From: a virus
Taxonomy: Duplodnaviria; Heunggongvirae; Uroviricota; Caudoviricetes
Direction: 5' to 3' (one strand)
IMG/VR virus record: IMGVR_UViG_2663762849_000017
Length of the DNA stretch: 11,721 nt
Shown: positions 1 to 11,721 of the stretch, piece after piece
How the letters are laid out: each line of letters opens with the position of its first letter
Position numbering within the stretch: position 1 is the stretch's first letter
Notes under the pieces: model-generated
Database searches by the model: none
Told to the model about the DNA's origin: nothing
Seen by the model: the letters and a program-made list of their open reading frames with translations, nothing else
Translations under genes and position numbers: made by a program

Positions 1-1
1 A

Positions 2-142
2 GCCCGTACAGAGATCACTCATTACCGTATGCATGGCGCGGGTAGCGCCAACGATGGCGTCTACCGGACACGCCTGAATACATTTAGTGCAGCCAATACA
101 GTTATTTTCATCAATAACCGCCACCATCCGCGCTGGCGTTAG
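2..142 (+). CDS. Partial ORF (3' end only; 5' end lies outside the window); position is consistent with the end of a late antiterminator (Q-like) gene, but the product is not recognised
   Basis: Open frame from the window edge to TAG at 140-142, immediately upstream of a leader/terminator and a pinholin gene, which matches the lambdoid order Q-pR'-tR'-S-R. The sequence itself was not recognised; the assignment is positional only. Confidence 0.25.
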
Positions 143-179
143 CTCTTGCGCTTCGCCATCCAGCGGCTGCGGCTCGACT

Positions 180-260
180 CATTGGTTATTTGTTGAAGTT
201 TTCTTATGTATTTGTGGTGGTGTTTTGAACACTCGGTGGCATTCTCACAAATATCATTTA
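180..260 (+). promoter_or_regulatory. Candidate late promoter (pR'-like) / leader region upstream of the lysis cassette
   Basis: AT-rich stretch with imperfect sigma70-like hexamers (e.g. TTGAAC at 225-230) about 100 bp upstream of an intrinsic terminator and about 250 bp upstream of the holin start, as in the lambdoid pR'/qut/tR' layout. The hexamers are weak and the exact promoter is not resolved. Confidence 0.25.
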
Positions 261-322
261 GTAGTTTACGTACGTAAAAAATTGGTTATGCTGTTAAGAG
301 TGGTTACTTCGTCACACAGCTT

Positions 323-350
323 AAACCCGCCGTCGAGCGGGTTTTTCCAT
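323..350 (+). terminator. Rho-independent terminator (tR'-like) in the late leader
   Basis: Perfect 8-bp inverted repeat AAACCCGC / GCGGGTTT (323-330 and 337-344) around a 6-nt loop, followed by a T-rich tract TTTTCCATTTTTT. Confidence 0.65.
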
Positions 351-484
351 TTTTTGAGTCTCGATATTAGCTGATAACCCAATACCTGAGTTATTCACTG
401 ACTCCGAATCTGTTACGTTTCTGCCTTTATTGCGATACGTAGTATCCCCTTAATTTACACCCGCTTTGTCTGCGAGGTGGGGTT

Positions 485-700
485 ATGAAATCCATGGATA
501 AGTTAACAACGGGTGTCGCCTATGGCACCTCAGCAGGTAGTGCCGGGTACTGGTTTTTACAGTTGCTCGATAAAGTCACGCCCTCACAGTGGGCGGCAAT
601 AGGTGTGCTGGGTAGTCTGGTATTTGGCTTGCTGACGTATCTGACAAACCTTTATTTCAAGATTAAAGAAGATAAGCGTAAGGCTGCGAGAGGTGAATAA
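485..700 (+). CDS. S: Class II holin (pinholin), phage 21 S21-like, 71 aa
   Basis: ATG at 485 preceded by a GAGGTGGGG Shine-Dalgarno. The N-terminus MKSMDK carries the dual-start motif (Met1/Met4) typical of S21 holin/antiholin. Two hydrophobic helices are followed by a charged C-terminus [13 protein letters not shown]. The protein closely resembles the phage 21 pinholin as I recall it. Its stop overlaps the next ATG (TAATG). Confidence 0.85.
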
Positions 701-3700
701 TGTCGCCATCATTACGCAAGGCTATTGCTGCTATTGGTGGTGGGGCTGTTGCCATAGCGTCTGTGCTCATCACTGGTCCGAGTGGTGACGATGGCCTGGA
801 AGGTGTCAGCTACATACCATACAAAGATATTGTTGGTGTATGGACTGTATGTCACGGGCATACAGGAAAAGACATCATGCTCGGTAAAACGTATAAAGGC
901 AGCAGTAAGGGGCATACCCCGCGCGAAGCGAAGGACAACCTGAAATCCACGCAGTTACTGAGTGTGATCGATGCCATCAGCGAAGGGCCGATTGAAGGTC
1001 CGGTGGATGGGTTAAAAAGCGTGCTACTGAACAGTACGCCGGTGCTGGACACTGAGGGGAATACCAATATCTCCGGTGTCACGGTGGTGTTCCGGGCAGG
1101 TGAGCAGGAGCAGACTCCGCCGGAGGGGTTTGAATCCTCCGGCTCCGAGACGGTGCTGGGTACGGAAGTGAAATACGACACGCCGATCACCCGCACCATC
1201 ACGTCGGCAAACATCGACCGTCTGCGTTTTACCTTCGGTGTGCAGGCACTGGTGGAAACCACTTCAAAGGGTGACCGGAATCCGTCGGAAGTTCGCCTGC
1301 TGGTTCAGATACAGCGTAACGGTGGCTGGGTGACGGAAAAAGACATCACCATTAAGGGCAAAACCACCTCGCAGTATCTGGCCTCGGTGGTGGTGGATAA
1401 CCTGCCTCCGCGCCCGTTCAATATCCGGATGCGCAGGATGACACCGGACAGCACCACAGACCAGCTGCAGAACAAAACGCTCTGGTCGTCATACACCGAA
1501 ATCATCGATATGAAACAGTGCTACCCGAACACGGCACTGGTCGGTGTGCAGGAGGACTCGGAGCAGTTCGGCAGTCAGCAGGTGAGTCGTAATTATCATC
1601 TGCGCGGGCGCATTCTGCAGGTGCCGTCGAACTATAACCCGCAGACGCGACAATACAGCGGTATCTGGGACGGAACGTTAAAACCGGCATACAGCAACAA
1701 CATGGCCTGGTGTCTGTGGGATATGCTGACCCATCCGCGCTACGGCATGGGGAAACGTCTTGGTGCGGCGGATGTGGACAAATGGGCGCTGTATGTCATC
1801 GGCCAGAATTGCGACCAGTCGGTGCCGGATGGTTTTGGTGGCACGGAGCCGCGCATCACCTGTAATGCCTGGCTGACCACACAGCGTAAGGCGTGGGATG
1901 TTCTCAGTGATTTCTGCTCGGCGATGCGCTGTATGCCGGTATGGAACGGGCAGACGCTGACGTTCGTGCAGGACCGGCCGTCGGATAAGGTGTGGACCTA
2001 TAACCGCAGTAATGTGGTGATGCCGGATGATGGCGCGCCGTTCCGCTACAGTTTCAGCGCCCTGAAGGACCGCCATAATGCCGTTGAGGTGAACTGGATT
2101 GACCCGGATAACGGCTGGGAGACGGCGACAGAGCTTGTGGAGGACACGCAGGCCATTGCCCGTTACGGTCGTAACGTCACGAAGATGGATGCCTTTGGCT
2201 GTACCAGTCGGGGGCAGGCACACCGAGCCGGGCTGTGGCTGATTAAAACGGAACTGCTGGAAACGCAGACCGTGGATTTCAGCGTGGGCGCAGAAGGGCT
2301 TCGCCATGTGCCGGGCGATGTTATTGAAATCTGCGATGATGACTATGCGGGTATCAGCATCGGCGGGCGCGTGCTGGCGGTGAACAGCCAGACCCGGACG
2401 CTGACGCTCGACCGTGAAATCACTCTGCCATCCTCCGGTACCACGCTGATAAGCCTGGTTGACGGAAGCGGCAATCCGGTCAGCGTGGAGGTCCAGTCCG
2501 TCACCGACGGCGTGAAGGTAAAAGTGAGCCGGGTTCCTGACGGCGTTGCCGGATACAGCGTGTGGGGGCTGAAGTTGCCGACGTTGCGCCAGCGCCTGTT
2601 CCGCTGCGTGAGTATCCGTGAGAACGATGACGGCACGTATGCCATCACTGCCGTGCAGCATGTACCGGAAAAAGAGGCCATCGTGGATAACGGGGCGCAC
2701 TTTGACGGCGACCAGAGCGGCACGGTGAATGGTGTCACGCCGCCAGCGGTGCAGCACCTGACTGCCGAAGTCACCGCAGACAGCGGGGAATATCAGGTGC
2801 TGGCGCGCTGGGACACGCCGAAGGTGGTGAAGGGGGTGAGCTTTATGCTTCGCCTGACCGTGGCAGCGGATGACGGCAGTGAGCGGCTGGTCAGCACGGC
2901 CCGGACGACGGAAACCACATACCGCTTCACGCAACTGGCGCTGGGGCGGTACACGCTGACAGTCCGGGCGGTAAATGCGTGGGGGCAGCAGGGCGATCCG
3001 GCGTCGGTATCGTTCCGGATTGCCGCACCGGCAGCACCGTCGAGGATTGATCTGACGCCGGGCTATTTTCAGATAACCGCCACGCCGCATCTTGCCGTTT
3101 ATGACCCGACGGTACAGTTTGAATTCTGGTTCTCGGAAAAGCGGATTACCGATATCAGGCAGGTTGAAACCACAGCCCGCTATCTTGGCACGGCGCTGTA
3201 CTGGATAGCTGCCAGTATCAATATTAAGCCGGGCCATGATTATTATTTTTATATCCGCAGTGTGAATACTGTTGGCAAATCGGCATTCGTGGAGGCTGTC
3301 GGTCAGGCGAGCGATGATGCTTCCGGCTATCTGGATTTTTTCAAAGGCCAGATAACTGAATCCCATCTCGGCAAGGAGCTGCTGGAAAAAGTCGAGCTGA
3401 CGGAGGATAACGCCAGCAAACTGGAGGAGTTTTCGAAAGAGTGGAAAGACGCCAACGATAAATGGAATGCCATGTGGGGCGTCAAAATTGAGCAGACCGA
3501 AGACGGCAGGCATTATGTCGCGGGTATTGGCCTCAGCATGGAGGATACGGAGGAAGGCAAACTGAGCCAGTTCCTGGTTGCCGCTAACCGTATCGCGTTT
3601 ATTGACCCGGCAAACGGGAATGAAACGCCGATGTTTGTGGCGCAGGGCAACCAGATATTCATGAACGAAGTGTTCCTGAAGTATCTGACGGCTCCCACCA

Positions 3701-4287
3701 TTACCAGCGGCGGCAATCCGCCGGTATTTTCCCTGACACCGGACGGGCGGTTGACGGCGAAAAATGCCGATATCAGCGGTAACGTGAATGCGAACTCAGG
3801 GACGCTCAATAATGTCACGATTAACCAGAACTGTCGGATTCTGGGAAAACTGTCTGCCAACCAGATTGAAGGTGATATTGTCAAAACGGTGGGAAAAGCC
3901 TTTCCGAGAAATGGCAGTTATGCCAGCGGTACAATAACGGTCACTGTGTACGATGACCAGGCTTTTGACCGTCAGATAGTAATCCCACCCGTTCTGTTTC
4001 GCGGTGGTAAGCATGAAAACTTCAACAGCAACAACCAACAGTCATACTGGTATTCAACCTGTAAGCTGCAGGTACTGAAGAACGGACAGGAAATCTTTCA
4101 GCAACCCGCGACGGATGTCAGCAGGGTATTTTCATCCGTCATTGATATGCCAGCGGGACACGGCCATGTCACCCTGACTTTCAATGTTTCTTCATATGGT
4201 GCAAATAACTGGACGCCAACGACCAGTATCAGCGACCTTCTTGTTGTCGTGATGAAGAAATCAACAGCCGGTATCAGTATCAGTTGA
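700..4287 (+). CDS. J: Chimeric ORF: N-terminal ~65 aa of a SAR endolysin (R21-like lysozyme) fused in frame to a lambda J-like tail-tip host-specificity protein (residues ~66-1195)
   Basis: Residues 1-65 ([65 protein letters not shown]) match the signal-anchor-release domain and start of the catalytic domain of phage 21 endolysin. From [22 protein letters not shown] onward the protein is collinear with lambda gpJ (recalled from memory). There is no ATG at the position of the native J start, so translation depends on the R start. The ORF is uninterrupted over 3.6 kb. The last ~140 aa differ from the lambda J C-terminus and are lower in GC. Confidence 0.85.
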
Positions 4288-4305
4288 ATTTTATAACCCA
4301 AATAC

Positions 4306-4331
4306 GGGCGCCAGAAATGGCGCCTTTTTTA
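4306..4331 (+). terminator. Rho-independent terminator between J and stf
   Basis: GGCGCC (4307-4312), loop AGAAAT, GGCGCC (4319-4324), followed by TTTTTT (4325-4330). Confidence 0.6.
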
Positions 4332-4345
4332 TTTGTGGAGTGAAT

Positions 4346-6406
4346 ATGGCAGTACAGATTTCAGGCGTGCTGAAAGACGGTGCAGGAAAACCAATACAGA
4401 ACTGTACTATTCAGCTCAAAGCAAAGCGTAACAGCACCACGGTACTGGTGAACACGGTGGCCTCTGAAAATCCGGATGAAGCCGGGCGTTACAGCATGGA
4501 TGTTGAGTATGGCCAGTACAGCGTCACCCTGCTGGTTGAAGGTTTTCCGCCTTCACATGCCGGGACCATTACCGTCTATGAAGGTTCCAGACCAGGTACG
4601 CTGAATGATTTTCTCGGTGCCATGACGGAAGATGATGTCATGCCGGAGGCATTGCGTCGTTTTGAGGTAATGGTGGAGGATGTGGCACGCAACGCTGAAG
4701 CCGCCTCTCAGAGCGCAGCGGCAGCAAAGAAATCAGAAACAGCAGCGGCATCGTCCAGGAACGCGGCGAAAACATCAGAGACGAATGCAGGTAACAGCGC
4801 GAAAGCGGCAGCTTCTTCAAAAACAGCCGCACAAAACGCAGCAACAGCGGCAGAACGTTCAGAGACAAATGCCCGTGCGTCAGAAGAAGCCTCCGCAGAC
4901 AGTGAAGAGGCTTCCCGCCGTAATGCAGAGTCAGCCGCTGAAAATGCCGGAGTCGCCACCACAAAAGCGCGGGAGGCTGCAGCAGACGCAACAAAGGCCG
5001 GGCAGAAAAAGGATGAGGCTCTGTCGGCAGCGACACGAGCTGAAAAGGCGGCAGACCGCGCAGAAGCCGCAGCGGAAGTGACTGCAGAGCCCTATGCGAA
5101 TATAGTGCCGCCGCTGCCTGATGTGTGGATACCGTTTAACGATTCACTGGATATGATTGCGGGTTTTTCTCCGGGCTATAAAAAAATAGCTATTGGTGAC
5201 GATGTGGTTCAGGTCGCCAGTGATAAACAGGTTAATTTCAGTCGCGCATCAACGGCAACATATATCAACAAATCTGGCGAACTGAAAACGGCGGAAATTA
5301 ATGAGCCGCGATTTGAGTGTGATGGCCTGCTTATTGAGGGACAAAGAACGAACTACATGCTCAATTCGGAAAGTCCAGCCAGCTGGGGGAAGTCATCAAA
5401 CATGGATGTGCCCGAAACCGGGACGGATAGTTTTGGTTTTACTTATGGAAAGTTTGTCTGCAACGATTCTCTGGTTGGGCAAACTTCGGCTATTAATATG
5501 GCATCAATTGCTGCAACAAAGTCAGTTGATGTCTCAGGCGATAACAAGTACGTGACAACCTCATGCCGTTTTAAAACAGAACGACAGGTAAGGTTACGTA
5601 TACGGTTTGATAAGTATGATGGTAGTGCAACAACTTTTCTTGGCGATGCGTACATTGATACGCAAACGCTTGAAATTAATATGACAGGTGGTGCTGCCGG
5701 CAGAATTACGGCACGAGTCAGGAAGGATAAGACCACGGGCTGGATTTTTGCAGAGGCAACGATTCAGGCAATTGATGGAGAGTTAAAAATAGGCTCTCAG
5801 ATACAGTATTCTCCTGAGCAGGGTGGGGCAACAGTATCTGGTGACTATATTTATCTTGCCACCCCACAAGTAGAGAATGGACCATGTGTATCATCATTTA
5901 TTATTTCAGGAGGCAGCGCAACGACAAGAGCCAGTGATTTGGTTAGTATCCCCACCAGAAATAATCTTTATAAGTTACCATTTACTTTTTTACTTGAGAT
6001 TCATAAAAACTGGGATATTGCACCAAACGCCGCACCCCGCGTGTGGGATATAGCAGCAGCCAATACCGGGCAATCAGCAATTGCAGCAATCAACAGAGGT
6101 AGTGGTAAGTTATATATGAGTCTGTCAAACCCTTCAGGCTCGTATGTTAATAGCGCAGCGACAGATGTATTTGCAGAGAAAACCACATTTGGATGTATTG
6201 CAAAAGCTGATGGTCACTTTCATGTGGTGACAAATGGTAAAGCGGTTAATGAAGTTTATTGTGAATATAATGGCGTGACCGCTGATAAAAATATCCGATT
6301 TGGAGGGCAGACGAATACTGGAGAACGACATCTGTTTGGCCATATTCGCAATTTCCGCATATGGCATAAAGAATTAAATGACAGGCAATTAAAAGAGGTC
6401 GTATGA
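4346..6406 (+). CDS. stf: Side tail fibre protein (lambda Stf-like N-terminus, Ala/Ser-rich shaft, divergent lectin-like C-terminal domain)
   Basis: The N-terminus MAVQISGVLKDGAGKPIQNCTIQLKAKRNSTTV...GRYSMDVEYGQYSVTLLVEGFPPSHAGTITVYE matches the lambda Stf N-terminal domain as I recall it. It is followed by an Ala/Ser/Glu-rich repetitive shaft. The C-terminal ~430 aa are encoded by lower-GC DNA and end in NFRIWHKELNDRQLKEV, a motif typical of concanavalin-A-like/LamG jelly-roll domains. I place the start at ATG 4346 with GGAG 6 nt upstream; the ORF track starts at GTG 4340. Confidence 0.8.
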   Translation: MAVQISGVLKDGAGKPIQNCTIQLKAKRNSTTVLVNTVASENPDEAGRYSMDVEYGQYSVTLLVEGFPPSHAGTITVYEGSRPGTLNDFLGAMTEDDVMPEALRRFEVMVEDVARNAEAASQSAAAAKKSETAAASSRNAAKTSETNAGNSAKAAASSKTAAQNAATAAERSETNARASEEASADSEEASRRNAESAAENAGVATTKAREAAADATKAGQKKDEALSAATRAEKAADRAEAAAEVTAEPYANIVPPLPDVWIPFNDSLDMIAGFSPGYKKIAIGDDVVQVASDKQVNFSRASTATYINKSGELKTAEINEPRFECDGLLIEGQRTNYMLNSESPASWGKSSNMDVPETGTDSFGFTYGKFVCNDSLVGQTSAINMASIAATKSVDVSGDNKYVTTSCRFKTERQVRLRIRFDKYDGSATTFLGDAYIDTQTLEINMTGGAAGRITARVRKDKTTGWIFAEATIQAIDGELKIGSQIQYSPEQGGATVSGDYIYLATPQVENGPCVSSFIISGGSATTRASDLVSIPTRNNLYKLPFTFLLEIHKNWDIAPNAAPRVWDIAAANTGQSAIAAINRGSGKLYMSLSNPSGSYVNSAATDVFAEKTTFGCIAKADGHFHVVTNGKAVNEVYCEYNGVTADKNIRFGGQTNTGERHLFGHIRNFRIWHKELNDRQLKEVV
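4680..5090 (+). repeat. Ala/Ser/Glu-rich low-complexity repeat region inside stf (fibre shaft)
   Basis: Reiterated motifs such as AAxxSETNA / AASS / AAENA in the translation. The GC-rich repetitive codons produce spurious ORFs in other frames and on the opposite strand. Confidence 0.6.
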
Positions 6407-6681
6407 AAGATTTAACTTTGAAGTTTCATGACAAACTGCAGTTTAAGGCCTTCCTGTCATCTCTTGGCTGGGCGGAAGATGAAGACCTCCAGAATAAACT
6501 GTTAGTTGATGAAATTGGTTTCACCTACACAGAAACAGGGGTAACAGAAGAGGGAGAACCTGTCTGTATCCGGAATGATGGTTATTTTGTCAACATTCGC
6601 ATTCTTGATGACTTGTTTGATGTTTCTGTATTCTCTGATTATGTCGTGGAGCTGGAAACACCGCTTCGGGAATGGAGCTGA
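6403..6681 (+). CDS. Hypothetical acidic 92-aa protein, translationally coupled to stf; possible tail-fibre accessory/chaperone by position only
   Basis: ATG at 6403 overlaps the stf stop (ATGA), with AAAAGAGG 4 nt upstream. The product is acidic and has no hydrophobic segment. It does not resemble the lambda Tfa N-terminus and its family was not recognised. Confidence 0.5.
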   Translation: MKDLTLKFHDKLQFKAFLSSLGWAEDEDLQNKLLVDEIGFTYTETGVTEEGEPVCIRNDGYFVNIRILDDLFDVSVFSDYVVELETPLREWS

Positions 6682-6693
6682 AAGGAGGAAATA

Positions 6694-7134
6694 ATGGATA
6701 TAAGCCCCTTACTTCATGCACTTTGTGCTGTGGCTGCGCAGATACTGGTTGGTCTTTTTACCGGAAACTGGGCTTACGGAGCGATAGCCGGTTGTACGTT
6801 CTTCATTGCGCGTGAACATACCCAGGCAGAATATCGCTGGATTGAAATGTTCGGGCATGGCAAGCGAATGAATATGCCGTGGTGGGGCGGTTTTGATCCG
6901 CGTGCTTGGGATGTGGCAAGCCTGATGGATTTTGCTGTGCCGGTGGTGGCGTGTCTGCTGGTCTGGCTGTTGGTTAATCGTGGGCGAAAAAAGGTGAGCT
7001 GTATATGCAACGGAGGAAGAAACCCCGTTGCTGGAAGCCAGGAAAAAGTATCGGGTGTTGCTGTCCTCGGATGTTGTGCTAATTGGGTGATAACAGATCC
7101 TGTGTATGGGAGTTTCCCTTTTTGCGTGCGTTGA
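6694..7134 (+). CDS. Hypothetical small integral membrane protein (about 3 predicted TM helices), 146 aa; C-terminal extent uncertain
   Basis: Strong Shine-Dalgarno AAGGAGG 5 nt before ATG 6694, 12 nt after the previous stop. Hydrophobic segments are LLHALCAVAAQILVGLFTG, AYGAIAGCTFFIA and VASLMDFAVPVVACLLVWLLV, followed by RGRKK. The last ~18 codons overlap the convergent sitD 3' end, so the true C-terminus is uncertain. Confidence 0.5.
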   Translation: MDISPLLHALCAVAAQILVGLFTGNWAYGAIAGCTFFIAREHTQAEYRWIEMFGHGKRMNMPWWGGFDPRAWDVASLMDFAVPVVACLLVWLLVNRGRKKVSCICNGGRNPVAGSQEKVSGVAVLGCCANWVITDPVYGSFPFCVR

Positions 7135-7936
7135 TGCTGGTAACGGCAAACGTCATGATGAACAAAACCGCGAATAAGACGACAATCGTCGGAGCTGGTG
7201 CGCTGTCGATAAAAAAGGACAACCAGACACCAGTCATTGACACTATTACCGATATGCCAGTCGCCAGTAGGAGCGCAATATGAAAGCGTTGTGTCAGGAG
7301 TACCGCAATGGCGCCAGGCGCAATGAGCAGAGAAATGGAGAGAATGATACCTACCGCTTTCAGCGTCGCCACAATGGTCAGAGAGACCATGCACAGCAGC
7401 CCATAATGCAGCCATCTCGTATGCAAACCGCTTACCTGCGCCTGTTGATAATCAAAGCTGAACAGCAAAAAATCCCGCCATTTTACGCTAATAACAAGTG
7501 TAACCAGCCCGGCAATAATCATCGTCTGGATTATATCGCCGATGGTTATCCCGAGCATGTCGCCGAAAAGAATATGGTCAAGATGTACGTCTGGTTTGAC
7601 TGCAATATACAAGATCAGACCTGCGGCAAACATGCCAGAAAAAACAATCCCCATCACTGTATCTTGCTTGATTCGGCTGTTGTCTTTCAGGTATCCCGTC
7701 GCCACCGCGCAGAATACTCCGGCGACGAATGCCCCTGTAGCCAAAGGTAACCCCAGAATCCAGGCAAGCACGATGCCAGGAAAAACCGCATGACTCATCG
7801 CGTCACCCATCAGTGCCCAACCTTTCAGGACCAGAAAGACTGACAGCAGCGCACAGGGTATGGAAACTACCAGTGAAATCAGCAGTGCGTGACTCATAAA
7901 GGTGAACTGCAGTGGCTCCAGTAATAATGCCATCAT
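7079..7936 (-). CDS. sitD: Mn/Fe ABC transporter permease SitD
   Basis: 285-aa polytopic membrane protein, last gene of a four-gene operon (binding protein, ATPase, two permeases). Its start overlaps the sitC stop by 4 bp. Confidence 0.85.
   Translation of the reverse strand: MMALLLEPLQFTFMSHALLISLVVSIPCALLSVFLVLKGWALMGDAMSHAVFPGIVLAWILGLPLATGAFVAGVFCAVATGYLKDNSRIKQDTVMGIVFSGMFAAGLILYIAVKPDVHLDHILFGDMLGITIGDIIQTMIIAGLVTLVISVKWRDFLLFSFDYQQAQVSGLHTRWLHYGLLCMVSLTIVATLKAVGIILSISLLIAPGAIAVLLTQRFHIALLLATGISVIVSMTGVWLSFFIDSAPAPTIVVLFAVLFIMTFAVTSINARKKGNSHTQDLLSPN

Positions 7937-11721: not shown

Follow-up and report, generated by a model that had tools for sequence, protein, structure and literature searches.

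A probable lambdoid late-gene control cassette of the Q21/Q933W family, cut off from its Q gene in an Escherichia coli prophage remnant

Introduction

Proteins of Pfam family PF06530 were named the Q21/Q933W family by Yin et al. (10.1101/651190), who describe the corresponding cassette as a Q gene followed by the promoter pR′, a sigma-dependent pause element, a terminator and the late genes. The cassette of phage 21 (Q21, pR′21, QBE, SDPE and terminator; structures 6P18/6P19/6JNX) is one example, and in the solved structures the element that Q21 binds comprises two 8-bp subsites in direct repeat. The Stx phages are another: Sy et al. mapped the primary start of pR′ by dRNA-seq in both Stx phages of Sakai, and placed by Term-seq the 3′ end of the terminated transcript 258 nt downstream of that start (PMC7547250). 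A third system is DLP12, the prophage of E. coli K-12, for whose lysis operon PMC7918800 cites three regulators, namely Q (Toba 2013), RpoE (Rueggeberg 2015) and Hha; the Q-dependence of the DLP12 lysis genes is thus published, as cited there.

Here we describe a control region upstream of the holin gene essD in an 11,721-nt stretch of DNA, the whole of which we call the window. A preliminary description of this DNA had proposed a late promoter, a short leader, an intrinsic terminator and then the holin, laid out as in the lambdoid pR′–tR′ arrangement; homology to the Stx phages and the Q-linked relatives of the locus bear out that layout. We consider it probable, at roughly 80%, that positions 265–355 are the late-gene control cassette (pR′, Q-loading region and tR′) of a DLP12/PA-2-type lambdoid phage with a Q of the Q21/Q933W family, orphaned in this DNA.

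Results

A decayed lambdoid prophage joined to a fragment of rsxB

The window is E. coli DNA that carries a decayed lambdoid prophage remnant. From position 179 onwards it is 100% identical to the live lambdoid phages Lambda_4C10, 4A7, 1W and 3W, and also to the prophage remnant of B2-type E. coli such as SCU-387. The features that surround the control region are these:

1–178, minus strand: piece from the interior of host rsxB, spanning approximately codons 91–149, not prophage; 100% identical to rsxB in many E. coli genomes.
178/179, no strand: junction between rsxB and prophage, without microhomology, placed by three-way alignment.
179–264, plus strand: distal remainder of the porin (nmpC/lc/ompC)–essD spacer of the DLP12/PA-2 type; 100% identical to Lambda_4C10 and SCU-387.
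356–484, plus strand: remainder of the essD 5′ leader, with a Shine-Dalgarno sequence, GAGGTGGGG, recognized at 474–482.
485–700, plus strand: essD, which encodes a 71-aa (pin)holin of the phage 21 type and has in-frame starts at both Met1 and Met4 (PF04971, E 2e-35).
700–4287, plus strand: endolysin′::J fusion ORF, assigned by domain matches; 65 aa of a SAR-type endolysin N-terminus, then J domains.
4306–4325, plus strand: second strong terminator-like hairpin, just 3′ of the fusion ORF, from the terminator scan; 8 pairs, 6 of them G–C, with the tail TTTTTTATTTG.

The first late gene under the control unit is essD, which bears that name in annotated relatives too; its Pfam match confirms the holin start at 485 that had been proposed earlier. 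The R′::J fusion of the preliminary description is also real: the first 65 aa of the ORF are 98% identical to the N-terminus of a phage endolysin and continue in frame into an almost complete tail-tip protein J, with the endolysin truncated after those 65 aa and all genes between R and J deleted. The same fusion, annotated as gpJ and adjacent to sitABCD, is found in 79 complete E. coli genomes. Downstream of the fusion ORF come the tail-fibre gene (stf) and two small ORFs; beyond the remnant lie sitDCBA on the minus strand and then an icd-related fragment. At the right end (10594–11721), a fragment of the isocitrate-dehydrogenase family and ymgL-like sequence adjoin sitA, which locates the remnant at the icd (e14-type) attachment region; another strong plus-strand terminator-like hairpin occurs near that end, at 11632–11654.

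At the left end, prophage DNA begins at 179, which is 120 bp upstream of the transcription start that we propose below, and the junction side has neither the 5′ part of rsxB nor rsxA nor the promoter of these genes. Among 5,426 complete E. coli genomes there is not one with the two sides contiguous, the best placement of positions 1–330 covering 55% of the query, and the exact junction 33-mer has no match in the viral, GTDB-genome and metagenome contig collections. Its absence from these genomes and contig collections leaves two explanations for the junction: a rearrangement peculiar to the source strain, such as an inversion end, or a chimeric assembly.

The preliminary description had made the activity of the downstream genes depend on whether a Q-like gene upstream is intact. 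In the window there is no such gene: 1–178 is rsxB, and tblastn detects no Q homologue within the whole window. The expected upstream Q does exist in the relatives. SCU-387, Lambda_4C10 and K-12 all carry quuD 1.67–2.9 kb upstream of the cassette; in the closest relatives quuD is intact and lies 1.67 kb upstream, with an opposite-strand porin gene in between, where the window has rsxB instead. SCU-387, the one that we inspected among the 79 genomes with essD–R′::J, has the upstream order ybcN-ninE-ybcO-rusA-ylcG-quuD-porin. In the window, the late cassette is orphaned from its Q gene by the rsxB junction; what relatives have upstream, namely the Q gene, the porin gene and essDp (a published sigma-E promoter), is missing altogether. 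A separate feature of the spacer between porin and essD is a plus-strand sigma-70-like promoter, ATGGCA-17 nt-TATAAT, which agrees with the consensus at 10 of 12 positions and is present in intact relatives (7927–7955 of locus L002); this site is lost here, and would be at window positions 105–133 had the prophage continued.

A late promoter homologous to pR′ of the Stx phages

The proposed control elements are as follows:

265–270, plus strand: putative −35 hexamer, TTTACG; the same hexamer in the same place as in the annotated pR′ of VT2-Sakai and SC370.
267–278, plus strand: perfect 12-bp dyad TTACGTACGTAA, overlapping the −35 and followed by an A tract; candidate Q-binding element, present in most cassettes.
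287–292, plus strand: putative −10 hexamer, TATGCT, separated from the −35 by a 16-nt spacer and aligned with TATCAT of the Stx pR′.
299, plus strand: predicted transcription start, A299 (±1), from alignment with the dRNA-seq-mapped Stx2a/Stx1 pR′ start.
299–322, plus strand: conserved initially transcribed region AGTGGTTACTTCGTCACACAGCTT, shared by DLP12-type, Stx and SfII phages, whose flanks differ.
323–355, plus strand: predicted tR′-type intrinsic terminator, comprising a stem-loop at 323–344 (+25 to +46) and a T tract; from scan, folding and comparison.

A consensus promoter scan with a 9-of-12 cut-off flagged nothing in 180–320. The promoter at 265–292 escaped it because only 8 of 12 positions match the consensus, and was placed by homology instead, from a sensitive BLAST search of 179–484 against phage records. 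Apart from near-identical phages of the DLP12/PA-2 type, positions 262–346 match the pR′/first-hairpin segment that directly follows gene Q in more than 280 records of Stx and related phages (BLAST E 6e-10 to 3e-8), where the matched segment is annotated as promoter and terminator (promoter/qut/first terminator). The annotated pR′ of VT2-Sakai and SC370 reads TTTACG-16 nt-TATCAT and is followed by the hairpin stem CCCGC/GCGGG; the alignment brings the −35, spacer, −10 and hairpin stems of the window into register with it. The ‘putative late promoter’ of the preliminary description can hence be assigned to 265–292. Across 56 unique cassettes among the matches listed (see below), the −10 occupies a fixed position, with A2 present in 56/56 and T6 in 55/56.

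For the start site, we relied on the Stx Term-seq 3′ end, which is located in the T tract belonging to the second of the annotated terminators (990–995 of locus L004); subtracting 258 nt puts the Stx start at 738–740 of that locus, in alignment with window positions 299–301. We infer from this homology a sigma-70 pR′ promoter at 265–292 that would start transcription near A299.

The likeness to 933W and VT2-Sakai therefore covers an identical −35, a −10 in the same position, a corresponding start site, a homologous initial transcribed sequence and an identical first hairpin stem; it extends only from about −37 to +48, and ends after the first hairpin. The differences lie to either side. In the Stx phages, Q ends 17 nt before the initial-transcript motif, whereas the DLP12-type relatives have the opposite-strand porin gene between the two; the Stx phages keep Q, and this window is without it; and the Stx phages have a second terminator at +258 that defines the transcript StxS, whereas here there is none before essD and the holin comes directly next.

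DLP12 of K-12 suggests a different source for transcription of this segment. Its nmpC–essD region is collinear with, and nearly identical to, the window from 179 to the essD start, including the hexamers and the hairpin; in contrast to the window, it keeps quuD, an IS5-disrupted nmpC and essDp upstream, it is without 17 nt of the leader, and its endolysin gene is intact. The regulatory-region amplicon of PMC7918800 spans −121 to +650, with primers given in its supplement; K-12 has an exact match for the forward primer and an approximate one for the reverse, and the amplicon length of 771 bp fits. These primer coordinates put the essDp +1 at K-12 576,874, preceded by GAACTA-16 nt-TCACT (4843–4875 of locus L007, K-12 576,842–576,874), so that essDp would be sigma-E-like and adjoin the start codon of nmpC. 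The pR′ start proposed here corresponds to K-12 577,229 (cassette at 5196–5230 of L007), which is 355 nt downstream of the essDp start and 169 nt before the essD ATG. It is conceivable from this geometry, and from the citation of Rueggeberg 2015 for this −121 to +650 region, that the segment is simply the distal part of a long 5′ UTR that issues from the upstream sigma-E promoter essDp, with the hairpin acting as an attenuator and no promoter at 265–292. We think this unlikely: the hexamers at 265–292 are homologous to, and in register with, an experimentally mapped Stx promoter, and the cassette accompanies Q (where Q is found) even without anything that resembles essDp upstream. Nor are the two promoters mutually exclusive; they could coexist. 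The essDp site itself would be about 235 nt past the 178/179 junction, where the window has rsxB sequence; were the segment a 5′ UTR of essDp, the unit in this window would have no promoter at all. A sigma-E-like promoter inside 179–300 was considered separately and rejected, its best elements (TGAACAC at 226–232 and TCACA at 245–249) being only 12 nt apart. The accessible DLP12 literature makes no mention, that we could find, of a pR′-type cassette before K-12 essD, and our searches for work on essD that involves Term-seq or quuD/ybcQ gave nothing useful.

A dyad over the −35 that changes with the linked Q allele

We return to pR′ as the preferred reading of 265–292, and to the Q proteins with which such promoters are linked. 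The Q of the closest relatives is QuuD, a protein of 127 aa in PF06530 (E 9e-54) that is 80% identical to the cognate Q of VT2-Sakai and matches the solved Q21 structures (6P18/6JNX) as a distant relative (E 3e-8). In Q family, layout and holin type, on which the two were compared, the phage 21 cassette resembles this one: each passes from a promoter through a promoter-proximal loading site, putative here, to a terminator, with a PF04971 holin (phage 21 S) downstream.

For a broader comparison, IMG/VR was scanned for the initial-transcript motif TAAGAGTGGTTACNTNG, which is present at a minimum of 120 loci (at least 120); a few chance matches inside coding sequence were removed, and 56 distinct related cassettes were used. 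Among the matches listed, wherever Q is found on the contig or reference locus, the cassette follows a PF06530-type Q that is encoded on its own strand, at a distance of either 17–92 nt or, where there is an insert, 0.6–2.9 kb. Most of the cassette contigs among these matches have the 0.6–2.9 kb insert between Q and pR′, as do loci L001 (947–2616) and L002 (6447–8116). The insert is the opposite-strand porin gene (nmpC/lc/ompC) in DLP12/PA-2 types and comprises other genes in SfII-type phages; an insert in this place amounts to cargo upstream of the late promoter, unlike stx, which is downstream.

The dyad, at −33 to −22, varies between these cassettes and does so together with the linked Q allele (29 distinct promoter variants among the matches listed). 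Its variants across loci L004–L128, again among the matches listed, are TTACGTACGTAA, TTACGATCGTAA, TGTTATAACA, GCGTACGC, GCGGTCCGC, TGGAATTCCA and TTCGTTACGAA, and they relate to Q as follows:

TTTACG(TA/AT)CGTAAAAA: linked Q at least 79% identical to QuuD.
TGTTATAACA: linked Q 62% identical to QuuD.
GCGTACGC or GCGGTCCGC: linked Q 44–51% identical to QuuD.
TGGAATTCCA and TTCGTTACGAA, two further types: linked Q 38–48% identical to QuuD.

Such a pattern is expected of an allele-specific Q-binding element, for which the dyad at 267–278 is a candidate; the assignment is uncertain because the Q21 site is a direct repeat and the element here is a dyad. Mosaic breakpoints within the cassette were also seen. 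One locus (L014) combines a different Q allele and dyad with an identical transcribed region and essD leader, and in another (L099) the promoter and hairpin are identical and the sequence beyond the T tract is unrelated.

The initially transcribed region

Folding predicts a small hairpin at 300–315, formed by the dyad GTGG-N8-(T/C)CAC. Within the initial region, 299–322, nothing stands out as a −10-like pause hexamer: the best is TACTTC at 305–310, a poor one, where the Stx phages have TACATT. We presume that 299–322, conserved across DLP12-type, Stx and SfII phages, is the segment for sigma-dependent pausing and Q loading. The near-invariance of the first 17 transcribed bases across viral contigs was imposed, in part at least, by the search pattern, and does not count as evidence.

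The same dyad has been given a quite different role. The 1986 record of phage PA-2 (GenBank J02580) annotates the equivalent of 299–319 as a CRP binding site, whence GTGG-N8-TCAC at 300–315 might be a site through which CRP regulates the divergent porin gene, the hairpin being incidental. We find this scarcely credible, given that GTG (300–302) and CAC (313–315) are 13 nt apart, as against 11 nt in the consensus TGTGA-N6-TCACA; that the segment is conserved in phages without a porin gene (Stx phages and SfII); and that the porin gene is absent from the window.

When 19 diverse cassettes were aligned with MAFFT, RNAalifold recovered the small 5′ hairpin and not the terminator, a result of the misalignment of differently placed hairpins. 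RNAalifold was therefore replaced by hairpin detection in each sequence individually, with a shuffle control, and it is on this analysis that the following section draws.

A terminator whose structure is kept while its sequence changes

The hairpin at 323–344 has an 8-bp stem (AAACCCGC/GCGGGTTT) with five G–C pairs and a 6-nt loop, and is followed by the tail TTCCATTTTTT, which runs to 355; its folding energy is −11.5 to −12 kcal/mol, and it lies 140 nt upstream of the essD pinholin start at 485. From position 1 to the holin ATG, the scan gave no other terminator-like site on the plus strand, the leader (356–484) included, and the intact relative SCU-387 has this hairpin and no second such site in the stretch from quuD to essD. 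A terminator had been noted in the preliminary description, at 323–350 between late promoter and holin, and this proved correct. The generic terminator scan reports 20 sites in the window against 11.4 ± 3.2 in shuffled sequences, which is a mild enrichment only, so that the case for terminator function rests on comparison.

That comparison is informative. Among the matches listed, a hairpin with a U tract that ends at +41 to +61 is found in 55 of the 56 distinct homologous transcribed regions, and the hairpin reaches a ΔG of −8 kcal/mol or lower in 42/56, versus 23/280 shuffles. These 56 regions contain 28 different hairpin sequences, and some lineages have wholly different stems (CCCUGCC/GGCGGGG, CCUCGC/GCGGGG and UCCUACC/GGUGGGG). 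A structure that is kept while its sequence changes is good evidence that a terminator at this position is functional, as judged from comparative sequence. Transcription from A299 would yield a terminated RNA of about 48 nt.

How completely such a hairpin stops polymerase is a matter to which the Stx data speak. In Stx lysogens, the homologous hairpin lies within the 258-nt StxS transcript (PMC7547250), which indicates that it is passed by at least part of the polymerases even without Q; very short terminated products may have escaped the Stx dRNA-seq/Term-seq libraries. By its sequence, the hairpin of the window looks competent, which is less than the ‘strong’ terminator of the preliminary description. 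A naturally leakier variant may occur in the PA-2 lineage (L003, L096 and about 14 or more further viral loci, at least), in which a G-to-T change at the equivalent of 339 gives the 3′ stem arm AGCTGG and weakens the hairpin from −11.5 to −5.3 kcal/mol.

That the hairpin serves as terminator for a minus-strand gene was rejected, as no minus-strand gene runs into it and its tail on that strand has only three T. Rfam, searched at a permissive threshold, yielded just one match, Trp_leader at 20.2 bits (gathering score 41; E 0.26), which we regard as a chance similarity of a terminator-containing leader.

One further explanation takes the terminated RNA to be the product that matters. The orphaned pR′–tR′ unit could be a stand-alone, constitutive gene for a small RNA of about 48 nt that acts on host transcripts, a DLP12-type counterpart of StxS, laid out as a 5′ hairpin, the single-stranded segment ACAGCUUAA and a terminator with its U tail, and comparable with StxS or with the 6S-type pR′ transcripts of lambda in lysogens. 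In lysogens, the Stx pR′ does indeed fire constitutively and yields, on termination, a functional small RNA that binds Hfq (PMC7547250); the unit, moreover, is intact here despite the loss of Q. Nevertheless, we consider this explanation decidedly unlikely. The functional 3′ 74 nt of StxS and its terminator are absent, nothing in the window matches Stx +50 to +258, and Rfam offers no match beyond the chance-level one just mentioned. As to the intactness of the unit, the remnant is about 100% identical to live phage, so that an intact unit need not reflect selection.

Discussion

Our preferred reading remains that of a late-gene control cassette, and its probable operation can be put together from the elements above. 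Host sigma-70 RNA polymerase would start constitutively near A299 and transcribe the conserved 24-nt initial region; without Q, it would mostly stop at the hairpin and U tract, at about +46 to +50, and release the RNA of about 48 nt. A cognate Q, of QuuD/Q933W specificity, would bind the promoter DNA, most likely at the dyad TTACGTACGTAA over the −35, and load onto polymerase that has paused in the initial region, which would make that polymerase resistant to terminators. The late genes downstream of the cassette are the PF04971 holin (485–700), the endolysin′::J fusion and stf; the Q-modified polymerase would continue through essD and the fusion, past the terminator-like hairpin at 4306–4325, and into stf, that hairpin being one that would halt polymerase unmodified by Q ahead of stf. 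With the Q gene cut away, expression downstream would depend on leakage through the terminator, unless a Q with matching specificity acts in trans.

The kind of element described here is ordinary and already known; known phages share its sequence exactly, and DLP12 in K-12 shares it almost exactly. Our additions are the exact coordinates of promoter, start and terminator, the link to QuuD/Q933W specificity, and the orphaning of the cassette by an unusual rsxB junction, and they have little significance beyond annotation. Within that scope, homology to a mapped promoter fixes the position of the late promoter, its start and its terminator before essD for DLP12/PA-2-type prophages. For DLP12 itself, this places a canonical Q-type cassette 355 nt downstream of essDp, a promoter that the accessible literature treats as responsive to both Q and RpoE. 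For the remnant studied here, the pinholin, the endolysin′::J fusion and stf have lost the activator Q once encoded in cis, and would be expected to stay silent without a Q of QuuD/Q933W specificity from another prophage.

Follow-up and report, generated by a model that had tools for sequence, protein, structure and literature searches.

At this locus a 3.6-kb open reading frame begins as a phage lysis gene and ends as a phage tail gene, which raises the question of whether it is the scar of a deletion or a gene held open by selection. The initial annotation, made on the window (the whole stretch of DNA analyzed, 11,721 nt), had read the intact frame as either very recently formed or under selection for its product. 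Our analysis favors the scar: with a probability of roughly 0.86, the ORF represents a fusion pseudogene that arose through one illegitimate deletion in a sitABCD-carrying lambdoid prophage at icd, a case of ordinary prophage decay. We infer that the hybrid protein is scarcely produced and serves no function. The features of the window are collected in Table 1.

Table 1. Features of the window, with their positions, strand and supporting evidence.
Feature	Position	Strand	Evidence and remarks
rsxB (core gene), interior fragment	1..178	-	100% identity to rsxB of complete genomes; blunt-joined to prophage at 178/179
Putative terminator-like hairpin, ~140 nt upstream of essD	323..344	+	Consensus scan only
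essD, S21-type pinholin, 71 aa, intact	485..700	+	Pfam Phage_holin_2_1 E = 2e-35; WP_000839596.1 in all carriers examined
Endolysin gene 5' fragment (phage 21 R / rrrD-type), codons 1-65	700..894	+	3HDE/4ZPU alignment, Pfam; ~100 lysozyme-fold residues absent
Deletion junction	894..895		2-bp 'TA' common to both parental sequences; BLAST segments overlap by 2 nt; three-way breakpoint alignment
Lambda-type J (tip attachment/host specificity), codon 3 to stop, 1130 codons	895..4287	+	8IYK, Pfam, NCBIfam
IS4 insertion site in three other carriers, empty in window	3414..3426		Carrier genomes; 13-bp target duplication
Putative terminator-like GC-rich hairpin and T run, just 3' of fusion ORF	4306..4325	+	Consensus scan
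Side tail fibre-like gene, 688 aa, spared by deletion	4340..6406	+	Pfam phage_tail_N E = 5e-67; NCBIfam spike fibre domain
sitDCBA iron/manganese ABC transporter, prophage cargo	7079..10528	-	ORFs; RefSeq annotation of identical loci
Duplicated icd 3' fragment, right attachment-site end of prophage	11456..11608	+	ORF; partial isocitrate dehydrogenase in carriers and undeleted relatives

The ORF Joins the Start of a SAR Endolysin to an Almost Complete J Protein

The ORF list of the window gives the frame as 700..4287 on the + strand (1195 aa). Its residues 1-65 aligned with residues 1-66 of the phage 21 lysozyme (PDB 3HDE) and of K-12 RrrD (4ZPU) at E ~1e-36, and its residues 66-1194 with residues 3-1131 of lambda J (PDB 8IYK; 2296 bits). 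The fusion therefore consists of a SAR endolysin N-terminus of the phage 21/RrrD type and residues 3-1132 of a lambda-type J tail-tip protein, as the initial annotation had proposed, and the measured lengths of 65 endolysin and 1130 J codons agree with its estimates.

SAR endolysins are defined by a basic N-terminus and a weakly hydrophobic, Gly/Ala-rich transmembrane helix of ~20 residues (PMC9239132). Both features are found here, as basic R6 and K7 are followed by a weakly hydrophobic Gly/Ala-rich helix at residues 8-26 (mean Kyte-Doolittle 2.0); no other 19-mer in the whole fusion protein is more hydrophobic. The lysozyme motif E-X8-D-X5-T is also present, starting at E34. The T4-lysozyme-like catalytic domain is incomplete: the alignment to 3HDE ends at residue 66-68 of 165, and Pfam Phage_lysozyme is matched at no more than positions 3-45 of its 125. 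Compared with R21 of phage 21 and RrrD of K-12 DLP12 (PDB 3HDE, 3HDF, 4ZPU), residues 1-65 are almost identical, including the basic residues, the SAR helix and the motif, and the reading frame likewise follows an S21-type pinholin gene whose stop overlaps its start (TAATG). In contrast to these endolysins, the fusion keeps only ~40% of the protein and its locus has no downstream spanin genes, while the window allele has one Ala fewer in the SAR helix than 3HDE and 4ZPU. As residues 67-165 of the lysozyme fold have been replaced by J, a working muramidase cannot form.

The J part matched lambda gpJ (8IYK) end to end, fusion residues 66-1195 corresponding to J residues 3-1132. All six J Pfam modules were found (FNIII-A_GpJ, Phage-tail_3, Ig_J, Ig_J_second, Phage_Tail_Tip and Ig_GpJ_C), and the NCBIfam model NF049904 (lambda_TipJ) scored 2327 bits, above its cut-off of 1950, with a match to profile positions 3-1163, as for a full-length J. 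The last ~150 residues, which form the receptor-binding domain, diverge from lambda and are better matched by PDB 9WCA ('A8 gpJ'). Unlike in lambda gpJ, Met1-Gly2 give way to 65 residues of the endolysin, with a membrane helix among them. J has here neither a start codon of its own nor its tail-gene context (H, M, L, K, I), and no gene for a partner tail protein lies at the locus. The Shine-Dalgarno sequence, start codon and essD overlap of the fusion ORF are all intact, so any essD transcript could be translated into the fusion.

A Single 17-kb Deletion Probably Accounts for the Junction

Endolysin-derived DNA extends to window position 895 and J-derived DNA starts at 894 (lambda 15510), so codon 65 (Y) is the last endolysin codon and codon 66 is Lys3 of J; J therefore resumes at its third codon, and not at the fourth as first described. 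The window is 98.9% identical to the essD-rrrD region of SE15 up to position 895. SE15 and S22EC are undeleted relatives, with the same icd site and flanking genes and with the full block between rrrD and J; relative to both, the window has lost the first two codons of J and all sequence from rrrD codon 66 as far as gene I. Measured in SE15, whose sit-carrying prophage at icd is undeleted, the missing block is 17,255 bp, within the 15-20 kb first estimated, and contains the remainder of the endolysin, the spanins, the terminase, the head genes and the tail genes through I.

Inspection for microhomology, which had been advised, found the 2 bp listed in Table 1. The single internal deletion proposed in the initial annotation is supported. 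Sharing these 2 bp at its ends, it joined SAR endolysin codon 65 to J codon 3 and, on the SE15 and S22EC comparison, took the catalytic body of the endolysin, Rz/Rz1, cos, the terminase, all head genes and the tail genes as far as I. That the two genes met in frame is put down to chance, the prior for this outcome being 1 in 3, and the long open frame is simply the J gene, intact when the deletion occurred. Having lost its lysis and morphogenesis genes, the prophage is unable to lyse the cell or to produce particles, and its cargo (sit and an inverse autotransporter) is thereby fixed in the chromosome.

A 55-nt probe spanning the R/J junction was matched by 80 records, from 79 of the 5426 complete E. 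coli genomes, among which the ST1193 clone is the main carrier; an O170:H18 strain and Australian wildlife isolates have the junction as well. The idea of a very recent deletion is thus only roughly right, as all of these share the junction. Flanking gene order was consistent across the carriers examined. For the public distribution of the protein we relied on an exact-sequence look-up, which placed the exact 1196-aa fusion on at least 1000 public contigs and the 1195-aa allele of the window on 5. A protein search with 130 junction residues listed short fragments only and no full-length fusion, and a literature search for a description of the R/J junction found none.

A separate deletion, joining R to a tail-fibre gene, was seen in a remnant at the bio locus, where the break lies 1-2 nt from that of the R/J junction, at a GTATAC palindrome. 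Public data contain over 50 further truncated or fused forms of the same endolysin. We considered a deletion hotspot at the palindrome and rejected it as unproven, since the truncation points of these forms span residues 64-137.

The Fusion Lies in a Decaying Lambdoid Prophage

That the element is a prophage at icd, as first supposed, is supported by the icd' fragment at its right end and by the undeleted relatives at the same site. This fragment, the lost morphogenesis and lysis genes and the IS and frameshift decay seen in carriers are the marks of a defective (cryptic) prophage; in the carriers int and O are frameshifted, and IS30, IS3 and ISEc21 stand in place of the early region. The order J-fibre-sitD was found in 446 genomes. 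An Rfam search of the window gave no match.

Upstream of essD, the window departs from its relatives. The rsxB fragment takes the place of the quuD-nmpC (Q/nmpC) region that all complete-genome carriers have there, window 1-720 is not covered to 80% or more by any complete genome, and the rsxB/prophage junction has 0-1 bp of microhomology. Its reciprocal junction is predicted to read ...GGAAATTAT on the nmpC side, joined to ATTAAGCAACTCGGC... of rsxB. The rsxB join itself is unexplained, and it cuts the lysis genes of the window contig off from the Q antiterminator; the fusion would otherwise presumably be under late-promoter control. From the annotation of the carriers, we take their module ybcN-ninE-ybcO-rusA-ylcG-quuD-nmpC-essD to be the same as that of K-12 DLP12.

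In its integration at icd the element resembles e14 and phage 21. As a deletion- and IS-riddled lambdoid remnant that retains cargo, it also resembles the cryptic prophages DLP12, Rac, Qin and e14 and the 'PAI sit' island, in which many rearrangements, deletions and IS elements have been described (PMC7545054). It differs from them in that one deletion has joined two genes in frame, leaving a long annotated CDS and no obvious fragment.

Variation Among Carriers Points to Decay and Imported J Alleles

Among the matches listed, the fusion frame was open in 56 of 60 carriers. An IS4 element lies in the ORF at one and the same site in three genomes (FDAARGOS_536, 21AR0173 and AREA_492), this disrupted form coming from isolates of the USA and New Zealand. 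The O170:H18 strain has a nonsense codon (Y392*), and rare frameshifted protein forms exist (P0001-P0003). Changes that had arisen in place comprised 0 synonymous, 2 missense (V286E, R505W), 1 nonsense (Y392*) and 1 codon loss, with the IS4 insertion counted as one further event inherited by the three genomes. Nonsense changes make up 3.3% of the possible substitutions in the ORF. By our own calculation, a dN/dS of 0.1 would give three non-silent changes out of three with a probability of ~0.014. The deficit of non-synonymous or disrupting changes that purifying selection would leave was therefore not seen, although the sample is small and the result indicative rather than conclusive. Codon 392 is TGG in the window, TAG in O170:H18 and TAC in lambda; its reading as a stop reverted under selection was rejected, because an intact full-length J (P0131) also has W.

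Two J haplotypes stand behind the one junction. They are 3.2% apart, mostly at synonymous sites, whereas the flanks are 0.2-0.3% apart: in the same genomes 116 of 3591 sites differed in the J tract, compared with 19 of 8786 in the left flank and ~11 of 6800 in the right. Across carriers, the opening 260 nt of the ORF were near-identical, as were both flanks, and for each variable J-tract site the state was already present in just three intact J genes. As the divergence is confined to J, it was brought in by recombination. At the level of sequence, this shows exchange of the J tract at the remnant, and the synonymous-rich 3.2% divergence is accordingly best described as imported variation, with no purifying selection on the fusion apparent. 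An I-J chimeric probe for an undeleted ancestor with the ST1193-type J haplotype found a best undeleted match of 97.0% identity, so the donor or ancestor is absent from the complete genomes.

Within the ST1193-type haplotype, ORF differences amount to at most one SNP and one codon indel, so few that there has been too little time for decay to be expected. Between the window and ST1193 alleles dN/dS is not calculable, as they differ by 1 SNP and one codon. Against FDAARGOS_1252 the window has 1 SNP in the ORF and ~13 in the sit region, a contrast that could be read as conservation of the ORF but is explained equally well by recombination in sit. The frame is still open because J was intact at the deletion, the carrier lineages are young and nearly clonal, and the J body is occasionally overwritten by other J alleles. 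The IS4 insertion, Y392* and the frameshifted forms show that decay has nevertheless begun.

Alternative Explanations

The window is the entire 11.7-kb contig of a draft assembly with an unexplained rsxB join at its other end, and an artefact of short-read assembly or chimeric reads at the R/J junction had to be considered. The same junction, however, occurs in the 79 complete genomes from many laboratories and on the at least 1000 contigs, with consistent flanking gene order. The artefact thus has next to no chance of being the explanation and is already refuted for the R/J junction. It is also very unlikely that the junction arose more than once, or by recombination between two prophages, although this would explain the two J haplotypes 3.2% apart, and the bio-locus deletion does break close by. 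A second, independent event that broke at precisely these two nucleotides on either side is hardly to be expected when only 2 bp are shared. Moreover, the start of the ORF and the flanks are near-identical in all carriers, gene order to the left and right follows that of single undeleted prophages at icd, and one near-coincidence is unremarkable given the spread of endolysin truncation points.

Domestication would make the fusion a gene translated with essD, its SAR helix in the inner membrane and its J-like fibre in the periplasm, with the frame kept by selection; it might then exclude incoming lambdoid phages or serve an envelope function. The intact translation signals and essD overlap, the preserved SAR features and lysozyme motif, the frame open in most carriers and the mostly synonymous haplotype differences are all consistent with this, yet we give it little credence. 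The synonymous differences are J-confined, exceed the flanks more than 10-fold and match states of intact J genes, so they read as a recombination tract. None of the changes that arose in place is silent, which is improbable at a dN/dS of 0.1. The J part is disrupted in other carriers by IS4 (in three genomes), Y392* and frameshifts, which matches the refuting observation named in the initial annotation and leaves unsupported its suggestion that an intact ORF reflects selection for the protein. The genes for I, K, L, M and H, with which J assembles in the tail, are all gone, and the receptor face to which lambda J binds is the outer one, out of periplasmic reach. In addition, IS elements have replaced the Q-driving early region in carriers, and the window contig has no Q upstream. 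As a long shot, the hybrid could be made at a low level with the pinholin, and an inner-membrane-tethered J trimer or J fragment could benefit ST1193-type E. coli, for example by interfering with incoming lambdoid phages or with porin/receptor biogenesis; separately, the remnant could act as donor and acceptor of J alleles that reshuffles lambdoid host range.

Implications

The RefSeq entries for the ORF, named 'phage attachment tail tip protein J' (gpJ; WP_001556898.1, WP_044694526.1 and WP_373385819.1), are chimeras whose first 65 residues derive from an endolysin. Where the fusion locus is interrupted, it is annotated as a pair of pseudogenes. The locus also illustrates that, where recombination has imported the divergence, a frame that is long and open and differs mainly at synonymous sites can be mistaken for one under selection. 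The R/J junction is a clean single-event marker of the sit island variant that the pandemic ST1193 clone shares with a few other lineages, in which one deletion put an end to lysis as well as to particle formation and thereby locked the sit iron/manganese transporter into the chromosome.

Structure of the endolysin-J fusion

The window is the entire draft contig CCBY01000134.1 (assembly GCA_000936105.1). Alignment placed residues 1–65 of the fusion ORF near-perfectly on residues 1–66 of the phage 21 endolysin (PDB 3HDE) and K-12 RrrD (4ZPU), the SAR helix having one alanine fewer, and paired residues 66–1194 with lambda J residues 3–1131 (PDB 8IYK). The endolysin piece keeps two basic residues, a 19-residue Ala/Gly-rich helix and the E-X8-D-X5-T motif, which are recognition features of SAR endolysins (PMC9239132). 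It lacks around 100 residues of the catalytic fold; Pfam detected only profile positions 3–45 of 125 of the lysozyme domain, and all six J modules. RefSeq labels the whole ORF gpJ because its NCBIfam lambda_TipJ score (2327 bits) lies above the cut-off (1950). By sequence, the N-terminal part belongs to the R21/RrrD family and the J part to the lambda TipJ family, but the ORF appears to be a functional member of neither: its lysozyme domain is only partial, and J has lost its start codon and its setting among tail genes.

Features of the window, with nucleotide positions
Feature	Position	Strand	Remarks
rsxB, interior fragment	1–178	-	core gene; joined to prophage DNA at 178/179
Terminator-like hairpin	323–344		simple consensus scan
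essD	485..700		intact S21-type pinholin gene 5' of the fusion ORF; stop codon overlaps the fusion ATG
Fusion ORF	700..4287	+	open over 1195 codons
Recombined tract	~960–4790		J body and ~500 nt 3'
IS4 insertion in other carriers	3414–3426		13-bp duplication
Tail fibre gene to sitD	6403–7134		two small ORFs
sitA to icd' fragment	10530–11450		~0.9 kb, unannotated in RefSeq carriers
79-aa ORF	10722..10961		within the sitA-icd' stretch

Endolysin-derived DNA runs up to window position 895 and J-derived DNA from 894 (lambda 15510). A three-way comparison with strain SE15, which carries the same prophage undeleted at icd, showed only the dinucleotide TA as breakpoint overlap. In SE15 the genes run essD, rrrD, spanin, terminase, portal, head, tail, I, J, tail fibre, sitDCBA and icd', and in its coordinates the missing block measures 17,255 bp. 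A second undeleted strain, S22EC, has broadly the same layout but a different lysis module. These comparisons bear out the anatomy proposed in the initial annotation, a SAR-endolysin start fused to J with the block between them deleted; its placement of the join at about nt 895–900, with J entering at the fourth codon, is corrected to 894/895 and the third codon.

The 92-aa and 146-aa ORFs in the interval from the tail fibre gene to sitD both lacked a family match; the former (WP_000654168.1) is conserved in every sit prophage examined, and some carriers have the latter annotated in truncated form. The 79-aa ORF had no match in Pfam or NCBIfam and is possibly a gene fragment.

Distribution of the junction

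A 55-nt probe spanning the breakpoint, which matches only true carriers, returned 80 records, from 79 of 5426 complete E. coli genomes, every match being 100% identical. The exact 1196-aa fusion protein occurs in at least 1000 public contigs, and the 1195-aa allele of the window (WP_044694526.1) in five. An assembly artefact, which the initial annotation had asked to be excluded, is ruled out for this junction by these complete genomes and contigs. ST1193 strains account for many of the carriers: one record has ST1193 in its name, and MS10858 and the other Australian MS strains are described as ST1193 (PMC11488385). An O170:H18 strain and Australian wildlife isolates also carry the junction. 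In strain 23AR0151 the whole region is present twice. The second copy lies on a 195-kb record labelled plasmid (L017, NZ_CP195449.1, 41866–69920) and spans the IS cluster, the fusion ORF, sitDCBA, icd' and then chromosomal ymgL, ycgX, bluR and bluF; either chromosomal DNA captured in F-prime-like fashion or an error of assembly could account for it. The fusion is also present on a 237-kb record of strain MY504.

Truncated or fused forms of the same endolysin are common: one database search yielded over 50 different break points, spread across residues 64 to 137. A separate endolysin::tail-fibre fusion lies in a lambdoid remnant by bioA-bioD, in the lambda attachment region (L018, 7001–7471, CP027591.1), where the same pinholin precedes endolysin residues 1–67, which continue into the leader and N-terminus of a tail-fibre gene. 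The endolysin sequence there breaks 1–2 nt from the breakpoint in the window, within the palindrome GTATAC, which is probably coincidence because truncation points are so many.

The rsxB join at the left contig end is blunt (0–1 bp overlap), 306 nt 5' of essD, and replaces all prophage DNA upstream of position 179 (nmpC, quuD). It was found in none of the 5426 complete genomes; the contig carrying it is reported for three samples. The arrangement is consistent with an inversion of ~0.5 Mb whose ends fall in rsxB and in the nmpC-essD spacer; such an event would disrupt rsxB. The alternative is a contig-end artefact.

Expression and selection

The ribosome-binding site and start codon of the fusion ORF are intact, so any essD transcript could yield the protein. 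Transcription is nevertheless doubtful, because complete-genome carriers have IS30, IS3 and ISEc21 in place of the prophage early region, with int and O frameshifted, and the normal cascade activating Q is presumably gone. A simple scan picked up the terminator-like hairpin at 323–344 and no promoter-like site 5' of essD, which is weak evidence. Any protein made would be without the lysozyme body and all J assembly partners.

The initial annotation had taken the intact ORF as a sign of either a very recent deletion or selection for the product. Within the common haplotype the fusion ORFs hardly differ: relative to the ST1193 allele, the window has lost one GCT codon from the SAR helix and carries a single missense change, V286E, and isolate AF16 differs by R505W. 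With only 3.3% of possible substitutions creating a stop, and divergence so low, an intact frame is the neutral prediction. The evidence points the opposite way from selection. IS4 interrupts the ORF in FDAARGOS_536, 21AR0173 and AREA_492, codon 392 is TAG in the O170:H18 strain, and PGAP calls a pseudogene in 4 of 60 listed carriers; three frameshifted protein forms in databases may be sequencing errors. A reverted stop at codon 392 need not be invoked, as tryptophan also stands there in an intact full-length J. The in-place changes include no synonymous one: two are missense, one is nonsense and one is the loss of a codon. From site counts in this very small sample, three of three non-silent changes would have a probability of ~0.014 at dN/dS = 0.1 versus ~0.44 under neutrality.

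Divergence between the two J haplotypes could be read differently. O170:H18 and bat-isolate carriers share the ST1193 junction, and their J part differs at 116–117 of 3591 positions (3.2%), about three quarters synonymously, which at face value would suggest that the fusion has long been under purifying selection. In the same genomes, the 9-kb left flank differs at 19/8786 to 30/9143 positions and the 7-kb right flank at ~11 to 41 (first 500 nt after J set aside), a flank divergence of 0.2–0.3%. Since divergence in the tract (11830–15920 in loci L011 and L012) exceeds that of its flanks more than tenfold, and all 117 variable sites have at least one state already in the intact J genes of lambda, SE15 and S22EC (both states at 60), the divergence is standing variation of functional J genes, imported by recombination after the deletion. 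Identical junctions beside such unequal divergence indicate that another J allele has overwritten the J body although the prophage is dead; alternatively, the junction itself was transferred onto a different J background, which would be recombination as well. Every undeleted I-J pair among the complete genomes is at most 97% identical to the ST1193-type J haplotype, whose source is therefore unsampled. Compared with FDAARGOS_1252 and MCJCHV-1 (L001/L005; window 7613–10626), the window carries ~13 SNPs across the sit operon and 19 at the icd' end, and only one in the 3.6-kb fusion ORF. So uneven a spread suggests that the sit/icd' section of the island has recombined in this isolate.

Origin of the hybrid

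The insertions, the nonsense codon, the non-silent changes and the imported J divergence speak against the selective reading. The structural part of the earlier interpretation is supported by the alignments and undeleted relatives, and its functional speculation is not supported; it is very improbable that a membrane-tethered J is expressed and plays a role. We consider it likely (probability about 0.86) that the hybrid is an accidental in-frame scar of one illegitimate deletion in a sit-carrying lambdoid prophage. Such a deletion would have stripped the lysis and morphogenesis functions, leaving a harmless remnant with its cargo kept in the chromosome. The scar would persist because carrier lineages are young and because recombination now and then renews its J tract; some lineages are already losing it.

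The whole element is typical of cryptic lambdoid prophages. Its ybcN-to-essD module is of the DLP12 type, and it sits at icd, where e14 and phage 21 also integrate. The prophage corresponds to the 'PAI sit' island, described as highly rearranged (PMC7545054). We found no published description of the R/J junction in the literature. The fusion is a fresh example of a well-known process and not biologically surprising; it is useful as an annotation correction and as a lineage marker.

Follow-up and report, generated by a model that had tools for sequence, protein, structure and literature searches.

A pinholin gene beside an endolysin–J fusion in a defective phage 21-like prophage carrying sitABCD at icd of Escherichia coli

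Gene content of the window and its phage relatives

The stretch of DNA analysed here (the window, 11,721 nt) was identified by sequence comparison as belonging to a defective lambdoid prophage at icd, of which it forms the right-hand part. Its first 178 bases (1..178, minus strand) are not prophage; they are an internal fragment of the chromosomal gene rsxB, with a 100% match to rsxB in 5,425 genomes, and abut the leader of the lysis operon at 178/179. This join of rsxB to base 179 was found neither in complete E. coli genomes nor, by exact-pattern scans, in GTDB representative genomes and JGI metagenomes, and the draft contigs with the identical fusion protein begin 2 nt left of it. Because bases 1-178 are rsxB, the window is without Q and without the probable late promoter. 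It continues with the leader, the pinholin gene essD, the head of an endolysin gene (R') and the sequence of the tail protein gene J, all described below.

After J, the right arm begins with the side tail fibre gene stf (4340..6406, plus strand; PF08400, E 5e-67), inside a 98.3%-identical block common to phage 21 that includes the stf of that phage. Two small phage ORFs follow (6403..7134, plus strand; phrog_1361 and phrog_1443), the second of which is lengthened from 97 to 146 codons relative to phage 21 by loss of its stop (TGA to CGA at 6985). Next come the genes annotated as sitDCBA (7079..10528, minus strand), an iron/manganese ABC transporter carried as prophage cargo (moron) at a position equivalent to that in phage 21 and Perceval. 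The arm closes with the phage-borne icd' fragment and a terminator (11441..11660, plus strand), to which the PGAP icd fragment of locus L001 (20263-20430) maps, and then the right end of the prophage (attR); the homology to phage 21 ends where phage 21 has attP. Phage 21 (OL657228.1) matches positions 894-10665 of the window at 94.7–98.3% identity, and the J-stf-sitDCBA-icd' arm ending at attP is 95–98% identical in the two. The window has neither the tRNA genes of phage 21 nor its Q21-type promoter region: ARAGORN found no tRNA in the window, whereas phage 21 has two between pR' and S. In addition, the window holds no Rfam family and no tblastn match to Q or Bor of phage 21.

Phage Perceval (E. 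coli LF82), which is infectious (PMC9928086), also carries sitABCD cargo after the tail fibre, and its left arm (alpha/beta hydrolase, ninB/ybcN, ninE, ybcO, rusA, Q, porin and S) is that of the complete genomes with the junction described below. The main differences are that Perceval is complete and has another endolysin (177 aa) as well as an extra ORF between S and the endolysin, whereas the window element has an R21-type endolysin head and a deletion of about 18 kb. Judged from its sequence, the element is an ordinary decayed phage 21-like prophage of an island type already catalogued in ExPEC, as 'PAI-icd' or the sitABCD island at icd; such icd-linked Sit islands measure 12–61 kb depending on the strain (PMC7545054). 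The components of the window are already known.

The leader of the late (lysis) operon (179..484, plus strand) is of the DLP12/Perceval type, as assigned from DNA identity: positions 179-687 are 99.4% identical to Perceval, and positions 182-895 are 91.5% identical to DLP12 of K-12. A terminator-like hairpin lies inside it at 323-353, and its layout is that of a lambda-like promoter-leader-terminator suited to Q antitermination. A scan of positions 1-1000 found no sigma-70-like promoter, while intact contexts share a conserved ATGGCA-N17-TATAAT at 46-74 nt to the left of base 179; a candidate late promoter is therefore probably located just beyond the left end of the window. The absence of Q, as assumed in the preliminary description, holds for the window and not for its natural context, since every inspected complete genome with the junction has quuD about 1.9 kb upstream and keeps the whole intergenic region. 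In K-12 the DLP12 lysis operon, which has the same leader, is reportedly transcribed and regulated by QuuD, RpoE and Hha, as cited in PMC7918800.

The pinholin gene and the endolysin remnant

The gene essD (485..700, plus strand) encodes an intact S21-type class II holin (pinholin) of 71 aa. Its product matches the phage 21 S holin family PF04971 over profile positions 1-63 of 64 (121 bits against a cut-off of 26, E 2e-35) and the holin families of PHROGs. It is identical at 71 of 71 positions to both K-12 EssD and the S holin of Perceval, and at 61 of 71 (86%) to S21; the DNA of S and R' is just 84% identical to that of phage 21. The dual start consists of Met1 at 485 (71-aa antiholin form) and Met4 at 494 (68-aa holin form); the N-terminus M1-K2-S3-M4 (MKSMDK, the same in S21) places an extra positive charge on the antiholin form, in agreement with the M1-K2-x-M4 dual-start motif, whose role is given in PMC9636201 and in the phage 21 annotation. 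By Kyte-Doolittle analysis the profile superimposes on that of S21: residues 8-27 score about 0.1-0.6 and residues 36-50 form a peak of 2.1, as predicted for a weakly hydrophobic, releasable-type TMD1 and a strongly hydrophobic TMD2. An intact S21-like pinholin with a dual start had been described from the sequence, and the comparisons bear this out. Around the dual start, the RNA of positions 462-520 folded no better than shuffled sequence (z = +1.17), and the equivalent region of phage 21 is likewise unremarkable, so no sdi-like element is claimed.

The start of R' (700..894, plus strand) overlaps the essD stop (TAATG), as in phage 21. R' comprises codons 1-65 of an R21/RrrD-type SAR endolysin: its residues 1-65 match residues 1-66 of R21/RrrD (PDB 3hde and 4zpu; E about 1e-36, query residues 1-67), with 61 of 65 identities to R21 and one Ala missing. 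The Gly/Ala-rich SAR (signal-anchor-release) helix is kept. So are the catalytic residues E34 (799-801), D43 (826-828) and T49 (844-846), which fit the lysozyme motif E-X8-D-X5-T (taken from PMC9239132), and the alignment thus confirms the residues that had been named in the preliminary description. The match to PF00959 (Phage_lysozyme) is limited to profile positions 3-45 of 125, and about 100 C-terminal residues of the lysozyme fold (complete length about 165) are missing; R21 residues 67-165 have no tblastn match anywhere in the window. Hence the view that most of the fold is lost is correct, and R' would not be a functional lysozyme. No spanin genes were detected downstream of R' either, as had been stated: phage 21 Rz and Rz1 gave only chance hits in the window (tblastn, E 0.99 or higher). 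Compared with phage 21, the window element is therefore without R residues 67-165 and Rz/Rz1, and its R' is fused to J. DLP12 (essD-rrrD-rzpD/rzoD) shares the identical EssD protein, the conserved porin-essD leader including the terminator hairpin and, in complete genomes, the Q-porin-essD layout. It differs in keeping full-length rrrD and the spanins and in sitting at argU, whereas the window element sits at icd, has lost R codon 66 through J codon 2, and carries J, stf and sitABCD.

The R'::J junction and its distribution

The endolysin had been described as cut to about 65 residues. Indeed 65 R codons are left, but there is no stop at this point and the frame stays open to 4287, giving a chimeric ORF R'(1-65)::J(3-end) of 1195 codons (700..4287, plus strand; RefSeq 'gpJ', WP_044694526.1). 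In comparison with phage 21, the deletion junction lies at 894..895 (plus strand), at a TA common to R (…ACGTATA/CC…) and J (…GGGTA/AAGG…); R-type matches stop at 895 and J-type matches begin at 894. The end at 960 given to the cassette in the preliminary description is meaningless, as the breakpoint is 894/895. A crossover at the hexamer GGTAAA, also common to R and J, was considered and rejected, since the sequence places the crossover 10 nt further on, at TA. The J part (tail tip / central fibre; 895..4287, plus strand) extends from codon 3 to the normal stop. Its own translation start is gone, the ribosome-binding site and J codons 1-2 being deleted. Chimera residues 66-1195 correspond to lambda J residues 3-1132 (PDB 8iyk, of which J residues 3-44 align to chimera residues 66-107), all J domains are present, each at E < 1e-35 (FNIII-A, Phage-tail_3, Ig_J, Ig_J_second, Phage_Tail_Tip and Ig_GpJ_C), and the part is 90.9% identical in amino acids to phage 21 J residues 3-1160. 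As for its assembly partners, no homologue of I was found in the window and the interval between R' and J is free of other tail-shaft or head genes.

Of 5,426 complete E. coli genomes, 79 (1.5%) carry the junction; it was also found in four metagenome contigs and in none of the GTDB representatives. In most carriers the chimera has 1196 codons because of an additional Ala at window position 725. Copies with the junction differ by about 1 substitution per 3.6 kb, with one non-synonymous change and the 3-nt indel over 3.6 kb, and some are already decaying: at least three genomes have IS4 within the J part, and one locus (L011) has a frameshift. Patchy recombination was seen in another (L014). 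Since the copies barely differ and some already carry IS4 or a frameshift, the deletion is recent.

It could be imagined that the chimera itself is functional, either as a Sec-targeted, membrane-anchored J that blocks the tails of incoming lambdoid phages or in a new envelope role. The 1195 codons are open and the frame survived the further 3-nt deletion, the start codon and the coupling to essD are intact, and the SAR topogenic signal is the one nearly identical to that of R21. However, an in-frame join has a prior of 1 in 3, the 3-nt change, set among repeated Ala codons (AIAAAIGGG), points to slippage, and carriers exist in which the J part is interrupted by IS4 or shifted in frame. Moreover, the normal folding of J and its assembly with I, K, L, M and H take place in the cytoplasm; these partners are all deleted here, and J binds the outer face of its receptor, out of periplasmic reach. 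We consider a function of the chimera extremely improbable.

Origin of the lone pinholin and its possible roles

Considering the order of genes in the relatives, the element very probably derives from a phage 21/Perceval-like prophage in which one deletion of about 18 kb left a neutral, low-expressed pinholin gene and the R'::J fusion. The ancestor would have had the order nin genes, Q, porin, S, R, Rz/Rz1, bor, cos, head and tail genes, J, stf, sitABCD and attR. A single illegitimate recombination at the 2-bp TA microhomology would then have joined R codon 65 to J codon 3, with loss of the remaining part of R, of Rz/Rz1, bor and cos, and of every packaging, head and tail-shaft gene. The join would be in frame by chance (1 in 3), so that R' and J became one ORF translationally coupled to essD. 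If the chimera is made, the SAR helix would anchor or Sec-export it, and it would have no assembly partners. Such an element could no longer lyse cells or produce virions, and the sit operon would thereby be fixed in the chromosome. This alters the picture of a lysis cassette 'decapitated' locally, because the truncation of the endolysin is one end of the prophage deletion.

On this account, essD would be a leftover of the deletion. Under strong transcription its product would build up in the inner membrane and, on triggering, abolish the proton-motive force with no lysis, while at basal expression it should stay below the triggering threshold and be harmless; triggering needs about 7x10^3 pinholin molecules (PMC9636201). 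The formation of heptameric pinholes that depolarise the membrane and are lethal on triggering is predicted from the 100% identity to S of the infectious Perceval. From this identity to the holin of an active phage we infer that the pinholin is competent, and likewise we take R' to be non-muralytic, expression to be low and retention to be neutral. The retention of a lone pinholin, which had been regarded as notable, needs no selective explanation given the recent deletion: at about 1 substitution per 3.6 kb, only some 0.06 changes per lineage are expected in the 216-bp gene, so its intactness is uninformative on selection, and a K-12 mutant without R and Rz/Rz1 that keeps the same EssD is viable (PMC7918800). 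The gene is identical in 10 of 10 other junction-bearing loci checked, and neutrality and weak selection cannot be distinguished statistically at so little divergence. Selection on essD after the deletion was also considered on the basis of its differences from K-12 essD (8 synonymous, 0 non-synonymous), and was rejected since these reflect divergence among live phage modules, shaped by selection in live phages; Perceval has the identical protein. Among the options raised in the preliminary description (a toxin-like or exclusion role, or silence), a silent essD would be the most likely.

In the K-12 mutant mentioned above, vesiculation is 2.4-fold up and the output of outer-membrane vesicles returns to wild type once essD is also removed (PMC7918800), so a lone EssD can have a phenotype. 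Thus EssD, under a QuuD/RpoE-controlled leader and at sub-lethal levels, might serve as a domesticated modulator that perturbs the inner membrane or envelope, for example by hypervesiculation, as reported for the DLP12 module in K-12. The identical protein, the closely similar leader DNA and the presence of quuD with the whole intergenic region in complete genomes are in favour of this. However, the reported roles of DLP12 in peptidoglycan turnover and biofilm are ascribed to the complete S-R-Rz module, and here that module is destroyed; selection beyond that of live phages was not seen, and the promoter and Q are both absent from the window. Such a role is unlikely.

Another possibility is an exclusion or abortive-infection device, in which the compatible Q of a superinfecting lambdoid phage would trans-activate the leader, and the extra pinholin would depolarise the membrane early, causing premature lysis or death and a smaller burst. 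Depolarisation-triggered action of holins and pinholins is lethal and premature (PMC9239132), and the lambda-like leader and the element's own quuD, kept in complete genomes, would fit such a device. On the other hand, none of the PADLOC defence models matches EssD, the chimera, the tail fibre or the two small ORFs. Furthermore, the identical module is the ordinary lysis system of intact prophages, the deletion being the sole distinction of the window copy, and the low frequency of the junction and its recent origin argue against a maintained defence. We regard this as very unlikely. Just as little probability is given to a variant in which a lambdoid Q, or QuuD induced by envelope stress, would allow read-through of the leader, and EssD, perhaps with a membrane-anchored R'::J, would depolarise or jam the inner membrane early and so protect the sit-carrying lineage. 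If an exclusion or envelope role of a lone pinholin were true, the element would offer a simple natural system in which to test holin-only modules; the present findings give no sign of such a role.

The preferred reading, a deletion remnant, carries little biological weight overall. It would be a further case in which one internal deletion fixes a cargo prophage in the chromosome, the cargo here being sitABCD, which is recognised as a fitness factor of ExPEC. For annotation, the RefSeq/PGAP name of the 1195/1196-aa chimera, 'phage attachment tail tip protein J', conceals that an endolysin remnant and a deletion junction are part of it. One recent ExPEC sub-lineage of the sit island is cleanly marked by the junction sequence CTCGGTAAAACGTATAAAGGCAGCAGTAAGG.

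The pinholin gene and the endolysin–J fusion

The ORF at 485-700 (essD) is intact with 71 codons. Its product falls in the phage 21 S holin family, with a Pfam PF04971 score of 121 bits (cut-off 26), and is also matched by the holin families of PHROGs. EssD of the window is identical to EssD of E. coli K-12 (71/71 residues) and to the S protein of Perceval, a phage of E. coli LF82, and has 61 of 71 residues in common with S21. Its N-terminus, MKSMDK, carries the Met1/Met4 dual start, its second hydrophobic segment retains G40, S44 and G48, a motif important in S21, and its hydropathy profile is superimposable on that of S21. On all sequence features tested, the pinholin qualifies as a true S21/EssD-family protein; the family score, MKSMDK and the identity to S21 confirm the preliminary description in its claim of an intact pinholin with a dual start.

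The stop of essD overlaps the start of the second ORF at 700 (TAATG), and residues 1-65 of that ORF (R', 700-894) match residues 1-66 of R21/RrrD (PDB 3hde and 4zpu; E about 1e-36). R' includes the Gly/Ala-rich SAR helix and E34, D43 and T49, which conform to the lysozyme motif E-X8-D-X5-T (PMC9239132), and the earlier recognition of this helix and these residues is borne out by the alignment down to the numbering. The endolysin had also been described as cut to about 65 residues, which is right for the R-type part; however, near residue 65 the ORF has no stop and runs on in frame as far as 4287, a total of 1195 codons. Residues 66-1195 of this chimera (R'::J) are a lambda-type J from its residue 3 to its normal C-terminus (PDB 8iyk), 90.9% identical to residues 3-1160 of phage 21 J. 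The full domain set is found in the J part, which has neither a start codon of its own nor its partners; RefSeq labels the chimera gpJ, without more. Because R' has the catalytic motif but covers just positions 3-45 of the 125 in the Pfam profile, no muralytic activity is expected of it, and its lysozyme fold is incomplete. In a tblastn search of the window, R residues 67-165, Rz, Rz1, Bor, Q and tail gene I left no trace; the cassette is without spanins, and the absence of Rz/Rz1 reported before stands. The PHROGs family phrog_6543 (71 positions, unknown function) matches R' residues 1-65 (window 700-894, E 2e-28). Other phage genomes apparently have truncated SAR-endolysin heads annotated as proteins in their own right.

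Origin of the element and its deletion junction

Phage 21 (L008, OL657228.1) has S21/R21/Rz/Rz1 at one end of its map and J, the side tail fibre, two small ORFs, sitDCBA, an icd' fragment and attP at the other. Its J-to-attP arm is 94.7–98.3% identical to window 894-10665, and the homology ends at about 11660, exactly at the phage 21 attP. The leader, essD and R' are nearer to DLP12, the cryptic K-12 prophage with essD-rrrD-rzpD/rzoD (91.5% identity over window 182-895), and to Perceval (99.4% over 179-687). Moreover, Perceval, which is an infectious phage (PMC9928086), carries the same sit cargo, and its alpha/beta-hydrolase-ninB-ninE-ybcO-rusA-Q-porin-S arm also precedes essD in complete junction-bearing genomes. 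From the homologies to phage 21 and Perceval, the window is a remnant of a phage-21/Perceval-like prophage at icd. 'PAI-icd (Sit system)' is listed in a review with sizes of 12 to 61 kb across ExPEC strains (PMC7545054), and the components, the island and the phage relatives are all described already. In addition, the classical laboratory phage 21 itself bears sitABCD cargo beside the side tail fibre (L008 21967-25416), a direct link between the model phage of pinholin work and the ExPEC sit islands. The interval from sitA to the icd' fragment differs: in phage 21 it measures about 1.5 kb and contains several small hypothetical genes (L008 25553-27053), and in the window it is an unrelated stretch of about 0.5 kb (10665-11164).

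Matches to R-type DNA stop at 895 and those to J-type DNA begin at 894, whether the comparison is with E. coli genomes, phages or phage 21 itself. At the breakpoint, R reads …CTCGGTAAAACGTATA|CCAAAGC…, J reads …GGAATGGGTA|AAGGCAGC… and the window reads …CTCGGTAAAACGTATA|AAGGCAGC…, so the join is an illegitimate recombination at a 2-bp TA microhomology. A GGTAAA hexamer common to R and J lies 10 nt upstream and, according to the same sequences, was not the crossover site used. Mapped onto phage 21, the deletion starts at 40280, spans cos and ends at about 15697; the roughly 18.3 kb lost comprise the remainder of R, Rz/Rz1, bor, cos, the terminase genes, every head gene and every tail gene up to J codon 2. 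The R'::J junction is a routine deletion scar, and it seems not to have been pointed out before.

Regulation and possible activity of the lone pinholin

Where the context is intact, the porin gene and essD are separated by a 590-bp spacer that is conserved in the ExPEC island, K-12 DLP12 and Perceval. This spacer has one sigma-70-like site, a candidate late promoter (ATGGCA-N17-TATAAT; 8927-8955 in the junction-bearing locus L001) conserved in all three, which falls outside the window, 46-74 nt left of base 179; a terminator-like hairpin lies about 210 nt downstream of it (window 323-353). The promoter-leader-terminator layout is similar to lambda pR'-6S-tR', but here it follows the porin moron and is not beside Q. 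Such a layout would fit Q-dependent read-through. The preliminary description had assumed the absence of Q, which holds for the window by tblastn, whereas in those complete junction-bearing genomes that were inspected quuD, the Q gene of the element, is located about 1.9 kb upstream.

EssD is presumably a competent pinholin, since an infectious phage uses an identical protein. At high expression it would depolarise the inner membrane and kill the cell with no lysis, and S21-68 does both (PMC9636201, PMC9239132). Pinholin triggering takes of the order of 7x10^3 molecules per cell (PMC9636201), so EssD made at a basal level should do no harm. In K-12, a mutant that lacks ybcS and rzpD/rzoD but keeps the same EssD is viable, its sole reported effect being a 2.4-fold, essD-dependent rise in vesiculation (PMC7918800). 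The cassette has neither a complete endolysin nor spanins, and the element has no packaging, head or tail-shaft gene. The chimera is translationally coupled to essD and, if made, would be inserted into the membrane by its SAR helix via Sec. J is normally assembled in the cytoplasm with partner proteins; since these are deleted, in our view the chimera arose by accident, from a one-in-three in-frame join. The defence-system models gave no match. A toxin-like, envelope or exclusion role of the lone pinholin is possible, but the evidence gives no reason to expect one.

Left edge, spread and decay

An internal rsxB fragment (1-178, minus strand) directly adjoins the essD leader. This 178/179 join was not found in 5,426 complete E. 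coli genomes, GTDB representatives and JGI metagenomes, and in all four metagenome contigs with the R'::J junction the sequence left of 179 is porin context. Two draft contigs with the identical 1195-aa protein start 2 nt left of the join, suggesting an assembly-graph branch point and an assembly join. A real inversion across the terminus region, on the other hand, would produce exactly this join, and in strain SK1144 the two pieces are separated by 444 kb and oppositely oriented, a geometry that fits a 444-kb inversion.

The R'::J junction is present in 79 of the 5,426 complete genomes and in four metagenome contigs, and its carriers are nearly identical to each other. Over the 3.6-kb chimera, the window differs from the junction-bearing loci L002 and L012 by one non-synonymous substitution and a 3-nt in-frame deletion at 725, which takes out one Ala of the SAR helix (AIAAAIGGG to AIAAIGGG); only 4 of the best 60 junction-bearing complete genomes have this deletion in common with the window, and the others encode 1196 aa. 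The retention of a lone pinholin had earlier been thought notable, and essD is indeed unchanged in 10/10 other junction-bearing loci examined; however, given a divergence of about one change in 3.6 kb, no more than some 0.06 changes are expected in its 216 bp, so identity among carriers is uninformative on selection and the claim is not supported. Compared with K-12 essD there are 8 synonymous and no non-synonymous differences, a pattern that reflects how purifying selection acts on this module in live phages. Decay is seen in at least three genomes with IS4 within the J part (L002 9318-10663 and similar genomes) and in L011, where a frameshift leads to a stop after 152 codons of the chimera. 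In L014, differences clustered at codons 237-452 and 751-809 indicate recombination with another J allele. Furthermore, at window 6985 the TGA stop of the 97-codon membrane-protein gene of phage 21 is now CGA, and the ORF at 6694-7134 thereby has 146 codons and extends antisense into the 3' end of sitD.

Follow-up and report, generated by a model that had tools for sequence, protein, structure and literature searches.

An 11,721-nt stretch of viral DNA (IMG/VR record IMGVR_UViG_2663762849_000017; the window in what follows) encodes a lambda-like tail tip protein J with a C-terminal end unlike that of lambda. This raises the questions of where the receptor-binding end came from, which receptor it would recognize, and whether it still serves a phage. 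A sequence-only reading of the window had proposed a mosaic swap of the receptor-recognition module, implying a receptor other than LamB. The reading that we favor, with a probability of about 0.82, is that a phage-21-type allele was placed on a lambda-type J by homologous recombination, that its receptor is LamB with a latent capacity to use OmpC, and that it now persists as a relic in a cryptic prophage.

J is found within a single long ORF, which is laid out as follows.

700..4287, plus strand: the long ORF, 1195 aa, with its stop codon at 4285-4287.
700..894, plus strand: the 5' part (65 codons) of a phage-21-type signal-anchor endolysin (R'), in frame with J (PF00959, identity to phage 4A7).
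895..3099, plus strand: the hub domains and two FNIII/Ig domains of J, lambda-like, GC 0.596 (91-99% nucleotide identity to lambda; Pfam).
3100..3815, plus strand: the alpha-helical shaft and central straight fiber of J, lambda-type, GC 0.515 (informative sites; PF09327).
3816..3882, plus strand: the distal end of the straight fiber, which opens the phage-21-type block and holds I1060 (equivalent to I1025 of phage 21).
3883..4284, plus strand: the receptor-binding domain, residues 1062-1195, a phage-21-type Ig-like beta-sandwich (identity, PF12421, PDB matches, AF2/Foldseek).

The Pfam families found in the J body (895-3099) are FNIII-A_GpJ, Phage-tail_3, Ig_J, and Ig_J_second. They are followed by PF09327 (Phage_Tail_Tip), which covers ORF residues 908-1035 and directly precedes PF12421 (Ig_GpJ_C), a family titled 'Tip attachment protein J, C-terminal receptor binding domain'. 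The PF12421 match covers residues 1073-1195 and reaches the end of the ORF (E = 1.5e-37; 129.1 bits against a cutoff of 26.2). Residues 1-65 of the ORF are not J, as homology to phage J starts at nt 894; PF00959 (Phage_lysozyme) matches residues 33-82 with 28.1 bits (cutoff 22.3).

We compared the ORF with J of lambda (NC_001416, 1132 aa) and J of phage 21 (OL657228, 1160 aa) in a three-way alignment. Residues 66-1061 follow lambda J collinearly from codon 3 onward, with an identity of 95.3% (950/997) overall and of 95% over residues 66-1038, and the collinearity noticed in the sequence-only reading for most of the length of J therefore stands. So does the divergence that it reported for the last ~140 residues: when the C-terminus was aligned to other J proteins, no close match to lambda was obtained, and the 134 residues past the GDIV motif are 43% identical to their lambda counterpart (60/139), with three indels. 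When the nucleotide sequence was compared with lambda in 120-nt bins, identity was 0.89-0.99 through nt 3735, with most bins at 0.93-0.97, then 0.73 over 3736-3855, and 0.51-0.59 over 3856-4287. At sites where lambda and phage 21 differ, the window is lambda-type over 3334-3651, mixed to 3815, and phage-21-type without a break over 3816-4284. The diverged block covers 3816-4287 (157 aa) and takes in the last ~22 residues of the straight fiber. Its sharp break near nt 3816 lies ~65 nt upstream of nt 3880, from which the divergence had first been counted and which is where the receptor-binding domain proper begins.

Replacement of the domain by a non-homologous one was considered, and was ruled out by the PF12421 match and by sequence and fold matches in the PDB. 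In sequence, the best PDB matches of the block were the gpJ713 fiber of A8 (9wca/9wcb, 1.4e-98) and lambda gpJ (8xcj/8xck, 2.6e-48). An AF2 monomer model of the 157-residue block, built from an alignment from which short or frameshifted fragments (the majority of the protein-search matches) were left out, had a pLDDT of 80; the unstructured fiber strands scored low, as expected for a monomer. Foldseek matched this predicted model to 9wcb/9wca (TMq 0.81-0.82) and then to 8xcj/8xck (TMq 0.75-0.76), all with a probability of 1.00. The block is thus no foreign domain but a version of the same Ig-like domain that has diverged deeply from that of lambda.

How this allele came to lie on a lambda-type J is indicated by the substitution rates. 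Relative to lambda, dS is 0.20 in the J body and 1.38 in the receptor-binding domain (about 7-fold higher), while dN is 0.020 and 0.51, respectively. The rise in dS supports a recombinational swap, and a dS of 1.38 points to a long separate descent of the two alleles. Relative to phage 21, the block shows 97-99% nucleotide identity (dS 0.12, dN 0.003), while the helical shaft and upper fiber upstream of it (3340-3615) show 33-63%. The same block thus sits on a different backbone in phage 21, which indicates that it moves between backbones. With the abrupt transition, the dS jump, and the second backbone all agreeing, the mosaic swap proposed from the sequence is supported. Homologous recombination would have joined a phage-21-type C-terminal module of gpJ, made of the last turns of the fiber and the 134-residue Ig-like domain, to a lambda-type J body.

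Could the C-terminus instead have diverged in place, under fast positive selection in a receptor arms race and with the lower GC as a by-product? Diversifying selection is known to act on the host-range regions of J (cited in PMC11336670), dN/dS versus lambda is 0.10 in the body but reaches 0.37 in the domain, and GC1 and GC2 fall as well as GC3. Selection on the protein, however, leaves the ~7-fold excess of dS in the domain unexplained, and the identity profile changes in a step, without a gradient. The 97-99% identity of the block on the different backbone of phage 21 also argues against divergence in place, as does the comparison with phage 4A7, from which the window differs by ~4-5% in the J body yet, in the final 690 nt, by about 1%. 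We consider divergence in place very improbable, and retain the recombinational swap.

The DNA encoding the C-terminus had also been described as less GC-rich than the rest of J. The sliding-window GC analysis agrees: GC is 0.475 over 3880-4287 and 0.573 over 894-3879 (chi-square p = 2e-4), only 2.8% of the 408-nt windows within J are as low, and every one of these overlaps the 3' end. GC3 is 0.52 in this region and 0.70 in the rest of J, and GC1 and GC2 are lower too. The description needs one qualification, however, once J is taken by segment. In the window, GC is 0.596 in the hub/FNIII segment, 0.515 in the shaft and straight fiber, and 0.470 in the phage-21-type block; over the equivalent segments of lambda, it is 0.592, 0.524, and 0.547. 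The first step, at ~nt 3100 (0.596 to 0.515), leads into a segment that is still lambda-like; lambda has the same step, which thus belongs to J in general, and what sets this allele apart is the last decrease alone, to ~0.47. The low GC was not accepted as a sign of foreign origin in an AT-rich host, as 0.47 is near the values of the downstream side tail fiber gene (0.478) and of the phage 434 allele (0.481). The part of the gene with an unusual GC content is the J body (0.596), not the C-terminal block. The lower GC of the block probably stems from a long separate history of alleles such as those of phages 21 and 434, which have a GC of ~0.47-0.48, next to an unusually GC-rich J body. A 611-aa ORF on the minus strand (1678-3513), antisense to GC-rich J sequence, most likely reflects the high GC3 of J (0.70) and not a gene.

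The step from divergence to a receptor other than LamB was not supported, as the domain is identical at 133 of 134 positions to that of phage 21, which uses LamB. LamB is the native receptor of phage 21 (OL657228), and a lamB knockout is not lysed by it (Borin 2023, 10.1101/2023.04.13.536812); its ancestor is listed as 'L', LamB only (Gerbino 2024, PMC11336670, Table 1). Under selection, phage 21 gave rise to OmpC-using variants and later to use of OmpF (10.1101/2023.04.13.536812), and the single substitution I1025T, located just before the domain, adds OmpC (PMC11336670). We checked that J of OL657228 carries I1025 and V1026; the window has the same GDIV junction, in which I1060 corresponds to I1025. 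It should be noted that the laboratory stock of phage 21 behind the published results on LamB, OmpC, and OmpF carries G18903A relative to OL657228; by our mapping, this is E1071K, a change within the long hairpin of the domain (L001 4706). The corresponding residue 1106 of the window (nt 4015-4017) is E, as in the GenBank sequence of phage 21, and not the K of the stock. The stock with the measured LamB dependence and the window domain hence differ at 2 of the 134 positions (E1071K; V/I at 1056). By this near-identity to phage 21, LamB is the best-supported receptor of the window domain. Use of OmpC may be latent in it, and could be unlocked by single destabilizing substitutions at the junction of fiber and domain.

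The surface that would meet the receptor was examined on the predicted model. Four distal loops were delimited from the AF2 secondary structure and the alignment with lambda.

3898..3927, plus strand: predicted distal loop L1, residues 1067-1076, 4 residues shorter than in lambda.
4024..4038, plus strand: predicted distal loop L2, residues 1109-1113 (NSNNQ), at the tip of the long hairpin.
4111..4122, plus strand: predicted distal loop L3, residues 1138-1141 (TDVS), with 0/4 identity to lambda.
4201..4236, plus strand: predicted distal loop L4, residues 1168-1179, identical in A8.

The strands of the model alternate such that these four loops (block residues 29-38, 71-75, 100-103, and 130-141) lie at one end and three short turns at the other. 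The turns hold the conserved motifs DD-FDRQ, NG, and DMPAG, with 8/11 residues as in lambda, while the loops share 9/31 residues with lambda and all three indels fall in or beside them. The hairpin bearing L2 is 5 residues longer than that of lambda, and the loop itself has 0/5 identity to lambda and is identical in A8; L4 has 4/12 identity to lambda and a 1-residue indel just upstream. From topology, not from coordinates, we infer that the four loops form the distal, receptor-facing side of the predicted domain. In lambda, the four loops L1-L4 on the underside of the trimeric domain enter the mouth of the LamB trimer, and the three domains move apart below while closing above. The straight fiber becomes more compact and twisted through newly formed hydrogen bonds, with a flip of the helical shaft and opening of the tail tip (PMC11101478). 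By analogy with the lambda and A8 structures, three copies of the window domain would form the tip of the central tail fiber in a virion, and their four distal loops would enter the mouth of a trimeric porin on its extracellular side, spreading the domains, twisting the fiber, and opening the tail tip so that the DNA can be ejected.

The porin in question might also be OmpC, which is a real but less likely alternative to LamB. A8 is an engineered lambda chimera that delivers DNA via OmpC in cells lacking LamB (Brodel et al. 2024, PMC11338833), and the PDB entry 9WCB, titled 'Open state of A8 gpJ 713 central tail fiber with OmpC G17 from E. coli EDL933', contains OmpC chains. The C-terminus of A8 comes from E. 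coli prophages, in which it occurs as a natural allele (P0007, 852 member sequences), and its domain is 81% identical to that of the window, which keeps OmpC a candidate. In the predicted loops, A8 and the window are the same at L2 and L4 and differ at L1, L3, and their flanks, with Q96N, P98S, A99T, V102A, S103Q, and R104G (block numbering) at and around L3; these are loops of a model, not contacts read from 9WCB. As A8 differs by only 19% and yet binds OmpC, specificity in this clade can hinge on a few residues.

The stronger form of this alternative, raised in the sequence-only reading, is that the domain recognizes a receptor other than LamB. OmpC would then be the likeliest, and the ancestral phage would have had a host range unlike that of lambda. 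The closest solved structure is indeed that of A8 gpJ with OmpC (9WCB), with identical L2 and L4; A8 delivers DNA to lamB-deleted cells (PMC11338833), phage 21 itself is one mutation away from OmpC (PMC11336670), and little of the lambda contact surface is kept at 43% identity. We nevertheless regard a non-LamB receptor as unlikely, because the window domain matches phage 21 at 133/134 positions, junction and I1025 included, and the ancestral phage 21 is restricted to LamB and does not lyse a lamB knockout (10.1101/2023.04.13.536812; PMC11336670, Table 1). A8, for its part, is 25 differences away in the 134-residue domain, with clusters in and around the predicted L1 and L3. No adsorption experiments on this exact protein or on phages 4A7 and 1W were found, including in PMC10089163, the deposition paper of phages 1W and 3W, which holds no receptor tests for these two phages; a receptor-screen preprint (10.64898/2026.04.02.716166) deals with gpJ of Drexlerviridae, not with lambdoid J alleles.

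LamB therefore remains the preferred receptor, and the main value of the case is a caution against inferring a receptor from divergence. The domains of lambda and phage 21 are 43% identical and use the same porin, whereas those of the phage 21 type and A8 are 81% identical and use different porins. Divergence of a host-range module can thus not be read as a change of receptor, and the nearest characterized allele has to be identified first.

Whether this J still serves a phage is answered by the other end of the ORF and by what surrounds it. Window positions 179-893 are 98.9% identical to the holin and endolysin 5' region of phage 4A7 (46608-47325) and of Lambda_4C10, the holin being of the phage 21 type (PF04971), and positions 894-11659 match 4A7 15413-28715, from J codon 3 onward. 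At the junction (nt 892-895), the endolysin sequence GKTY is followed by KGSSKGH of J, so that endolysin codon 65 is fused to J codon 3. The start of J itself is absent, as its codons 1-2 are replaced by the 65 endolysin codons. Relative to 4A7, and in prophage order, this corresponds to a deletion of ~17 kb with endpoints at 47325 and 15413, which took the rest of the lysis cassette, cos, all head genes, and the other tail genes.

The junction is not confined to this record. Positions 400-1300 are 100% identical to the chromosomes of E. coli SCU-387, FDAARGOS_1252, and MS20645, and the same junction was found in 79 of 5,426 complete E. coli genomes. The element of FDAARGOS_1252 occupies the icd site and contains, in order, damaged O/P, nin genes, Q, an OmpC-family porin, the holin, R'-J, the side tail fiber, sitDCBA, and an icd fragment; no head genes and no other tail genes (I, K, L, M, H, etc.) were found in the context of this element. 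FDAARGOS_536 carries an IS4 inside the same fused J (L006 8097-9442), leaving two pseudogene fragments, and the receptor-binding end of this split J is still 100% identical to the window.

As the prophage lacks head genes and the other tail genes, the receptor-binding domain is a relic here. The gene itself showed no decay relative to 4A7, with an intact ORF and 101 synonymous versus 23 non-synonymous codon differences; the window has 13 lineage-specific amino-acid changes in J and 4A7 has 9, and no relaxed constraint was seen. Because this copy is undamaged, the term relic rests on its context and on the IS4-disrupted sister copy. The module is a well-preserved relic in a cryptic phage-21/4A7-like prophage, and not a working host-range determinant of the strain. 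At most, this J copy would provide spare parts: being intact in a gutted prophage, the module could still be picked up through recombination with an incoming lambdoid phage. The allele is often found in prophages, and the locus illustrates a common fate of such modules.

An intact fusion shared by many genomes might also be taken for a domesticated host gene, in which the signal anchor targets the protein to the envelope and the domain serves, for example, to block porin-using phages. The fusion is in frame, its 1195-codon ORF is intact and shows no non-synonymous excess relative to 4A7, its junction is common to the 79 complete genomes, and the Q antiterminator and holin upstream of it are intact. 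One deletion in three would be in frame by chance, however, the 79 genomes may represent a few clonal lineages, and the same J is interrupted by IS4 in a sister strain. In addition, an inner-membrane anchor would not reach the outer face of the porin, which is what the domain binds. We consider domestication extremely improbable. Hardly more credible is the suggestion that the fusion is expressed from a surviving late operon (Q, holin, fusion) and sent to the envelope, where the porin-binding domain would have a host-level role, or, in a milder version, that the hybrid J carried by this lineage has a broader choice of receptors. If the former were true, an envelope-targeted fusion might interfere with phages using LamB or OmpC; if the latter, the combination of a lambda fiber with a phage 21 domain might have a wider range than phage 21, such as constitutive use of LamB and OmpC. 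We therefore keep to a relic of a phage tail gene.

Several neighboring genes deserve mention. The side tail fiber ORF (window 4340-6406) is intact, with 688 aa from a GTG start, a tail-fiber N-terminal domain, and a concanavalin/laminin-G-like C-terminus; on identical sequence, RefSeq splits it into a pseudogene fragment and a 'head spike fiber domain' protein. Between the side tail fiber region and the end of the prophage lies, as cargo, the sitDCBA operon for an iron/manganese ABC transporter (window 7079-10528, minus strand), placed as in phage 21 and its relatives. The sitABCD transporter is probably the reason why the gutted prophage has been retained. A duplicated 3' fragment of icd (isocitrate dehydrogenase) is present at 11441-11608, and similarity to phages stops at 11659; these mark where the prophage ends on its right side, at an attachment site of the phage 21 type. 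GC is 0.35 in the final, AT-rich 1.2 kb of the window. Just upstream of the left end of the window, between Q and the holin, an OmpC-family porin of 360 aa is encoded on the minus strand (L003 12414-13496), with OmpC/OmpK36 as its best PDB matches (E about 1e-135). A prophage porin beside a gene for a porin-binding tail tip may have a bearing on superinfection exclusion.

The allele itself is widespread. Over the query, it is identical (138/138) in the free phages 4A7 and 1W and 99.3% identical in phage 21, ev017, 1H12, and others, followed by graded relatives at ~90%, 80%, 62%, 47% (Fels-1), 45% (lambda type), and 41% (434 type), for 243 phage records in all. In ~1,083 of the 5,426 complete E. 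coli genomes (about a fifth), the block is present at a nucleotide identity of at least 95%. From phages that have been sequenced and studied experimentally, both the allele with its mosaic distribution and its receptor are already known.

Among these, phage 21 (OL657228, CPT_21_21) shares the fiber/domain junction and 133 of the 134 domain residues, and phages of its group have the same downstream genes as the window (side tail fiber, sitABCD, and icd fragment). In J of phage 21, the helical shaft and upper fiber are different and 28 residues longer, whereas those of the window are lambda-type, as in 4A7. Unlike phage 21, the window has a J without its first two codons, owing to the endolysin fusion, in a prophage without the other tail genes. 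Phages 4A7, Lambda_4C10, 1W, and 3W encode J proteins with a domain identical to that of the window (134/134 for 4A7 and 1W).

The closest solved structure is that of the A8 gpJ chimera (9WCB, open; 9WCA, closed), which agrees with the window at every position of the predicted L2 and L4 and of the last 30 residues. It is set apart by 25 substitutions in the domain (109/134 identical; 28 substitutions across the 157-residue block), located around the predicted L1 and L3 and in several strands. Lambda gpJ, solved with LamB (8XCJ, open; 8XCK, closed; PMC11101478), belongs to the same PF12421 family, has the same predicted Ig-like fold (TMq 0.75), occupies the same place at the end of the trimeric fiber, and keeps the top-end motifs; its receptor would also be the same, judging from phage 21. 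The window domain differs from it in sequence (43% identity), in GC (0.47 versus 0.55), and in loop lengths, the three indels (4, 5, and 1 residues) lying in or beside the predicted contact loops. Finally, J of phage 434 (OL657226), the classical OmpC-using host-range allele, has a domain of the same family in the same position and a similarly low 3' GC (0.48). With 40% identity (57/142) and other loop lengths, this OmpC-type domain is not close to that of the window, and is no nearer to it than lambda is.

Follow-up and report, generated by a model that had tools for sequence, protein, structure and literature searches.

A two-domain lectin-like tip of a phage 21-type side tail fibre and the small genes that accompany it

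The stretch of DNA analyzed here (the window, 11,721 nucleotides, IMG/VR record IMGVR_UViG_2663762849_000017, Caudoviricetes) carries a side tail fibre gene, stf, and positions 5100-6406 of this window probably encode the distal receptor-binding module of a phage 21-type side tail fibre, with a tip which presumably binds surface polysaccharide and is mobile together with a small downstream gene, orf92. In the mechanism we propose, the fibre would join the tail tip by a lambda-type N-terminal domain, would be extended by an Ala-rich shaft and would terminate in two β jelly-roll domains. The tip would reversibly bind a surface polysaccharide (O-antigen, capsule or LPS), and this binding would keep the virion on the cell surface while J locates its outer-membrane receptor.

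The window corresponds to the right arm of a phage 21-like prophage, defective and integrated at icd of Escherichia coli. Chromosomes such as SCU-387 are 99.7% identical to it over 98% of its length, and at least 80% of the window is present in about 550 complete genomes. In the late operon stf comes after J (J-type ORF end at 4287, stf start at 4346), which is also the order in phage 21. The block from stf over orf92 and orf97 to sitD shares 97.7% identity with Escherichia phage 21 (OL657228), where sitABCD is phage cargo. A terminator-like hairpin was found by a pattern scan between J and stf (Table 1), and a terminator is annotated in the corresponding gap of the phage 21 record. A search of the whole window against Rfam gave no match, the promoter scan showed no excess, and no hidden RNA or antisense feature was evident in 5100-6406. 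The stf copy of the window is a relic within a defective prophage that is unable to build a virion. An incoming lambdoid phage could, however, acquire this copy via recombination, and defective prophages have been described as donors of stf regions to lambda (PMC3945230).

Table 1. Features of the window in the order of their position
Feature	Position	Strand	Description
P21-type holin	485-700		first in the gene order of the window
SAR endolysin-J fusion	700-4287		first ~65 aa of the SAR endolysin fused in frame to J; J-type ORF ends at 4287
Terminator-like hairpin	4306..4325	+	GC hairpin and T-run in the J/stf gap; pattern scan
stf, side tail fibre gene	4346..6406	+	686 aa from ATG 4346; ORF list
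stf N-terminal attachment domain	4346..4738	+	ORF aa 3-133; Pfam PF08400
Ala/Glu/Ser-rich shaft	4637..5110	+	aa 100-257; composition
Mobile cassette (tip, orf92, orf97)	5105..6976	+	blastn against P2-like prophage locus L003
Tip domain D1	5111..5944	+	aa 258-535; short β N-subdomain, then GTA head-spike-fibre-type jelly roll
Tip domain D2	5945..6403	+	aa 536-688; LamG/Laminin_G_3-like jelly roll
orf92	6403..6681	+	small acidic α/β protein, 92 aa; conserved tip partner
orf97	6694..7134	+	small predicted membrane protein; RBS AAGGAGG; PHROG 1443
sitDCBA		-	after stf and two small genes; followed by an AT-rich stretch and an icd' duplication

A single open reading frame spans 4340-6406 (688 aa counted from GTG 4340, as are the residue numbers used here), but the likely start is the ATG at 4346, which matches the annotation of the phage 21 gene. 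That gene, CPT_21_22 'side tail fiber' (UMO75437.1), is 97.7% identical to stf on the nucleotide level, and the protein belongs to PHROG 1419 and PHROG 3279, both tail/tail fibre families. The initial annotation had described a lambda-like attachment domain followed by an Ala/Ser-rich shaft, and both are recovered. Residues 3-133 match the Pfam family phage_tail_N (PF08400) with an E value of 4.8e-67 (224 bits, cutoff 26.6), residues 3-96 match the solved N-terminus of lambda Stf (PDB 9e7m) with 170 bits, and the shaft consists of 34% Ala, 13% Glu and 10% Ser and presumably forms a trimeric coiled coil. PGAP misleadingly names the protein 'phage head spike fiber domain-containing protein', although it is a tail fibre: head spikes are anchored to a capsid pentamer base by a peptide of (I/L)-G repeats at the N-terminus, and in place of such a peptide stf has the tail-attachment domain of lambda Stf.

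The tip comprises the distal 431 residues, beginning with the motif PLPDVW at aa 258. The structure prediction suggested in the initial annotation yielded an all-β jelly-roll model (AlphaFold2, monomer, built on a 46-sequence alignment of diverse homologues) with a pLDDT of 92.6 and a pTM of 0.89, whose closest structural matches are non-catalytic binding domains, namely AbnA domain 4, BoNT Hc-N, CBM40 and pentraxins. Sequence profiles and the predicted fold agree in placing the tip in the ConA/LamG class of β jelly rolls. On sequence evidence it splits into two domains, D1 and D2.

D1 is related to the head-spike fibre of RcGTA, a gene transfer agent of Rhodobacter. Its residues 331-531 match the NCBIfam family NF048003 'GTA_spike_fiber' with 55.7 bits (cutoff 36), and the RcGTA head-spike fibre Rcc01080 is found with E values of 1.4e-9 starting from the single sequence and 4.7e-42 with the family profile. 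This profile also matches Pa193 gp46, E217 gp45 and the gp17 tail fibre 9occ (~1e-15 to 1e-17), and D1-related baseplate/fibre proteins are present in PB1-like Pseudomonas phages. The invariant residues of D1 are located in predicted strands near both ends of the domain, where a structural role is plausible.

D2 is predicted to be a β-sandwich jelly roll. In the HMM search Pfam PF13385 (Laminin_G_3) is matched by aa 562-683 over profile positions 27-149 of 151 with an E value of about 2.3e-5, the score of 25.0-25.7 bits being a near miss under the gathering cutoff of 27.6. Laminin_G_3 is matched at E <= 1e-3 by 25 of the 46 diverse family members (best 1.9e-11), and the family profile over the D2 positions matches 4qvs, CBM40, BoNT/D Hc and C-reactive protein. 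The terminal motif NFRIWHKELNDRQLKEV, which the initial annotation had taken as typical of ConA/LamG domains, is located at aa 671-687 (nt 6350-6400), at the end of the Laminin_G_3 match, and closes D2. To sum up, the proposed distal LamG-type domain of about 430 residues is right as to its class by profile and predicted fold, but not as to its extent: only the last ~150 residues are LamG-like, whereas D1 is of the GTA-spike type. With this correction the initial interpretation of the stf tip is essentially correct.

The start of orf92 overlaps the stop codon of stf (ATGA). The gene belongs to PHROG 1361, a family of unknown function, and has no match in Pfam, NCBIfam or PADLOC. Neither stf nor orf92 nor orf97 has a Phage_fiber, gp37-type or Caudo_TAP/Tfa match at E <= 0.1, which bears out the earlier statement that the downstream gene is not Tfa-like, and orf92 shows no sequence or fold similarity to the known chaperone families Tfa/Caudo_TAP and Peptidase_S74. 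Homologues of orf92 (36-90% identity) come directly after the tip, either overlapping its reading frame in the same way or adjoining it, in lambdoid prophages, in the P2-like prophage, in an unrelated siphophage and in the phages KurtStettler, IrisVonRoten, KarlBarth and JeffSchatz. Among the best 80 IMG/VR loci with an orf92 relative, many of them near-identical and hence not independent, the LamG domain ends at the start of orf92 in 79. The unit of tip and orf92 occurs in temperate coliphages, lambdoid as well as P2-like, and in virulent ones of the T5-like, Dhillonvirus, Seuratvirus and rV5-like groups, and orf92, translationally coupled, would always move with the tip.

We compared the parts of this unit between loci. 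The lambdoid locus L016 is 97.5% identical to the window in D1, 46% in D2 and 54% in orf92; for locus L015 the values are 45%, 41% and 90%. On inspection, a consistent co-variation of orf92 with D1 or with D2 was not seen, since orf92 goes with D2 in L016 and is 90% identical beside a tip of only ~43% identity in L015. The latter argues against orf92 following the variable tip surfaces. Across loci, D1, D2 and orf92 occur in reshuffled combinations of variants but remain adjacent.

A second fibre gene directly follows orf92 in KurtStettler, IrisVonRoten, KarlBarth, L005-7 and L016. Most of these second fibres share a related N-terminal peptide (MVTKTxIPxDITxLK, MATSTVIPDDIKTLK) despite differing distal parts; the L005 gene as called is without it. 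The presence of a second fibre did not correlate with a particular D2 type on inspection. The branched LtfA/LtfB fibres of DT57C were considered as a direct analogue and rejected, as their C-termini are of the Peptidase_S74 type and not of the window type.

These second fibres raise the possibility that the tip mainly docks a second distal fibre in a branched arrangement, that orf92 is an adaptor and not a chaperone, and that the phage 21 lineage has lost the second fibre. The gene position and the shared peptide fit this arrangement, as does the T-shaped fibre of IrisVonRoten, which is predicted to be attached to the proximal fibre (PMC11990801), taken here as the one bearing the tip. Yet the window, phage 21, the P2-like prophage, L008-10 and L015 are all without a second fibre and retain orf92, with a dN/dS of 0.24, and D2 is the most variable and independently exchanged part of the tip, as would be expected of a receptor-binding surface and not of a docking site. 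We therefore regard docking as the main role of the tip as unlikely. For orf92 itself the most likely role is that of a dedicated non-Tfa assembly factor or an accessory protein of the tip. The RcGTA homologue is made functionally in E. coli without an orf92-like partner, and a chaperone role is accordingly not obligatory for D1. More tentatively, and with some doubt on our side, orf92 may stand for an undescribed class of accessory proteins of GTA-spike/LamG lectin tips, acting either as a non-Tfa assembly factor or as a tip-resident adaptor which docks a second fibre via the MVTKTxIPxDITxLK peptide and so gives rise to branched fibres.

Returning to the tip as a receptor-binding module, we infer carbohydrate binding from its relatives. 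Tagged RcGTA head-spike fibre binds to cells with a capsule, and its binding to mutants without one is much reduced (PMC10218006; PMC7296036). For the lateral tail fibres of BASEL phages on which homologous tips are found, the authors propose binding to O-antigen glycans (PMC8594841), and for IrisVonRoten Gp22 a C-terminal 'galectin-like domain' was described as a possible additional receptor-binding domain (PMC11990801); we take this domain to be the tip homologue in bas32_0022, matched by gene number. Literature searches on the function of phage 21 Stf found nothing, and the phage 21 genome paper is silent on the fibre.

A protein receptor such as a porin would be a different target. LamG, pentraxin and BoNT Hc-type domains are able to bind proteins, and lambda Stf reportedly uses OmpC. 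The lambda tip is, however, unrelated to the tip of the window, the ligand of the closest characterised homologue is capsule, and homologous tips are carried by the lateral fibres of the BASEL siphophages with O-antigen glycans as proposed receptors, so that we judge a protein receptor distinctly improbable. Still less probable is an enzymatic tip, that is a glycanase, lyase or esterase on a ConA-like scaffold degrading or modifying the surface polysaccharide: the best structural matches of the model are non-catalytic, Pfam and NCBIfam gave no match to a glycosidase or lyase family, and the invariant residues of D1 plausibly have a structural role.

The mobility of the tip was directly visible in a comparison with a P2-like prophage (locus L003). 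Window positions 5105-6976 correspond to positions 5487-7358 of this locus with 87.9% nucleotide identity, and blastn detected no similarity beyond either bound. In the P2-like prophage a P2 gpH-type N-terminus (PF12571) carries the same tip, followed by the 92-aa and 97-aa genes and, outside the cassette, by a Caudo_TAP remnant of 74 aa. The tip was thus acquired horizontally along with its accessory genes, as the initial annotation had supposed for one such gene; two genes, orf92 and orf97, in fact travel with it. Between the window and the P2-like locus the dN/dS values are 0.17 for the tip, 0.24 for orf92 and 0.15 for orf97, and all three are under purifying selection. Tips of the window type are also found on Phage_fiber_2 and further N-termini. 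The module family comprises 2,893 representatives at 50% identity (E <= 1e-3), in which a unit of ~425 aa is kept whole at the C-terminus of proteins of 420-1,480 aa, and the module occurs in 228 records of the phage collection, including virulent T5-like, Dhillonvirus, Seuratvirus and rV5-like coliphages.

Windowed identity profiles revealed a second mosaic joint at about aa 520-545. Between protein P0095 and the window protein the identity is complete up to ~aa 465 and ~93% up to ~aa 525, but only ~30-57% thereafter, and this drop indicates that D2 is exchanged independently. We suggest that the tip is swapped among phages at three conserved joints, one between shaft and D1 (PLPDVW), one between D1 and D2 (TRASDxVxIP) and one at the last strand beside the start of orf92.

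The start of the module at PLPDVW (nt 5111) agrees with the step in base composition at ~5100 on which the initial annotation had relied. The GC content indeed falls from 0.555 (4346-5100) to 0.434 (5101-6406), with 0.419 in orf92. The size of this step is partly an effect of the amino acid composition, namely of the GCN codons for Ala in the shaft, where the GC content is 0.65 and 0.66 at codon positions 1 and 2. At the third position the decrease from shaft to tip is modest (0.45 to 0.36, about 3 SE by our own estimate), and a bigger third-position step falls at the J/stf junction (0.68 to 0.48). That the step is merely an artefact of the Ala-rich shaft, without horizontal acquisition, has nevertheless next to no probability and is ruled out as the full explanation by the cassette shared with the P2-like prophage, bounded at 5105 and 6976 and standing there behind an unrelated N-terminus, and by the occurrence of the tip on still other N-termini.

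The second travelling gene, orf97, has a strong RBS and corresponds to CPT_21_24 of phage 21, which is annotated as 'putative membrane protein'. In the window its stop codon is lost (TGA in phage 21, CGA at 6985-6987), so that the reading frame extends to 146 aa. It was found in the P2-like locus and in 77 of the best 80 IMG/VR loci with an orf92 relative, and inspection of the tip locus in four virulent phages did not reveal it. Most of the records that match it best in the phage collection are lambdoid or temperate. The 97-aa membrane protein would therefore seem to co-travel with the tip in temperate phages. A PADLOC analysis of the tip, orf92 and orf97 gave no match and no hint of a role in defence.

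The stf gene of the window is already a known object, the side tail fibre of phage 21, and its tip belongs to a widespread lectin-like module which NCBIfam and PHROGs already cover and which the BASEL papers apparently mention. It is an exchangeable module common to many E. coli phages, real but ordinary. The value of our analysis is practical and not conceptual, and the present view of phage adsorption is unaltered. The three natural recombination joints could guide the construction of chimeric lambda or P2 fibres with a new host range, and orf92 probably must be transferred along with the tip in such designs. A preprint from Eligo on the engineering of lambda Stf employed a P2 tip and is not relevant to the tip of the window. 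The analysis further connects a tail-fibre module of coliphages with the head fibre by which a gene transfer agent binds capsule.

Several known systems share parts of this architecture. The relationship to the solved structures of Pa193 gp46, E217 gp45 and 9occ gp17 is limited to D1, and these proteins are components of a myophage baseplate wedge or triplex. Rcc01080 of RcGTA (GhsB, NF048003) is a β-rich homologue of D1 whose AlphaFold model has been described as lectin-like and whose ligand is capsular polysaccharide. It differs in being a single subunit which sits on the capsid pentamer via an N-terminal Leu-Gly peptide and is not part of a tail fibre; with its 325 aa, aligned up to ~aa 285, it is apparently without the C-terminal LamG domain, and it has no known orf92 partner.

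The BASEL fibres of IrisVonRoten (Gp22), KurtStettler, KarlBarth and JeffSchatz have a D1 plus D2 tip of 39-54% identity followed by an overlapping orf92 homologue. Here the backbones are those of virulent T5-like, Seuratvirus, Dhillonvirus and rV5-like phages, the N-termini are different, a second distal fibre is usual and orf97 is absent.

In lambda the lom region lies between J and stf, and the Stf tip is gp37-like. With lambda Stf/Tfa the window shares the PF08400/9e7m attachment domain, the Ala/Ser-rich shaft and the late-operon site downstream of J, but it has neither a lambda-related tip nor a Caudo_TAP chaperone, and two jelly-roll domains and orf92 are found instead. With phage 21 and its Stf, CPT_21_22, the likeness extends over the order J, stf, orf92, orf97 and sitDCBA and the icd attachment site, with 97.7% nucleotide identity in stf, orf92 and orf97, whereas in the window the prophage is defective and has suffered deletions, J is fused to the endolysin, and the stop codon of orf97 is lost. 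The phage 21 record and genome paper are without domain or receptor information on the tip, and for this fibre our analysis provides a domain-level reading: an attachment domain, a shaft, a domain of the GTA-spike type and a LamG domain.

The reading frame that PGAP names 'gpJ' was found to be a fusion, in which a SAR endolysin of the P21 type continues in frame into J after its first ~65 aa. Rz, the terminase, the head and the tail-shaft genes appear to have been lost through one deletion, and because of this apparent deletion the prophage is defective.

Coordinates of the features discussed in this part
Feature	Position	Strand	Remarks
endolysin-J fusion ORF	700-4287	+	Phage_lysozyme aa 33-82; FNIII-A_GpJ from aa 149
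orf97 altered stop	6985-6987, in ORF 6694-7134		TGA in phage 21, CGA in window
sitABCD iron/manganese transporter operon	7079-10528	-	
79-aa ORF	10722-10961	+	TTG start; inside AT-rich segment 10666-11163
second fibre gene starts (other loci compared)	L011 4587-; L012 5617-; L013 4565-; L016 5370-; L006 5341-		

At the left end, nucleotides 1-178 cannot be aligned to E. coli chromosomes that are otherwise near-identical and whose matches begin at nucleotide 179. Phage 21 lacks any equivalent of the AT-rich segment, whose GC is about 0.35, and the product of the ORF inside it, for which no Pfam match was obtained, contains the sequence RNKLAH, an R-x4-H motif that recalls HEPN domains. The sitABCD operon, placed between the attachment site and the tail fibre cassette, is listed as cargo in the annotation of the infectious phage 21 itself.

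The altered stop codon of orf97, which the window has in common with strain SCU-387, lengthens the small membrane protein from 97 aa to 146 aa, so that the extended frame overlaps the 3' end of sitD, which is encoded on the opposite strand; in the PGAP annotation the lengthened gene carries a pseudogene flag. The stf gene of SCU-387 (10168-12228 of that locus, corresponding to 4346-6406 of the window) is an intact ORF which differs by only a few bases from that of the window. In the PGAP annotation it is nevertheless broken in two: the N-terminal portion is labelled a 'pseudogene' and the remainder a 'phage head spike fiber domain-containing protein', a misleading name, since the protein is a tail fibre.

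No second fibre gene of the MVTKTxIPxDITxLK type is present in the window. In the virulent phages KurtStettler, IrisVonRoten and KarlBarth and in two prophages, orf92 is followed by second fibres that have related peptides at their very N-termini (MVTKTxIPxDITxLK, MATSTVIPDDIKTLK) despite having unrelated distal parts. This combination suggests that branched fibres share a peptide used for docking.

Follow-up and report, generated by a model that had tools for sequence, protein, structure and literature searches.

Two genes behind the side tail fibre gene of a defective phage-21-like prophage: a probable fibre assembly factor and a probable accessory membrane protein as independent modules

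Fibre assembly proteins of the Tfa type (lambda Tfa, TfaR and TfaQ of Escherichia coli K-12, Mu U and P2 G) are encoded directly 3' of the fibre gene, are co-translated with it and are inherited together with the specificity region of the fibre C-terminus. Other genes beside receptor-binding genes encode small envelope proteins; Llp of T5 and Cor of the phi80/T1 type are outer-membrane lipoproteins that mask FhuA. HK97 gp15, T4 Imm and P22 SieA are small inner-membrane exclusion proteins of phages or prophages that are expressed from signals of their own or act early, and P22-like phages carry serotype-conversion genes (gtrABC, oac) behind the tailspike gene. Here, we analyzed two genes that follow the side tail fibre gene stf in a window of 11,721 nt, the whole stretch of Caudoviricetes DNA under study (IMG/VR record IMGVR_UViG_2663762849_000017). 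ORF1 is like a tfa gene in lying directly 3' of its fibre gene in a co-translated arrangement, in being inherited with the fibre C-terminus and in belonging to a cassette that takes the tfaR position in Rac. ORF2 is like the genes of Llp and Cor in its position beside a receptor-binding gene and, by description only, like those of HK97 gp15, T4 Imm and P22 SieA in encoding a small phage inner-membrane protein.

The late (tail) operon of the phage-21-like prophage ends with ORF1 and ORF2 (Table 1). The start codon of ORF1 (6403-6405) shares bases with the stop codon of stf (6404-6406) in an ATGA overlap, and ORF1 translation would be coupled to the fibre gene. ORF2 starts 12 nt past the ORF1 stop. 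A preliminary description of this DNA had given the same overlap, ribosome-binding sites and spacing, and its acidic 92-aa ORF1 product was confirmed (pI 4.17; D+E = 20, K+R = 8). The low GC content that it assigned to both genes was found for ORF1 (41.9%) and not for ORF2 (52.9%). In a simple consensus scan of the plus strand (5900-7400) ORF2 showed no sigma-70-like promoter and no intrinsic terminator of its own. The phrog_1361 profile matched ORF1 over its full length (E = 3.2e-42; aa 1-91 on positions 1-91 of 92), the related family phrog_18574 scored E = 1.7e-6, and the full-length phrog_1443 profile matched ORF2 (E = 7.4e-58; aa 1-96 on positions 1-96 of 97). Both genes are under purifying selection (pN 0.04-0.33, pS 0.10-0.88). 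ORF1 and ORF2 are real genes, with pN far below pS and full-length PHROG matches.

Table 1. Features of the stf-ORF1-ORF2 region, with positions counted from the first letter of the window.
Feature	Position	Strand	Description
stf	4340..6406	+	Side tail fibre gene, 688 aa; conserved N-terminal domain and glycan-binding C-terminal region (aa 261-688)
Shine-Dalgarno AAGAGG of ORF1	6393..6398	+	4 nt 5' of ATG; read from the sequence
ORF1	6403..6681	+	92-aa acidic alpha/beta protein, phrog_1361; fibre-linked accessory protein, probable assembly factor by sequence comparison
Shine-Dalgarno AAGGAGG of ORF2	6682..6688	+	5 nt 5' of ATG; read from the sequence
ORF2, conserved part	6694..6984	+	97-aa three-helix membrane protein, phrog_1443
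CGA codon in place of the TGA stop of relatives	6985..6987	+	T>C at 6985; alignment with phage 21, PhiR49_1 and EC0026B
Unconserved read-through extension	6988..7134	+	With codon 6985-6987, 49 codons and a stop
tfa 3'-end remnant	7006..7063	+	91% identity to K-12 tfaR nt 465-522; frame differs from ORF2
Junction of phage DNA and sit cargo	7052..7063		Plasmid sitD matches start at 7052-7059; sit-less prophages match until 7063
sitD	7079..7936	-	Convergent with ORF2; cargo, outside the two-gene unit; ORF list and phage 21 annotation

Neither ORF1 nor ORF2 matches a curated family or a solved fold. Single sequences as well as whole family alignments yielded nothing in Pfam, NCBIfam and PADLOC, with no PADLOC defence profile matching at E<=1, and PDB sequence profiles gave nothing below E=0.06. 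The families phrog_1361 and phrog_1443 are without functional annotation. Both proteins had been called uncharacterised, and indeed both are without name, Pfam family or known fold, and the searches placed them in no well-characterised family. No biochemical or genetic data on the two families were found in the literature, including searches by accession, FIG and PHROG identifiers. A paper on the NC-SV prophage was set aside, its subject being an sRNA in cI, a different region, and the Tai systems and LtfC of DT57C proved to be unrelated proteins.

The fibre protein matches the Pfam families phage_tail_N (E=5e-67) and Laminin_G_3 (aa 562-683), the NCBIfam family GTA_spike_fiber (aa 331-531) and the families phrog_1419 and phrog_5939. 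Over the C-terminal 428 aa it shares 52% identity with the proximal lateral fibres of phages IrisVonRoten and MatMar, and this C-terminal region defines the cassette with which ORF1 travels. A homologous fibre C-terminus (35-100% identity) precedes ORF1 in 80 of 80 IMG/VR loci, and in these the fibre stop overlaps the ORF1 start or lies within 2 nt of it. The cassette of fibre C-terminus and ORF1 is also present, at 52% and 50-56% identity, in two virulent phages, the T5-like IrisVonRoten and the T1-like MatMar. Remote relatives of ORF1 adjoin related tail proteins in an Aeromonas myovirus and in prophages of Comamonas, Pantoea and Chelativorans; the order in Chelativorans is fibre, ORF2, ORF1-like gene, which counts against the explanation that we favour below. 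When the fibres were compared in a sliding-window identity scan, the last ~48 aa were conserved and aa 561-640 hypervariable, and no segment specifically co-inherited with ORF1 was singled out. In Comamonas and Pantoea a further domain is fused C-terminally to the ORF1-like domain. Its identification as DUF4376 or as Tfa-like was rejected, the sole match being phrog_6034. This is a family of unknown function.

At the Rac locus, the middle and C-terminal parts of stf together with ORF1 and ORF2 stand where K-12 has the remainder of stfR and nt 1-464 of tfaR, and the right joint of the cassette lies 112 nt before the tfaR stop. The tfa remnant in the window reads ..ATEEETPLLEARKKYRVLL, the same tfa tail as at the Rac joint, and its RefSeq annotation is 'tail fiber assembly protein, missing N-terminus'. 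Judged by sequence comparison, ORF1 is most likely a fibre-specific assembly factor standing in for Tfa, because its linkage to the fibre C-terminus holds everywhere, the virulent T5-like and T1-like phages included. ORF1 would be a partner dedicated to a single kind of side or lateral tail fibre, whose C-terminal region combines a GTA-head-spike-like domain with a galectin/LamG-like glycan-binding domain. ORF1 would help this region to fold or trimerise, the equivalent of the job of Tfa on classical Stf fibres, and may remain bound to the fibre. The Tfa profiles of Pfam and NCBIfam matched neither ORF1 nor any of 26 family members (E<=0.05), and the ORF1 structure model (pLDDT 90) shows no resemblance in fold to solved Tfa structures. 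The preliminary description had found neither protein Tfa-like, in line with these searches, and had suggested that the acidic protein could be a fibre chaperone. The 80 loci, the T5- and T1-like phages and the stfR-tfaR replacement in Rac lend comparative support to this suggestion, which we still word as a probability.

ORF2 appears in the window as a frame of 146 aa because the change of TGA to CGA at 6985 removes the stop. Its conserved part carries the invariant central loop AREHTQAEYRWI..FG.GKR.NMPWWGGFD.R.W, and the last 49 aa are not matched by phrog_1443. Nearly all of 543 homologues are 95-102 aa long, the gene product has 95-97 aa in phage 21, mEp460, PhiR49_1 and a Rac prophage, and past aa 97 none of the 543 matches except the 146-aa cluster P0048. 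The read-through extension crosses the tfa remnant out of frame, and its last 56 nt are antisense to the 3' end of sitD. Exact matches to the 81 nt around 6985 are limited to 78 of 1743 E. coli records, and the CGA allele is found in 4 of the 24 IMG/VR loci that carry the window's version of the sequence. The intact phages 4A7, 4C10, 1W and 3W show 99.9% identity over a 1-kb query (one mismatch). The 146-aa ORF2 is a lineage-specific artefact, a stop-loss allele and not a new protein. As intact frames, ORF1 and the 97-aa ORF2 are conserved in relatives, and the 146-aa frame is not.

The AlphaFold2 model of ORF2 (pLDDT 92) consists of long helices at 4-23, 26-53 and 74-96. In number these helices agree with the three membrane segments noted earlier, and the length given with them, 146 aa, has to be replaced by the 97 aa of the conserved gene. 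Of the hydrophobic stretches the second is short and weak, TMHMM as cited in the phage 21 record predicts 2 TMDs, and the topology is ambiguous, the conserved loop averaging 5.6 K+R. The family alignment revealed invariant polar and Cys residues within the helices (H8, Q16, C34, D79, C87) and a near-invariant loop. Homologues from E. coli, Aeromonas and Comamonas are 55-70% identical, and the family ranges over alpha-, beta-, gamma- and deltaproteobacteria. ORF2 is present in about a third of complete E. coli genomes (1738 of 5426), at up to 4 places per genome; the exact stf-ORF1-ORF2-sitD arrangement is found in 1033 (about a fifth), and CFT073 and Nissle 1917 are among the strains with the ORF2 region. 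Elsewhere ORF2 directly follows a P2-like fibre gene with an S74 domain, a Desulfovibrio tailspike gene, a phage-plasmid Stf gene and, beside int, the P22-like tailspike genes of JEP4 and 611R6. Chromosomal copies are syntenic in Aeromonas (pirin-ORF2-RIO1) and follow ligA in two sphingomonad loci; no recurring partner gene was found among the neighbours of chromosomal ORF2 in alphaproteobacteria. Large Aeromonas phages carry partial ORF2-like genes away from their tail genes.

The two genes had been regarded as a pair. By sequence comparison they are independent modules, because ORF2 identity does not follow ORF1 identity across loci. The proposed co-occurrence with this type of stf C-terminus was found for ORF1, in all 80 loci, and not for ORF2, which also follows unrelated receptor-binding genes. 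In the stretches fetched from IrisVonRoten and MatMar no ORF2 was found beside the fibre-ORF1 cassette. ORF2 varies in presence as a moron does, yet its tight coupling to late genes in every phage context, with no promoter-like or terminator-like site of its own in the consensus scan, is unlike a classical lysogen-expressed moron.

ORF2 differs from Llp and Cor in being helical and membrane-integral, in lacking a lipobox, in having chromosomal orthologues and in adjoining glycan-binding fibres and spikes of many types. A Cor/Llp-type lipoprotein was rejected, since the N-terminus MDISPLLHALC has no basic n-region and Leu precedes Cys11; this Cys is not conserved across the family. A Lom/Ail protein was likewise dismissed, as the all-helical model has no beta-barrel and Pfam Ail_Lom does not match. 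The Cor/Lom-like exclusion or receptor-masking role that had been considered for the small membrane protein is thus not supported in the sense of belonging to these families. A link to the sit metal transporter was discarded too, the adjacency being specific to one cargo insertion and ORF2 having many other neighbours. Like the serotype-conversion genes, ORF2 follows the tailspike gene in JEP4 and 611R6, where it lies between this gene and int and, in 611R6, two genes downstream of an O-acetylase gene, but at 97 aa it is too small for such enzymes and has no GtrA match. Sphingomonads, which carry chromosomal copies, have no LPS O-antigen. Most plausibly, by analogy, the mechanism that ORF2 could share is inner-membrane exclusion of the HK97 gp15, T4 Imm and P22 SieA type, although its conservation is far higher and its distribution wider than theirs, and it is a core gene in some bacteria.

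For ORF1, the alternative to an assembly factor is a structural role as adaptor or joint in a two-part (branched) fibre, in which it would connect the C-terminus of the proximal fibre to a distal fibre protein. In IrisVonRoten, MatMar, PhiR49_1 and Qin-type prophages the ORF1 homologue is indeed placed between the proximal and a second, distal fibre gene, a placement that would also suit an adaptor, and the one in IrisVonRoten bears the annotation 'tail fiber protein'. In the BASEL paper, Gp24 of IrisVonRoten is modelled as joined to Gp22, the proximal fibre, and the small gene that separates the two fibre genes is not discussed (PMC11990801). Against this, ORF1 is retained in the viable phages 21, mEp460, 4A7 and 4C10 and in ~1000 E. 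coli genomes where no distal fibre gene follows it, and the Aeromonas myovirus has no distal fibre beside its ORF1 relative; we consider an adaptor distinctly unlikely. The prophage in the window is defective, an in-frame R21::J fusion having deleted all head genes and most tail genes, and both genes might be functionless leftovers of its decay. The loss of the ORF2 stop codon would fit this, as would the similar numbers of E. coli records with the R21::J junction (80) and with the exact stop-loss stretch (78). We nevertheless doubt it somewhat, given that ORF1 is intact, that the first 97 codons of ORF2 show 100% protein identity to phage 21 and that the late operon is still one continuous frame set from S21 onward; nor need the C-terminal extension abolish ORF2 function.

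Two alternatives concern ORF2 itself. In all phage contexts examined, ORF2 either begins 0-16 nt behind the preceding late gene or overlaps it by 4 nt. This, together with the missing promoter-like and terminator-like sites, would suit a membrane role in the lytic cycle, co-produced with the receptor-binding protein, such as lysis timing or shielding of progeny from ejection into lysing cells, rather than a lysogen-expressed exclusion factor; the three-helical model also recalls class I holins. A holin as such was rejected, as the lysis genes S21/R21 lie elsewhere (485-894) and the native C-terminus ..LLVNRG is not a charged tail of the holin kind. A lytic role of any kind seems very improbable to us, since a pinholin and a SAR endolysin are already present, ORF2 lies outside the lysis cassette and lacks a charged C-terminal tail, was not found beside the fibre cassette of the two virulent phages examined and has chromosomal orthologues. 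These core orthologues point to a function in the cell that has nothing to do with phage exclusion, and ORF2 could be a borrowed housekeeping-type small membrane enzyme or ion-/metal-binding protein with a phage-unrelated benefit for the lysogen. The syntenic copies amid unrelated housekeeping genes in Aeromonas and the two sphingomonad loci, the invariant intrahelical residues with their near-invariant loop, and the conservation across bacterial classes all speak for such a protein. No enzyme or transporter family was found to be similar by sequence or fold, however, and the recurrent placement right after receptor-binding genes would be left unexplained, so that we rate this as unlikely.

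ORF2 is probably a host-derived accessory membrane protein, for which an exclusion or envelope role is a tentative inference. It would be an inner-membrane protein whose gene temperate phages repeatedly put straight after the receptor-binding gene, of whatever type, and would most likely act in the membrane of the infected or lysogenic cell. Candidate roles are a block to genome entry of other phages or an altered envelope process; an exclusion-type role is possible from the position after receptor-binding genes. The whole explanation, with ORF1 as dedicated fibre partner and ORF2 as accessory membrane protein in a defective prophage where ORF2 has lost its stop, has in our view an even chance of being correct. 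More tentatively, and with some scepticism on our part, the two genes might jointly found new groups. ORF1 might stand for a non-Tfa family of fibre assembly proteins or partners serving galectin/LamG-tipped glycan-binding fibres of siphoviruses and myoviruses, virulent and temperate. ORF2 might stand for an inner-membrane class coupled to receptor-binding genes and marked by a conserved polar intramembrane site. Temperate phages with each of the three types of tail would have taken it over from cellular genes, as a means of controlling either the entry of genomes or a process in the envelope.

For annotation, the length correction is relevant, as the 146-aa ORF2 product stems from a stop-loss allele. 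Should ORF1 prove to be the assembly partner for fibres of this class, any exchange of receptor-binding modules in engineered phages has to transfer it along with the fibre. As for ORF2, a block to phage entry or an effect on the envelope would make it a determinant of phage susceptibility that is very common and has been overlooked.

The two small ORFs directly behind the side tail fibre gene stf lie in a phage-21-like lambdoid prophage at icd. From J through sitA (window positions 3471-10300) the sequence is 97.5% identical to phage 21 (OL657228). The prophage is defective. Positions 484-895 match S21 and then the SAR endolysin gene R21 as far as codon ~65, and from 894 onwards the sequence matches J, starting at about codon 2-3, with R21 and J fused in-frame. 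Rz, bor, cos, all head genes and most tail genes are missing, deleted at this R21::J junction (~894). The junction was found in only 80 records, representing 79 of 5426 complete E. coli genomes. A low-GC segment between sitA and the icd copy is without counterpart in phage 21. The 79-aa ORF within it contains RNKLAH, which fits the R-x4-H pattern characteristic of HEPN domains, and weakly matched Cas13b in PADLOC (E=0.012); it may be what is left of an abortive-infection-type gene.

Gene order and coordinates of features in the window
Feature	Position	Strand
S21 pinholin	485-700	
R21'::'J fusion ORF, 1195 aa	700-4287	
stf, side tail fibre	4340-6406	
ORF1, 92 aa (phrog_1361)	6403-6681	+
ORF2, 146 aa as read in the window (phrog_1443)	6694-7134	+
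sitDCBA	7079-10528	minus
Low-GC segment	10665-11164	
79-aa ORF	10722-10961	
icd 3' copy	about 11456-11608	

Both ORFs are genuine coding genes, since non-synonymous differences from diverged homologues lie far below the synonymous ones (ORF1, pS 0.82-0.88 and pN 0.24-0.33; ORF2, dN/dS 0.15-0.41 in the comparisons where it was measurable). The start signals named in the preliminary description were borne out: the ATG of ORF1 overlaps the stf TGA with AAGAGG ahead of it, and ORF2 starts 12 nt past the ORF1 stop behind AAGGAGG. ORF1 is acidic as described (computed pI 4.17). Of the two genes described as low in GC, only ORF1 is so (41.9%; ORF2 has 52.9%). The genes themselves are not new, because both are already annotated as hypothetical proteins (phage 21, RefSeq) and belong to PHROGs of unknown function.

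A link of the ORFs to this type of stf C-terminus had been proposed as a check, and ORF1 showed it throughout. In 80 of 80 viral-contig loci, the last 428 aa of the upstream gene were homologous to stf aa 261-688 (35-100% identity) and an ORF1 homologue followed directly. This region, here called fibre-C, comprises GTA-head-spike-fibre and LamG/galectin-like domains. The ORF1 family is small (47 clusters in a word-indexed search, 77 representatives in an exhaustive profile search) and shares the motifs MKDLxLKF, DxIG, GY[FH]VNxR and TPxR[VE]W. The cassette of fibre-C (52% identity) and ORF1 (50-56%) also occurs in the virulent phages IrisVonRoten (Tequintavirus) and MatMar (Drexlerviridae), and in a more distant version in an Aeromonas myovirus. 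Because virulent phages keep ORF1, it is part of the fibre module and not a lysogeny function. In prophages of Comamonas, Pantoea and Chelativorans, remote relatives adjoin related tail proteins. In the Comamonas/Pantoea loci L104, L108 and L115 the protein has 170-190 aa: the ORF1-like domain (phrog_18574) makes up its N-terminal half, and the remainder matches phrog_6034, of unknown function; this fusion gene lies just upstream of an ORF2 homologue. In Chelativorans (L114) the order is reversed, ORF2 preceding the ORF1-like gene. Across homologous fibres, identity falls to 15-40% over stf aa 561-640, a hypervariable stretch of the LamG-like domain, and the last ~48 aa (641-688) are the best-kept part of the C-terminal region (50-87% in nine of ten comparisons).

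The Rac locus of EC0026B bears on the role of ORF1. Here the match to K-12 covers only the first ~400 nt of stfR and resumes 112 nt ahead of the tfaR stop codon. What K-12 has in between, the remainder of stfR and tfaR up to nt 464, is replaced by the middle and C-terminal parts of stf together with ORF1 and ORF2. The galectin-tipped fibre therefore works without the classical tail fibre assembly protein Tfa, and ORF1 occupies the place of a chaperone gene. Our best reading is that ORF1 would help to assemble the galectin-tipped C-terminal region of this particular fibre, as a functional analogue of Tfa that shares no homology with it. The fibre chaperone suggested earlier is thus favoured by the linkage to fibre-C and by the replacement of tfa, while the role itself is one that we infer. 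The AlphaFold2 model of ORF1, a confident one (pLDDT 90), is a small alpha/beta protein. The central beta-hairpin of its profile (positions ~33-67) was matched 4-8 times within several very large proteins of 985-2744 aa (P0190, P0195, P0212-P0214, P0218), which suggests that this region resembles the repeat unit of some large repeat proteins.

In the main rival reading, ORF1 would be an adaptor that joins a distal fibre to a proximal one. A second fibre gene comes after ORF1 in IrisVonRoten, MatMar, PhiR49_1 and Qin-type prophages, and the BASEL authors, who modelled a T-shaped distal fibre (Gp24) on the proximal Gp22, do not mention the small gene in between (PMC11990801). However, ORF1 is retained without a distal fibre gene behind it in phage 21, mEp460, 4A7 and about 1000 E. 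coli genomes. We retain the assembly factor as the preferred reading. The strict link of ORF1 to galectin-tipped fibres in virulent and temperate phages and the replacement of tfa are absent from the annotations and papers examined.

The two ORFs did not behave as the pair they had been taken for. Because ORF2 identity does not follow ORF1 identity across loci (for example, ORF1 63% with ORF2 94%; ORF1 100% with the 95-aa ORF2 variant), ORF2 is a separate module. It was not found in the fetched regions of virulent phages carrying the fibre-ORF1 cassette. In the E. coli loci examined the same tfa remnant follows ORF2; mEp460, with the 95-aa variant, has dinI and int there instead.

Alignment to relatives shows that the 146-aa ORF2 is a stop-loss allele of a 97-aa gene. 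The phrog_1443 profile (97 positions) matched only aa 1-96, and ORF2 has 97 aa in phage 21, PhiR49_1 and a Rac prophage and 95 aa in mEp460. The codon after GGG is TGA in relatives and CGA in the window (T>C at 6985). Read-through adds 49 codons, which first cross the last 58 nt of a tfa gene out of frame (this remnant, read in the tfa frame, gives ATEEETPLLEARKKYRVLL and is 91% identical to the K-12 tfaR 3' end), then the phage/sit junction at 7052-7063, and end 56 nt within sitD, antisense. The 81-nt stretch around 6985 was matched exactly in 78 of 1743 E. coli records, and 1634 fell in the 95-99% band, where one mismatch in 81 nt equals 98.8% identity. Among IMG/VR loci four had CGA and 20 TGA. 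The plaque-forming 4A7, Lambda_4C10, 1W and 3W were 99.9% identical to a 1-kb query, that is, one mismatch. Since allele and R21::J junction were found in near-equal numbers of records (78 and 80) and FDAARGOS_536 is the best match for both, the two would mark one decaying lineage. Rfam IS009 (RF02111) gave a sub-threshold match at 6923-7083 (+), spanning the ORF2 3' end, tfa remnant and sit junction (51 bits, gathering score 117, E=2e-10); the likely cause is homology to a prophage tfa-region sequence, not a functional sRNA. The correction of ORF2 to 97 aa, with loss of the stop confined to one lineage, is absent from the annotations and papers examined.

The ORF2 family is large (543 clusters, nearly all 95-102 aa), with homologues in gamma-, beta-, alpha- and deltaproteobacteria. 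Its conservation is striking: E. coli, Aeromonas and Comamonas members share 55-70% identity. It contains the near-invariant stretch AREHTQAEYRWI..FG.GKR.NMPWWGGFD.R.W and, within its helices, invariant H8, Q16, C34, D79, P83 and C87. None of 30 members matched Pfam, NCBIfam, PADLOC or PDB. Three helices (4-23, 26-53 and 74-96) make up the model (pLDDT 92), and fold searches returned generic helical bundles only. With a mean K+R of 5.6 in the conserved loop versus 0.5 in the C-terminal tail, the loop would be cytoplasmic; in contrast, the TMHMM prediction of the phage 21 annotators has two spans and the loop outside. A Cor/Lom-like protein had been considered, but the modelled fold and the absent lipobox exclude membership in the Cor, Llp or Lom types. 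An 87-aa gene of Aeromonas phage AVP1 (L164, 234 kb) and related large phages matches ORF2 aa 36-88 only (47%), covering the conserved loop and third helix, and adjoins a helicase/terminase-like gene, not tail genes.

ORF2 occurs in two classes of context. In temperate phages it stands immediately after a receptor-binding gene of any type (0-16 nt gap or 4-nt overlap): for example after lambdoid stf-ORF1, a P2-like fibre with S74 chaperone domain, a Desulfovibrio tailspike, a phage-plasmid Stf, or P22-like tailspikes, where int comes next; at one of the P22-like loci an O-acetylase gene separates the tailspike from ORF2. In a Comamonas prophage it follows a 72-aa ORF behind a J-like protein. 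The second class is stand-alone: Aeromonas and sphingomonad homologues are syntenic chromosomal genes outside prophages. At five Aeromonas loci from four or five species (L006, L092, L094, L098, L099), ORF2 lies upstream of a common convergent 286-aa ORF; in A. rivipollensis this ORF is a RIO1 kinase gene, and pirin is the other neighbour of ORF2 (annotated in L006). Two sphingomonad loci (L151, L153) have ORF2 after ligA, and other chromosomal homologues adjoin unrelated housekeeping genes. This breadth and dual distribution are absent from the annotations and papers examined.

In temperate phages, ORF2 is a conserved, helical, hydrophobic small protein at the late operon end beside the receptor-binding gene. 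A simple consensus scan of the + strand (5900-7400) found neither a promoter-like nor a terminator-like site belonging to ORF2; because translational coupling to late genes is the rule, its expression may be late and not lysogenic. The chromosomal orthologues point to a cellular role. Our leading guess is that ORF2 would be a host-derived accessory membrane protein acting on a conserved envelope or entry component; it could block genome entry, by analogy with HK97 gp15, T4 Imm and P22 SieA. Alternatively, the invariant His, Cys and Asp residues could mean that it is a small enzyme or binds ions. Both genes would be of known kinds, a fibre accessory gene and a membrane gene beside a receptor-binding gene, with putative functions.

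Follow-up and report, generated by a model that had tools for sequence, protein, structure and literature searches.

A lost stop codon probably accounts for the overlap of a small phage membrane-protein gene with sitD in a decaying phage-21-like prophage

The window analysed here, a stretch of 11,721 nucleotides from the viral record IMGVR_UViG_2663762849_000017, comes from a lambdoid prophage of the phage 21 type that is integrated at icd; it represents the right arm, where sitABCD lies as convergent cargo just downstream of the tail-fibre genes. DNA identity with phage 21 is 98.3% over positions 3623 to 10665, a region that includes the end of J, the side tail fibre, two small ORFs and sitDCBA, and the window ends with the icd 3′ fragment that is typical of the phage 21 attachment site. 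The segment from the sitA upstream region to the icd fragment (10666-11163) has no counterpart in phage 21, where a gene for a hypothetical protein of 252 amino acids is found instead, and the 79-aa ORF that the window has at 10722-10961 yields no Pfam match. The features of the locus are as follows.

700-4287, plus strand: in-frame fusion of lysozyme and J, 1195 aa, with a PF00959 match at residues 33-82
6403-6681, plus strand: phage ORF of 92 aa (phrog_1361), corresponding to CPT_21_23 in phage 21
6694-6984, plus strand: small phage membrane protein, 97 conserved codons (phrog_1443; CPT_21_24 of phage 21), delimited by profile match and homologue lengths
6985-6987, plus strand: codon 98, CGA here and a TGA stop in the ancestral gene, with T to C at 6985 as the stop-loss mutation
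6988-7134, plus strand: adventitious extension, codons 99-146 and the TGA at 7132-7134, which together with codon 98 gives a 49-aa tail
7007-7031, both strands: hairpin with a perfect stem of 7 bp (9 bp with one bulge) and a 6-nt loop
7007-7063, plus strand: 3′-end remnant of a tail-fibre-assembly (tfa) gene, which reads ATEEETPLLEARKKYRVLL in frame from 7007; the 146-aa ORF uses a different frame
7052-7063, no strand: junction between phage backbone and sit cassette, CGGGTGTTGCTG, with 5-12 bp of microhomology
7064-7078, minus strand: sit-type 3′ flank of 15 nt, between the junction and the sitD stop codon
7079-7936, minus strand: sitD, metal ABC transporter permease, 285 codons, intact, stop codon TAG at 7079-7081
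7933-10528, minus strand: sitC, sitB and sitA, remaining genes of the sit operon, upstream of sitD

The two convergent ORFs at the centre of this arrangement are both present in the ORF list as the original prediction had described them, one of 146 aa on the plus strand (6694-7134) and one of 285 aa on the minus strand (7079-7936), with 56 bp in common (7079-7134). The naming of the minus-strand ORF as sitD is also borne out. It matches the Pfam ABC-3 profile (PF00950) with an E-value of 1.5e-76 over positions 1-257 of 258, it lies in a sitABCD operon, its length is that of plasmid and Shigella SitD, and genomes without a single difference from the window over 6350-7350 carry it annotated as sitD. 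On the plus strand, the start codon of the 92-aa ORF overlaps the stop codon of the side-tail-fibre gene (ATGA, 6403-6406), which places the two in the same late transcription unit. The 146-aa ORF comes after the 92-aa ORF and has an AGGAGG ribosome-binding site at 6683-6688, and it is therefore the last gene of this late tail-fibre unit.

Residues 1-96 of the plus-strand ORF match positions 1-96 of 97 in the profile of phrog_1443 (E = 2.4e-58), a PHROG phage family of unknown function. A search of a large protein collection returned 543 homologues at E ≤ 0.001, from Escherichia, Shigella, Salmonella, Citrobacter, Enterobacter, Leclercia, Aeromonas and Comamonas. Among the best 120 of the 543, the median length is 98 aa and 86 have between 93 and 103 residues. 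Column occupancy falls to about zero beyond position 97 in a MAFFT alignment of the homologues, among which a length of 146 aa is confined to the cluster that holds the window's own allele. The hydrophobic stretches of the ORF lie at approximately residues 1-39 and 73-95, and the curators of phage 21 label CPT_21_24 as a putative membrane protein with two transmembrane domains. Thus, the ORF belongs to the family by sequence over the whole profile but departs from it in length, since members have about 95-100 aa and stop just past the last hydrophobic segment. The excess length stems from the CGA at codon 98, which identifies the ORF as a stop-loss allele of a phrog_1443 member. The 97-aa protein has no match in Pfam or NCBIfam. 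Its position after the receptor-binding genes permits a guess at a superinfection-exclusion role like that of Cor or Llp.

A base-by-base comparison with phage 21 finds three differences within the ORF. Two are synonymous (codons 9 and 70), and the third, C for T at 6985, converts TGA to CGA at codon 98 and is the sole non-synonymous change. In a tblastn search of phage genomes, the whole 146-aa frame is recovered at 145 of 146 residues (99.3%) in phage 21 and some 24 other lambdoid phages, in each case adjoining sitD. The phage 21 counterpart is annotated as 97 codons (L002, positions 6001-6294), with sitD 91 bp beyond. The same TGA occurs in the sit-less phages HannyBb and ev243, and in PhiR11_1 and mEp460 the sequence departs a few codons before that point, with an annotated length of 95 aa. 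The TGA of phage 21, HannyBb and ev243, together with the earlier ends in PhiR11_1 and mEp460, indicates that the ancestral protein had about 97 residues and that the window records a stop-loss transition. Of the two options put forward originally, loss of the true stop codon of the plus-strand ORF, with an adventitious tail as the result, is therefore supported by the orthologues: the same length with a conserved C-terminus was not found among them, and they end at about 95-100 aa. Programmed read-through of the TGA was considered and rejected, given that the frame beyond it shows no conservation: ev243 has lost one nucleotide immediately past the stop codon, and PhiR11_1 and mEp460 end elsewhere.

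The frequency of the substitution was gauged with 61-mers. The version centred on 6985 that carries C has exact matches in 77 complete E. coli records and the T version, taken from phage 21, in 1486; these counts take in sit-less prophages with the same gene and are not allele counts of the sit-linked locus alone. The sit-linked layout (at least 80% of 6350-7350) is present in 1033 of 5426 complete E. coli genomes, and the C allele, with its 77 records, therefore accounts for at most about 7% of sit-linked genomes. Exactly this protein of 146 aa has been deposited from 978 contigs, labelled for instance 'hypothetical protein G727_01356'. An error of sequencing or assembly at C6985, with a real gene of 97 aa, would be compatible with a difference of a single base, and the representative of the 146-aa cluster (P0001, from a single ENA contig) does show two further odd substitutions, with G at residues 98 and 101 in place of the R and V of the window. 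These may reflect either a second substitution at the old stop codon or assembly noise. However, the same 61-mer recurs in 77 independently assembled complete genomes and the protein on contigs from several sources, which leaves an error with a virtually negligible probability and establishes C6985 as a real, clonally spread allele.

The NCBI pipeline has in effect reached a similar conclusion about the gene. Where a genome agrees with the window at every position of 6350-7350, the PGAP annotation is limited to codons 1-97 and describes a pseudogene, 'incomplete; missing C-terminus'. The pseudogene status of the plus-strand ORF is thus already flagged, and there is nothing new in kind in this respect.

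The make-up of the tail accords with its being adventitious. Beyond codon 98 it consists of a 19-nt spacer, the tfa remnant (7007-7063), the sit flank (7064-7078), and the complement of the sitD stop codon and last 17 codons. The tail has no PHROG match and, in PHROG and the large protein collection, no homologues outside the identical allele. The tfa fragment of the window covers 19 codons and matches positions 95-115 of 131 in the Caudo_TAP profile (PF02413) with E = 0.009, under the gathering score. In a sit-less E. coli relative (L008, positions 3053-3172), a longer fragment matches positions 95-130 of 131 with E = 9.4e-17 and is annotated by PGAP as a partial tail fibre assembly protein. 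These matches fall short of a complete tfa gene, and the segment at 7007-7063 is a remnant rather than a gene. Its codons lie in another frame, so the 146-aa ORF reads this pseudogene remnant out of frame.

Could the 146-aa form nevertheless be a functional variant, with its 49-aa C-terminal tail selected in this lineage? The frame is intact and the exact protein is widespread (77 complete genome records, 978 contigs), a persistence which shows that the allele is at least not strongly deleterious. Clonal descent explains this persistence, and a neutral hitch-hiker in a successful clone would give the same pattern. A run-on of 49 codons after loss of a stop codon is not remarkable either, having a chance of about 0.10 in a simple model with a stop frequency of 3/64. 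Further points against selection are that the tail lacks homologues and is built from an out-of-frame tfa remnant and antisense sitD sequence, and that a late-gene product has no obvious role in a prophage unable to make virions. We consider a selected tail exceedingly unlikely, and judge from its composition that it probably has no function.

The sit genes themselves meet the phage backbone inside the tfa remnant. Homology with sit-less phages extends to 7063, and homology with the sit region of a ColV-type plasmid (89%) begins at 7052, such that the two overlap in the 12 nucleotides CGGGTGTTGCTG. The flank of plasmid-borne sit agrees with this sequence at 11 of 12 positions, and the Shigella flexneri flank agrees in part, matching down to 7059 and then leading into a different tfa-type gene. 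The short stretch of shared sequence suggests that the sit cassette may have been captured by illegitimate recombination within the tfa remnant. The cassette shows the presence/absence pattern of a phage moron or cargo element at one backbone position among related phages. HannyBb, ev243, PhiR11_1, mEp460 and E. coli 510016 have the upstream genes in common and carry other DNA in place of sit, namely an invertase, a methyltransferase, or dinI and int. In the S. flexneri sit locus (L010, positions 2559-3840), sitD, whose protein is 98% identical, likewise converges on phage ORFs of the tail-fibre and assembly type, though these belong to another sequence type; more than one lambdoid backbone therefore holds the sit cassette in this niche.

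The original prediction also held that no hairpin lies between the two transcription units, and in this it was inaccurate. A stable hairpin at 7007-7031 is located inside the ORF tail, between the ancestral stop codon (6985-6987) and the sitD stop codon (7079-7081), in what becomes a convergent spacer of 91 bp once the ancestral stop is restored. Its arms, GCAACGG and CCGTTGC at 7007-7013 and 7025-7031, are the sole inverted repeat in 6900-7200, and its predicted folding energy is −14.5 kcal/mol (z = −3.4) on the plus strand and −14.8 kcal/mol (z = −5.0) on the minus strand. The fold of the whole spacer on the plus strand is not significant (z = −0.54), and the window has no Rfam match anywhere. 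An intrinsic terminator combines a G+C-rich hairpin with an adjoining U-tract. Here, the sequence on the 3′ side of the hairpin is UGGAAGCC on the plus strand, and a U-run does not directly follow the stem on either strand; a run of six A residues (6988-6993), equivalent to U6 on the minus strand, is 14 nt past the stem. The hairpin is therefore not a canonical intrinsic terminator, although it could serve as a stabiliser of transcript 3′ ends if transcripts terminate in a Rho-dependent manner.

The claim that the two units lack a terminator between them is upheld in this more limited sense. Pattern scans of 6300-8100 and of the whole window reveal no canonical terminator at the junction and nothing terminator-like near it on either strand. 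On the plus strand, terminator-like sites occur at 323-344 and 4306-4325, the latter corresponding to the terminator annotated after J in phage 21, and then none until 10290. The same kind of scan finds no terminator-like site after sitD, either here or in the copy on the ColV-type plasmid. We considered whether the phage-borne sit cassette has lost its native terminator and make no such claim, since the plasmid copy shows none downstream of sitD either. GC skew on the plus strand is +0.3 to +0.44 over 6850-7150, which means that sit RNA extending past its stop codon is C-rich and G-poor, as fits a Rho loading site. The plus strand itself turns C-rich at about 7350-7500. From base composition and gene layout, Rho-dependent termination in untranslated antisense sequence would be the simplest expectation in both directions.

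The remainder of the window documents the decay of the prophage. The fusion ORF at 700-4287 joins the N-terminal ~64 codons of lysozyme (about 700-893) in frame to nearly the whole of the tail-tip protein J, from which it follows that Rz, cos and all head and tail-shaft genes have been deleted and that the prophage is defective. Some relatives have, in addition, an IS4 insertion in J. In the closest complete genomes, the element retains P, a frameshifted replication gene, the nin region, quuD, a porin gene and essD.

At its left end, positions 1-178 of the window (minus strand) derive from the interior of rsxB (RsxB model positions 90-147, E = 2.6e-27) and are joined directly to prophage DNA upstream of essD. 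This joint at 178/179 is absent from all 5426 complete E. coli genomes, and relatives continue leftwards with the porin gene and quuD. Either the strain has undergone a rearrangement or deletion of its own, or the assembly is chimeric. If the joint is genuine, the source genome does not have upstream of essD the DNA in which relatives carry quuD and the porin gene.

These observations bear on whether the convergent layout, devoid of an intrinsic terminator, might be a regulatory device, as the original prediction proposed. Late transcription antiterminated by Q would run antisense into sitDCBA and repress sit, or transcription of sit would damp the late operon, and the extended ORF would strengthen the effect as ribosomes shield the plus-strand RNA from Rho over a further 147 nt. 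In keeping with this proposal, neither strand has a canonical intrinsic terminator between the units, nothing terminator-like is seen on the plus strand over 4325-10290, and the curated annotation of phage 21 likewise places no terminator between the plus-strand gene and sitD. The layout is also kept in phage 21, in more than 20 phages and in 1033 E. coli genomes. However, such conservation is explained by common descent of a single cassette insertion, and sit-less relatives hold other cargo at the same place. The ORF overlap is irrelevant to any such coupling, because phages with the stop codon in place have the two genes in the same convergent arrangement, and the stop loss is limited to a minority allele. 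In lambdoid phages, moreover, late genes are silent in the lysogen, which is when sit matters. The prophage has no head or tail genes, the window does not contain the part in which related genomes carry Q and the porin gene, and upstream terminator-like sites are present on the plus strand (323-344 and 4306-4325). Overall, regulatory coupling between late transcription and sit is unsupported in this prophage, and we regard a regulatory design as highly unlikely. During the lytic growth of an intact phage 21, polymerase modified by Q may well continue into sit in the antisense direction, although this would serve no obvious regulatory purpose.

There is likewise only a very slight chance that the substitution has an effect of its own, in which translation over the additional 147 nt shields the plus-strand RNA from Rho, so that antisense transcription deeper into sitD slightly lowers or modulates SitABCD, or in which the tail confers a new property on the membrane protein. 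If either were true, a single base change would have produced a small lineage-specific regulatory or de novo coding innovation.

We conclude, with a probability of roughly 90%, that the overlap with sitD arose incidentally, from a single point mutation that is specific to one lineage of a decaying prophage, and is not a designed feature. The starting point is the arrangement of phage 21 and its relatives, in which the last late-strand gene encodes the 97-aa membrane protein and ends in TGA at the equivalent of window positions 6985-6987, 91 bp before the stop codon of sitD on the opposite strand. Mutation of T6985 to C in one E. coli lineage turned this codon into CGA and left the frame open for 49 more codons, through the 19-nt spacer, the out-of-frame tfa remnant, the 15 nt of sit 3′ flank and 53 nt antisense to the end of sitD. 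The run-on frame ends at the chance TGA at 7132-7134, with sitD itself left intact.

Accordingly, the 146-aa 'hypothetical protein' found on 978 contigs derives by stop loss from a 97-aa phage protein, its gene is properly annotated as a pseudogene, and the apparent overlap with sitD should not be taken for regulatory design. The value of this result lies mainly in the correction of annotation and in the exact joint of sit and backbone, and its biological weight is small. Specifically, the joint of the sit virulence cassette with the phage 21 backbone is now located at 7052-7063, inside the tfa remnant and 15 nt past the sitD stop codon.

The locus is the known phage-21-type sit cassette. Phage 21 (GenBank OL657228, CPT_21_24 to CPT_21_28) has the same gene order and orientation, with the small membrane-protein gene followed by convergent sitDCBA and no annotated terminator between them. 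It differs from the window in keeping the TGA at codon 98, and hence a protein of 97 aa and no overlap, and in being a complete, viable phage rather than a deleted prophage. Phage 21 has been described in general terms as a carrier of morons, multigene virulence loci among them (Feiss et al. 2022, PMC9119081). Our literature search found no paper that links sitABCD with phage 21 by name.

The sit island (PAI sit) of S. flexneri and E. coli is described as lying at differing places in the chromosome, in DNA that is related to prophages and is unstable and rearranged (Fisher et al. 2009, summarised in PMC7545054). The S. flexneri island resembles the window in that its SitD is 98% identical and its sitD is convergent with tail-fibre-assembly-type genes. 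In contrast, its flank diverges at 7058, 20 nt past the sitD stop codon, and the island of the window is at the icd attachment site of phage 21.

Convergent and antisense layouts are known from other systems, among them those of the 'excludon' type and the late transcripts of lambda that run into the b region. Like excludon-type layouts, the window has two convergent units without an intrinsic terminator between them. Unlike in those cases, the overlap here is a recent mutation without conserved design, and the likeness is one of sequence arrangement rather than of transcripts or regulatory outcome. A close parallel is with the stop-loss pseudogenes of decaying prophages that PGAP labels 'incomplete; missing C-terminus', in which one substitution likewise lets the frame run to the next chance stop codon. 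Nothing material sets the window apart from these, and it is unusual only in that the extended frame runs into the 3′ end of an opposing gene that is itself intact.
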